A stretch of 32,000 nucleotides of DNA, taken from Haloferax volcanii DS2. GTDB lineage: Archaea; Halobacteriota; Halobacteria; Halobacteriales; Haloferacaceae. The DNA is taken from assembly GCF_000025685.1 (NCBI RefSeq), contig NC_013967.1, positions 1,140,001 to 1,172,000 of the forward strand, in the 5' to 3' direction. Below the pieces are notes generated by a model. The model was not told where the DNA came from. It ran no database searches and was given only the letters and a program-made list of their open reading frames with translations. Position 1 is the stretch's first letter. Each line of letters starts with the position of its first letter. This document shows positions 1-32,000 of this stretch, piece by piece. Made by a program: the position numbers and the translations under genes.

Positions 1-447
1 GTCGGGGCTCATCGCGTCGTCGATGCGGGAGTGGAACGCGAGTTCGAAGCCATCGCCGGTGTTCTCGAGGAGGAACGGGTCGGGCGTGCAGACCGCGCCG
101 TAGTCGGCGGCGACCGCCTGGGACTCGTCGCGGAGGTAGGCGGTGTACCCAATCGTGCCGTCCGCGACGAGTTCCTGCATTCGTTCGAAGGAGTCCTCGG
201 GGCGGTCCTCGGCGTCGTTGGGGTTGATGCCGACGACCGCGAGGTCGTCGTAGGCGCTGGCGAGGTGGTTCAGCTCCTCGAACTTCGCCTTCGCGTACGG
301 ACAGTGGTTGCAGGTGAAGACGACGAGGACCGCATCGTAGTCAGCGAACGACGAGAGGGAGTACGTCTCGCCGTCGGTGCCGGGGAGTTCGAAGTCGGGG
401 GCGGCGTCGCCGCGTTCGAGTTCGGAGTCGGATTCGAGCAGTACCAT
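1..447 (-). CDS. Thioredoxin-fold thiol-disulfide oxidoreductase (AhpC/TSA-redoxin family), C-terminus truncated by the window edge
   Basis: Minus-strand ATG at 447..445, and the frame stays open to position 1. My translation is MVLLESDSELERGDAAPDFELPGTDGETYSLSSFADYDAVLVVFTCNHCPYAKAKFEELNHLASAYDDLAVVGINPND..., with the CxxC motif (CNHC) in a redoxin context. The protein is acidic and GC3-rich. It is absent from the ORF track because it is incomplete. Confidence 0.8.
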   Translation of the reverse strand, partial: MVLLESDSELERGDAAPDFELPGTDGETYSLSSFADYDAVLVVFTCNHCPYAKAKFEELNHLASAYDDLAVVGINPNDAEDRPEDSFERMQELVADGTIGYTAYLRDESQAVAADYGAVCTPDPFLLENTGDGFELAFHSRIDDAMSPD

Positions 448-528
448 GTCGCCACGTTGGCCCGCGGACATGAAAAGCGGTTGGCCCGCGGCAGTGCTGC
501 ATCGGCGTCGGCGGCTCCGAGACGCCCC

Positions 529-954
529 TCAGTCGATGGAGACGAGGGCGATTGCGAGGACCGCGAAGCCGATGCCGGCCACCTTGCGAACCGTCAGCGG
601 TTCGCCGAGCGCGACGATGCCGACGACAGACGAGACCGCGAGGAACATCCCGAAGATGGGAGCGACGATAGAGACGGGGCCGAGCGCCAGCGCCCGGTAA
701 TACGAGAGGATGCCGACCGCGAGGCAGGCACCGGCGGCGAGAACGTAGGGCAGTTTCGGGCTGATGACCGAGTCTGTGACGCTCTGCCCGGAGACGACGA
801 TGACCCCGACGGTTCCCACGACGAGCACGCCGTTAGCGACCAGTGCGGCCACGTCGCTCGGGATTTTGGCCTGGCCGGTCGTCGCCACTTTCATCAGCGG
901 CGCGACGAGCGAGTAGGCCCCGAGCGCGACGACCGCCCACGAGAGATAGTTCAC
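529..954 (-). CDS. Small EamA/DMT-superfamily membrane protein (141 aa)
   Basis: Track ORF MNYLSWAVVALGAYSLVAPLMKVA...; about 5 hydrophobic helices; resembles a single EamA domain (SYYRALALGPVSIVAPI). Confidence 0.8.
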   Translation of the reverse strand: MNYLSWAVVALGAYSLVAPLMKVATTGQAKIPSDVAALVANGVLVVGTVGVIVVSGQSVTDSVISPKLPYVLAAGACLAVGILSYYRALALGPVSIVAPIFGMFLAVSSVVGIVALGEPLTVRKVAGIGFAVLAIALVSID

Positions 955-1046
955 GGGTAGAACGCCGCCCCGAGTCGTGTATAGGGTTACGATTCGACCG
1001 CAAGCCGACGGGAGTGAACCGCGATAACACGGTGACGGTTCGATAT

Positions 1047-1067
1047 TACTCGATTTAGAATCGAGTA
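1047..1067. promoter_or_regulatory. Perfect 21 bp palindrome (9 bp arms, 3 bp centre), candidate operator in a divergent intergenic region
   Basis: TACTCGATT-TAG-AATCGAGTA read directly. It lies between the divergent starts at 954 (-) and 1152 (+). Confidence 0.35.
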
Positions 1068-1119
1068 TGTATTCTCTCCGGAGATAGATAAATGAGACTA
1101 GATGGCGCTATCGACCAAA

Positions 1120-1127
1120 TTTTTATC
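1120..1127 (+). promoter_or_regulatory. TATA-like box for the 1152 gene (leaderless)
   Basis: TTTTTATC lies about 25 nt upstream of the ATG at 1152, the typical haloarchaeal TATA-to-start spacing for leaderless mRNAs. Confidence 0.45.
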
Positions 1128-1151
1128 AAGTATTATCGCGTATTGGTGTGT

Positions 1152-1349
1152 ATGTCTCAGGAAGTACAACCCTCAGTCATCGCGTACACGTGGGACGACC
1201 CGACTCGCTGTCCGTTCTGTCTCGACGAACTGGAGAGCGAAGGAGAGGGGTTCATGGACCACCTCGAAGAGAGCCCCATCTGTCAACAGGGGTTCGGCAT
1301 GTGGCGCGATGCGGTCGCCGACGACGTCCGCGGCGAGTGGTCCGGATAG
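1152..1349 (+). CDS. Small acidic zinc-finger-like protein (65 aa; CPFC...H...C)
   Basis: Internal ATG of track ORF 1092..1349, chosen because of the TATA spacing. Sequence MSQEVQPSVIAYTWDDPTRCPFCLDELESEGEGFMDHLEESPICQQGF... is acidic and has a CPxC motif plus a distal His and Cys. Confidence 0.6.
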   Translation: MSQEVQPSVIAYTWDDPTRCPFCLDELESEGEGFMDHLEESPICQQGFGMWRDAVADDVRGEWSG

Positions 1350-1353
1350 GCGG

Positions 1354-1374
1354 CCAAAAATCGGTTGTTTTTCG
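1354..1374. terminator. Bidirectional A5/T5 terminator between convergent genes
   Basis: GGCCAAAAATCGGTTGTTTTTCG gives a T5 run on each strand, directly after the stops at 1349 (+) and 1388 (-). Haloarchaeal termination uses oligo-T. Confidence 0.4.
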
Positions 1375-1387
1375 CGGGGCGGTCGGT

Positions 1388-1789
1388 TCACTCGGGCGCG
1401 ACGCCGAACTGTGACAGCATGGACATGCTGACGGTGCTGTTCCACTCCTCGACGCACAGTCCACCCTCGTAGCGCGCTTCCACGATGCCCCACGTGTCCA
1501 TCTTGCGGTGGGTCGCCGGGATGTCGCCGCGGGCGCTCCGGAGCGTCCCGTCGTGGGTGCCGGTCAGCCGATACCGACCGTAGACGCGGTCGTCCCGCAC
1601 CGTCACGTCGAACAGTTCCACGTGGAAGTCGGAGAAGGCGTCGTGGTACCGCCGCGCCCACTCCTCGACCGCGTCGGTCCCGATGATGCCGTCGGGGTCA
1701 GAGAAGGCGTGGACCTCGACCAGAGGGTCGTACTCCTCTTTGATGACCTCGTACTCGCGTTTGTTCCACAGTTCGTCCGCCACGCGCAT
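1388..1789 (-). CDS. SnoaL-like / NTF2-fold ester cyclase family protein (133 aa)
   Basis: MRVADELWNKREYEVIKEEYDPLVEVHAF...FHVELFDVTVRDDRVYGRYRLTGTHDG...MDTWGIVEARYEGGLCVEEW matches the typical SnoaL polyketide-cyclase-like pattern. Confidence 0.8.
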   Translation of the reverse strand: MRVADELWNKREYEVIKEEYDPLVEVHAFSDPDGIIGTDAVEEWARRYHDAFSDFHVELFDVTVRDDRVYGRYRLTGTHDGTLRSARGDIPATHRKMDTWGIVEARYEGGLCVEEWNSTVSMSMLSQFGVAPE

Positions 1790-1946
1790 GAACGAGTCTC
1801 AGTGCTGTTGTTCTCGCTCGGATGTTGCTGCCATTTCCACCACCGTCCGGAGAGACGCGCGACGCTCGCTTAATTATGAATTGTTGTCATCATGAACGTG
1901 CCCGGAGAAGGGAATCGGGATTCGGGCACCCGCGACCGCGAAGTGT

Positions 1947-1959
1947 CAATAGAATTAAC
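1947..1959 (+). promoter_or_regulatory. TATA-like box for the 1984 small gene
   Basis: CAATAGAATTAAC ends about 24 nt before the ATG at 1984. Confidence 0.4.
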
Positions 1960-1983
1960 ACCGCGGGGGCGGAATCACGGGGC

Positions 1984-2136
1984 ATGTCCGCTGCTGTCTC
2001 GCCGATTGCGGTGGTCGTTCCGGGACTCGTCTTCGGCGGTGCCGGCTTCGCGTTTCTGGGGCCGTTCGGTGCCGGCTTCGGCGCGGTCGTCGGCATCGTG
2101 CTCGGGGTGCTCGTGGGACGAGGAGAGGAGTACTGA
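1984..2136 (+). CDS. Small Gly-rich membrane peptide (50 aa)
   Basis: Internal ATG of track ORF 1822..2136. MSAAVSPIAVVVPGLVFGGAGFAFLGPFGAGFGAVVGIVLGVLVGRGEEY has glycine-zipper-like hydrophobic helices, and a TATA box sits at the correct distance. Confidence 0.45.
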   Translation: MSAAVSPIAVVVPGLVFGGAGFAFLGPFGAGFGAVVGIVLGVLVGRGEEY

Positions 2137-2178
2137 GCGCGACGCCCAGGGGGACCGCCGCGAACGAACGCGCCGCTC

Positions 2179-3426
2179 TCAGTCGCTCGGGGTCGCCTGC
2201 GGCCGTCGCGCCGATCCATCGACCCGGCCGAGGAGCCACCGGGTCAGCCCGAACGACAGCAGGCCGAGGACGGCGACGACGCCGAAGGTGACGCGCACGC
2301 CGGCGAGGTCGATGAGCGCCCCGAACGCCGGGGGCGCGACGGCCCCGCCGAGCGAGATGCCGACGGTGACGACGGCGAAGTTCTTCCCGAGATCGGCGCG
2401 CTCCGAGAGGCGGTCCGCGAGCGTCGACCGCGCGGGCCGGGAGACGCTGATGGTCCCGCTGAAGGGGAGAATCGACGCGACGAGCGCGAGCGGGATCGAC
2501 CCGGTCGCAAGGAGCGCCGCCAGTCCGGCGAGCGCGGCGTACCCGCCGAGGGCGACGGTGCCGGGACCGACCCGGTCGGTGAGCGCGCCGCCGACGAGAA
2601 TCGTCCCCGCGCCGACGACGAGCATCGCCGAGACGAGGAGGTTCGCCGTCCCCGGCGCGAGGCCGTAGCCGGCGGTGAGCAGTTGCGGCGAGTACGTCCG
2701 GATGCACCACGCGGCCGCCGAAGTGAGAAACGAGAGGAGCGCGAGCCCCATCAGCCCCGACGACGAGAGGAGTTCCGACGCGCCCCGCCGAATCCCCGCG
2801 AGCGTGGGGCGCGACGACGGGCGGTCTTCCGCCGCCGGCTTTCGGATTCGCTCGGGGAAGCCGCGGGCGACCGGGAGCGCGACGAGCGCGAACGCCGCGC
2901 CGAAGACGGCGATGCCCGCGACGGTCCAGCGCCAGCCGAACCCGAGCGCGCCGACGCCGGCGGCGATGGCGTACGAGACGGCGAAGCCGAGCGACCCGCC
3001 GAGGGCGTGCAGCGAGTACGCCCGCCCGCGGTTCGTCTCCGAGGAGGCGGTCGCCAAAAGCGGGTAGTGGGCGGGGTGGTGGCCCGCGATGCCGACGCCG
3101 AGAAGCGCCTGCGAGGCGAGGAGCCACGGGTACGAGGGCGCGAGCGCGGTGGCGACGATGCCAGCCGCGCCGAACCCGAGCGAGATGGCGAGGACGAGCG
3201 TCCGGCTTCGCGCGTCGGAGAGGTAGCCGAAGGGGAGTTGCAGGAGCGTCACGACGCCGCCTTGGACGCCGATGGCGAGGCCGACGGCGGCGATGCTCAC
3301 GCCGAAGTCGTCGGCGACGAGGCCGATGACGGGCGCGAGCGCGACCAGATAGGCGTGGTTGACGACGTGCGAGCCGGCGACGAGGCCGACCACGCGGCGC
3401 TCCTGTGTCTCCGTCACACCGGTCAA
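2179..3426 (-). CDS. MFS transporter (about 415 aa)
   Basis: About 12 predicted TM helices; N-terminus GSHVVNHAYLVALAPVIG is typical of a haloarchaeal MFS family. The start is non-ATG: TTG at 3426, with an alternative GTG at 3417. The exact start is uncertain. Confidence 0.85.
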   Translation of the reverse strand: MTGVTETQERRVVGLVAGSHVVNHAYLVALAPVIGLVADDFGVSIAAVGLAIGVQGGVVTLLQLPFGYLSDARSRTLVLAISLGFGAAGIVATALAPSYPWLLASQALLGVGIAGHHPAHYPLLATASSETNRGRAYSLHALGGSLGFAVSYAIAAGVGALGFGWRWTVAGIAVFGAAFALVALPVARGFPERIRKPAAEDRPSSRPTLAGIRRGASELLSSSGLMGLALLSFLTSAAAWCIRTYSPQLLTAGYGLAPGTANLLVSAMLVVGAGTILVGGALTDRVGPGTVALGGYAALAGLAALLATGSIPLALVASILPFSGTISVSRPARSTLADRLSERADLGKNFAVVTVGISLGGAVAPPAFGALIDLAGVRVTFGVVAVLGLLSFGLTRWLLGRVDGSARRPQATPSD

Positions 3427-3499
3427 TGGGAGGTGATTCGTGAAAAGCCCGCGGTCCGCGGCGACGGTGGTCCGGCGCGTGGGTCAGCTGTCACCGCGG

Positions 3500-4399
3500 T
3501 CAGCCGCCACCGCGGCCACCGCGCCGTTCTCCGCCGAACCGCGCGCCGAGCCAGAGGTCGGCGAACGTATCGAAGAACTCCGCGCCGGTGTCGACGAGTT
3601 CGCGCTCGATGCCGAGCGCCTGACACCGCTCGTCGACCGCCGCGAGGTGGCGCTGGAGGCGGTCTGTGTACTGCCGCGCCGCCGACCCGCCGAAGTAGGT
3701 CCGGCGCGTCGCCTCGGACTCGGGGTCCTCGAAGATGGCGTCGCCCGTCGCCTCGGGGTCGAGTTCGTCCGGGGTGAGCACCTGCGCGACGAGCACGTCG
3801 TTTCGCGCGAGCGCGGCGAGGCCGGAAGCCACGTCGTCGGGGTCGAAAAGCAGGTCACTCACGATGATCACGAGCGACCGCGAGTGGATGGTCTCGGCGT
3901 ACGTCGACAGCGCGGCCGTGATGTCGCCGTCGCCTCCGGGCGTCGTCTCGTTGAGCCGTTCGACCAGTCGGAGCACCTCGCCGCGGCTCGACGCGTCGGT
4001 GTCGATGCGGTCGGGCAAATCTCCGAGGAGCGAAAACCGGAAGTCGTTGTTCTCCTCGGCCGTCAGGTGACAGAAGCCGAGGCCGAGCTTCGCGCCGTAC
4101 TCGAACTTGTTCGCGTCGCCCTCGCCGAAGTCCATCGACGCCGAGGCGTCGAGGAGGACGTGGACCGTCAGGTTCCGCTCGGCCTCGAACCGCTTGATGA
4201 ACAGCTCCTCGGTCCGGGCGTACACCTTCCAGTCGATGAGCCGCGGGTCGTCGCCGGCGGCGTACCGGCGGTGGTCGCTGAACGTGAGCCCCTCGCCCAC
4301 GTCCGGCGACTCCTGTTCGCCCTGCCGCCGGGCGTTCGAGACGCGCTTCAGCGAGGTGTCGAAGCGGTCGAGTTCGTCGAGGAAGCCGGGGTCTATCAT
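3500..4399 (-). CDS. DUF58 family protein (vWA-like partner of MoxR), 299 aa
   Basis: GLTFSDHRRYAAGDDPRLIDWKVYARTEELFIKRFEAERNLTVHVLLDASASMDFG is the canonical DUF58 signature. The ATG at 4399 lies 7 nt after the MoxR stop. Confidence 0.9.
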   Translation of the reverse strand: MIDPGFLDELDRFDTSLKRVSNARRQGEQESPDVGEGLTFSDHRRYAAGDDPRLIDWKVYARTEELFIKRFEAERNLTVHVLLDASASMDFGEGDANKFEYGAKLGLGFCHLTAEENNDFRFSLLGDLPDRIDTDASSRGEVLRLVERLNETTPGGDGDITAALSTYAETIHSRSLVIIVSDLLFDPDDVASGLAALARNDVLVAQVLTPDELDPEATGDAIFEDPESEATRRTYFGGSAARQYTDRLQRHLAAVDERCQALGIERELVDTGAEFFDTFADLWLGARFGGERRGGRGGG

Positions 4400-4406
4400 C
4401 GCTCGG

Positions 4407-5423
4407 TCACTCGTTCAACAGCCGTTGAATCACGTCGTCGGGGTCGAGTCCCTCGCGCTCCGCCCGGAAGTCGAGGATGATGCGGTGTCTGATGACCGGC
4501 GGGGCCATCTCGACCACGTCCTCCCACGAGACGTGAGTGCGCCCGTGGACGAACGCCCGCGCCTTCGCGGCGAGCACGAGCGCCATGCTCGCGCGGGGGC
4601 TCGCGCCGAACTCGACCTGCTCGTCCTCGCGAGTGCTGCGGACCAGTTCGATAGTCCGGTTGCGGATGTCGTCGGAGATGGGCACCTGCCGGACGAGTTG
4701 CTGCGCGGCGAGCAGGTGCGTCCGCGGCAGGACGCGCTCGACCTCGGGCGACTCGCCGCCCTCGGCGTACTGCTTGACGATGGTCCGCTCCTCGTCGAAC
4801 TCGGGGTAGTCGACGAGAATCTTCATCAGGAAGCGGTCGGTCTGCGCCTCCGGCAGCGGGTAGGTGCCGCCCTGGTCGATTGGGTTCTGCGTGGCGAGGA
4901 CGAAAAACGGGTCCGGAAGCTCGTAGGTCTCGCCCGCGGCGGTCACCTGCTTTTCCTGCATGGCTTCGAGGAGCGCGGCCTGCGTCTTCGGCGTCGCGCG
5001 GTTTATCTCGTCGGCGAGGACGACGTTGGCGAAGATGGGGCCGCGCTCGAACACGAAGTCGCGGCCCTCCGGCGTCTCGCGGATGATCTCGGTGCCCGTG
5101 ATGTCCGAGGGCATCAGGTCGGGCGTGTTCTGCACGCGCGAGAACCCCAGGTCCGTCGCGTCCGAGAGGGCTCGCACGAGCGTCGTCTTCCCCAGTCCGG
5201 GGTTCGATTCGAGCAGCGCGTTGCCGTCGCAGAGGACGCAGACGAGGAGTCGCTCGACCACGTCGTGCTGGCCGATGATGCGCTTTCCGACCTCGTCTCT
5301 GACCGCGCCGACGCTCGCTTGGAGTTCCTCGATGCTGAGGTCGTCGTCCGTCGGGACCGCGGCGTCGCCGTCGACCGCGGTTCGCTGTCCGTCGTCTCCG
5401 AATCGGTCTGGGTTGTCACTCAT
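4407..5423 (-). CDS. MoxR-family AAA+ ATPase (338 aa)
   Basis: Walker A LLESNPGLGKTTLVRAL, Walker B VLADEINRATPKTQAALLEAMQE, and ATQNPIDQGGTYPLPEAQTDRF match the MoxR (AAA_3) pattern. Confidence 0.95.
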   Translation of the reverse strand: MSDNPDRFGDDGQRTAVDGDAAVPTDDDLSIEELQASVGAVRDEVGKRIIGQHDVVERLLVCVLCDGNALLESNPGLGKTTLVRALSDATDLGFSRVQNTPDLMPSDITGTEIIRETPEGRDFVFERGPIFANVVLADEINRATPKTQAALLEAMQEKQVTAAGETYELPDPFFVLATQNPIDQGGTYPLPEAQTDRFLMKILVDYPEFDEERTIVKQYAEGGESPEVERVLPRTHLLAAQQLVRQVPISDDIRNRTIELVRSTREDEQVEFGASPRASMALVLAAKARAFVHGRTHVSWEDVVEMAPPVIRHRIILDFRAEREGLDPDDVIQRLLNE

Positions 5424-6339
5424 CTTCGTTCTCTCGTATCTCTAAGGTGTAGTCGCGAATCAGGTCGGCCTCTTCGAGCGTGTCGTCGGCGAGATAGCCG
5501 GCGCGCTGGCTCTCGACGGCGCTGTCGCCGCCGTACCCGGTCGAGTCGTAGGCCGCTGCCGCCGACTCCGGTCCGTCGCCGTCGCCGCTGCCGCCGGTTC
5601 CGGCGACGGTGGCGTTCAACTGCTCCGACCCGGCGGCCACGTCCTCGGGGTCACCGAGGATGGAACTGCCGTTTTGAAGCCGCGTCTCGTCGTCGGACGC
5701 GTCGGGGAGGTCGCCCGACGGGGTGGTCTCGCCGGCGAGTCCCTCGAACTGGATGTCCGAGATGGCGACCTGGATGCTCCCCGCCGAGAGGAGCAACGCG
5801 ACGAGCAGCGCGCCGACGATGCGGCGGGTCGGCAGCAGTTCCACCGACGACGACTCCCGAAGGCGGGCCAGCACGTCGTCGTAGAGCGCGACCGACATGC
5901 GCGAGTCGCGGTTCGGGTTCCCGTCGTCGGCGACGAGGTCGCGGGCGGTCCGCAGCGCCTCGGCGACCGACGGGTTCACTTCCTCGAACTGCTCGACCGC
6001 CGGCACCCGCATCAGGATGAGGTACTCCGCGACGCCGACGAGGAGGCCCACCGCGAGGGCGAGCGGGACGCCGACGTGGACCGAGACGGCCGGGTCCACC
6101 CGCGGGAGGAAGCCGAGCGACACCGACGACCGGACGGGGAGTTCGACGACCCGGAACGCGACGTTCGCCAACAGCGTCGCCACCGCGGCGTCGACGACGC
6201 TGGAAACGACGGCGGCCTTCGCGGCCTCCCGGCGAACCTCGCTCACGGCGTCGGCCATCTCCTCGCGGCGAGCGGCTCCCGCGTCGTCGGGCGAACCTCT
6301 CTCGTCTGCGGCGGCGTCGTCGGGGGTCGTTTCAGACAT
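5416..6339 (-). CDS. Uncharacterised 3-TM membrane protein with a long acidic C-terminal region (307 aa)
   Basis: The true start is the ATG at 6339 (MSETTPDDAAADERG...), inside track ORF 5416..6714, whose first 125 residues are Arg/Ser/Thr-rich junk. There are three hydrophobic helices. The start overlaps the upstream stop (ATGTCTGA) and the stop overlaps the MoxR start (ATGAGTGA). Confidence 0.75.
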   Translation of the reverse strand: MSETTPDDAAADERGSPDDAGAARREEMADAVSEVRREAAKAAVVSSVVDAAVATLLANVAFRVVELPVRSSVSLGFLPRVDPAVSVHVGVPLALAVGLLVGVAEYLILMRVPAVEQFEEVNPSVAEALRTARDLVADDGNPNRDSRMSVALYDDVLARLRESSSVELLPTRRIVGALLVALLLSAGSIQVAISDIQFEGLAGETTPSGDLPDASDDETRLQNGSSILGDPEDVAAGSEQLNATVAGTGGSGDGDGPESAAAAYDSTGYGGDSAVESQRAGYLADDTLEEADLIRDYTLEIRENEDE

Positions 6340-6955
6340 CGCTACACACCGCCGGTTGGTTGCCGTCTTGGTAGCCGGCACAGGCTTGCCGGAGTTCGGC
6401 CCGGAGTTCGTCGACCCGGTCTTCGAGGCGGGAGACCTCCGACTGGAGCGAATCAATCTGGTTCTCCAGTCGGTCGTTCGTCGCTTCGAGCTCCTCGTTA
6501 TCCGTTTCGAGGTCGTCAATCTGGTTTTCGAGGCGGTTGCGCTGTTCTTCGAGGTCGTCGAGCGTCGCCGTGAGTTCGCTGATTCGGCTCCGGGCGTCTT
6601 CGAGGTTGCTTTCGGTCTCTTGGAGTTCGTCCCGCGTCGACGACAGCTCGTTTTGCGTCGACGACAGCTGTGACTCCGTGTCTTCGAGGCTGTCGGAGAC
6701 CTGTGACACGTCACCTCGGGTGCGTTCGAGGCTGTCGTTCAGCTCCCGTAGCTCCGTCCGCGTCGCCGACAGGTTCTGTCGGCTTTGCGAAAGGTTCTCT
6801 TCGAGCGCCGCGTTTCGCTCGCGCAACTGCTCGTTCTGTTGGTCGAGCGAATCGACCGAGTACTGGTAGAACATCGTCGCGCCGACGGCACCGGCGGTGA
6901 GGAGGACGACGATGACGACGAGACCGAGGTTCAGGGACCGACCCAGGGCACTCAT
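6332..6955 (-). CDS. N-terminally membrane-anchored coiled-coil protein (207 aa)
   Basis: The TM helix LNLGLVVIVVLLTAGAVGATMF is followed by about 150 aa of heptad-like Glu/Leu/Ser/Asn repeats, then C-terminal CAGYQDGNQPAVC. There is an ATGA overlap with the upstream vWA gene. Confidence 0.8.
   Translation of the reverse strand: MSALGRSLNLGLVVIVVLLTAGAVGATMFYQYSVDSLDQQNEQLRERNAALEENLSQSRQNLSATRTELRELNDSLERTRGDVSQVSDSLEDTESQLSSTQNELSSTRDELQETESNLEDARSRISELTATLDDLEEQRNRLENQIDDLETDNEELEATNDRLENQIDSLQSEVSRLEDRVDELRAELRQACAGYQDGNQPAVCSDV
6634..6669. repeat. Perfect 15 nt direct repeat with 21 nt period inside the coiled-coil gene
   Basis: GCGTCGACGACAGCT occurs at 6634..6648 and again at 6655..6669. 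The copies encode the duplicated heptads LSSTQNE / LSSTRDE. Confidence 0.7.
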
Positions 6956-9408
6956 ATCAGACCACCTTCACTTTGCGTTCGACCCCGATACACTTGAACA
7001 CGCCGGGCGAGTACCTCGATGAGATACAGGAGGAACGCGGCGGCGACGAACGCGACCGCCCAGTCGTCGCGCACGGGTTGGACGCCGGCGGCGTTGTCGC
7101 GGGCTGAGGCCGCGATTTCGGCCGCGTCGTTGGGGCCGTACATCGTCCCGCCGCTGTCGGAGACGGCGGCTTCGAGCGCGGCCGGCCGGCCGAACCCGGC
7201 GTGCTCGACGGGGTAGTTCACGGCGAAGGCGGTGTCGAGCACGTCCCGATAGCCCGTCTCGGTGGGGACGACCGTCGCCTCGTAGACGCCGGGGCTGACC
7301 GCCGAAAAGCGCAGTCCCTCGACGCCCCGCGGGCGCTCGCCGCCGCGGTAGACGACGGTCGTCGACTGGTCGACCCGGGTGTCCGACACCTCGGCGACGC
7401 CGGACGCCTTCCGCTCGGGGTCACCGATGACGTAGTTCGTGGACTTGGTGAGCAGGAGCGAGTCGGGACTTTGGAGCAGGCCGTCGAGCGTGCCGTCGCC
7501 CGCGTAAGTGGTGACGGTGGCGACGCGACCGAGCCCGTAGCGCCACGACGCGACCGCGGGAGTGCCGTCGTCGGCCGCGACGAGGAAGTTCGCGCCGCTC
7601 CTGACCGACACGTCGTTGACGCTGCCGGGGTTCGCGGTCAGCTCCACCCCGGCGGTGACGAAGTCGTTCTGGTCGACGACCGTGAGGCCGTCGCCGGCGT
7701 ACTGGCGGTTCGACCCGCCGAAGAGGATGCGGAGCCGGTCGGTCTCGTCGGCTCTGAGGTAGTTCCCGCCGGACGCCCGCGCGATGGCTCGGAGGGTCCG
7801 TTCGTTCGGGTTCGGCCCGGTCCCGATGGTGATGACGCTGACCCCGTCGCGACCGAGTTGGTCCGCGAGCGTCGCGGCGTCTTGGAACCGGTCGTGCCCG
7901 TCGCTGATGAGGATAATCGTCCCGCGCCTGTCGCCGAGCTGCTGAGCCGCGCCGTCGAGGCCGACGGCGATGTCGGTCGCGCCGCCGGACTCGAGGCGAC
8001 GGATGAGGTCGGCGGCCGACTCGCGGTTCGGCCCGAGCGGGCGGAGCGGCGCGACGTCGTAGGCGCGGTAGTTGAAGCCGACGATGCCGACCCGGTTCTC
8101 GTCGCCGAGTTGGTCGAGCGCGTCGAGCGCGACCGATTTCTGGACGCGCATCCCGCTTTCCGCGCTGCCGGAGACGTCGATGGCGAAGACGAGGTTCGTC
8201 TGCTGGGACGCGCCCTCGCCGGTCGTGACCGGCAGCATCGACGCGAGGCTCGACCCGTCGTAACCGCCGTTTTCGAACGCGTTGCGCCCGCCGACGGTCA
8301 GCAGGCCGCCGCCGTCGATGACGAACCGCTGGAGCGAGTCGGTGTTGCCCACGTCCTCGGCGCGGAGGTCCTGGAGGACGACGGCGTGGTACGACGAGAG
8401 GTCCGCGGGGACGGTCTCGGCGGTCTCCACGTCGTACAGCTGCGAGAGGTAGTCGCCGAACGGGTAGTCGCCGCGGGAGACGTACAGCACCCGCGGGGGC
8501 TCGACCACGCGGACCGTCTTGCGGAACACGTCGTTCGTCTGGAAGCGGTCGTCGCTCTCGATGCGAGCGGTGACGCGGTGGGTCCCGGTGGTCTCGAACG
8601 TCTGGGAGAACTCGACGCCGCCGGTGGTGTTGACCACCTCGCGGGCGACTTCCTCGCCGTCGACGTCCACGACGAGTTCGACGGTCGCGCCCTCGGCGCC
8701 CTCGGGAACGACCCCGTCGACCTGCGCGAGGAACGCGTTCTCGACGCCGACGCTGGTCTTCGACGGGCCGCTGACGGTGACGTACTGTTCGGTCTCGGTC
8801 GGTTCGACCCCGACCGCGCTCACGGTCGCGTTGAGGTCGCGGGCGAGCGTCGTCGCGGACGCGAGGCTCCGCCCCGAGGTGACCTGCCCGTCGGAGACGA
8901 GGACGACCGTCCCGTTCGGCCTGAGGTTTGCCGCGACGGCGTCACCGATGGGCGACGACCCGCCGCGGGCAACGGTCGAGGTGGTGACGGGGACGCCTTC
9001 GTCCTCGATGTCCGACGCGAGCTGCGACGCCACGTCCTCGGTGACGGCCATGCTGTCGGAGTCGTCGACGAGGAGCGTCACCTGCGGGTCGCCGTCGGTC
9101 ATCCGGGTCGCGACGGTGTACGGTCCCGCGGCCGCGACGACCAAGAGGACGACGACGAGAAGCCGGGACGCAAACAGGAGCCGCCGGGAGCGCCCGCCTG
9201 CGGTCCCGTCGGCCCCGCGGAAGATGAGCGCCCACGCGAGGAGCGCGGCCACCGGGAGCGCGACGAGGAACAGCGGGCGCTGGAGGCCGAGCGTCCGCCC
9301 GGCGGCCTCGACCGTCCACGCGAGGGGCGTCGTCGCGGCGGCGGGAGTCGTGGCGGCGACAGCGTCGAGCGCGGGCAGGACGGCCGACGCCGACCCGAGC
9401 GCCGCCAT
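6952..9408 (-). CDS. Large membrane-anchored protein with two vWA domains and GATase1-like (DUF1355-type) modules, 818 aa
   Basis: N-terminal TM pair and C-terminal TM helix (WAVAFVAAAFLLYLIEVL). MIDAS-like motifs LLVDDSDSM and FAIDVSGSA, with downstream VVLVSDG and IILISDG. The segment VLYVSRGDY...YHAVVLQD...FVIDGGGLLTVGG resembles a class I amidotransferase-like fold. Confidence 0.9.
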   Translation of the reverse strand: MAALGSASAVLPALDAVAATTPAAATTPLAWTVEAAGRTLGLQRPLFLVALPVAALLAWALIFRGADGTAGGRSRRLLFASRLLVVVLLVVAAAGPYTVATRMTDGDPQVTLLVDDSDSMAVTEDVASQLASDIEDEGVPVTTSTVARGGSSPIGDAVAANLRPNGTVVLVSDGQVTSGRSLASATTLARDLNATVSAVGVEPTETEQYVTVSGPSKTSVGVENAFLAQVDGVVPEGAEGATVELVVDVDGEEVAREVVNTTGGVEFSQTFETTGTHRVTARIESDDRFQTNDVFRKTVRVVEPPRVLYVSRGDYPFGDYLSQLYDVETAETVPADLSSYHAVVLQDLRAEDVGNTDSLQRFVIDGGGLLTVGGRNAFENGGYDGSSLASMLPVTTGEGASQQTNLVFAIDVSGSAESGMRVQKSVALDALDQLGDENRVGIVGFNYRAYDVAPLRPLGPNRESAADLIRRLESGGATDIAVGLDGAAQQLGDRRGTIILISDGHDRFQDAATLADQLGRDGVSVITIGTGPNPNERTLRAIARASGGNYLRADETDRLRILFGGSNRQYAGDGLTVVDQNDFVTAGVELTANPGSVNDVSVRSGANFLVAADDGTPAVASWRYGLGRVATVTTYAGDGTLDGLLQSPDSLLLTKSTNYVIGDPERKASGVAEVSDTRVDQSTTVVYRGGERPRGVEGLRFSAVSPGVYEATVVPTETGYRDVLDTAFAVNYPVEHAGFGRPAALEAAVSDSGGTMYGPNDAAEIAASARDNAAGVQPVRDDWAVAFVAAAFLLYLIEVLARRVQVYRGRTQSEGGLI

Positions 9409-11204
9409 CAGAGGTCACCCCGCCGGCGCAGGTAGGCCAACTCGACCATCGTCGCCGCGAGCGCGACCAGCGCGGCCCACTCGGTGAGCGGGTCCGGAAC
9501 CTCGCGCTCTTCGACCCGCGTCGGGTAGTCCGAGGGGGCCGACTCGCCGTCAAGCGGCGCGGCGGCCACGTCGGACTCGGCCTCGCTGAGGAGCGACGCC
9601 GAGAACCGCTCGTCGCCGACGCGGTAGAAGCCGGCGTCGTCGAGGCGGACCTCCGGGCCGGTCGCCTCGCCCGCGGGCGTCTCGACGGTCCGGTTCGCGC
9701 CCGCCGCGAGCGACCCGCCGGTCGCCCGGTTCAACTCGGAGAGCGTCGAGCGCCCGGCGAGGTAGAACACCGAGCGCTTCCAGAACACGGGGTACTGGTA
9801 GTTGTACTTGAACGCCGAGCTGTCCTCCATGAAGCCGTAGTAGAGGACGCGGCCGGCCCCGCGGCGCTCGACGGCGACGAGCGAGGTGCCGTCGGTCGTG
9901 TTCACGAGCGACTGGCCGGACCGGAGGTCACCCGCGACGTACTCGGTCGGTGGCGGGAAGGTGATATCGCGGGTTATCGGATGGCTCTCGACGGTCCCGA
10001 TGGTCGGATTCGTCTCGACGCTTCCCTGCGAGACGAGCCGCAGGTCGCCGTAGCTCGGCGACTCCTCTTGGGCCTGAATCGCCACGCCGCCGCCGTCGGC
10101 GACGATTTCGCGGCCGGCCTCGACGTTGCCCGCGAGCAGCCGACCGGGGTTGACGTTGCTGTAAATAACCACGTCGTAGTTCGTCGAGACGGCCGTCGGC
10201 GGGTTGTCCACGGTCAAAGACACCTCGGGGATGACCGACAGCGCGGCCGTCAGATATCGGTTCTCGTCGTTCGTGAGGACGAGCACGTCCACCGAGGCGT
10301 CCCCGGGGGCCGCGACGTACAGCGCGTCGTCGGTCGGGAAGGCGTCGCCCGGCGAGAGTTCGACGCGCCCGCCGCCCGCGGGGACCGGGAGCGTCGCGGT
10401 CGCCACGTCACCGGGGTCCATGCGGACCTCTCGGGTGGCTCCGGCGAGCGAGAGCGTCCGCGTCGCCGCCGAATCGCCGTAGTTCTTCACCGTCACGGTG
10501 ACGTTCGCGCCGGAGAAGCGCCGGTCGACGATGCCGACGTTGCCCGCGCCGCCGCCCGCGAACTGCTGGAGTTCGACCACGAGGCCGCGGGCGCGGGCTT
10601 CGCGGACCGCGTCGCTCCACGGCGAGTCGTCCGCGAAGTCGCTCAGAACGACGACGCGGGCGTCCTCGCCGGCGACGGAGGCGGCGGCGGTAATCGCGGA
10701 GCGCAGGTCACCCGGCGCGTCGCTCGCTTGCAGGCCGTCGAGGGCGGCGCGGGCGTCGGTCGCGCTCCCCCGGCGGAGCACTACGTCCGCGCTCGCGCCC
10801 GCCGCAACGACCGAGGTCGTGCCGGACACCTCGTCTCGCGCCGCGGCGAGGGCGCTGTCGAATCGCGTCCCGCCGCCGTCGCGGACGCCCATGCTCGCGC
10901 TCGTGTCCACGACGAGGACGGTCTCTTGGACCGTCTCCGACTCGGGAACCAGCACGTACGGCGTCGCCAGCGAGCCGACGAGCGCGACGAGCGCGACCAG
11001 TTGGATGAGGAGAAGCAGGCTCCGAAGCAGCCGGTCGAAGATGGGGTTCGAAGCGCTTCGCCCCGCCGCGTCCGCGAGGAACCGGAAGGTCGGGAGGGTG
11101 CGCCGGACCGGCTCCGGCCGCAACAGATAGAGGATGATGAGCGGGACTGCCCCCAGGAGGGCGACCAACCCGAGGGGGAACAAGAAGAACTCGGTGAGGG
11201 CCAT
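9408..11204 (-). CDS. BatA-N-type (aerotolerance-regulator N-terminal) vWA membrane protein, 598 aa
   Basis: Start chosen at the ATG at 11204 (MALTEFFLFPLGLVALLGAVPLIILYLLRPEP..., a BatA_N-like pattern that normally sits at the extreme N-terminus). MIDAS motif VLVVDTSASM; C-terminal TM helix WAALVALAATMVELAYL. The stop overlaps the next start (TGATG). The 128-residue upstream extension in the track is basic and non-halophilic. Confidence 0.85.
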   Translation of the reverse strand: MALTEFFLFPLGLVALLGAVPLIILYLLRPEPVRRTLPTFRFLADAAGRSASNPIFDRLLRSLLLLIQLVALVALVGSLATPYVLVPESETVQETVLVVDTSASMGVRDGGGTRFDSALAAARDEVSGTTSVVAAGASADVVLRRGSATDARAALDGLQASDAPGDLRSAITAAASVAGEDARVVVLSDFADDSPWSDAVREARARGLVVELQQFAGGGAGNVGIVDRRFSGANVTVTVKNYGDSAATRTLSLAGATREVRMDPGDVATATLPVPAGGGRVELSPGDAFPTDDALYVAAPGDASVDVLVLTNDENRYLTAALSVIPEVSLTVDNPPTAVSTNYDVVIYSNVNPGRLLAGNVEAGREIVADGGGVAIQAQEESPSYGDLRLVSQGSVETNPTIGTVESHPITRDITFPPPTEYVAGDLRSGQSLVNTTDGTSLVAVERRGAGRVLYYGFMEDSSAFKYNYQYPVFWKRSVFYLAGRSTLSELNRATGGSLAAGANRTVETPAGEATGPEVRLDDAGFYRVGDERFSASLLSEAESDVAAAPLDGESAPSDYPTRVEEREVPDPLTEWAALVALAATMVELAYLRRRGDL

Positions 11205-11394
11205 GCCCGACCCGTGGCGCGCCTCCGGTATGTCTGTTTCCCCATTTGTTGACACGTTCCGCAATACCGACCTATCGGAATGCGCGACTGTTCGGCGCAA
11301 CCGCCCGTGACCACCCCCCGGACAATTACTGTCAGGCATTATATTGTCAACTAAAACTACGTCATTGCATAACAATGCACTTGAATCATAACAC

Positions 11395-11408
11395 GATATA
11401 ATTTTATG
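11395..11408 (+). promoter_or_regulatory. TATA-like box for nhaC within an A/T-rich divergent promoter island
   Basis: GATATAATTTTATG ends about 25 nt before the ATG at 11434. The surrounding region 11330-11433 is conspicuously A/T-rich. Confidence 0.45.
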
Positions 11409-11433
11409 CTCTAAAGTTATTTGTTGAGCTACG

Positions 11434-12891
11434 ATGGGAACTGATAGGTACACACCGCGGTCGTACGACGACATCGCCCCGGACCAGCGTCCGTCGCTGA
11501 AACAGGCGCTCGTTCCGGTGCTCGGACTCGTCGCCTTCCTCGGTCTCGGGTCGGCGTGGCTGGGGCTCGACCCGCACATCCCGCTCATCTGGAGTATCGC
11601 GCTGGTCGGCCTCCTCGGTCGGTTCGTCTGGGGCTACACCTGGGAGGACCTCTACGAGGGCATCGAACGCAGTCTGGCGATGGGGTTACAGGCGATTCTC
11701 ATCCTGTTTACCATCTACGGCGTCGTCTCGACGTGGGTCGCCGCGGGGACGATTCCGACGCTGATGTACTACGGCCTCGACCTGCTGTCGCCGCAGGTGT
11801 TCCTGCCCGCGACGGCGCTCCTCGTCGGCATCGCCACCTTCGCCATCGGTTCGTCGTGGACCGCGGTCGGCACGCTCGGCGTCGCCTTCATTGGCATCGG
11901 CTCGGGGCTCGGCGTCCCCGAACCGATGACGGCCGGCGCGATTCTCACCGGCGCGTACGCGGGCGACAAGCAGTCGCCGCTGTCGGACACGACGAACCTC
12001 GCCGCCGCCGTCACGAACACCGACCTCTACGACCACATCCGCGCGATGCGAAACGGGACGGCCGTCGCGTTCGGCCTCTCGCTCGTCGGCTTCGTCATCC
12101 TCAGCCTCGGCATCACCGGGACGATTCCGGCCGGCCAAATCGCCGAGATTCAGACCGCCCTCGCCTCCTCGTACGACATCACGCTCCTCGCGTTCCTGCC
12201 GCTCGCGGTCACGTTCGGCCTCGCCGCGGCGGGCTACCCCGCGCTGACGGTCCTCCTCGCGGGCGCGTTCGCCGGCGCGTTCACGAGCATCCTCGTACAG
12301 GGCGCGTCGTTCGTCACGGCGTGGCAGACGTTCATGAGCGGCACCGGCCCCGAAACCGGCTCCGAACTCGTCAACAGCCTGCTCGCCTCCGGCGGCGTCT
12401 CCGGCTCCGCGTGGACTATCGCCGTCGTCGTCGCGGCGCTGACGCTCGGCGGCCTGCTCGAACAGACCGGCGTGCTCGCCGTGCTCGCCCACCGCCTCCA
12501 GCGCGGTATTCGGAGCCCGCGCCTGCTCGTCGCCTCCACCGGCGTCTCGGCGATGCTGACCAACGCGCTCACCGCCCAGCAGTACATGAGCATCGTCGTC
12601 CCCGGCATGACGCTCCGCGACACCTACGACGAGTTCGGCCTCGACAGTTCGGACCTCTCGCAAGCCATCGAGTCCGCCGGGACCCCGACCGGTGCGCTCC
12701 TCCCGTGGCACGCCGGCGGCGCGTACATGGCCGGCGTCCTCGGCGTCTCGACCCTCCAGTACGCCCCGTACTACATGTTCGGCTACCTCTCTCCGCTCGT
12801 GTTGTTCGCCTTCGTCCTCGCGGGCGTCGGCTTCTCGGGCAACGGCACGGCACAGCCCGGCCGCGCCGCTCCGGCGGCGGACGACGACTGA
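11434..12891 (+). CDS. nhaC: Na+/H+ antiporter, NhaC family (485 aa)
   Basis: Polytopic membrane protein. IPLIWSIALVGLLG...GIERSLAMGLQAILILFTIYGVVSTWVAAGTIPTLMYYGL is typical of NhaC. Confidence 0.88.
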   Translation: MGTDRYTPRSYDDIAPDQRPSLKQALVPVLGLVAFLGLGSAWLGLDPHIPLIWSIALVGLLGRFVWGYTWEDLYEGIERSLAMGLQAILILFTIYGVVSTWVAAGTIPTLMYYGLDLLSPQVFLPATALLVGIATFAIGSSWTAVGTLGVAFIGIGSGLGVPEPMTAGAILTGAYAGDKQSPLSDTTNLAAAVTNTDLYDHIRAMRNGTAVAFGLSLVGFVILSLGITGTIPAGQIAEIQTALASSYDITLLAFLPLAVTFGLAAAGYPALTVLLAGAFAGAFTSILVQGASFVTAWQTFMSGTGPETGSELVNSLLASGGVSGSAWTIAVVVAALTLGGLLEQTGVLAVLAHRLQRGIRSPRLLVASTGVSAMLTNALTAQQYMSIVVPGMTLRDTYDEFGLDSSDLSQAIESAGTPTGALLPWHAGGAYMAGVLGVSTLQYAPYYMFGYLSPLVLFAFVLAGVGFSGNGTAQPGRAAPAADDD

Positions 12892-12930
12892 CGCGACGAG
12901 AACCCGGGCCGCGGTATCGAGCCGACCTGC

Positions 12931-12940
12931 GCTTTTTTAC
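12931..12940 (+). terminator. Oligo-T terminator after nhaC
   Basis: GCTTTTTTAC (T6) lies about 40 nt after the stop and overlaps the stop codon of the convergent gene. Confidence 0.4.
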
Positions 12941-13533
12941 CGCTCTACCGCCGCTCTGAGCGCCCGCACCTCGTCGCGGACGGCGACCCACTGCTCGACC
13001 GTGCCGGGGAGTTCGTCGCGGTCGTCGTGGCCCTCGATTCGGTCGCGGAGAGCGCCGGGGTCGTCCACGTCCTCGAACCGGATTGCGCCGCCGCCCGCGG
13101 CCTCGACCGAGACGGTCCCGTAGCCGAACCACGACCCCGTGACGCCCTGCGAGAGCGCGCTGTTCTGGACGCGGTCGAGCGAGACGCGCTGGACCGTCCG
13201 AGAGAGGACGCCCGTCTTCCGGTAGAGCGCCCGGTCGGTGACGACGTAGCGCGTGTTGGTGACCCGGAGGTACGACCACGCGGGCAGGAACGGGCCGACG
13301 AGGCCGACGACCGCGAGTTCGGACACGCCGTTCGCGGTGGCCGCGACGGCCGCGACGACGACGACGGCGAGCCCGACGACGGCCGCGGGGATGACGGTCT
13401 GTATCCGCGGCCGACCCTCCCAGCGGACGGTCTCGTCGTCGCCGCGTGCCAGCCAGTCGTCGATGGCCGCGACGGTTTCCTCGGACGATTCGGCCACAGT
13501 CGAGCCCCCGTTGCTCGAATCGCCGCCCGTCAT
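12937..13533 (-). CDS. Membrane bPH2 (YdbS/YdbT-like PH domain, DUF304) protein, 198 aa
   Basis: A two-TM hairpin is followed by YVVTDRALYRKTGVLSRTVQRVSLDRVQN...GYGTVSVEAAGG, the bacterial-type PH domain pattern. Confidence 0.85.
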   Translation of the reverse strand: MTGGDSSNGGSTVAESSEETVAAIDDWLARGDDETVRWEGRPRIQTVIPAAVVGLAVVVVAAVAATANGVSELAVVGLVGPFLPAWSYLRVTNTRYVVTDRALYRKTGVLSRTVQRVSLDRVQNSALSQGVTGSWFGYGTVSVEAAGGGAIRFEDVDDPGALRDRIEGHDDRDELPGTVEQWVAVRDEVRALRAAVER

Positions 13534-14183
13534 CGCTCGTCGGTCGTCGCGTCGAACTCGAAGTCGCTCGGTTCGAGCGCGTCGTCGCCTGCGGCGTCGG
13601 GGTCGGGGACGGCGTCGGGTTCGTCGCCCGCTCGGTCGGTCGCGTCGTCGCCCGCATCATCGCCCGCGACGCCGACCTCGCCGTCGACGGCCTGCCGAAT
13701 CGCGCGGAGTTCGGTCAGGATGTCGTCGAGGACGGCCGCCTTCCCCTCTGCGTCGGTTTCCGACCCGGAGCGGCGCTTGATTCGCTCGTTGACGAGCGTC
13801 TGGAGCGACTGCGGGTCGGCGACGTTCTGGAAGCTCATCTCGATGCCGCTTCCGCCGGCGGTGCTGATGTCGACGGAGCCGTAGCCGAACTGTCCGCCGA
13901 GGAACGTCTGGCTGTAAGAGGTGTCCTGCACCTTGTCGAACTCGATGCGCTGGACGTTCCGGGAGAGGACGCCCGTCTTCCGGTAGAGCGCGTCTGAGGT
14001 GACGACGTAGTTCGTGTTCTTGTGCGAGAGATACGACCCGACGAGGAGCGGGATGCCCACGAGGACGAACGACAGCGGGACGCCGACGATGAAGGAGGGC
14101 ACGAGGCTGTACGGGTGCGGGGTGTCGGCCCAGAGAACCTCTTCGTCGTCGTCGAGGGTAATCCAATCGAACTCGGTATCCAT
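13530..14183 (-). CDS. Membrane bPH2 (YdbS/YdbT-like) protein paralog with acidic tail, 217 aa
   Basis: YVVTSDALYRKTGVLSRNVQRIEFDKVQD...GYGSVDISTAGG is clearly paralogous to the downstream gene. I prefer the ATG at 14183 (MDTEFDWITL) over the GTG at 14192 used in the track. ATGA overlap with the downstream paralog. Confidence 0.85.
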   Translation of the reverse strand: MDTEFDWITLDDDEEVLWADTPHPYSLVPSFIVGVPLSFVLVGIPLLVGSYLSHKNTNYVVTSDALYRKTGVLSRNVQRIEFDKVQDTSYSQTFLGGQFGYGSVDISTAGGSGIEMSFQNVADPQSLQTLVNERIKRRSGSETDAEGKAAVLDDILTELRAIRQAVDGEVGVAGDDAGDDATDRAGDEPDAVPDPDAAGDDALEPSDFEFDATTDER

Positions 14184-14319
14184 CGCTGACACGTTTTCCC
14201 CGGCGATGGAATAGTGTTCCGCCGGCTGCGGCCGCCGTCAGTGAGTAACGGTGTCAACCAACATGACAATTCCACCCGGTTGGGCAAACCATTTTACCGA
14301 TGCCTGCAACGGACTGTCC

Positions 14320-14805
14320 ATGGACAAGCAGTCACTGCTCGACTTGCTGCGTCACGACGCTCGCGAGAGCGTAGATGACATCGCCCGCCAGCTGGGCGCA
14401 GACGCCGAAGCAGTGGCAGCAGCGCTCGAAGAACTCGAAGACGACGGGGTCATCCGCGGCTACCAGGCGGTCGTCGACTGGAACAGCGTCGACGAGGAAC
14501 ACGTTCGCGCGCAGGTCGAAGTCGACGTCGAACTCGACCGCGAGACGGGCTACGAGGAGATTGCCCGCCGCATCGCGCGGTTCCCCGAGGTCGCCACGCT
14601 GCGACTAGTCTCCGGCGACTACGACTTCTTCATCGAGGTCGAAGGCGCGTCGATGCACGCCGTCTCGAACTTCGTCTCCGAGCGCATCGCCCCCATCCCC
14701 GAGGTCACGAAGACGGTCACGCACTTCGTGATGGACTCCTACAAGGAGGAGGGCATCGAACTCGGCGACGGCGACGACGACGACCGGCTCTCAGTGTCGC
14801 CATGA
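14320..14805 (+). CDS. Lrp/AsnC family transcriptional regulator (161 aa)
   Basis: MDKQSLLDLLRHDARESVDDIARQLGADAEAVAAALEELEDDGVIRGYQAVVDW (HTH_AsnC) plus a RAM domain (RLVSGDYDFFIEVEG). The start at 14320 is preferred over 14251 because CATTTTACC sits about 25 nt upstream and the N-terminus is canonical. Confidence 0.85.
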   Translation: MDKQSLLDLLRHDARESVDDIARQLGADAEAVAAALEELEDDGVIRGYQAVVDWNSVDEEHVRAQVEVDVELDRETGYEEIARRIARFPEVATLRLVSGDYDFFIEVEGASMHAVSNFVSERIAPIPEVTKTVTHFVMDSYKEEGIELGDGDDDDRLSVSP

Positions 14806-15953
14806 CGCTCGGCGACCAGCTTTCGGACCGCGTCGAACAGGTGCCGCCGTCGGGCATTCGGAAGTTCTTCGAACTCGCCGAGGAGGTCGACGACGTCATC
14901 TCTCTCGGCGTCGGCGAACCCGACTTCTCCGCGCCGTGGGCCGCCCGGACGGCCGCCATCGACTCGCTCGAACGCGGCAAGACCTCCTACACGTCGAACC
15001 GCGGGATGCGCGAACTCCGCGAGGCCATCTCGGAGCGCGTCACCCGCTACGGGCAGGAGTACGACCCCGAAGACGAGATTATCGTCACGACGGGCGCGAG
15101 CGAGGCCGTCGACCTCGCGTTCCGGGCGTTCGTCAACCCCGGCGACGTGGTGGCGATTCCCCAGCCGTCGTACATCTCGTACACGCCGGGGGCCATCTTC
15201 GCCGGCGGCGAACCGCTCCCGGTGCCGACCCGCGCCGAAGACGAGTTCAAACTCACGCCCGAGGCGCTCGAAGCCGCGGGGGCCGACGAGGCCGACGTGC
15301 TGGTGCTCTGCTACCCGAACAACCCGACCGGCGCGGTGATGACCGACGACGAACTCGCCGACGTGGCCTCGTTCGTCAGGGACCACGACCTCGTCGTGCT
15401 CTCCGACGAGATCTACTCCGACCTCCGGTACGAGGACGACCACGCCTCCATCGCCACCCACCCCGGCATGCGCGAGCGGACCATCGTGTTCAACGGCTTC
15501 TCGAAGGCCTACGCGATGACCGGACTGCGTCTCGGCTACGCCATGGGGCCGCCGGGGGCCATCGACGCGATGAACAAGGTCCACCAGTACGCGATGCTTT
15601 CCGCGCCCACGACGGCGCAGTACGCGGCGCTCGAAGCGCTGCGGTCCTGCGACGACTCCGTCGAGGAGATGCGCCGCGAGTACGACCGCCGCCGGCGGTT
15701 CGTCCTCGCCCGCTTCGAGGAGATGGGACTCGACTGCTTCGAGGCGAAAGGCGCGTTCTACGTCTTCCCCGAGGCCCCCGACGGCGACGACGAGGCGTTC
15801 GCCGAGGGCCTCCTCGAAGAACAGAACGTCGCGCTCGTCCCGGGAAGCGTCTTCGGTGAGGGCGGCGCGGGCCACCTCCGCGTCTCCTACGCGACGGGGA
15901 TGCGCGAACTCCGCGAGGCGATGGACCGCATCGAGGCGTACGTCAGCGACTGA
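14802..15953 (+). CDS. PLP-dependent class I/II aminotransferase (aspartate/aromatic type), 383 aa
   Basis: PNNPTGAV and FSKAYAMTGLRLGY (PLP lysine) motifs. ATGA overlap with the Lrp gene. Confidence 0.95.
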   Translation: MTLGDQLSDRVEQVPPSGIRKFFELAEEVDDVISLGVGEPDFSAPWAARTAAIDSLERGKTSYTSNRGMRELREAISERVTRYGQEYDPEDEIIVTTGASEAVDLAFRAFVNPGDVVAIPQPSYISYTPGAIFAGGEPLPVPTRAEDEFKLTPEALEAAGADEADVLVLCYPNNPTGAVMTDDELADVASFVRDHDLVVLSDEIYSDLRYEDDHASIATHPGMRERTIVFNGFSKAYAMTGLRLGYAMGPPGAIDAMNKVHQYAMLSAPTTAQYAALEALRSCDDSVEEMRREYDRRRRFVLARFEEMGLDCFEAKGAFYVFPEAPDGDDEAFAEGLLEEQNVALVPGSVFGEGGAGHLRVSYATGMRELREAMDRIEAYVSD

Positions 15954-15989
15954 ATCGACCGGGCGAAACCCGACTCGACCCCGTCACCC

Positions 15990-15998
15990 GCTTTTTTC
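15990..15998 (+). terminator. Oligo-T terminator after the aminotransferase gene
   Basis: GCTTTTTTCC (T6) lies about 40 nt after the stop at 15953. Confidence 0.45.
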
Positions 15999-16059
15999 CG
16001 AACGAGCGCCACCATGAGTATGCGAAGCATTCACACGGATGGGGCGCGTACGGTCAGTG

Positions 16060-16485
16060 ATGTACGACGAAATCCTGCTCCCCGTCGACGGGAGTCCGGC
16101 GGCCGAACAGGCGATGCCGCACGTGTTCGACCTCGCGGAGCGGTTCGACGCGACGGTACACGTGTTGTTCGTCGTGAACACGACGCGGGACAGCGCGGGT
16201 GTTGTCGGCGGCACGGTCCTCGACACGCTCGAACGGGAGGGCCGACGCGTCGTCGACGAGGTCGAAGCACGCGGCGAACGCCGCGGTATCGAGACGCACG
16301 GCGTCGTCCGGCGGGGCGCACCGCACGACGCAATCCTCGACTACGCGACCGAACACGGCGTCGAGGTCATCGTGATGGCGACGCACGGACGGACGGGCGT
16401 CGAGCGCGTGCTGCTCGGGAGCGTGACGGAGCGCGTCGTCCGGGCCGCGCCGGTTCCCGTGTTGACGGTCCGCGCAGCCGAGTAG
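16060..16485 (+). CDS. Universal stress protein UspA family (141 aa)
   Basis: MYDEILLPVDGSPAAEQAMPHVFDLA...VIVMATHGRTGVERVLLGSVTERVVRAAPVPVLTV is canonical Usp. The upstream ATG at 16039 is also possible. Confidence 0.9.
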   Translation: MYDEILLPVDGSPAAEQAMPHVFDLAERFDATVHVLFVVNTTRDSAGVVGGTVLDTLEREGRRVVDEVEARGERRGIETHGVVRRGAPHDAILDYATEHGVEVIVMATHGRTGVERVLLGSVTERVVRAAPVPVLTVRAAE

Positions 16486-16605
16486 TCGGGTCGTCGGGGC
16501 GAAGCGGCCACGACGACTCGACCGGCCGAAACGCACCGCGATATCGCTGACCGAGCGCGTCATCGACGCTGGCCACCGTTGGGACAGTTCGAGAGACCAA
16601 CACGC

Positions 16606-16620
16606 AAAGTATTATTAAAT
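16606..16620 (+). promoter_or_regulatory. TATA-like box for the 16643 gene
   Basis: AAAGTATTATTAAAT ends 23 nt before the ATG at 16643. It overlaps the ATG at 16619 used in the track, which argues against that start. Confidence 0.45.
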
Positions 16621-16642
16621 GCGCTTTCGTCGTGCAATACGA

Positions 16643-17356
16643 ATGGATTCGGGAGGTGACACGGACATCGCCGTGACCGAGGACGCGTCCACGTTTCAAC
16701 TCGGACTGGACGACCTCAAGCGGCGAGGGAGCGCGCTTCTGGTCGTCGGGTCGGTCCCGACTGAACTCTACTCGCGCGCGTCCAAACAGATGCTCGGTGC
16801 CCCCGACGAGCCGCGACGCCGTCTGTTAGTTCTCAACGACTCGACGCCGCTCGCCGACCGACTCGACGACGACATCCAGCGCACCAAAGAGTGGACGCGC
16901 GTGGTTCGGTACTCGACGCTCGAACGGAGCGCGGCGGCATCGTCGTCTCCCGACGCCGTGCCGACCGCTGCGGACACCTACGAGCGCCGGGTTGGCGGCG
17001 GTCTCGGTCAGCTCGGTACGGAACTCGCCAACGACGTGACCGAGTTCGACAGCCTCTCCGGCGGGCTCTCTCCGGCCGAACTCCGCGTCGCGTTCGACTG
17101 CCTGCCGTCACTCCTCTCGCGGTACCAGCGAGACCAGGTGTTTCGGTTCCTCCACGTCATGACCAGCCACGTCCGCGCCCGAAACGGGATGGTCCACGTC
17201 TGGTCGCCCGGGGACCGCGAAGACGAGCGCACCCGGCTGCTCGAACCGCTGTTCGACGCCGTCGTCGAACTCGACGTCGAGGGCACGGAGGCTCGCCAGC
17301 GCTGGCATCTCCGGCGGCGAGACGCCTCCTCCGGCTGGTTTCCGTTGGAGTCGTGA
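16643..17356 (+). CDS. Conserved-looking haloarchaeal protein, possible degenerate RecA/KaiC-like fold without Walker A (237 aa)
   Basis: The pattern LDDLKRRGSALLVVGSVPTELY (strand plus a loop where the P-loop would be), ELRVAFDCLPSLL (Walker-B-like strand) and VFRFLHVMTSHVRARNGMVHVW resembles KaiC/RecA-type signalling ATPases that have lost GxxGxGKT. This assignment is by eye only. Confidence 0.65.
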   Translation: MDSGGDTDIAVTEDASTFQLGLDDLKRRGSALLVVGSVPTELYSRASKQMLGAPDEPRRRLLVLNDSTPLADRLDDDIQRTKEWTRVVRYSTLERSAAASSSPDAVPTAADTYERRVGGGLGQLGTELANDVTEFDSLSGGLSPAELRVAFDCLPSLLSRYQRDQVFRFLHVMTSHVRARNGMVHVWSPGDREDERTRLLEPLFDAVVELDVEGTEARQRWHLRRRDASSGWFPLES

Positions 17357-17406
17357 ATCTCGCACGACCAGTACGCTTTTCACCTTAATCGTGTCACGTA
17401 GACACA

Positions 17407-19534
17407 ATGGAACCGTCCGGGCAGGACCAGCGGGCTGACGCGTCTTCCGCGTTGGAAGTCGGTTTTTCGCTCCCTTCAGATGGCACGGGGTTGGTCGTTC
17501 GAGACAACATCGAACGCCACCAGTTCATGCTTCGAACGCCGTCGTCAGTCGCGCCGGAGCCGACCGACCGACGCCGGTTCTCGCTCCCGACGGACGCCGC
17601 GGTCCGCATCGAGACCGACCGTATCGGGTTGGCCGCGAACACGGTCGTCTGCGTCCGCGACGAGGCGGGGTCGATGCTCGCACAGGTCGACCAGCAGGGT
17701 CGCGAGGAACTCGACGCGGCGACGTACAGCATCGAGCTTTTCGGCGCGGTCAAGACGTATCTCCGAGTCGACGGGGCAGTGACCGTCGACGCGCAGCCGC
17801 TCGAAACCGTGCTCTCGTTCGAGGAGTCCCAGACGGTGTTCGTCGGCGCGCGGTCGTCCCACGAGAGCCCCGCGGCGACGATTACGACGACCGACGACCC
17901 GCTCGACGTGATGGAGGCCGTCTCGGCGTTCAGCTCCGCGCTCAAGACCACGAGCGTCGAGCGGTCGTACCCGACGCTCCGGGGCCACCCGCCGCTTCTC
18001 GAACTGGGCGACGAACTCGACATCCCGGCGGAACTCCGCGTCCCCGACACCGGCGTCCGAATCGAACTCCCGCCGACGCTGAGTCACGTCTTCGTGGCGA
18101 CGCCGCTGGCGTACTATCTCGGCGCGAGGCTCGTCCCCGGCGACTCGCCCCGACTCGTCACCGAAGGGGGGTTCGTCCACGACTTCGACGGCCCACACGG
18201 GTTCGAGGAGGCGGTCGCGCGCGCTCAAGCGCACGTTCTTCCTCGACTGCGTCGTTCGGACGGAGGGCATCTACGACGTGCCGCTCCACGAGCGCCAGAC
18301 CGTCGAGTCGCGGACGGATATCGACGCCGAGGGGCTGTACGACGCGCCGCTCGACGAACGGCTCGCGGCGTACTTCGAGCTTCCGTACGACCAGATTGCC
18401 GACCTCGTCCCGGAGTGGAAGCTGACGACGCACGTCGCGCCGCAGACCGACAACGTCGAACTGCTCCCCTTCGTCACGAACGACCTCGCGGTCGTCCGGA
18501 CCCCGTCCGGGACCGAAGTCCCGCACTCGGAGGTGCAGGCGGCCGTCGTCGACGATTTCCTCCGAGACGACGCCGACGCCGAGGACATCGACGCCGAGAC
18601 CGTCAGGAGCGCCGGCGCGACGACGCCGAGCGAGACGTACGTCAAGCCCAGTTCGACCGATTCGGTCGAGCAGGCGTGGATTAGCGACGGAACGCCCGTC
18701 GGCGCGAGCAAGACCACGCCCGCCGCCTATCGGAACCGCCTCCAGCGCGAACCGGCGCAGGGTGATATCGGTATCACGGTCGTCTGTAACGACCCCGAGA
18801 TGCTCGACGAGACCGACATCGTCGACGAGGTGTACGGCTCGCGCGACGGACTGTCGTTCGACGTCGACGCCCACTACGACCTCAGCGGGGCGGAGCTTCG
18901 GCAGACGCTCGCGGAGCCGACCGACTTCCTCCACTACATCGGCCACATCGACGACGACGGCTTCCAGTGCCGCGACGGCAGGGTCGACGCGGAGACGCTC
19001 GACCACGTCGGAACGGGCGCGTTCTTCCTCAACGCGTGCCAGTCGTACGACCAAGGACTCGCGCTCGTCGAGGCCGGCGCTATCGGCGGTATCGTCACGT
19101 TCAGCGAGGTCATCAACAGTCAGGCGGTCGGCGTGGGCCGCACGCTGGCCCGACTGCTCAACGGCGGGTTCCCGCTCCAAGCGTCGCTCGACGTGGTCCG
19201 AATCGACAGCGATGTCGCACACCAGTACGGCGTCGTCGGGGACGGCGGGCTGTCAGTTGTCCAGGCAGAGAGTGGGGTCGCGGTGCTCTGCGAGGTCGAA
19301 TCCCTCGATAGCGACACTTACGAATTGGCGTATAATGCGTACCCGACATCACGGAGCGGACTGGGTTCGTTGATAATCCCTGATCTACCGGGGAACACCG
19401 AGTACTTTCTCTCGTCGCAACCGCTCTCGAAGGTTAACCTATCGACTCAGGAGCTACGAGACTTCCTCGCGCTAGAACAAATTCCGGTTATCTACGACGA
19501 TACCGTCTACTGGGATTGCGAATTCCTCGCGTAA
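17407..19534 (+). pseudogene. Caspase/CHAT-like His-Cys protein (about 708 aa if repaired), interrupted by a +1/-2 frameshift near 18216..18224
   Basis: Frame 1 (17407 onward) is acidic and protein-like up to ...GFEEAVARA, then turns into Arg-rich junk. Frame 2 is protein-like from LKRTFFLDCVVRTEGIYDV (18224) to the stop at 19534. The C-terminal core ITVVCND...FLHYIGH (His codon 18944..18946)...AFFLNACQS (Cys codon 19037..19039)...GAIGGIVTFSEVINSQAVGVGRTLARLL matches the CHAT/caspase order and spacing. Confidence 0.7.
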
Positions 19535-19675
19535 TTACGGCCCGTAGATGATTCCCGTGTTTCCGGCCGCCACGCTGCCGGCCTGCGAGAGCAGGAGCGT
19601 GAGCGTGAACAGGACGCCCATCATGCGGGGGTTCTGGCGGAGGTACGTTACCATCTGGTTGCTGTCGTCGGACAT
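19535..19675 (-). CDS. Unannotated small membrane protein (46 aa)
   Basis: My translation is MSDDSNQMVTYLRQNPRMMGVLFTLTLLLSQAGSVAAGNTGIIYGP, with one TM helix. It is below the track size cutoff. A strong TATA box lies 25 nt upstream, and the stop directly abuts the stop of the convergent CHAT-like gene. Confidence 0.55.
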   Translation of the reverse strand: MSDDSNQMVTYLRQNPRMMGVLFTLTLLLSQAGSVAAGNTGIIYGP

Positions 19676-19700
19676 GTGCACTTACCCCAAGGCGCGTGCA

Positions 19701-19715
19701 GAAATTATAATTTTT
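19701..19715 (-). promoter_or_regulatory. TATA box for the 46 aa gene
   Basis: The minus strand reads AAAAATTATAATTTC, ending 25 nt before the ATG at 19675. Confidence 0.5.
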
Positions 19716-19896
19716 CGTGTATATCTGATATGAAATTAACTTAATTAACGGAGCGGGTGTCGCAAGTAACCGTCAGTCTGGCGAACGGTTCCCGTAACGG
19801 CGTGCAAACTACCCGTACGCTGCACGGGCTACGCGTCGGCTACGAGAACGGAGACGAGAGAAGACGGTCGGCGTCCGAAACGGTTGCCCGGTCTGG

Positions 19897-20487
19897 TCAG
19901 GAGTTGTCGATGTCGGCCTCGCCGCCGATGTCTCGGTACACCGCGGAGATTCCTTCGGTATCGTCGAGTTGCCCGAGCGTCTCGTCGAGTTCGCGCCGGA
20001 GCTCGGTCAGGCGGGCGGTGAGCCGCTGGTACTCCTCGTTTTCTTCCAGCGCCGCCTCGTCTTTCTCCGACTCTAACAGCGCCTTCTTCGACGCGAGGGA
20101 AAACAGGTCTTGGATACCCACGTCGTAGGCGTTTCGCAAGATGAGGTTAGAGACGGTCTCGGTCAGCGCTTCGCGCGAGACGGGTTTGACGAGGTAGTCG
20201 TCGAAGCCCATCGCGATGATGTCGAAGTCGGGTTCGACCGCGGTCACCATGGCGACGCGGCACTCGAAGCCACGGTCTCGAATCTCCGAGAGCGCCTCGT
20301 CGCCCGAGAGGTCGGGCATCCGACGGTCGAGGAGAACAACGTCAACCTCGTCGTCGAGCTTATCGAGCGCCTCGCGGCCGCCGTAGGCGACACGAACGCC
20401 GTAGTCGTTCCTAAGCCAGGTTGCGTACAGATCGGCGAGGTCAGGCTCATCTTCAACGATGAGCACCAGTGGCTGTTCTGCGCTCAT
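19897..20487 (-). CDS. Response regulator with receiver domain plus HalX domain (196 aa)
   Basis: LIVEDEPDLADLY...VVLLDRRMPDLSGDE...DDYLVKP (REC) is followed by a helical C-terminal region typical of HalX. Confidence 0.9.
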   Translation of the reverse strand: MSAEQPLVLIVEDEPDLADLYATWLRNDYGVRVAYGGREALDKLDDEVDVVLLDRRMPDLSGDEALSEIRDRGFECRVAMVTAVEPDFDIIAMGFDDYLVKPVSREALTETVSNLILRNAYDVGIQDLFSLASKKALLESEKDEAALEENEEYQRLTARLTELRRELDETLGQLDDTEGISAVYRDIGGEADIDNS

Positions 20488-20640
20488 TGGTAGTGGAGTG
20501 GTGTTCCGGAGACGCTCACGAAACTCAATGTCGTGCAGTGGTATATCAAAATACCTCTTGTCTAACGCCGTCCGAAACCGCGCTTGTGGGCACTAATTGC
20601 CCCCCGGAGTTGTTATACATTCCGGCGAACCGAACAGATA

Positions 20641-21729
20641 CTAACTGTCGGATGTCCCCGAAATCGACTCGACGGTGATGCGGTTCGCCTCGACATCCTC
20701 TAACACCGCGCCCCACCCGCCGACGGTGTAGGTCTCCCGGTCGGTCTCGACGGTCAGGCAGACCTGCCCCGCGAGTTCCGAAAACGACAACGCGTCCGTC
20801 GGTGCGGAGACCGCCGTGTAGTACACGTCAGTCACTTCGCCGGTGAACTCGATTGGGTCGCGCTCGTCGGTCTCGTAGCCCTCGATGTGGGCGGTGATTC
20901 GGTTCCCGTCGCGGACGAGCGGCTCTACGTCCTGTACGAAGTGTCTGATGTCCGAGTACACTATCGGCGGCTCGTCGGTCTGCGCGTCGTAGACGACCTC
21001 CCAGACCTCCCACAGCGCCGTCTGGAAGTACCAGTGGAAGACGTACGCCAGCGTGTAGTCGTCGACGAGGACGCCGTACTGGTTCACCGAGTTGTCGTGC
21101 GGCGCGAAACACGCGCCCGTCCGGTCGACGATGGCGACGAACGGCGTCGGAAGGGTTCGGTGTCTGACCTCCGTGGCGACCCCGCGGTACTCCCGTTCGG
21201 CGGGTGGTTCGAGCTCGTCGGTCCGCTCGGGGTGGAGCACGACCTTCACCAGCGCGCCGTTCTCGTACGCCTCCGACAGCGCCGGCTTGAGCTCGTAGAA
21301 CTGCTCGGGAGTGACCGACAGTTGGACCTCGCCGTCGGCCCCTCGAATCATCTCTTCGGCCCGATTGAACACCGTCTCGAAGCGCTTGACGATGCTCAGC
21401 ATGTGCCGGTCGACCGCGGGCTGTTGCCAGCGCGCCTCGATTTCCTCTGCCGCGTCGTCCAGTTGGACGGCGCGGCTCTTGAGGTCCTCCATCACCGATT
21501 GCGGGTCGCACGCCCGCGCGTGAAGACTGTCTTGCTCGTAGGTCTCGATGTAGCCCTTCGCTTCGAGGTCGCGGAGAACATCGTAGATACGGGCGGTCGG
21601 CACGGCGCAGGCGTCGGCGAGTTCGGTCGCACTCGCCGCGCCGAGTTGCAGCAGCGCGACGTACGCCTCGGCCTGATACTGAGACAACCCGGCGTTCCGG
21701 AGTGCGGTGCGTAGCTCCGCGGTATTCAT
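20641..21729 (-). CDS. TrmB family transcriptional regulator (362 aa)
   Basis: MNTAELRTALRNAGLSQYQAEAYVALLQLGAASATELADACAVPTARIYDVLRDLEAKGYIE (TrmB wHTH) plus a TrmB C-terminal domain. The ATG at 21729 is chosen over 21753 because of TATA spacing. Confidence 0.9.
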   Translation of the reverse strand: MNTAELRTALRNAGLSQYQAEAYVALLQLGAASATELADACAVPTARIYDVLRDLEAKGYIETYEQDSLHARACDPQSVMEDLKSRAVQLDDAAEEIEARWQQPAVDRHMLSIVKRFETVFNRAEEMIRGADGEVQLSVTPEQFYELKPALSEAYENGALVKVVLHPERTDELEPPAEREYRGVATEVRHRTLPTPFVAIVDRTGACFAPHDNSVNQYGVLVDDYTLAYVFHWYFQTALWEVWEVVYDAQTDEPPIVYSDIRHFVQDVEPLVRDGNRITAHIEGYETDERDPIEFTGEVTDVYYTAVSAPTDALSFSELAGQVCLTVETDRETYTVGGWGAVLEDVEANRITVESISGTSDS

Positions 21730-21755
21730 CGCTTGTAGATGCACGACATACATCC

Positions 21756-21768
21756 CTATTAATTATCG
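21756..21768 (-). promoter_or_regulatory. TATA box for the TrmB-family gene
   Basis: The minus strand reads CGATAATTAATAG, ending about 27 nt upstream of the ATG at 21729. Confidence 0.5.
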
Positions 21769-21870
21769 TATGTTCTCGCCCCGCGTTCGCTCCGGGCGTC
21801 GAGCCGAGAGCGGGGAGAAAGAACAGTGAGGAGACGGAAACAGCGGGAAAACGAAACGGTCGGGTGCGCG

Positions 21871-23367
21871 TTACTCGCTCGGGCTGTAATTCGGCGCTTC
21901 GTCGGTAATCATCACGTCGTGGGGGTGGCCTTCGGTCTGGCCGGCGGCGGAGACGCGGACGAAGCGGGCGCGCTCTTTGACCTCGGGGATGGTCTCGGCA
22001 CCGACGTAGCCCATGCCGGACTGCATACCGCCGACGAGTTGGTGGAGCTCGGACGCGAGCGAGCCCTTGTACGGCGTCGCGGCCTCGACGCCCTCGGGGA
22101 CGTACTCCTCGTCCTCGTTGTCCTCTTTGAGGTAGCGGTCGGCACCGCCGGACTGCATCGCGCCGACGGAGCCCATGCCGCGGTACTGCTTGTACTTCTT
22201 GCCGTTCATCGTGATGACGCGGCCGGGGGCCTCGTCGGTGCCGGCGAAGTAGGAGCCGAGCATGACGGCGTCGGCACCGGCGGCGACCGCCTTGATGGCG
22301 TCGCCGGAGTAGCGGATGCCGCCGTCGGCGATGACGGGGATGTCGTGGTCGGCGGCGACGTCAGCAACTTCCGCGACGGCCGAAATCTGGGGCATGCCGG
22401 AGCCGGAGACGACGCGGGTCGTACAGATGGAGCCGGGGCCGATGCCGACCTTGATGCCGTCCGCGAAGTCGACGAGTTCGGCCGCGGCCTCGCGCGTGCC
22501 GACGTTCCCGACGACCACGTCCGCTTCGACGGACTCCTTGATGTCGCGGGCGGTGTCGATGACGTTGAGGTTGTGCGCGTGGGCGCAGTCGATGAAGATG
22601 ACGTCCGCGCCGGCGTCGTCGGCCATCTGCGCGCGCTCGTCGTCGAACGGGCCGACGGCGACGCCGCAGACGAGGCGGCCGTCGTCGTCGCGGGCGGCGT
22701 TCTCGTGTTCGCGGCGCTGGAGGATGCCCTGCATCGTGACGAGGCCGACGAGGCGGCTGTCGTCGTCGACGATGGGGACGCGCTCTATCTTGTGGTCGTA
22801 CATGAGTTCGAGCGCGTCGCGGGCGGTCACGTCGCGTTCGGCCGTGATGACCTCGTCCGTCATGGCCTCGCCCACCTCGTCGGACTCACCGACTTCGAGG
22901 TACGGGCGGATGTCGGTGCCGGAGATGATGCCGAGGACCACGTCGTCGTCGTCGACGACGGGTGCGCCGGAGACGCCGGCGCGCTCCATCATCTCGTCGA
23001 CCTCGCTTATGGTCTGGCCGGGGTTGGCCGTGACCACGTCTTCGCGACGGATGACGAGCTTGTCGGCGCGTTTGACGCGCTCGATTTCGCGGACCATCTG
23101 CTCGGCGTTCATGTTGCGGTGGAGCACGCCGAGGCCGCCCTCGCGGGCCATCCCGATGGCCATCCCGCTTTCGGTGACGGTGTCCATCGCCGCCGAGAGG
23201 ATGGGAATGTTGAGTTCGACGTTCTTCGAGACGCGCGTCGACACGTCGGCGTCGTCGGGTTCGACGCGGCTCTCCATCGGGCGGAGCAGTACGTCGTCGA
23301 ATGTGAGGGATTCGGGTACCCGTAGCTTCTCGGTGAAGGGTTCTCGGTCAGGAACGTCGTTCGCCAT
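21871..23367 (-). CDS. guaB: IMP dehydrogenase with CBS pair (498 aa)
   Basis: LTFDDVLLRP, ILSAAMDTVTE, the catalytic loop GIGPGSICTTR, IADGGIRYSGD and GSYFAG. The start ATG at 23367 (MANDVPDREPF) lies inside the longer track ORF. Confidence 0.97.
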   Translation of the reverse strand: MANDVPDREPFTEKLRVPESLTFDDVLLRPMESRVEPDDADVSTRVSKNVELNIPILSAAMDTVTESGMAIGMAREGGLGVLHRNMNAEQMVREIERVKRADKLVIRREDVVTANPGQTISEVDEMMERAGVSGAPVVDDDDVVLGIISGTDIRPYLEVGESDEVGEAMTDEVITAERDVTARDALELMYDHKIERVPIVDDDSRLVGLVTMQGILQRREHENAARDDDGRLVCGVAVGPFDDERAQMADDAGADVIFIDCAHAHNLNVIDTARDIKESVEADVVVGNVGTREAAAELVDFADGIKVGIGPGSICTTRVVSGSGMPQISAVAEVADVAADHDIPVIADGGIRYSGDAIKAVAAGADAVMLGSYFAGTDEAPGRVITMNGKKYKQYRGMGSVGAMQSGGADRYLKEDNEDEEYVPEGVEAATPYKGSLASELHQLVGGMQSGMGYVGAETIPEVKERARFVRVSAAGQTEGHPHDVMITDEAPNYSPSE

Positions 23368-23968
23368 ATCAAGCGTGGTTGCGGCGACGACAAAAGGGTT
23401 GCGAGATAGCACGGGCGTGTCGATGTATCGCAAACCCGACCGTCGATATACCCACATACGTGAGTATTCTCTGCATCGCCGGTCGACCGAGACGACCACC
23501 GAAGCACGTGATGACGCCCGTGAACGACGGACGCCGCCGCCCCCCCGACACGCCGGGGTGTTCGTCCCCCCGTCACGGTGTACCGAATCGCAAGACCATC
23601 GTGAATAATCACCATGTTCACGAACGTGTACCACGAGATTTCCGAGATTTCAAATTATAGCCGATGAATCGTCAGTACTTTTTATACTGAAGGCAGAAAT
23701 ACTCGTGTCCTGTGCGGGCGTATCCCACACAACGTTTAATACTCCTGTCCTATTGTAATCTCGTATGGACTCCACGTGTCCCGCCGCATCGCGCATTGCC
23801 GGTCAAACGACCTCCGACTCCGGCATTCTCTTTACAGCGATGTGGCAGACATTTAAACGGGAGTTCAATTTCGGACGAAATGGGCTTCGCGTGCAGAGCG
23901 CCAGCACGCCCCTGTCCGAATTGCGTTCGTATCGCCGCTTGGGCCATGGTGACGGCCAGTAACATCGA

Positions 23969-24931
23969 ATGAGTGTCTCACGCCACCCAGTCGCCCTTCG
24001 CCTCGAGCAACAGGTAGGGGGTGCCACCCGACTGCTCGCAACCGTCATGGGGTTGCCCCTCATCGACGGCATCTTCCCCGCGCTCATCATTGCGGGGGCG
24101 CTGACGACCACCGCCGGGAACCCCTCGGTCGCGGGCATTCTCCAGACTGGGCTGCTCATCTTCGGCGGGTCGGCGACGGTCGCGGTCATCCTCGCCGAGA
24201 TGGACGGCACGCGCCGCGAGCAGCTCACGTCCATCCTCCTGCTCGGCGTGCTGCTCATCCCGGTCGCGGTCGCCGAGGCCGCCGTCGCGGAGACCATCGA
24301 GACGCTCCTGAACTTCGAGGTGTTCCACCGCTTCGCCGGCCTCGTCATCCTCGCCGTGGCGGCGAAGACGGCCTCCTCGAAGGTCGGCGAGTACCTCCCG
24401 TCGCCGAGCATCATCATCGGCCTCGGCCTCGTCGCGAGCTTCGAGCCCGCCGGGTTCGAACTCATCGTCACCCCCGACCCGATGCGCCTGCTCAGCGCCG
24501 GCGCGGCGGCCGGCACGGGCGTCGGCTTCGCCGGGGCGGTCGCGCTGTTCGCCCCACGGCTCCGCGGCAACGTCGACATCGACCTCTTCCGCTTCGGAAG
24601 CTCGGTCGCCCTCGGCATGCTGGCGCTCGACGTGCTCGGCCTGATGCCGACGCAGGCGCCCGTCGCCCTCGGCGTCCTCGCCGTCACCGCGCTGTTCGCG
24701 TTCGACCCCGGCTCCGACGGCGCGGACCTCGACGAGTTCGTCGACGACGCCTCCGCCACCGAGTCGGCCACGCCCAACGCTAACGCGAACGGGGCGGTCG
24801 CCGACGGTGGCGACGACGCCGACCCGGCCGACTACGACGCGCTGGTCGACGACGCGAACGAGACCGACGACGACTCCGAACCGGGGTACGGCTATCCCGG
24901 CGAAGAAGAGTCGCGCGCCCCCTGGCTGTAA
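23969..24931 (+). CDS. Conserved haloarchaeal polytopic membrane protein with highly acidic C-terminal tail (320 aa)
   Basis: About 7 hydrophobic helices (GLPLIDGIFPALIIAGAL...), then the tail DDASATESATPNANANGAVADGGDDADPADYDALVDDANETDDDSEPGYGYPGEEE. I do not recognise a function. Confidence 0.8.
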   Translation: MSVSRHPVALRLEQQVGGATRLLATVMGLPLIDGIFPALIIAGALTTTAGNPSVAGILQTGLLIFGGSATVAVILAEMDGTRREQLTSILLLGVLLIPVAVAEAAVAETIETLLNFEVFHRFAGLVILAVAAKTASSKVGEYLPSPSIIIGLGLVASFEPAGFELIVTPDPMRLLSAGAAAGTGVGFAGAVALFAPRLRGNVDIDLFRFGSSVALGMLALDVLGLMPTQAPVALGVLAVTALFAFDPGSDGADLDEFVDDASATESATPNANANGAVADGGDDADPADYDALVDDANETDDDSEPGYGYPGEEESRAPWL

Positions 24932-24934
24932 CTC

Positions 24935-24957
24935 GCCGGGCGACTTTTTCTCCCGGC
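24935..24957 (+). terminator. Hairpin with a T5 loop after the membrane protein gene
   Basis: GCCGGG-cgactttttct-CCCGGC lies immediately after the stop at 24931. Confidence 0.35.
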
Positions 24958-24973
24958 CGACGAACCACGTCGC

Positions 24974-25360
24974 GTGCGACGGACTTTCGATATCCGAACC
25001 GAGCGCCGGCTTCAGGTCGTCGACGTGACCGACGAAGTCGAGGCGGCGCTTCCACGGGGATACGACGGCGTCTGTACGGTTTTCTCGACACACACGACGA
25101 CCGGCGTCTGCGTCAACGAGGCCGAATCGCGGCTGCTCGGCGACATCGAATCGATGCTCACCGAGGTGGTCCCCGACGACGGCTGGGACCACGACGAACT
25201 CGACGGCAACGCCGACTCGCACCTCCGCGCGCTCCTCGTCGGCAACGGCGTCTCGATACCCGTCGTCGACGGCGCTCTCGACCTCGGGCGGTGGCAGTCC
25301 GTCCTCCTCGTGGAGTGCGACGGCCCGCGCACGCGGACCGTGACGGTTGCGACGCCCTGA
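24974..25360 (+). CDS. YjbQ/UPF0047 family protein (secondary thiamine-phosphate synthase-like), 128 aa
   Basis: VVDVTDEV...CTVFSTHTTTGVCVNEAESRLLGDI...DGNADSHLRALLVG...GRWQSVLLVECDGPRTR. GTG start at 24974. Confidence 0.9.
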   Translation: MRRTFDIRTERRLQVVDVTDEVEAALPRGYDGVCTVFSTHTTTGVCVNEAESRLLGDIESMLTEVVPDDGWDHDELDGNADSHLRALLVGNGVSIPVVDGALDLGRWQSVLLVECDGPRTRTVTVATP

Positions 25361-25455
25361 ATCGACTCGGGACGCAGCCTCGCGGACAGCCAGGTCCCCG
25401 ACACCTCCCCGACCGCTGGCGGAGGGCTTACTTACTTCGGGACGGTTGCACGGGT

Positions 25456-25683
25456 ATGAGCAACCGCGTCGTACAAGGACGGATGGTCACGCCCGAGACG
25501 CTCGCCGAACTCGTCGAGGGCGAGCGCCCGATGGACGCCGAGCCGATTCAAGACGCCGACTTCGACTGCCCGGAGTGCGGCGAGAACGTCATCCAGGTGG
25601 GCTACATGCCGAGCGTGACGGAGTTCGTGACGGCCTACAAGTGCCAGGAGTGCGACTGGGCCGACGACGACCGCGACGAGTAG
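25456..25683 (+). CDS. Small acidic zinc-ribbon protein (75 aa; CPEC...CQEC)
   Basis: Internal ATG of track ORF 25291..25683. MSNRVVQGRMVTPETLAELVEG...DFDCPECGENV...YKCQECDWADDDRDE has two CxxC pairs. Confidence 0.65.
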   Translation: MSNRVVQGRMVTPETLAELVEGERPMDAEPIQDADFDCPECGENVIQVGYMPSVTEFVTAYKCQECDWADDDRDE

Positions 25684-25691
25684 AATCGAAA

Positions 25692-25703
25692 CCCCTTTAA
25701 GAA
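25692..25703 (+). promoter_or_regulatory. tRNA promoter (BRE/TATA: CCCCTTTAAGAA)
   Basis: TTTAAG at 25696..25701 lies about 38 nt upstream of the mature tRNA 5' end. This is the classic haloarchaeal tRNA promoter sequence. Confidence 0.55.
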
Positions 25704-25739
25704 AAATCGCCATACGAGAGAGTGCAGACAGAACGAATC

Positions 25740-25916
25740 GGGGCTGTGGCCAAGCCCGGCATGGCGACTGACTCCAGAGGCTTGGCGCCCGGGACGACAC
25801 TCCAGCTGATATACTGAGCGACCGACTGATCATCGGTCGTGTTGACGACCCTCTGGAGTTCCGAGGTGCCCACCGGAGATATCAGTCGATCGGGGGTTCA
25901 AATCCCTCCGGCCCCA
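25740..25916 (+). tRNA. tRNA-Trp (anticodon CCA at 25774..25776) with a 103 nt intron at 25778..25880
   Basis: Folded by hand. Acceptor GGGGCUG / CGGCCCC; D stem GCCA / UGGC; anticodon stem ACUGA (25767..71) / UCAGU (25882..86); loop CUCCAGA after splicing; T arm GGGGG-UUCAAAU-CCCUC; discriminator A at 25916. Exons are 38 + 36 nt, and CCA is not encoded. Confidence 0.92.
25778..25880 (+). ncRNA. Intron-encoded box C/D-like guide RNA for 2'-O-methylation of C34 and U39 of tRNA-Trp
   Basis: Guide 25802..25813 lies directly upstream of CTGA (25814..17), and A25809, the 5th nt upstream of the box, pairs with U39 (25882). Guide 25849..25860 (CCCTCTGGAGTT) lies upstream of the variant box CCGA (25861..64), and G25856, again the 5th nt upstream, pairs with C34 (25774). 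A GACGAC-type box-C-like element precedes each guide. Confidence 0.8.
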
Positions 25917-26003
25917 CTCTAACCTTAATCCTTTCGCAGGGTTTTAACAAGGAGTAGCGACGCTCTCGCGTGGGTTCTCACCCACTCAGGAGGTGCGTTC
26001 TCT

Positions 26004-26165
26004 GTGAGCGATTCTCCACCAGAGAAGAGCGACAGCGACGGCGAGAACCAACGCGCCGTCGCGGCGGCGGTCCCGCGGCTGTTTCTCTATGCACCGAGCC
26101 TCTATCACTCGTTTGAAAAGGAGTGGTGTTCGGTCGGAAGAAATTACCACAAGAATACCAACTGA
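26004..26165 (+). CDS. Candidate small protein (53 aa), weakly supported
   Basis: The GTG at 26004 is preceded by GGAGGTG 9 nt upstream. My translation is MSDSPPEKSDSDGENQRAVAAAVPRLFLYAPSLYHSFEKEWCSVGRNYHKNTN. GC3 is only moderately elevated, and the ORF is below the track cutoff. Confidence 0.3.
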   Translation: MSDSPPEKSDSDGENQRAVAAAVPRLFLYAPSLYHSFEKEWCSVGRNYHKNTN

Positions 26166-26171
26166 TTATAG
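26164..26171 (+). promoter_or_regulatory. TATA-like box for the 26194 gene
   Basis: GATTATAG lies 22 nt upstream of the ATG at 26194. Confidence 0.4.
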
Positions 26172-26193
26172 TCGCCGGGGGTGACGGGGCGGT

Positions 26194-26574
26194 ATGGTAC
26201 GGGACACAGCGCACCGACTCGCCGAGTACCTGAGCAGGCGCATCGGCGACGGGCTTCGGACGGTCGTTATCGCCGCCGACGGCGGCTACGAACTGGAATA
26301 CATCCGCGACGACCTCTCGGAGCGGTACACCGAACGGACGCTGACGGCGGCCGTCACCGACCTCCAAGTCGAGACGTCGTTTTCGTCTCCCAGTAGCGAC
26401 TCGTCTCCTGCCGGCGAACGCCGCGCGGTCGTCTACTACTACGAGAACGCGTTCGTCCTGCAGTTTCCCTTCTCCGAGGCGGAGCAAATCATCATCAGCA
26501 TCGGAACCGGCTTCGGGACTGACCTCCTGCGGTTCATCGAGGACTGCCGGCGCATCGTCGACCGGGAGAACTGA
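26194..26574 (+). CDS. Conserved-looking haloarchaeal hypothetical protein (126 aa)
   Basis: Acidic and GC3-rich: MVRDTAHRLAEYLSRRIGDGLRTVVIAADGGYELEYIRDDL...AVVYYYENAFVLQFPFSEAEQIIISIG. I do not recognise a family. Confidence 0.7.
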   Translation: MVRDTAHRLAEYLSRRIGDGLRTVVIAADGGYELEYIRDDLSERYTERTLTAAVTDLQVETSFSSPSSDSSPAGERRAVVYYYENAFVLQFPFSEAEQIIISIGTGFGTDLLRFIEDCRRIVDREN

Positions 26575-26682
26575 GCGCCGGGGCGGTCGCGGGCGGGGGT
26601 GAGGTCGATGCCGAGCGCTGACGACGGGAGGCGACGCCGCCGCTGCACAACGATTTTCTCTCGTGCGCCCGACGTGGGAGTG

Positions 26683-27171
26683 ATGGAACTCGTCTCTGTC
26701 GCCGCGCTCGCCGAGAACCGCGTCATCGGCCGCGACGGCGAACTCCCGTGGCCGAGCATCCCCGCCGACAAAAAGCAGTACCGAAGCCGCATCGCCGACG
26801 ACCCGGTCGTCCTCGGCCGGACGACGTTCGAGTCGATGCGCGACGACCTGCCGGGGAGCGCCCAAATCGTCATGAGCCGAAGCGAACGGTCGTTTTCGGT
26901 CGACACCGCCCACCGCGCGGCGAGCGTCGAAGAGGCGGTCGACATCGCGGCGTCGCTGGACGCGGAGACGGCCTACGTCATCGGTGGTGCCGCCATCTAC
27001 GCGCTGTTCCAACCCCACCTCGACCGGATGGTGCTGAGCCGCGTCCCCGGCGAGTACGAAGGCGACACGTACTACCCCGAGTGGGACGCCGCCGAGTGGG
27101 AACTCGACGCCGAGACCGACCACGAGGGCTTTACGCTCCAAGAGTGGGTCCGGTCGGCGTCGTCCAGATAG
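26683..27171 (+). CDS. folA: Dihydrofolate reductase (162 aa)
   Basis: [37 protein letters not shown]...[11 protein letters not shown]...YVIGGAAIY is the DHFR signature. The ATG at 26683 lies inside track ORF 26599..27171, and the T-rich element GATTTTCTC sits about 25 nt upstream. Confidence 0.92.
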
Positions 27172-27264
27172 TCGGCGGCCCCCAGACTCGCTCGGCTCCG
27201 GCGGCTCCGGCGAGGCCCGCTGGGGCGCGTAGCTTGATACGCCGGAGGGCCGTAGCGGGCGACG

Positions 27265-28569
27265 ATGCGTCCGAACCTCGACACGCGGATTCTCGCGCTC
27301 GCGCTGGCTCGGATGGTCGACGCCCTCGCCAACTCGTTTCTGGTCGTCGTCCTCCCGCTGTACATCGGGAGCCAACTGGTGTCGATGCCGTCGTTCGTCG
27401 GGACGACGCTTTCTCTCGGGGTCGTCGAGGTACCCCTCTCGACCGAACTCCTCATCGGCGTCGTGCTCTCGCTGTTCGGGTTTCTCAACAGCTTCAGCCA
27501 GCCGTTTACGGGGTCGCTGTCGGACCGCACGGGCCGCCGCCGAGTCTTTCTTTTGACCGGCCTCGCGCTCGTCGCCGTCGGGAGCGCCGGCTACCTCGTG
27601 TTCACGGCCTACGGCTCGATACTCGTCATGCGTGCGCTCCAGGGTCTCGGCGCGGCGTTCACCATCCCGGTCACGGTGGCGCTCGTGAACGAACTCTCCG
27701 ACGAGGACGAACGCGGCGGCAACTTCGGCCTGTTCAACACCTTCCGACTGCTCGGTTTCGGGACCGGCCCGCTCGTCGCCGGCGGCGTCGTCACCGCCGG
27801 CCCCTACTCGCTCGCCGGCGTCGCGCTCTCCGGCTTCGACGCCGCGTTCCTCGTCGCGGTCGTCGGCGCGGCGGTCAGTTTCGTCCTCATCGCGCTGCTC
27901 ATCGAGGACCCAGAACGGACCGACAGCGAGGCGGCCGACGACATCTCGATTTCGGTTCGGAACCCCGACGGCCCCGGCCTCGACCCCGTGTTCGCCCTCG
28001 GCGTCGCGACCGTCGTGATGGCGCTGAGCATCGCCATGTACGCCCCGCTCGCAAACGTCATCAACGAGCGCCTCGACCAGGGGACGTTCCTGTTTTCGGT
28101 GCAGTTCGGCGCGACCGTCCTCGCCAACGTCGTCTTCCAGTACCCCATCGGCCGGCTGAGCGACCGCTACGGGCGGCGGCCGTTCCTCGTCGGCGGCTTC
28201 GTCCTCCTGCTCCCGACGACGCTCGCACAGGGGTTCGTCCAGACGCCGGCGCTGATGATTCTCGCGCGGTTCCTGCAAGGCGTCGCGGTCGCGGCCGTCT
28301 TCGCTCCCTCGCTCGCCCTCGCCGGCGACATCGCCAAGGCGGGGCAGTCGGGGTCGACGCTCTCGCTTCTCACGATGGGGTTCGGCCTCGGCGTCGCCAT
28401 CGGCGCGCTGTTCTCGGGCGTCCTCGTCGGCTTCGGCTTCGCCGTCCCCTTCGTGGCCGCGACCGCGCTGGGCGCGGTCGGCCTGCTCCTCGTCTACACG
28501 CAGGTCGGAGAAACCGTCGAGGTCGGCGGCGGTGGCGGCGGCAGTCCCTCGCCCGCCCGCGGCGATTAG
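27265..28569 (+). CDS. MFS transporter (434 aa)
   Basis: 12 TM-like helices. The motif GSLSDRTGRRRVFL (MFS loop 2-3) and its second-half equivalent GRLSDRYGRRPFLV are both present. Confidence 0.9.
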   Translation: MRPNLDTRILALALARMVDALANSFLVVVLPLYIGSQLVSMPSFVGTTLSLGVVEVPLSTELLIGVVLSLFGFLNSFSQPFTGSLSDRTGRRRVFLLTGLALVAVGSAGYLVFTAYGSILVMRALQGLGAAFTIPVTVALVNELSDEDERGGNFGLFNTFRLLGFGTGPLVAGGVVTAGPYSLAGVALSGFDAAFLVAVVGAAVSFVLIALLIEDPERTDSEAADDISISVRNPDGPGLDPVFALGVATVVMALSIAMYAPLANVINERLDQGTFLFSVQFGATVLANVVFQYPIGRLSDRYGRRPFLVGGFVLLLPTTLAQGFVQTPALMILARFLQGVAVAAVFAPSLALAGDIAKAGQSGSTLSLLTMGFGLGVAIGALFSGVLVGFGFAVPFVAATALGAVGLLLVYTQVGETVEVGGGGGGSPSPARGD

Positions 28570-28623
28570 CGCCGCGTCGACGCCGCGGTCGACGTCGACG
28601 CCCGGTCCGCGTCGGCGTCGGCG

Positions 28624-29697
28624 TCAGTCGGCGCCACCAACGATATCGAGCAAAAACGAGCGAACCGTCGCCGCCGTCTCGTCCCACGTCGGGTGCGCGA
28701 GAAAGCGGTCGCGGGCCGAGATAGCGAGCGACTGCAACCGCCGGCGATTCCGACACAGCGGGGCCACGGCGTCGGTGAGTTCGGCCGGGTCGGTCGGGTC
28801 GACGAGGAAGCCGTCTTCGCGGTGCGTGACGAGTTCGCTCGCGCCGCCGGCCGACGAGACGAGCGCCGGGAGGCCGAACCCCATCGCCTCGACCGCGGCG
28901 ATGCCGAACCCCTCGTAGTGGGAGGGGAGCGCGAACAGGTGTGACTCCCGGAGCGTCGCGGCGAGGTCGGCGTCCGAGAGCCGGCCCGCGAACGTCACGC
29001 GGTCGTCGATGCCGCGGGCGACCGCGAGGGCCGAAAGCGAGTCGGCGTAGTCGGCGTCGACCGCCGCGCCGACGACGGTTAGCTTCCAGTCGTCGCGGGC
29101 GCGAGCGAGACCGCGGAGCAGGCCGTCGACGTTCTTCCGCGGTTCGAGGTTGCAGACGGTGACGACGCGGAGCGGCCCATCGGCGGCGCGCGCCCGTATC
29201 TCGTCGTCGTCGAGGGGCGCGCCGAACGACGCAAAGCGGTCGCCGGCGGGGTGCGCCACGACGCTCGGGTCGGGGTCGGTGACGGCCGCGACCGTCCGTT
29301 TCGTCGTCTCGCTGTTGAAGACGAACGCGTCCGCAGAACGGAGATACCGGGTCTCGACGGCGCGTCTGGCGTGTCGTCGCCACGCCCGGAACCGCTCCAG
29401 CGAGTTGAGGTGGTGGACGACGGAGACGACCGGGGTCTCGTCGTCGAGCAGGGCGTTCGCGCCGACGAGCGAGGGGTGACACAGTTCGTCCTGCAAGAGC
29501 ACGTCCACGTCGAGGGCGCGGAGGCGGCGGACGGCGGTGACGTTGTCCCGGAGTCGCTTCCGGTACGGCCGCTCGGGGAGCGAGACGACGGTCACGTCGT
29601 CGCCGGCGGCGCGGAGTCCGCCGACGAGTTCGGAGTCGTAGCGATAGCCGCCGGAGCGGTCGTCGAGCGGGCCGTAGACGACGAGGCCGACACGCAC
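28624..29697 (-). CDS. GT4-family (GT-B) glycosyltransferase, 357 aa
   Basis: C-terminal EGFGIAAVEAMGFGLPALVSSAGGASELV (EX7E motif); N-terminal MRVGLVVYGPLDDRSGGYRY. GTG start, 1 nt after the upstream stop. Confidence 0.9.
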   Translation of the reverse strand: MRVGLVVYGPLDDRSGGYRYDSELVGGLRAAGDDVTVVSLPERPYRKRLRDNVTAVRRLRALDVDVLLQDELCHPSLVGANALLDDETPVVSVVHHLNSLERFRAWRRHARRAVETRYLRSADAFVFNSETTKRTVAAVTDPDPSVVAHPAGDRFASFGAPLDDDEIRARAADGPLRVVTVCNLEPRKNVDGLLRGLARARDDWKLTVVGAAVDADYADSLSALAVARGIDDRVTFAGRLSDADLAATLRESHLFALPSHYEGFGIAAVEAMGFGLPALVSSAGGASELVTHREDGFLVDPTDPAELTDAVAPLCRNRRRLQSLAISARDRFLAHPTWDETAATVRSFLLDIVGGAD

Positions 29698-29698
29698 G

Positions 29699-30076
29699 TC
29701 AGAGCGGAGTCTCGTAGGTCGCGCTCGCCACGTCGTCCTCCCAAACGCGGACGGAGACGTGCTGGGGTGCGTCGAGCGAGGCCGCCTCGACGAACCGCTC
29801 GCACACCTCGCGGGCGAACCGCTCGACGCTCGGGTTCTGCCCCGAGAACTCCACGAGTTCGTTCATCGTCTCGTCGCGATAGCGAGACAGCGTCGCGTCC
29901 AGCGCGGCCTTCACGTCGTCGATGTCGACGAGGTAGCCGTACTCGTCGAGCTCCGGTCCCGACAGTTCGACCTCGACGGTGAACGCGTGAGAGTGTAACT
30001 CACCCTCCGGGCCGGGGTTCGGAACCGTCAGGTGGTGCTGGGCGATGAGGTCCCTGCGAACCGAGACGCGGTACAT
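29699..30076 (-). CDS. 6-pyruvoyl-tetrahydropterin synthase / QueD-fold protein lacking the catalytic Cys (125 aa)
   Basis: Zn-ligand pattern AQHHL ... ELHSH and YLVDIDDVK. The position 4 residues before the HxH motif is Glu (EGELHSH) rather than the Cys of the QueD CxxxHGH motif. Confidence 0.88.
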   Translation of the reverse strand: MYRVSVRRDLIAQHHLTVPNPGPEGELHSHAFTVEVELSGPELDEYGYLVDIDDVKAALDATLSRYRDETMNELVEFSGQNPSVERFAREVCERFVEAASLDAPQHVSVRVWEDDVASATYETPL

Positions 30077-30082
30077 GAACTG

Positions 30083-31081
30083 TCAACAGTTCCGGTACGT
30101 AAAGAGGATTTGGACGGCCTCGTCGGGCGCGTCTTCGAGGAGTCGGTAGGCGCGAGCGGCGGACTCGACGCCGATTCGGTGGGTCACGAGCGGGTCCAGC
30201 GGGAGGTCTTCGAGGTGGTCCCACGCCAGCGAAAAGCGGCGGTCGGCGTCCCAGCGGCCGCGAAGGTCGGGGTCGATGGTGCTGACCTGACTGCTCTCGA
30301 CGCTGATGCGCGAGCGGTGGAACCGCCCGCCGAGGTCGAGGGTGGCTGGCTTGGTGCCGTACCACGACCCGACGACGACCCGGCCGTCGTACCGCGTCAC
30401 CGACAGCGCGTCGTCGAGCGCGTCGGGGTCGCCCGAGAGTTCGAGCGTCAGGTCGGCCCCGTCGGCGGGGGCGTCAAGCGACTCGGGATGGACGGCCTCG
30501 TCGGCGCCGAGGTCCTCGGCGATGGCCCGGCGCTCGGCCACGCAGTCGACCGCGGTCAGACTCCCGAGCGGGAACTGCGCGAGGAGCGCGGTCGTCACGA
30601 GCCCGACGACGCCCTGTCCGAAGACGACGGCGTGCTCACCGATGAGCGGCCGACCGTCCATCACGAAGTTGAGCGCGGTCTCCATCGTCGGCAGGAGCGC
30701 GGCGCGCTCGTCGGTCACGTCGTCGGGGACGGCGATGAGTTCCGAGGGGGACGCGAGAAAGCGGCTCTCGTGGGGGTTGAACGCGAAGACGCGGCTGCCG
30801 AGCCGCGAGTCGGGCACGCCGTCACCGACGGCCTCGATTTCGCCGACGGCGGCGTAGCCGTAGCGGAGCGGAAACGAGAGGTCGCCCTCCAGCGCCGCGA
30901 TTGACTCGTCGGCGGCGAGGTCGGTCGGGGCCTCGCCGCGGTAGACGAGTCGCTCGGTCCCGGAACTCACCGCGGAGGTCAGGGTGCGGACGCGGACCTC
31001 CTCGGGACCGGGCGCTGGCACGTCGCGGTCGCGGACCTCGACGCGTTCGGGGGCCACGAAGTAGACCGCGCGACCCTCCAT
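30083..31081 (-). CDS. Medium-chain (zinc-type) alcohol dehydrogenase/reductase family protein, 332 aa
   Basis: GroES-like N-terminal domain (VRVRTLTSAVSSGTERLVYRGE) and Rossmann motif VVFGQGVVGLV. The start lies 3 nt after the upstream stop. Confidence 0.85.
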   Translation of the reverse strand: MEGRAVYFVAPERVEVRDRDVPAPGPEEVRVRTLTSAVSSGTERLVYRGEAPTDLAADESIAALEGDLSFPLRYGYAAVGEIEAVGDGVPDSRLGSRVFAFNPHESRFLASPSELIAVPDDVTDERAALLPTMETALNFVMDGRPLIGEHAVVFGQGVVGLVTTALLAQFPLGSLTAVDCVAERRAIAEDLGADEAVHPESLDAPADGADLTLELSGDPDALDDALSVTRYDGRVVVGSWYGTKPATLDLGGRFHRSRISVESSQVSTIDPDLRGRWDADRRFSLAWDHLEDLPLDPLVTHRIGVESAARAYRLLEDAPDEAVQILFTYRNC

Positions 31082-31084
31082 CGC

Positions 31085-31870
31085 TCAGTCGTCTGCGGTC
31101 TCGACGGCGGCGTCGGCGTACTCGACGGTCGTGCCGCGGTGGCGACAGTCTTCGAGCGCGTGTTTGGCCGCGAAGCCGGCCTCGTGAGCGTTCGACGCCG
31201 TGCCGACGCCGACTTTGAGTTCCACGTCCGCCTCGGCCTCGACGTGGTCGATTGCGTCGCGGTACTGGTCTTCTGTGAGGTCGGGCGTGACCGAAATGAT
31301 GTTGTCGCCGCCGACGAAGAACGACAGCGCGCCGTGTTCCTCGCGCAGGTGGCGCATGAGCGACGCGTAGCCCTGTTCGATGTGGATGAACGTGTCGAAC
31401 TCGTTGAGGCGGTCGGTGTACTTGCCCGTCGCGTCGTTCACGTCGAAGTGCGCGATTTGGAGATCGGTTCCCGTGCGGTCGGCGTCCGCGAGGGTCTCCC
31501 CGGAGAGCACTTCGCGGCGGTCGCCGTCCTGTGCGCTCCCGACGCGCTGGATGCGGTCGGTGGCGCGTTCGAGCGCGACTGCGGGCGACCGGTCGACGCC
31601 GATGCCGAGACTGAGCGTTACGGGATAGCGGTTCGCGATAGACTCCTGCAGCAGTTCGTGGTCGTCGCGGTCGAGACCGTTGGTGACCGCGACCATGTTG
31701 TCGAATCGGGTGAAAAACGCGTACCCGTCGCGAGAGCCGACGTACTGGGCCAAGTCGGCGAAGAGCCGCGACTGGAGCGTCTGGAGGTCCATCTCCCGCC
31801 GCGGGTCCGGAGTGACCGTCCACGGCCCGTAGTTGTCGATTTGGACGAGTGTCAGCTGCGTATTCGTCAC
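31085..31870 (-). CDS. arfA: GTP cyclohydrolase III (archaeal ArfA type; FAPy-forming), 261 aa
   Basis: LTLVQIDNYGPWTVTPDPRREMDLQTLQSRLFADL is the hallmark N-terminus of the MJ0145-type enzyme. GTG start at 31870. Confidence 0.9.
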   Translation of the reverse strand: MTNTQLTLVQIDNYGPWTVTPDPRREMDLQTLQSRLFADLAQYVGSRDGYAFFTRFDNMVAVTNGLDRDDHELLQESIANRYPVTLSLGIGVDRSPAVALERATDRIQRVGSAQDGDRREVLSGETLADADRTGTDLQIAHFDVNDATGKYTDRLNEFDTFIHIEQGYASLMRHLREEHGALSFFVGGDNIISVTPDLTEDQYRDAIDHVEAEADVELKVGVGTASNAHEAGFAAKHALEDCRHRGTTVEYADAAVETADD

Positions 31871-31940
31871 GGTAGACGAGTAGGGCGTCGCGCATATTGG
31901 TCTTTGGTTCTGTGACGGTTCCGCCGCAACCCCGAGTCGC

Positions 31941-32000
31941 TCAGCCGCCCGACTCCCGGAGCGTCCGGCTGGCGACCACGTCGAGGACCGCCCACGTCGC
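31941..32000 (-). CDS. C-terminal 19 codons of an unidentified gene running off the window
   Basis: The minus frame ...ATWAVLDVVASRTLRESGG ends in a stop at 31943..31941 and is GC3-rich. It is too short to identify. Confidence 0.3.
   Translation of the reverse strand, partial: ATWAVLDVVASRTLRESGG

Follow-up and report, generated by a model that had tools for sequence, protein, structure and literature searches.

In CbbQ-CbbO, NorQ-NorD, RavA-ViaA and CoxD-CoxE, a MoxR hexamer works with a MIDAS-vWA adaptor that binds the client. Clients of CbbQ-CbbO-like pairs are cytoplasmic or membrane enzymes that are given metal centres or remodelled. A MoxR AAA+ protein paired with a vWA protein, the latter serving as client-binding MIDAS adaptor, is also the general description (PMC3893208). 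MoxR-DUF58-BatA clusters occur widely among bacteria and archaea, and no mechanism has emerged for them since their description in Bacteroides fragilis. In bacterial Bat operons, including Borrelia bb0170-bb0176 and the Leptospira bat loci, MoxR (AAA_3) and DUF58 are encoded beside two membrane vWA proteins. The vWA domain of the BatA-type protein BB0173 of Borrelia is periplasmic by experiment (PMC5700661). Leptospira biflexa without any of its bat genes has no phenotype, so Bat-type modules are not always needed under laboratory conditions (PMC3557215).

In Rhizobium leguminosarum, too, an MRP-type MoxR shares a small, 'broadly conserved' operon (RL3499-RL3502) with membrane proteins. Mutation of this operon (Vanderlinde et al., 2011) causes cell-morphology and envelope-integrity defects, as summarised in PMC3893208. 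In archaea, arCOG01314 (DUF4350) neighbourhoods combine MoxR (COG0714) and vWA proteins with a membrane-anchored extracellular flavodoxin/GldG-like protein and small 2-3 TM proteins. Clusters of DUF4350, MoxR and vWA have been predicted to form a 'secretion or membrane remodeling complex' (Makarova et al., 2015; PMC5898192).

We analysed a 32,000-nucleotide stretch of the Haloferax volcanii DS2 chromosome (the window). It contains six adjacent minus-strand genes, HVO_1261 to HVO_1256, called g1 to g6 here. The features discussed below are:

9408-11204, minus strand: g1, HVO_1261 (gene name from the TSS table), 598 aa
6952-9408, minus strand: g2, HVO_1260, 818 aa
6332-6955, minus strand: g3, HVO_1259, 207 aa
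5416-6339, minus strand: g4, HVO_1258, 307 aa, DUF7502
4407-5423, minus strand: g5, HVO_1257, 338 aa, MoxR-type AAA+ ATPase
3500-4399, minus strand: g6, HVO_1256, 299 aa, DUF58
2179-3426, minus strand: HVO_1255, MFS transporter (MFS_1, E 4e-43)
11205-11433: AT-rich intergenic spacer from which g1 and the NhaC-type antiporter gene HVO_1262 diverge
6956-6995, minus strand: candidate internal promoter within the 3' end of g2, from sequence and RNA depth profiles

Each of the six ORFs begins with ATG and stops with TGA (6/6). Adjacent genes overlap at g1/g2 (TGATG, -1 nt), g2/g3 (ATGA, -4 nt), g3/g4 (ATGTCTGA, -8 nt) and g4/g5 (ATGAGTGA, -8 nt); a gap of +7 nt separates g5 from g6, and the MFS gene starts 73 nt downstream of g6. 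ORF coordinates and sequence bear out the layout and junctions proposed in a first-pass annotation of this DNA, and the six-gene operon is already recorded (Schulze et al., 2021, S1 Table). That annotation also called BatA_N, vWA, MoxR and DUF58 domains. Profile HMM searches had been set beforehand as the test of these calls, and all of them score above Pfam cut-offs.

The genes g1-g6 are collinear in all 20 haloarchaeal loci examined (four families), and the coiled-coil gene (g3) and the 3-TM gene (g4) are syntenic with moxR in every one, as had been suggested. The overlaps are also kept: g1/g2 at -1 nt in 17/19 genomes and g2/g3 at -4 nt (ATGA) in 13/19. DUF7502 and the g1 family DUF7408 occur in an identical set of genomes, 41 of 149 Halobacteria in 14 of 57 genera, and no genome has one without the other (41/41 vs 0/108). 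In Methanosarcinales a five-gene core runs g4-g5-g6-g1-g2, and other Halobacteriota have this core in permuted order. The first-pass annotation regarded the coiled-coil and 3-TM proteins together as an archaeal feature. This holds for DUF7502, which is found across Halobacteriota, but not for the coiled coil, which is absent from methanogen loci and confined to haloarchaea. Flanking genes vary between genera, and across the 20 haloarchaeal loci no cargo candidate, ABC transporter, secretin-like or S-layer gene is conserved beside the module. The MFS gene is syntenic in only 4/20 loci (L031, L037, L045 and L046) and by this measure is outside the conserved module. As judged from domains and synteny, the module is a real and conserved archaeal counterpart of the Bat clusters of bacteria, far beyond what chance would produce.

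In the cytoplasmic pair, g5 scores 202 bits for AAA_3 (cut-off 27) and 82 bits for AAA_lid_2, and g6, 7 nt downstream of moxR, scores 134.9 bits for DUF58 (cut-off 23.4). Residues of Walker A (G76/K79/T80) and of Walker B (D138-E139) in g5 and its sensor residue N180 are conserved in 30 orthologues, and no TM segment was found; g5 is a cytoplasmic MoxR AAA+ ATPase with its catalytic residues intact. The vWA-like motif of g6 (D84-x-S-x-S88 ... S181-D182) is conserved. Since g6 has neither a TM segment nor a signal peptide, it is cytoplasmic, a putative DUF58 vWA-like adaptor. The H. volcanii genome has four MoxR loci, and BatA_N proteins are encoded only at HVO_1256-1261.

In g1, Pfam finds BatA (PF07584; 39.8 bits, cut-off 25.9) and VWA_2 (34.9 bits, cut-off 27), along with DUF7407, DUF7408 and DUF7406; TIGR02226 falls slightly under its cut-off (22.9 vs 23.05). 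BatA_N and vWA families are both matched in 33/33 orthologues. From the N-terminus, g1 consists of a BatA_N double-TM hairpin, a MIDAS vWA domain, a beta-sandwich (DUF7407), a putative GATase1/GldG-like domain (DUF7408), DUF7406, a C-terminal TM helix and a cytoplasmic tail ending R-G-[DE]-[LI]-COOH. MIDAS (D100-x-S102-x-S104 ... D189) and tail residues are conserved across the 33 orthologues. The C-terminal TM helix is seen in 29/33 orthologues and is weak in the H. volcanii protein (<1.4; KD-hydropathy, 19-residue window).

g2 is a paralogue of g1 (hhalign probability 99.7%, E 5e-27). It scores 74.9 bits for the Pfam VWA model and 18.6 bits, below threshold, for BatA_N. It starts with a TM pair, a small vWA domain (D115-x-[ST]-x-S119 ... 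D173) and a CARDB-like beta-sandwich. A canonical vWA domain is then inserted into, and splits, a putative GATase1-like domain, and the protein ends with a C-terminal TM helix and a basic tail. The two proteins have three conserved MIDAS-type motifs between them, and all five residues are invariant only in the inserted vWA of g2 (D411, S413, S415, T478 and D503). MIDAS conservation spans 31-33 orthologues, including those of non-halophilic methanogens. The AlphaFold2 model of g2 (pLDDT 83.9) matches Bacteroides BatB 3ibs (TM 0.65, E 2e-10), the B. fragilis aerotolerance-related membrane protein 4jdu (TM 0.67) and CARDB 3idu in Foldseek searches.

GATase1_like, DUF4350, ABC_transp_aux and ThuA models do not match H. 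volcanii g1 or g2 themselves, and the GATase1/GldG-like domain call in both ectodomains is based on their orthologues. GATase1_like matches 13/31 g2-family orthologues (best E 2.5e-9); in the g1 family, ABC_transp_aux matches 7/33, DUF4350 5/33 and Glyco_hydro_42M 2/33. ThuA and IFT52_GIFT are also among the matches of g1/g2 orthologues, and this region of the g2 model has beta-alpha-beta secondary structure. The two ectodomains appear to share one plan: a MIDAS-vWA domain, a CARDB-like beta-sandwich and a GATase1/GldG-like alpha/beta domain. Counts of K and R residues are consistent across 33 g1, 31 g2 and 30 g4 homologues. By the positive-inside rule, g1 is predicted to run N-out, loop-in, ectodomain-out and C-in. 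Both g1 and g2 are predicted to be three-pass membrane proteins whose large ectodomains are held by TM helices at both ends. Their vWA domains are accordingly predicted to lie outside the cell, on the other side of the membrane from the TM-free MoxR and DUF58 proteins, as the first-pass annotation expected. No signal peptide or twin-arginine signal was found in g1 or g2, and we assume that loops of 500-700 aa are exported between TM helices.

g4 matches DUF7502 at 311.2 bits (cut-off 27, model positions 1-281). It has three TM helices and a helical loop, predicted to be cytoplasmic, that bears an invariant L-R-T-A-x-D motif in 30 aligned orthologues. Its acidic, disordered tail is predicted to be extracellular; in this tail G229 is invariant and precedes D/E, and the terminal helix (Y297) is conserved. 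The AlphaFold2 model (pLDDT 70.7) has no fold match in the PDB (best E 1.1). g3 has an N-terminal TM anchor followed by an extracellular coiled-coil stretch of about 170 aa, and Pfam and NCBIfam searches return only matches of coiled-coil type. It is an AglB-dependent N-glycoprotein with two sites by experimental glycoproteomics, which places it outside the cell (PMC8241124). A Cys pair at its C-terminus is present in 15/21 orthologues.

Set beside the bacterial Bat operons, g1 repeats the BB0173 plan (BatA_N double TM, MIDAS vWA, C-terminal TM) and the g2 vWA superposes on 3ibs and 4jdu. Anchoring of the vWA proteins at both ends had been taken as a distinctive trait of this locus, but bacterial BatA proteins are typically tethered twice as well, and BB0173 has the same TM-TM-vWA-TM arrangement. 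The differences lie elsewhere. At two to three times the length of their bacterial counterparts, the haloarchaeal vWA proteins add the CARDB-like beta-sandwich, the putative GATase1/GldG-like domain and DUF7406, and g2 has its second, inserted vWA. Gene order is inverted, with the vWA genes first. Pfam and NCBIfam matches of the six proteins and the flanking genes include no TPR (BatC/BatE) or BatD family, in agreement with the earlier observation that TPR-type Bat components are missing; the module instead has DUF7502 and the glycosylated coiled coil. The Rhizobium operon is bacterial and belongs to a Gram-negative envelope; RL3501 and RL3502 may correspond domain by domain to g1 and g2. Among phenotypes, that of its mutant is the closest precedent for a role in the envelope. 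Unlike the CbbQ-CbbO-type pairs, with which it shares an AAA+ MoxR and a MIDAS-containing vWA adaptor, the module encodes no enzyme, and every partner conserved alongside the pair is a membrane protein bearing extracellular domains. DUF4350 and ABC_transp_aux are matched weakly by some g1/g2 orthologues, but arCOG01314 neighbourhoods lack BatA_N and have no vWA in the same chain. We rejected g1-g6 as an arCOG01314 complex because none of the six window proteins matches DUF4350. Elsewhere in the H. volcanii genome, at about 2.039 Mb, lies a DUF4350-MoxR locus whose DUF4350 protein scores 132 bits; hhalign of the g1 family with that protein is not significant.

Expression does not follow the proposal that the six genes form one stoichiometrically coupled unit. 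In four RNA-seq runs from two studies, sense RNA over g3-g6 exceeds that over g1-g2 by 3.3- to 7.3-fold, and a close-up of three of the runs (X22, X23, X24) puts the step at the g3 ATG. Given this 5' boundary and a 3- to 7-fold RNA difference, the six genes are not one stoichiometric unit. A single TSS upstream of g1, with none internal, had also been expected, but the published dRNA-seq table has internal TSSs within g3 and within g4, with no entry ahead of g1. The 3' end of g2 contains a TATA-like TGTATC (6987-6992), some 27 nt upstream of position 6962. The 5' end at g3 is a candidate promoter or processing site. Sense RNA of g1 has its 5' edge near 11190-11206, which implies a transcript with no leader or a very short one. 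Sense RNA is unbroken over the g2/g3 junction in X24. It also continues over the MFS gene HVO_1255 at a depth of 33-44 with no drop from g6, so the suspected co-transcription of this gene appears to occur in H. volcanii. These data may reflect two nested expression units: a weak promoter at g1, and a stronger 5' end at g3 that would drive g3-g6, plus the MFS gene in Haloferax.

On balance, we favour HVO_1256-1261 as a single membrane-spanning Bat-type MoxR module with an ATP-set extracellular platform. By analogy with CbbQ-CbbO, NorQ-NorD and RavA-ViaA, the DUF58 MIDAS would dock onto cytoplasmic segments of the membrane subunits. Three conserved sequence features are candidate docking sites: the proline-rich loop of BatA_N, the R-G-[DE]-L-COOH tail of g1 and the LRTAxD loop of DUF7502. 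MoxR would then spend ATP assembling or remodelling the complex, and this step would set the state of a divalent-cation-dependent binding platform outside the cell. MoxR and DUF58 would in this way be coupled to the ectodomains across the membrane. The platform would serve envelope maintenance or adhesion, not oxygen tolerance as such; we infer a role of the 'chaperone-plus-adhesion scaffold' kind named in the first-pass annotation. A more specific version, which we consider a long shot, is an 'inside-out' surface switch resembling integrin activation, in which MoxR acts via the DUF58 MIDAS to toggle the three extracellular MIDAS sites. MoxR would grip the g1 tail and the BatA_N and LRTAxD loops through DUF58, and shifting the two TM anchors of each ectodomain would toggle its MIDAS between a self-occupied state, in which the conserved G-[DE]-P motif within the acidic DUF7502 tail fills the site, and an open, ligand-binding state. 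ATP would thus control surface adhesion or envelope contacts across one membrane. In the full texts searched, five of the six proteins have neither a phenotype nor interaction or localisation results. One of those five surfaces only in a supplement's operon remark.

MoxR proteins are commonly called maturation chaperones for dedicated complexes (PMC3893208), and g5 and g6 might act only in biogenesis. They would work once, in the cytoplasm, handing over g1/g2 loops for insertion, export and metal loading, after which the surface proteins alone would be passive adhesins or scaffolds. The long loops that must be exported without signal peptides fit such a role, as does transcription of the ATPase block g3-g6 apart from g1-g2. 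However, RNA levels of the ATPase genes exceed those of the clients proposed for them, an unusual pattern if the ATPase is a catalytic assembly factor. DUF7502 is a membrane protein whose tail is predicted to be extracellular, and its strict coupling to the ATPase in every lineage suggests a permanent membrane complex. We regard a biogenesis-only role as possible but somewhat unlikely. The separate transcription, with its own 5' end at g3 and unequal RNA levels, could also mean that g1-g2 and g3-g6 are independent units that merely adjoin, and block order does differ between haloarchaea and methanogens. Against this stand the perfect co-occurrence, adjacency kept across two gene orders and several families, the sense RNA running through the g2/g3 junction in X24 and the ATGA overlap of g2 stop and g3 start in most genomes; we disfavour two unrelated neighbours as highly improbable.

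The favoured membrane-spanning module also has to be set against other roles for the ectodomains. The orthologue matches to ABC_transp_aux (GldG-like), DUF4350, Glyco_hydro_42M, ThuA and IFT52_GIFT, and the Makarova et al. (2015) prediction, would suit an extracellular ring or platform of GldG/DUF4350-like ectodomains that exports or arranges other envelope proteins. Such a secretion or surface-layer assembly platform is doubtful, given flanks that differ between genera with no conserved adjoining cargo, ABC transporter, secretin-like or S-layer gene, H. volcanii g1-g6 proteins without a DUF4350 or GATase1_like match, and the separate DUF4350-MoxR locus. Aerotolerance or oxidative-stress defence, as first proposed for the B. 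fragilis Bat operon, has the family name, the BatA_N domain and the fold matches to BatB and the 'aerotolerance-related membrane protein' behind it. We think it very unlikely here: the core is common to aerobic haloarchaea and Methanosarcinales-type genomes, only 41/149 Halobacteria carry it though all are aerobes, and g1, g2 and g4 contain no redox domains or cysteines.

H. volcanii is genetically tractable and its envelope is one membrane plus an S-layer, which makes topology, partners and the link from ATPase to extracellular MIDAS unusually testable for the favoured module. The handles supplied here are the names of the genes, the MIDAS residues that are invariant, the candidate motifs for docking, a five-gene core also present in methanogens, DUF7502 as a strictly co-inherited new subunit, and a two-promoter expression structure in which the g3 promoter is a candidate. 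If the function proves ordinary, such as envelope housekeeping, four DUF families will still have been annotated. DUF7502 has 640 cluster representatives (E <= 0.001) among 1.84 billion proteins, and the relatives returned are named 'hypothetical' or 'DUF7502 family' throughout.

The Bat-like MoxR envelope operon is a real, conserved system, and its interest lies chiefly in its experimental tractability. It consists of six minus-strand genes, each an ATG to TGA open reading frame, in a GC-rich window:

9408-11204, minus strand: g1, BatA-type vWA protein, 598 aa
6952-9408, minus strand: g2, BatB-like vWA protein, 818 aa
6332-6955, minus strand: g3, TM coiled coil, 207 aa
5416-6339, minus strand: g4, DUF7502 protein, 307 aa
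4407-5423, minus strand: g5, MoxR, 338 aa
3500-4399, minus strand: g6, DUF58 protein, 299 aa

The junctions from g1 to g6 are -1, -4, -8, -8 and +7 nt, and an MFS gene lies 73 nt downstream of g6. On re-examination, the ORFs, coordinates, junctions and MFS spacing matched the first-pass annotation exactly. A published H. volcanii TSS table places the NhaC-type antiporter gene HVO_1262 (485 aa) at 1,151,434 (window 11434) and credits TSSs at window 9969, 6573 and 5634 to HVO_1261, HVO_1259 and HVO_1258. Therefore g1 to g6 are HVO_1261 to HVO_1256, and the MFS gene is HVO_1255. A search for direct and inverted repeats across 3400-11300 returned only chance-level matches of GC-rich sequence. The six-gene operon was already listed by Schulze et al. 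(2021, S1 Table), and Pfam has DUF models covering parts of it. Our literature search found no paper mentioning these models and no function given for HVO_1256-1261.

Conservation was assessed with DUF7502. Of 149 Halobacteria genomes sampled, 42 gave a match (41 of these above the cut-off), spread over 14 of 57 genera; both controls, H. volcanii and Methanosarcina acetivorans, were positive. DUF7408, a g1 domain, had an identical distribution: the 41 genomes above the cut-off all carry it, about 4 kb from DUF7502 on the same strand, and none of the remaining 108 does. Twenty loci from four haloarchaeal families each hold the six genes in collinear order, so the expected synteny of the coiled-coil and 3-TM genes with moxR holds. 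Junction overlaps are also conserved among haloarchaeal loci. Outside Haloferax and a few relatives, the MFS and NhaC genes do not adjoin the module. A phylum-level survey of 300 genomes found DUF7502 in 59, a large methanogen family among them. Twelve of 14 such loci have the order DUF7502-MoxR-DUF58-g1-g2 without a coiled-coil gene. Of the two exceptions, L066 has none of these genes, and at L069 MoxR and DUF58 alone were found, at a distance of about 7 kb. The five-gene order implies that the core is five genes and that g3 is a haloarchaeal addition, which matches the range reported for HVO_1259 ('Hal', 32 genomes; Schulze et al.). Among 1.84 billion proteins, the DUF7502 family comes to 640 representatives at 50% identity, and no source examined gives it a functional name. 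Genera named by the genome search and protein names are Haloferax, Salinirarus, Halogranum and Methanohalobium.

Expression was measured as mean sense depth over g1-g2 and g3-g6 in four RNA-seq runs from two studies. Strand was calibrated on HVO_1254 (plus strand, published TSS at window 1984), which identifies minus-strand RNA as 'first mate on +'.

Mean sense depth in four H. volcanii RNA-seq runs (X21-X24)
X24: g1-g2, 18; g3-g6, 60; ratio 3.3
X22: g1-g2, 7.8; g3-g6, 46; ratio 5.9
X23: g1-g2, 2.5; g3-g6, 17; ratio 6.8
X21: g1-g2, 1.2; g3-g6, 8.6; ratio 7.3

Depth steps up at the g3 start codon, at a resolution of 20-40 nt, from 0-11 above 6957 to 36-75 by 6830. About 27 nt upstream of 6962 is a TATA-like sequence, TGTATC. 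In X24, sense RNA at about 10x spans the g2/g3 junction, so read-through from g1 occurs too. The 5' edge of g1 sense RNA falls at 11190-11206, and depth is unchanged from g6 on into the MFS gene. The TSS table of Babski et al. lists no TSS at the g1 or g3 start, and the RNA-seq boundaries are therefore not confirmed as primary 5' ends; it does list internal TSSs in g3 (1,146,573) and g4 (1,145,634). The depth difference makes this an operon with at least two expression levels. The proposal of one stoichiometrically coupled unit is thus not supported, given ratios of 3.3-7.3 in all four runs and the step at g3. The co-inheritance data strongly argue for one functional system despite the unequal RNA.

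Several other transcripts were seen in the region. Antisense TSSs have been published opposite g3 (1,146,525, window 6525) and g1 (1,149,969, window 9969), and X22 and X24 contain antisense RNA across the 3' part of g2 (window 7040-7260, plus strand). Plus-strand RNA begins at the 50-aa gene HVO_1254 (TSS at window 1984) and is deep across 1984-3200, antisense to the 3' part of HVO_1255. Reads joining 4388, at the g5/g6 junction, to 6323, at the g3/g4 junction, on opposite strands (20-nt side) occur in five RNA runs, four of them examined as raw reads and one as contigs. No inverted repeat was found there, and the joined reads are probably a library artefact.

Pfam models identify most of the module. 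The g1 protein matches BatA_N (39.8 bits), VWA_2 (34.9), DUF7407 (124), DUF7408 (253) and DUF7406 (77); g2 matches VWA (74.9 bits, residues 405-557), g4 DUF7502 (311 bits), g5 AAA_3 (202 bits) and AAA_lid_2 (82 bits), and g6 DUF58 (135 bits). Only generic coiled-coil matches were found for g3. NCBIfam added nothing specific beyond Pfam, with TIGR02226 marginally under its cut-off on g1. When 33 g1 and 31 g2 orthologues were compared profile to profile, the two proteins emerged as paralogues along nearly their full length (probability 99.7%, E 5e-27), with the canonical vWA of g2 inserted within a DUF7408-like domain. The two vWA/MIDAS domains that the first-pass annotation saw in g2 are borne out by this alignment and by conserved motif residues. 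The N-terminal g2 vWA aligns with that of g1 and retains D115-x-[ST]117-x-S119, [ST]152 and D173, and the inserted one has D411, S413, S415, T478 and D503 invariant in 31/31 sequences. Retained elsewhere are D100-x-S102-x-S104 and D189 (the g1 MIDAS) and D84, S88 and D182 (DUF58). Judged by sequence, MoxR is an intact ATPase, with conserved Walker A/B and sensor residues.

AlphaFold2 modelled g2 with confidence (pLDDT 83.9). Foldseek matches to this model include Bacteroides BatB (3ibs), a B. fragilis 'aerotolerance-related membrane protein' (4jdu), the CARDB beta-sandwich 3idu and numerous MIDAS vWA domains. GATase1-like modules had also been reported in g2, a reading that has support across the family (GATase1_like matches in 13 of 31 g2 orthologues, best E 2.5e-9), with the window's own proteins giving no match. 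Members of the g1 family match ABC_transp_aux (GldG-like), DUF4350, Glyco_hydro_42M and ThuA; the window's g1 and g2 reached a match to none of these five models, nor did the PF07090 profile match the H. volcanii genome. The DUF7502 model (pLDDT 70.7) has three long TM helices, a helical loop, a disordered acidic tail and a terminal helix. Foldseek against the PDB gave nothing significant for it (best E 1.1), and a weak DUF4175 match (E 0.21, 2/30 members) is a lead only. At the tip of the g3 coiled coil, 15 of 21 orthologues retain a C-terminal Cys pair (C-x5 to x14-C) that 5 lack; a sequon for N-glycosylation at g3 residue 73 recurs in 11 of 21.

Topology was predicted from a hydropathy scan and K/R counts on 33 g1, 31 g2 and 30 g4 homologues, including proteins of non-halophilic methanogens, and the picture was the same across all three sets. 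Both g1 and g2 have a short N-terminus without K/R, a TM1-TM2 loop with 4-12 (g1) or 2-6 (g2) K/R, acidic residues directly past TM2 and a basic tail past the last TM. From this charge pattern we predict N-terminus out, loop in, ectodomain out and C-terminus in, so the g1 and g2 ectodomains would lie outside the cell. The g4 protein is predicted to have its N-terminus and TM2-TM3 loop (invariant L-R-T-A-x-D) inside and its acidic tail outside. The scan found no hydrophobic segment in MoxR or DUF58, which, with the vWA ectodomains predicted outside, fits the arrangement that the first-pass annotation had named for checking. Two experimental results agree with the predicted topology. Borrelia BB0173, of BatA type, has TMs at 7-25, 57-77 and 310-328, and its vWA domain faces the periplasm (PMC5700661). 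HVO_1259 (g3) is N-glycosylated at two sites in an AglB-dependent manner (PMC8241124), and its coiled coil is therefore outside. Two DUF7502 representatives, P0079 (547 aa) and P0113 (529 aa), are single ORFs joining a g3-like TM coiled coil to g4. We set these fusions aside as topology evidence: P0113 is frame-shifted through TM1 and P0079 is in frame, and both, if real, would invert g4 topology. A g3-g4 fusion at locus L034 was rejected, as a stop codon is present.

Like Bat-type operons, the module has MoxR, DUF58, BatA and BatB-like components, and anchoring of its vWA proteins at both ends is common to BatA. It differs in its extended ectodomains, in DUF7502 and, in haloarchaea, in the coiled coil. 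TPR components are missing, as proposed earlier, and so is BatD. An arCOG01314-type assignment was rejected: in hhalign, the g1 family and the DUF4350 protein of H. volcanii align with a probability of 0.8%, which is not significant. H. volcanii has four AAA_3 MoxR genes, and BatA_N occurs solely at the module locus. On the chromosome, MoxR is also found with DUF4129, DUF7269, DUF11+DUF58 and DUF7519 (~574963-575352), with DUF4350 and a 502-aa DUF58 protein of arCOG01314 type (~2038599-2038988), and with a transglutaminase-DUF4129 protein (~1790651-1791040).

CbbQ-CbbO and NorQ-NorD are precedents for MoxR/vWA pairs. By analogy with what is established for MoxR/vWA systems (PMC3893208), DUF58 may be an adaptor that grips the membrane subunits by their cytoplasmic segments, and MoxR would remodel or assemble the membrane complex. 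Candidate contacts are the proline-rich BatA_N loop, the g1 tail R595-G596-[DE]597-[LI]598 (kept in 31-33 of 33 sequences), the DUF7502 LRTAxD loop (30/30) and, outside the cell, the DUF7502 tail G229-[DE] (28/30).

The g1 and g2 ectodomains, predicted to lie outside the cell, hold three conserved MIDAS-type motifs between them, and the cytoplasmic DUF58 holds one. Most likely, the module's output is a surface that binds or scaffolds in a metal-ion-dependent way and serves envelope maintenance or adhesion. That MoxR and DUF58 serve solely as a biogenesis chaperone seems doubtful, and a secretion or S-layer platform, as predicted for arCOG01314 systems (PMC5898192), a little more so. An aerotolerance system and mere adjacency of unrelated genes are both disfavoured, with the distribution, the L. 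biflexa deletion result (PMC3557215) and the 41/41 co-occurrence count against them.

Three haloarchaeal genomes encode the MoxR orthologue as an ORF of 908-925 aa (L041:6258-9008, minus; L048:9893-12619, plus; L050:6287-9064, minus). Each contains an intein of about 590 aa with a LAGLIDADG homing endonuclease (Intein_splicing E 6.9e-17, LAGLIDADG_3 E 5.2e-14), inserted after the equivalent of about residue 187 of the window MoxR, just past the sensor-1 QNP motif.

Follow-up and report, generated by a model that had tools for sequence, protein, structure and literature searches.

Comparison of gene neighbourhoods indicates that haloarchaea share a conserved, previously unstudied three-gene neighbourhood centred on the gene for a predicted caspase-fold protease. 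In the window, the whole 32,000-nucleotide stretch of the Haloferax volcanii DS2 genome that was analysed, this neighbourhood consists of genes A, B and D. Gene A (16643..17356, plus strand; ATG at 16643, stop at 17354-17356) encodes a DUF7504 protein of 237 aa that has a KaiC/RecA fold but lacks a Walker A motif. Gene B (17407..19534, plus strand) encodes a putative caspase-fold (CHAT/separase-like) cysteine protease of 709 aa once repaired, and is a frameshifted pseudogene in DS2. Gene D (19535..19675, minus strand) encodes a 46-aa DUF7503 micro-protein, MSDDSNQMVTYLRQNPRMMGVLFTLTLLLSQAGSVAAGNTGIIYGP, and is convergent on B, with the two stop codons abutting. A and B are real genes and not chance open reading frames of a high-GC genome, since B has more than 1500 homologues and A has 214. 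We think it reasonably probable that B is a regulated cytoplasmic clan-CD protease, inactive in DS2, with the DUF7503 protein as its partner or substrate and the DUF7504 protein as an accessory, and that the three genes serve regulation or proteostasis and not defence. A literature search found no paper on these genes and none mentioning DUF7503 or DUF7504.

Of 80 genome loci, 74 have the DUF7503 gene adjoining B; in the reverse test, which started from DUF7503 in metagenome loci, B was adjacent in 70 of 72. The pair of B and DUF7503 is present in all loci without DUF7504. Gene A adjoins B in 52 of the 80 genome loci, and every gene besides A and DUF7503 does so in 35 or fewer. The first-pass annotation had placed A and B side by side on the plus strand between 16643 and 19534, where both do lie, and had read them as a two-gene module whose co-occurrence should be checked across genomes; the two are indeed linked in 52 loci, but the module is not one of two genes, and the DUF7503 gene, beside B in 74, had been missed. 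In the other 28 genome loci, including those of Haloarcula, Haladaptatus and Natronococcus, A is absent beside B and the genes upstream of B are unrelated; an iterated HMM search of six-frame ORFs in these loci found no divergent DUF7504 gene adjacent to B. On this sequence comparison DUF7504 is a lineage-restricted third member of the cluster, and the near-obligate partner of B is DUF7503. The component families are less novel than had been claimed, as DUF7504 and DUF7503 are existing Pfam families and UniRef or NCBI already lists some B orthologues under the name 'CHAT domain-containing' or 'caspase family protein'. The link of DUF7504 and DUF7503 to a putative caspase-fold protease comes from the gene neighbourhoods compared here.

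The cluster of A, B and D is retained in three gene orders (A> B> <D; <A B> <D; <A D> <B). A remains in the cluster after inversion (loci L022, L041, L062, L072 and L084) and after a move to the DUF7503 side (loci L105, L123, L125 and L126), and in Halalkalicoccus the cluster is retained within unrelated surroundings. The gene order in H. volcanii is Lrp, aminotransferase, Usp, A, B, D, HalX response regulator, TrmB and IMPDH. This flanking order is identical in three H. volcanii-type contigs and partly common to other genera, and the aminotransferase, HalX response regulator and IMPDH genes show partial synteny with B elsewhere too. Upstream of B, Haladaptatus and Halegenticoccus carry a conserved ORF of ~260-290 aa that looks MBL-fold-like by eye only, and Haloarcula carries a 602-aa ORF that resembles a PolX/PHP polymerase, again by eye only.

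Gene B reads sensibly in frame 1 to ~18216 and in frame 2 from 18218, the frame changing because a CG has been lost from a (CG)5 run. DNA alignment places this 2-bp deletion at a (CG)4 run (18216..18223, plus strand) that is (CG)5 in other H. volcanii strains and in H. gibbonsii. The repaired protein, which at 709 aa agrees with the ~708 aa originally claimed for the large protein adjoining A, has 95% identity to an intact H. volcanii protein, and the gene is intact in other strains and species. From these alignments B is inactivated in H. volcanii DS2 by a 2-bp slippage deletion; as this breaks the predicted protease gene, DS2 is a natural null mutant for B, and the loss of B there shows that it is dispensable in the laboratory. 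The downstream ORF's 418-aa product is recorded on 272 contigs, and a second DS2 deposition lists it as ELY28044.1. Phase variation by design at the (CG)n run was also considered and ruled out, the run being interrupted in H. denitrificans. At least 248 species-level haloarchaeal genomes contain a member of the B family, which keeps an architecture of ~700 aa and occurs in haloarchaea only, across every named source. Its inheritance looks vertical, given that architecture and local gene order are conserved across 248 species-level genomes. One copy lies on a Halorussus plasmid (locus L028).

The C-terminal core of B had been likened to CHAT and caspase proteases, and this likeness held up. Structural matches, sub-threshold Pfam CHAT matches and conservation of the dyad delimit a predicted caspase-fold domain at about residues 440-622 (18722..19270, plus strand), and the FLHYIGH, AFFLNACQS and GAIGGIVTFSEVINSQAVGVGRTLARLL segments all fall in frame 2. 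The putative catalytic residues, His514 (18944-18946) and Cys545 (19037-19039), come in the canonical order, and in the AF2 model (mean pLDDT 74; block means of ~66-89 over the domain) they follow strands 506-512 and 537-543, respectively. A Foldseek search of the model against the PDB gave SAVED-CHAT, separase, gingipain, Csx29, caspases and DdvA as its top 24 matches, with E-values of 1.8e-6 to 4e-3 and probabilities mostly of 1.00; the best were SAVED-CHAT 8tl0 (E 1.8e-6), separase 5fby and 5fc2, gingipain, Csx29 7zoq, caspase-4 and caspase-3, and DdvA. The TM-scores are low (~0.2 per query length) because the query is multi-domain. Among 150 B representatives with less than 50% pairwise identity, His514 is kept in 149 and Cys545, Asn543 and Ser547 in all 150. 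On the evidence of model and alignment, B carries a caspase-fold domain with a practically invariant, putative catalytic His514/Cys545 pair.

Repaired B had no match in Pfam, NCBIfam or PADLOC, and B has no Pfam family of its own. Weak matches to Pfam CHAT (PF12770) appeared in 13 of 30 homologues, the best at 23.0 bits (E 6.5e-5; residues 457-604 on profile positions 102-273 of 289), below the gathering threshold of 24 bits, and the DS2 protein gave no CHAT match at E<=1. For Peptidase_C14 there was no match to repaired B at E<=1 or to the 30 homologues at E<=10. PDB profile searches with full-length B and with its domain returned no significant match; the sole sequence match of the domain profile was to ancestral caspase-3/6/7, over the LPFDV..DLT..ELREVL segment (E 0.8).

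Outside the caspase-fold domain, about 440 residues precede it, where ~480 featureless ones had been counted; they are family-specific and are modelled as a beta-sandwich (~17-161) and an alpha/beta domain (~165-365) with invariant motifs. hhalign probabilities of no more than 0.6% led us to reject both an internal duplication of the separase kind, pseudo-protease plus protease, and a kinship of B's domains to A. The C-terminal domain (19280..19531, plus strand; ~84 aa) is variable and, by G+C profile, low in G+C. It includes a 169-nt mosaic segment (19282-19450, by blastn between strains), and its alleles are common to different species rather than tracking species. A low-G+C mosaic domain of this sort could fit a conflict role.

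Gene A matches Pfam DUF7504 (PF24336) over profile positions 1-179 of 179 (E 1.5e-55; 188.9 bits, cut-off 27), and its product shows 100% identity to ADE03060.1 of H. volcanii DS2. Its AF2 model (pLDDT 88), a single domain of ~240 aa with a variable low-complexity insert, found KaiC in all 50 Foldseek matches listed (E 3e-8 to 7e-7; TM ~0.5, best ~0.52), and some sources label its homologues 'RecA-superfamily ATPase, KaiC/GvpD'. Among Pfam models, the KaiC and ATPase families gave no match, the hits being DUF7504 and DUF7090 (E 0.09), and a PDB profile search gave no significant match. Neither GxxxxGK[ST] nor GxxGxGK[ST] was found in A; after strand 1 all 30 aligned members have VVGSVPxExY, with no Lys-Thr/Ser. 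Sequence and model together make A a predicted pseudo-ATPase, of KaiC/RecA fold with the P-loop lost, just as the first reading of the protein had it.

Gene D matches Pfam DUF7503 (PF24335) at E 4e-22 (78 bits, cut-off 27), and substitutions are ~2x commoner at the third positions of its codons than at first or second positions. DUF7503 proteins carry an NP[RK] motif and a single hydrophobic helix; they are acidic at the N-terminus, their tail of 6-8 residues varies, and they end in an invariant Gly-Pro. The stretches that vary in B and in D are encoded side by side, and their alleles segregate together among Haloferax. Covariation of the DUF7503 tail, as a partial Mantel correlation, was 0.33 with the C-terminal domain of B versus 0.25 with the N-terminal control.

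In the reading we favour, B would be a catalytically active endopeptidase subject to regulation, with N-terminal domains that detect a signal or hold substrate. The DUF7503 micro-protein would be its membrane-associated partner, whether as anchor, regulator or substrate. Protein A, the KaiC-like pseudo-ATPase, may be an accessory adaptor or regulator that was recruited in some lineages and acts through binding rather than ATP hydrolysis. The purpose of the system would then be cellular regulation or proteostasis, not defence against viruses.

Known systems offer partial parallels. CHAT proteases, namely Csx29 of the type III-E Craspase, SAVED-CHAT of type III-B CRISPR, and DdvA, share with B a caspase-fold core, with the His and Cys in 'hxHxxGH ... 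LxxC', and non-catalytic N-terminal domains ahead of the protease domain; the likeness is seen in Foldseek (8tl0, 7zoq and 8rw5) and in the weak Pfam matches. B differs from them in scoring below the CHAT cut-off, in having neither a SAVED, TPR or transmembrane module nor neighbours from CRISPR or defence systems, in its family-specific N-terminal domains, in its partners, a 46-aa micro-protein and a KaiC-like pseudo-ATPase, and in its confinement so far to haloarchaea. Separase (C50) is likewise large and multi-domain with the catalytic domain near its C-terminus, and the Chaetomium, yeast, worm and human protease domains are all Foldseek matches of B. Separase has a small partner protein, securin, that controls it. 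B, however, has no detectable sequence similarity to separase and no evident pseudo-protease domain (hhalign probability 0.1% for the middle against the caspase-fold domain), and DUF7503 is hydrophobic, which securin is not. With caspases, metacaspases and orthocaspases (C14), B shares the succession of its elements: strand 1 (VVCND), then LPFDV..DLT..EL as strand 2 and helix 2, strand 3 bearing the His (FLHYIGH) and strand 4 bearing the Cys (FLLNACQS). It also has Foldseek matches to caspases 2, 3, 4 and 11, and the weak profile match to ancestral caspase-3/6/7. It differs in lacking a Pfam Peptidase_C14 match, in its His-Cys spacing of 31 residues and in having no evident p20/p10 linker. An Asp/Glu at residue 463 of B, after strand 1, might point to a preference for basic P1 residues. 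As for A, KaiC-like ATPases of archaea, GvpD included, are the subject of Makarova, Galperin and Koonin (2017), as cited in PMC6393860. They share the KaiC-domain fold with A, which differs in lacking Walker A and in being a single domain of ~240 aa. A precedent for a KaiC-like protein that affects protein stability is GvpD, which reduces the amount of the activator GvpE.

Other explanations of the locus deserve consideration. The adjacency of A and B might be inherited gene order only, the KaiC-like gene being functionally unconnected to the protease. In keeping with this, 28 of the 80 genome loci have no A next to B, the 120 A homologues listed include none from Haloarcula, Haladaptatus or Natronococcus, B has its own conserved promoter-like element, and the aminotransferase, HalX response regulator and IMPDH genes are likewise partly syntenic. 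However, A ranks second only to DUF7503 in conservation as a neighbour (52 loci, with 35 at most for any other gene), and its retention through inversion, through relocation to the DUF7503 side and in the unrelated context of Halalkalicoccus makes mere inherited order unlikely in our judgement. The first-pass annotation leaned instead towards conflict systems, and one can picture an antiviral or abortive-infection system whose CHAT-like protease effector is switched on by the KaiC-like partner. The CRISPR-associated CHAT proteases SAVED-CHAT and Csx29 are after all B's best structural matches, the C-terminal domain of B is low in G+C with alleles that cross species, B has been lost in DS2, and the Halorussus copy is plasmid-borne. 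Against this, PADLOC-DB 2.0 contains no family that matches A or B at E<=1, the Pfam scan found none of the nucleotide-sensor domains SAVED, TIR and CARF, and 248 species-level genomes retain the ~700-aa architecture and local gene order. The neighbours are housekeeping and regulatory genes, of ordinary metabolism and regulation, with none for defence, and what might have been a variable or defence-island context proved to be core chromosome, with its order unchanged across three H. volcanii-type contigs. We therefore consider a defence role distinctly unlikely.

A further alternative casts DUF7503 as a peptide precursor, made up of leader, core and GP, which B cleaves or transpeptidates to give a short peptide, possibly a signal. 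Some clan-CD enzymes, such as legumain-type ligases and GPI transamidase, do process C-terminal signals. The conservation of DUF7503 is leader-like (N-terminal and hydrophobic parts kept, tail variable, terminal GP invariant), its gene is almost always co-located with that of the Cys protease, and the variable parts of B and D adjoin, with alleles that co-segregate among Haloferax. Physical linkage alone, however, predicts such co-segregation, and covariation of the D tail is not clearly stronger with the C-terminal than with the N-terminal domain of B (0.33 vs 0.25). Furthermore, B has no membrane or export signal, the tail of D is predicted to be extracellular if the protein's N-terminus is inside, and modification or export genes are not conserved nearby, all of which leaves peptide processing very improbable. 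Fuller still, and frankly speculative, is the idea that DUF7503 is a peptide precursor or signal with B as its dedicated processor, that the strain allele pairs of B C-terminal domain and DUF7503 tail are specificity groups, and that the KaiC-like protein, possibly with the HalX regulator, is regulatory; if true, it would mean peptide-based signalling or self-recognition in archaea, run by a clan-CD protease. Finally, B could be a catalytically dead pseudo-protease, serving as a scaffold only. Non-catalytic roles are known for some caspase-fold proteins, B scores under the Pfam CHAT threshold, and DdvA, a transmembrane anti-sigma factor and CHAT-type structural match, is among B's matches. The presence of His514, Cys545, Asn543 and Ser547 in 149-150 of 150 diverged representatives would nevertheless be hard to explain without catalysis, and we regard a dead enzyme as extremely improbable.

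With a regulated protease as the preferred reading, the findings bear on published work in Haloferax, where archaeal genomes are said to lack clear caspase homologues (PMC3615174). In contrast, B is a predicted caspase-fold protein with its putative dyad intact in at least 248 species-level haloarchaeal genomes. It has probably been overlooked partly owing to its pseudogene status in the reference strain, which would also account for the existence of Pfam families for the two flanking genes but not for B. The published caspase-like activity was measured in DS70, a DS2 derivative (PMC3615174); as B is broken in that strain, it does not explain the activity. A fixed 46-aa partner and a recurrent KaiC-like pseudo-ATPase may offer a route to the control of prokaryotic CHAT-type proteases outside CRISPR and defence. 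Since the DS2 allele is a natural null, insertion of a single CG would provide a clean gain-of-function test.

A TATA-like element had been proposed upstream of each of A and B, and both are present and conserved across 10 Haloferax species, in which the flanking DNA is not. The promoter block of A (16599..16620, plus strand; AACACGCAAAGTATTATTAAAT) is invariant in the 10 species, with DNA further upstream not conserved. Its TATA-like element (16610-16619, plus strand; TATTATTAAA) lies 24-33 nt upstream of the ATG at 16643, which implies a leaderless transcript. A further ATG, in frame at 16619, falls inside the TATA box, and its frame is not kept in other Haloferax species, so we place the start of A at 16643. 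The promoter-like block of B (17367..17396, plus strand) lies between A and B, stands out in an alignment of 10 Haloferax species, and contains TTTTCA at 17377-17382, about 25-30 nt upstream of B's ATG at 17407. Adjacent genes give indirect evidence of interaction, and the separate promoter-like elements of A and B count against the favoured reading. A scan for promoters and terminators of bacterial type was uninformative, as expected for an archaeon. Upstream of D, an AT-rich region (19690..19760, minus strand) with TTATAA-like elements, read directly from the sequence, is probably the promoter of that gene. It may correspond to a ChIP-seq peak of TbsP that PMC11023807 places at the 'HVO_1270 promoter'.

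The caspase-fold protein gene (B) keeps close company with two others, the DUF7504 gene (A) and the DUF7503 micro-protein gene (D). Among B loci sampled from 80 species-level genomes, D converges on the B stop codon in 74, with predicted reading frames that overlap slightly or lie up to about 170 nt apart; contig ends interrupt two of the six loci without D. Starting instead from DUF7503 in metagenome contigs, B was directly adjacent and convergent in 70 of the 72 loci with at least 400 nt past the DUF7503 stop. The DUF7504 gene adjoins B in 52/80 loci (Haloferax, Halogeometricum, Halobellus, Haloplanus, Salinigranum and Halorussus, among others) and is its most conserved large neighbour, against at most 35 loci for any other gene. 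It is absent beside B in the Haloarcula, Haladaptatus, Halegenticoccus and Natronococcus loci, where the upstream genes are unrelated, and every locus without it still has D beside B. The cluster has B with D at its core; the two-gene A-B module proposed in the first-pass annotation left D out. The three genes occur in three orders: A> B> <D in the window, <A B> <D in L022, L041, L062, L072 and L084, and <A D> <B in L105, L123, L125 and L126, while in L084 (Halalkalicoccus) the cluster sits in an entirely different genomic context. That it outlasts such reshuffling is good evidence that all three genes are functionally tied. B is present twice in one Halobacteriaceae genome (L022 and L049), each copy with DUF7503 but only one with an adjacent DUF7504 gene, and in Halorussus aquaticus (L028) the locus lies on a plasmid, where another DUF7504-like gene is found some 5 kb upstream of B.

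Gene B (17407-19534, + strand) is frameshifted in the window: frame 1 is acidic and protein-like until about 18216, beyond which frame 2 alone is protein-like. By DNA alignment, a (CG)5 run that is full in two other H. volcanii-type contigs and in H. gibbonsii is one CG unit short in the window; restoring the unit gives a 709-aa product, to which residue numbers here refer, with 95% full-length identity to an intact protein from another H. volcanii strain. The downstream ORF alone encodes 418 aa, and this product is recorded on 272 contigs and, from a second DS2 deposition, as ELY28044.1; sequencing error was therefore rejected as the cause, the DS2 lineage truly carries the mutation, and gene B is a pseudogene in DS2. 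Given an interruption of this run in H. denitrificans, we did not adopt its reading as a designed switch. In a Haloquadratum sp. MAG (L085, 6912-9277) B was called as 644 aa followed by a separate 110-aa ORF and then DUF7503, which may be a second disruption or an assembly error.

Scoring 8000 candidates yielded 1516 B homologues, nearly all about 700 aa long and, where an organism is named, all haloarchaeal; none has a precomputed Pfam domain, and repaired B matched nothing in Pfam, NCBIfam or PADLOC. Its AF2 model (mean pLDDT 74) suggests a beta-sandwich (residues about 17-161), an alpha/beta domain (about 165-365), an acidic, low-confidence linker of variable length (369-437), the alpha/beta caspase-fold domain (about 440-622) and a small beta-rich C-terminal domain (about 626-709). 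Against 1.84 billion representatives, a profile of the caspase-fold domain collected 650 clusters at E<=1e-3, including 562 at E<=1e-10; judged by sequence, the family is tight and isolated. Foldseek matched the model to PDB entries for SAVED-CHAT (8tl0, E 1.8e-6), separase (5fby, 5fc2, 5u1s, 9hn0), gingipain R, Csx29 (7zoq), caspases 2, 3, 4 and 11 and the anti-sigma factor DdvA. Pfam CHAT matched 13 of 30 homologues weakly, at best with 23.0 bits, below the cut-off of 24 (homologue residues 457-604 against profile positions 102-273). The sole match of the domain profile among PDB sequences, ancestral caspase-3/6/7 (E 0.8, not significant alone), covers LPFDV..DLT..ELREVL, where the topology predicts. 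From model and profiles we conclude that B is a caspase-fold, CHAT/separase-like enzyme; the first-pass annotation had suspected a caspase/CHAT-like protein from a His-Cys pair, which also proved conserved. In the model, strand 506-512 (FLHYIGH) leads to His514 and strand 537-543 (FLLNAC) to Cys545; among the best 150 representatives H510, N543, C545 and S547 are present in all 150, and H514 and C522 in 149. B is very probably catalytic, with His514/Cys545 as the putative dyad, and Asp or Glu at residue 463, after strand 1, in 138/150 hints, by analogy with metacaspases, at a basic P1 preference.

Gene D (19535-19675, - strand; 46 codons) has a stop codon abutting that of B, and its product matches Pfam DUF7503 at E 4e-22. 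The family consensus is MS[DE]...YLxxNP[RK]MxGVLFTLxLLLSQAGxxAAx, with a variable stretch of 6-8 residues before the C-terminal Gly-Pro, which is invariant. Such a sequence looks like a micro-protein with one helix or a signal-like peptide; its basic residue sits N-terminal of the helix. Among Haloferax copies, third codon positions carry about twice as many substitutions as first or second ones, which supports translation. The C-terminal tail (19538-19565) shows the alleles GIIYGP, SVIYGP and GVIYGP in comparison with Haloferax loci L001-L017 and L081. Within B, 19282-19450 (169 nt; residues about 626-682) gave no blastn alignment with other H. volcanii strains, although its length is unchanged and the sequence on either side is about 99% identical; the DS2 allele is like that of H. 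gibbonsii, those of other strains like H. denitrificans. G+C is 0.42-0.59 over the last 330 nt of B in the window and all 18 Haloferax loci, and about 0.68 over the rest (two sequences profiled).

Gene A (16643-17356, + strand; 237 aa; window G+C about 0.67) encodes a protein 100% identical to H. volcanii DS2 ADE03060.1, with an end-to-end match to Pfam DUF7504 (E 1.5e-55). KaiC domains made up all 50 PDB matches listed by Foldseek for its AF2 model (30 homologues as input, pLDDT 88; E from 3e-8, TM about 0.52), and the family conserves VVGSVPxExY at the KaiC P-loop position, with no Lys-Ser/Thr, so that the KaiC/RecA fold without a P-loop first proposed for A is correct. Some databases already name homologues 'RecA-superfamily ATPase, KaiC/GvpD'.

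The order in H. volcanii is Lrp/AsnC, aminotransferase, Usp, A, B, D, HalX response regulator, TrmB-family regulator and IMP dehydrogenase; this is core chromosome, with nothing of the defence island for which the first-pass annotation had proposed to look. A short block upstream of A, and likewise of B, is invariant across 10 Haloferax species amid variable DNA. The TATA-like element of each gene precedes its ATG by about 25-30 nt, a spacing that fits leaderless transcripts. A strongly AT-rich stretch upstream of D (19690-19760, - strand) may coincide with a reported TbsP ChIP-seq target, the promoter of 'HVO_1270, hypothetical protein' (PMC11023807); gene order assigns this locus tag to D or else to the 3' portion of B. 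The response regulator (19897-20487, - strand; receiver and HalX domains) neighbours B in 35/80 loci and, from annotation and locus-tag order, is taken to be HVO_1271, a 'receiver box response regulator' of lower abundance in quorum-sensing conditioned medium (bioRxiv 10.1101/2025.01.14.633064). Further along, an Rfam tRNA (25740-25916, + strand; 44.4 bits) spans 177 nt and is missed by ARAGORN, so that the gene has a long intron. It may represent the tRNA-Trp gene of H. volcanii, which is interrupted by an intron with a box C/D guide.

Beyond the folds, conserved dyad, gene linkage and pseudogene state demonstrated here, the picture we hold to be somewhat probable is that B would act as a regulated cytoplasmic endopeptidase whose N-terminal domains bind a signal or substrate, D would be its membrane-associated partner, regulator or substrate, and A an accessory adaptor, independent of ATP, that some lineages have acquired. 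A might be a mere syntenic neighbour, which is unlikely given that it is kept in the cluster in three gene orders. A defence system is more doubtful still, as both the core-chromosome setting and the failure of repaired B to match PADLOC speak against it. Peptide processing by the locus, to which we give slightly less weight again, would agree with the segregation of D tail alleles with the allele type of the B C-terminal domain in Haloferax; however, the partial Mantel test (0.33 with that domain against 0.25) did not single it out, and the variable regions of D and B are encoded side by side, so that physical linkage could explain the co-segregation. That B is a dead scaffold, its conserved His and Cys serving no catalysis, we regard as highly improbable.

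The folds of A and B belong to known kinds, automatic annotation labels some B orthologues as CHAT or caspase proteins, and Pfam already includes two of the three families as DUFs; the literature searched contained no paper on these genes. Newly defined here is a family of haloarchaeal caspase-fold proteases that has an architecture of its own, a near-obligate partner in the micro-protein and a recurrent companion in the KaiC-like pseudo-ATPase, and that has been lost from the reference strain. The family qualifies statements that archaeal genomes are without clear caspase homologues (PMC3615174), and because B is broken in the DS70 lineage, it does not explain the caspase-like activity measured in DS70. 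The Pfam accessions of DUF7503 and DUF7504, PF24335 and PF24336, are consecutive despite the 2.1-kb gene between them, which suggests that these families were compiled by following the DS2 proteome and that B was passed over as a pseudogene there.

Follow-up and report, generated by a model that had tools for sequence, protein, structure and literature searches.

A GTP cyclohydrolase III operon of Haloferax volcanii encodes a PTPS-IV-type protein and may belong to a branch off riboflavin/F420 synthesis

RESULTS

Four packed genes and their families

The window analyzed here is a 32,000-nucleotide stretch of Haloferax volcanii DS2 (contig NC_013967.1, positions 1,140,001 to 1,172,000). Four minus-strand genes are packed near its 3' end with gaps of 3, 6, and 1 nt (Table 1), exactly as originally predicted, and the family assignment of each gene was upheld by profile matches. 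A small hydrophobic ORF lies on the same strand 70 nt upstream of arfA and is possibly the first gene of the operon transcript; a homologue ahead of arfA was found in just one other locus among those tested. On the other side, 1.45 kb separates the end of a dihydrofolate reductase (DHFR) gene from the GT4 gene, with an MFS transporter gene in between.

Table 1. Features of the operon and its surroundings, in window coordinates
Feature	Position	Strand	Details
GTP cyclohydrolase III (ArfA) gene	31085-31870	minus	261 aa; NF002587, PF05165
MDR oxidoreductase gene	30083-31081	minus	332 aa; PF00107
COG0720/PTPS-like gene	29699-30076	minus	125 aa; PF01242
GT4 glycosyltransferase gene	28624-29697	minus	357 aa; PF00534
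Active-site motif ExxxHxH of PTPS-like protein (Glu24, His28, His30)	29987-30007	minus	motif counts and QueD register
Third zinc His (His14) of PTPS-like protein	30035-30037	minus	
Small hydrophobic ORF, 3' end	31941-32000 (extends to 32222)	minus	about 86-93 aa
DHFR gene (HdrA-like)	26683-27171	opposite to operon	

The ArfA product scored 410 bits against NF002587 (NCBIfam cut-off, 306) and also matched PF05165. The operon gene, HVO_1284, is the only arfA copy in the genome, and its deletion results in riboflavin auxotrophy (PMC8305020, Table 6); ArfA is very likely the entry enzyme common to riboflavin/F420 synthesis and to the branch proposed below. The best NCBIfam match of the MDR protein was BchC, below the cut-off. 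Alignments placed SSGTE where zinc-dependent enzymes have CGSD and YGYA where they have GHEF, and the Ser and Tyr-Ala at these zinc-ligand positions are conserved across 45 orthologues. Judged by these alignments, the protein is a predicted zinc-free, BchC-like oxidoreductase of the MDR superfamily, and an Asp after the Rossmann strand suggests that it uses NAD(H). The glycosyltransferase gave generic GT4 matches only, all under the specific cut-offs.

The PTPS-like protein resembles SCO6650 rather than QueD

The active-site motif of the PTPS-like protein reads EGELHSH, with Glu24 four residues ahead of His28. The original prediction had Glu in place of the catalytic Cys, and this was borne out: Glu24 aligns with Cys27 of Escherichia coli QueD and is nearly invariant; a motif count found Glu at -4 in all 43 haloarchaeal homologues and in 78 of the 80 others. 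His14, Glu24, His30, Asn72, Pro82, and Glu85 are invariant in the homologue alignment, and the three-His site and the Glu are kept across very divergent homologues of the Haloferax subtype.

A profile search returned SCO6650 of Streptomyces coelicolor (PDB 3D7J) first (1.5e-18), followed by QueD (1e-12) and the Plasmodium PTPS (1e-6). The predicted structure (pLDDT 96) superimposed on 3D7J with a TM score of 0.93 and an rmsd of 1.6. The protein scored 42.6 against the QueD model TIGR03367 (cut-off, 89) and has neither the CxxxHGH motif nor the queCE context of QueD, while a separate, true QueD (CSRPHGH) is encoded at C1:1588190, immediately ahead of a QueE-like gene. The PTPS-II motif, CxxxxxHGH, is likewise lacking, and the motif region contains neither Cys nor HGH. 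By these comparisons the protein is not QueD, and the SCO6650/PTPS-IV group is the closest. From profile and model together, the protein is best described as a putative PTPS-IV-type subtype (SCO6650 group), a wording that stops short of strict PTPS-IV membership.

As published, the PTPS-IV neighborhood contains PF00925 (GCH II) and RibD_C (PMC5445326). The riboflavin-type GTP cyclohydrolase is ArfA at the H. volcanii locus, and roughly half of the 80 homologous loci examined carry GCH II with RibD-C. The cluster type is already in the literature as PTPS-IV; Phillips (2012), treating COG0720, reportedly assigned this very H. volcanii gene to PTPS-IV.

Distribution and linkage suggest a six-part system

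The PTPS gene was found in 177/295 haloarchaea, against 291/295 for arfA and 295/295 for cofG; given this patchy distribution, it does not encode a core step of riboflavin or F420 synthesis. The MDR gene accompanied it in 176 of the 177 positive genomes and in none of the 118 negative ones (threshold, 1e-60); an apparent absence of MDR in 12 genomes proved to be a threshold artefact in 11. We compared 40 positive with 40 negative genomes, with 20 genera present on both sides. A SAM methyltransferase was found in 40 versus 0, a CDP-alcohol phosphotransferase in 38 versus 1, and the GT4 orthologue in 30 versus 0. Absence in these counts, including that of the phosphotransferase from two positive genomes, means not found with the query used, and the genomes are related, so that the counts are not independent and the p-value calculated for the full haloarchaeal set is too optimistic.

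Conservation of the operon in other haloarchaea was evident from gene order. In 36 of 40 loci from other genera, no more than 8 kb separated the MDR and PTPS genes, a linkage that is not due to chance; the methyltransferase was nearby in 34, the phosphotransferase in 28, GT4 in 25, and ArfA in 16. In Proteobacteria and Actinobacteria the order MDR-PTPS-GT4-methyltransferase recurs, with RibD, RibA, CDP-alcohol phosphotransferase, or LPG-synthase-like genes. It was also seen among 80 loci, most of them from Chloroflexota (GT4 in 70, MDR in 56, methyltransferase in 47, RibD in 43, RibA in 40, and CDP-alcohol phosphotransferase in 22).

In H. volcanii, the methyltransferase (C1:1036448-1037335) and CDP-alcohol phosphotransferase (C1:1037336-1038220) genes form a convergent pair that precedes the operon by about 130 kb. 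The phosphotransferase motif DxxDGxxAR-x8-GxxxDxxxD is intact, and the protein falls under every curated subfamily cut-off. The predicted methyltransferase fold gave generic class I matches, the best of which (histamine N-methyltransferase; TM, 0.62) is too weak to indicate a substrate. The clusters repeatedly include membrane proteins (DUF7475 and LPG-synthase-like); among the neighboring genes, no cytidylyltransferase recurred. In loci lacking GT4, the methyltransferase gene directly follows the PTPS gene. We conclude that GT4 is specific to the module but optional, indeed its most dispensable part, and that the methyltransferase and phosphotransferase are the tighter partners. A decorated, GTP-derived metabolite, as originally suggested, remains the best fit, but without the glycosyltransferase as a core component.

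The link between cyclohydrolase and module is functional, because a separate ArfA paralogue clade (support, 100/100) is module linked in 9/9 rows, bacterial copies carry GCH II and RibD-C, and GCH II-MDR fusions occur in two archaeal MAGs (loci L089 and L090). Housekeeping ArfA is itself linked to the module at several points of the tree, and two ArfA copies were found in 30/177 PTPS-positive versus 6/118 PTPS-negative genomes.

DISCUSSION

A proposed branch to a decorated pterin

The best overall explanation, tentatively held and a little short of an even chance, is that the operon supplies four of the six components of a conserved system that branches off riboflavin/F420 synthesis and makes a different product: a GTP ring-opening enzyme, MDR, the PTPS-IV-type T-fold enzyme, the methyltransferase, the CDP-alcohol phosphotransferase, and an optional GT4. 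Conversion of GTP to the formylamino-pyrimidinone nucleotide by ArfA is established for the family and for the operon gene. Housekeeping ArfB-type and ArfC enzymes would then yield 2,5-diamino-6-ribitylamino-pyrimidinone 5'-phosphate, the putative branch point; the reductase accompanying GCH II in the bacterial copies is a reductase-only RibD-C. On chemical grounds, the NAD-linked MDR could oxidize the ribityl 2'-OH, giving a ketone identical to the Amadori intermediate of GCH I, whose closure with the 5-amino group would produce 7,8-dihydroneopterin 3'-phosphate. The T-fold enzyme, with its zinc and Glu24, may aid ring closure, trim the side chain in a PTPS-III-like manner, or both. SCO6650-type members of the same cluster lack Glu24 and His30, and zinc/Glu aldolase chemistry is therefore not common to all. 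The methyl group would sit on the ring or the side chain, not on a sugar, and glycosylation would not be core, because the 10/40 positive genomes without a detected GT4 keep the methyltransferase. Finally, the phosphotransferase would join the head group to CDP-archaeol, with a sugar added by GT4 in about three quarters of strains.

Everything from the MDR step onward draws on gene context and chemical analogy, and our confidence differs by part. A dedicated branch, serving neither folate nor core flavin synthesis, is highly probable. Whether its product is lipid linked we would put as evenly balanced, and formation of a pterin ring at slightly under even. The complete six-step scheme is unlikely to be right as written, and the same doubt attaches to a pterin route that dispenses with GTP cyclohydrolase I, with the reductase and dehydrogenase together serving as the Amadori step, and whose pterin is methylated, optionally glycosylated, and carried as the head group of a membrane lipid.

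Alternative readings

The same branch might instead lead to a soluble, methylated glycoside of a pterin or pyrimidine, with the phosphotransferase making a soluble phosphodiester or acting in parallel, a reading we regard as rather unlikely. Cyanopterin is an O-methyl-glucuronyl-galactoside of 6-hydroxymethylpterin (PMC9737128), a make-up that GT4 and the methyltransferase would match; Glu at the Cys position could give 6-hydroxymethylpterin, and certain loci hold MDR-PTPS-GT4 only. The lack of a recurring cytidylyltransferase among the neighbors, the dispensability of GT4 where the methyltransferase is kept, the recurrent membrane proteins, and a phosphotransferase that tracks the module even when unlinked all speak against it.

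It is less likely still that no pterin ring forms and that the role of the T-fold protein is limited to binding or cleaving the diaminopyrimidinone, the product being a monocyclic ribityl-pyrimidine or a derived polyol or amino-polyol head group. SCO6650-type members share the cluster without Cys or Glu and with one His fewer, a GCH I gene does not recur in the clusters, and the conserved Glu113, by analogy with T-fold enzymes, would recognize any 2-amino-4-oxo-pyrimidine edge. The complete zinc site and Glu of the divergent Haloferax-type homologues point the other way, however, and reduction followed by oxidation offers a direct chemical route to a pterin.

That PTPS-IV and its partners perform an auxiliary or repair step in F420 or riboflavin synthesis is improbable, even though the PTPS gene shares an operon with the essential arfA and a review places PTPS-IV in F420 synthesis on unpublished data (PMC5041015). 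The near-universal cofG and arfA contrast with the patchy PTPS gene. Moreover, to our knowledge, the methyltransferase, GT4, and CDP-alcohol phosphotransferase have no role in F420 or flavin chemistry. That arfA is a bystander beside an unrelated three-gene module is very improbable: although most haloarchaea keep a housekeeping arfA elsewhere, the paralogue clade, the repeated linkage of the housekeeping copy, and the bacterial GCH II and fusions all contradict it.

Least probable of all is the proposal of a PTPS-III-type enzyme bypassing dihydroneopterin aldolase for folate synthesis, hence the nearby folA: Glu does occupy the catalytic Cys position and no FolB was detected in the genome, but the archaeal aldolase MptD is encoded, as is MptA, and the Plasmodium PTPS ranks far behind SCO6650 in both profile and fold comparisons. 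PTPS-III enzymes carry the signature ExxHGH (PMC5041015); EGELHSH has Gly at -3 and HSH, and neither Glu at -3 nor HGH, and hence no ExxHGH, occurred in any of 123 homologues (43 haloarchaeal and 80 other). All five other Haloferax genomes have DHFR next to the operon, against 0/40 loci from other genera. The pairing with folA, which is confined to Haloferax and convergent, was dismissed as synteny at the genus level.

Significance

PTPS-IV was named more than 10 years ago, and we found no product for it in the searchable literature, nor a functional description of the HVO locus genes, SCO6650, halopterins, pterin lipids, or this gene combination; the copy described here sits in a genetically tractable archaeon. 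Because co-distribution names the full cast, with the methyltransferase and phosphotransferase encoded at a distance and GT4 optional, the search is directed to the lipid fraction. If the product is a lipid-linked pterin, it would represent a new lipid class, no description of pterin-headed lipids having been found in the literature, and a new way of making the pterin ring, common to many haloarchaea and to bacteria of several phyla. Should that reading fail, the result still corrects the common "QueD/queuosine" annotation of such genes.

Comparison with known systems

With the archaeal entry steps to riboflavin and F420 (ArfA, ArfB, and ArfC), the operon shares a bona fide ArfA as its first gene, whereas its other three genes are patchy and take no part in that route. 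A GTP-derived heterocycle is also decorated by a methyltransferase and a glycosyltransferase in the cyanobacterial pterin glycosides (cyanopterin, PgtA) and in huimycin-type clusters. Those routes start from GCH I, however, and that to huimycin also needs QueE/QueC, while the glycosyltransferase is optional in the haloarchaeal system; we know of no CDP-alcohol phosphotransferase in either.

Within the T-fold family, QueD (PTPS-I) has the fold, three-His site, and Pfam family in common with the Haloferax protein, which lacks the Cys and has substitutions at the positions of QueD Asp70 and His71. PTPS-III of the Plasmodium type, a class marked by production of 6-hydroxymethyl-dihydropterin and complementation of folB, shares the T-fold, the zinc histidines, and Glu for Cys, so that comparable side-chain-cleaving chemistry is possible. 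It differs in its motif (ExxHGH rather than ExxxHxH), with structural identity of 13-14%, and the Haloferax-type protein has no folate gene context beyond Haloferax, in a host that has MptD.

SCO6650, the top profile and fold match, differs in carrying the PTPS-IV signature FGPAQ where the Haloferax protein has PGPEG, and proteins of its type lack the Glu24 and third His that the Haloferax protein retains. The Haloferax system is fed by ArfA rather than GCH II, has no RibD-C paralogue at the locus, and has its methyltransferase and phosphotransferase unlinked. Nevertheless, the two proteins align without gaps across 100 residues, and the MDR-PTPS-GT4-methyltransferase order is common to both systems.

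RESULTS

An operon encoding a GTP cyclohydrolase III and a PTPS-fold protein

All four ORFs of the operon, with intergenic gaps of 3, 6, and 1 nt, were confirmed as originally described; their products are a GTP cyclohydrolase III (GCH III, ArfA; above the curated cutoff), an MDR-family oxidoreductase, a PF01242 protein with the PTPS fold, and a GT4 glycosyltransferase. The assembly comprises five replicons (2,847,757, 635,786, 437,906, 85,092, and 6,359 bp), and the genome carries one copy of GCH III, HVO_1284. Deletion of HVO_1284 (arfA) causes riboflavin auxotrophy (PMC8305020, citing a 2012 COG0720 paper), and this citation suggests that the earlier work had already looked at the locus. 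An MFS transporter gene separates the operon from the dihydrofolate reductase (DHFR) gene. A HAD-IIA phosphatase gene lies near arfA in 10 of the 14 loci of the family, and is a candidate for the riboflavin-pathway phosphatase EC 3.1.3.104, a gap in the pathway listing (PMC8305020).

Coordinates of the operon, its neighbors, and related features
Feature	Sequence	Position	Strand	Remark
arfA	window	31085-31870	-	
MDR gene	window	30083-31081	-	
PTPS gene	window	29699-30076	-	
GT4 gene	window	28624-29697	-	
DHFR gene	window	26683-27171	+	opposite strand to operon
Multi-pass membrane protein	window	23969-24931	+	acidic, low-complexity tail
Small gene	window	24974-25360		follows the preceding gene; presumably YjbQ-like
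HAD-IIA phosphatase	L001	6274-7056	+	just past window end, divergent from arfA
Methyltransferase/phosphotransferase pair	C1 (replicon)	1036448-1038220		convergent, unlinked
DUF7475 homologue	C1	392050-392394		H. volcanii, unlinked
Creatininase-family gene near mptD	C1	446090-448173		loci L083, L189; ~1.1 kb from mptD
Second creatininase-family gene	C1	1126141		expected place of proposed arfB candidate
Gfo/Idh/MocA-aldo-keto reductase fusion	L043	10448-12442		665 aa
DUF7475 gene (example)	L039	11897-12265		
PAP2 phosphatase and YdjM-like membrane genes	L054; L051; L070	10504-11064; 10453-11004; 3949-4482		
GCH II-MDR fusions	L089; L090	7260-8990; 7067-8803		577 aa; 579 aa
Paralogue-type ArfA locus	L076	7216-9542		Natrarchaeobaculum plasmid

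The PTPS-fold protein is of the PTPS-IV type

In an alignment with E. coli QueD, Glu24 takes the position of Cys27, so the original prediction of a Glu in place of the active-site Cys was right. Its assignment of the protein to PTPS-III did not hold. The COG0720 signatures are CxxxHGH for QueD, CxxxxxHGH for PTPS-II, and ExxHGH for PTPS-III (PMC5041015), and the Haloferax motif is ExxxHxH. Across the homologues compared (43 haloarchaeal, 80 from elsewhere), Glu at position -4 is near-universal, and neither Glu at -3 nor HGH occurs in any of them. Searched against the PDB, a profile built from 63 homologues ranked SCO6650 first (1.5e-18), with weaker matches to QueD (about 1e-12) and to Plasmodium PTPS (about 1e-6), and the predicted model (pLDDT 96) matched SCO6650 with a TM score of 0.93. 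SCO6650 contains FGPAQ, the PTPS-IV signature (PMC5445326), but lacks Glu24 and His30, both of which the Haloferax protein keeps. We conclude that the latter is a PTPS-IV-type protein of a distinct subtype, with three histidines and Glu; it has no Cys in the motif region and is not a QueD. The subtype also occurs in Chloroflexota, Deltaproteobacteria, and other archaea. QueD itself is encoded elsewhere in the genome, directly upstream of a QueE-like gene. On a Haloarcula marismortui ATCC 43049 plasmid, the PTPS match is split in two (H9 and H10), with no gene annotated there, possibly because of a frameshift.

A bypass of dihydroneopterin aldolase in folate synthesis, proposed with the nearby DHFR gene in mind, is rejected. 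The search for FolB in the H. volcanii genome found none, but MptD, the archaeal aldolase, is present together with MptA, which leaves no gap to fill. In addition, DHFR adjoins the operon in five further genomes of Haloferax but in 0 of 40 loci of other genera.

Partner genes and their co-distribution

Within 8 kb of the PTPS gene at the 40 loci of other genera, we found MDR in 36, a SAM methyltransferase in 34, a CDP-alcohol phosphotransferase in 28, GT4 in 25, and ArfA in 16; synteny of the operon genes extends to other haloarchaea. The H. volcanii methyltransferase and phosphotransferase orthologues form a pair ~130 kb before the operon. At a threshold of 1e-60, MDR was detected in 165 of 177 haloarchaeal genomes with the PTPS gene and 0 of 118 without it, and 11 of the 12 exceptions had MDR at a looser threshold. 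When 40 positive genomes were set against 40 negative ones, with 20 genera represented in both groups, the counts were 40 versus 0 for the methyltransferase, 38 versus 1 for the phosphotransferase, and 30 versus 0 for GT4; related genomes are not independent, a concern lessened by the within-genus contrasts. These counts define a core system of PTPS-IV, MDR, methyltransferase, and phosphotransferase, with the sugar as an optional addition. Where GT4 is missing the methyltransferase directly follows the PTPS gene, so a methyl group on the sugar is unlikely.

Several other genes were seen at these loci. The Gfo/Idh/MocA-aldo-keto reductase fusion of L043 recurs at 13 more haloarchaeal loci (14/40 beside the module); no full-length orthologue was found in the H. 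volcanii genome. DUF7475, a small membrane protein, accompanies the module at 24/40 haloarchaeal and 29/80 other loci, and PAP2 phosphatase and YdjM-like genes at a minority of haloarchaeal loci. L076 combines a paralogue-type ArfA with MDR, a hypothetical protein, and a flippase; the PTPS gene is absent from this locus.

Evidence that the cyclohydrolase belongs to the module

A tree of 38 ArfA sequences contained a well-supported paralogue clade of nine members, all module-linked; the three genomes checked carry the paralogue in addition to a housekeeping gene that is not linked. Housekeeping ArfA is itself module-linked at several separate places in the tree. Two ArfA copies occur in 30/177 positive versus 6/118 negative genomes. 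Bacterial module copies have GCH II, with its normal zinc cysteines and KxRAY tyrosine, and a RibD-family reductase in place of ArfA, and in two archaeal MAGs GCH II (TIGR00505 above cutoff) is fused to the module MDR. The linked paralogue clade, the repeated linkage, the GCH II counterparts, and the fusions indicate that ArfA belongs to the module. Since ArfA and GCH II alternate, the input common to both is the diamino-pyrimidinone nucleotide that lies downstream of each, or the ribityl compound formed by its reduction. In H. volcanii, one RibD-C gene and five creatininase-family genes could supply it. We take PF00925 to be GCH II, in agreement with the RibA genes found near the module. It is labeled FolE2/GCH I in the published PTPS-IV neighborhood (PMC5445326, section 19).

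DISCUSSION

A review that cites unpublished data places PTPS-IV in F420 synthesis (PMC5041015). Of the 295 haloarchaeal genomes, all had cofG and 291 had ArfA, whereas the PTPS gene was found in only 177 and therefore cannot be a general step of the riboflavin or F420 route; an auxiliary role in either is possible but improbable. GCH III was not found in four genomes of one genus (G091, G105, G162, and G172), where cofG is present.

The operon and its partners probably constitute a dedicated branch, for which we propose a scheme; its gene set, linkage, and active-site features are the observed part. The ligands for catalytic zinc are missing from MDR, and its nucleotide-binding strand is followed by an acidic residue, which predicts a zinc-free, probably NAD-linked enzyme. 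MDR would oxidize the ribityl 2'-OH, and the resulting ketone, the Amadori intermediate in GCH I chemistry, could then cyclize to dihydroneopterin 3'-phosphate. Through Zn and Glu24, the T-fold enzyme may help ring closure or shorten the side chain, in the manner of PTPS-III but without belonging to that group. The methyltransferase, a class I fold for which a structure search found no close structure, would methylate the ring or side chain. Because the phosphotransferase motif is intact and no cytidylyltransferase was seen among recurring module neighbors, CDP-archaeol would be the simplest donor. Recurrent membrane genes (DUF7475 and LPG-synthase-like) are consistent with an envelope product. 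We consider the chances of a lipid-linked product to be even, and those of pterin ring formation slightly poorer; that the entire scheme is correct as described is improbable.

Both the PTPS-IV group and the GCH II/RibD-C neighborhood around it have been described before (PMC5041015, PMC5445326), and no product of a PTPS-IV-type cluster was found in the literature searched. The locus is a real variant of this known cluster. The link to a lipid enzyme was tested by co-distribution. This analysis adds the Glu/three-His variant fed by ArfA, ranks the partners as obligatory or optional, contributes the evidence from paralogues and fusions, and places all parts of the system in an organism that is genetically tractable.
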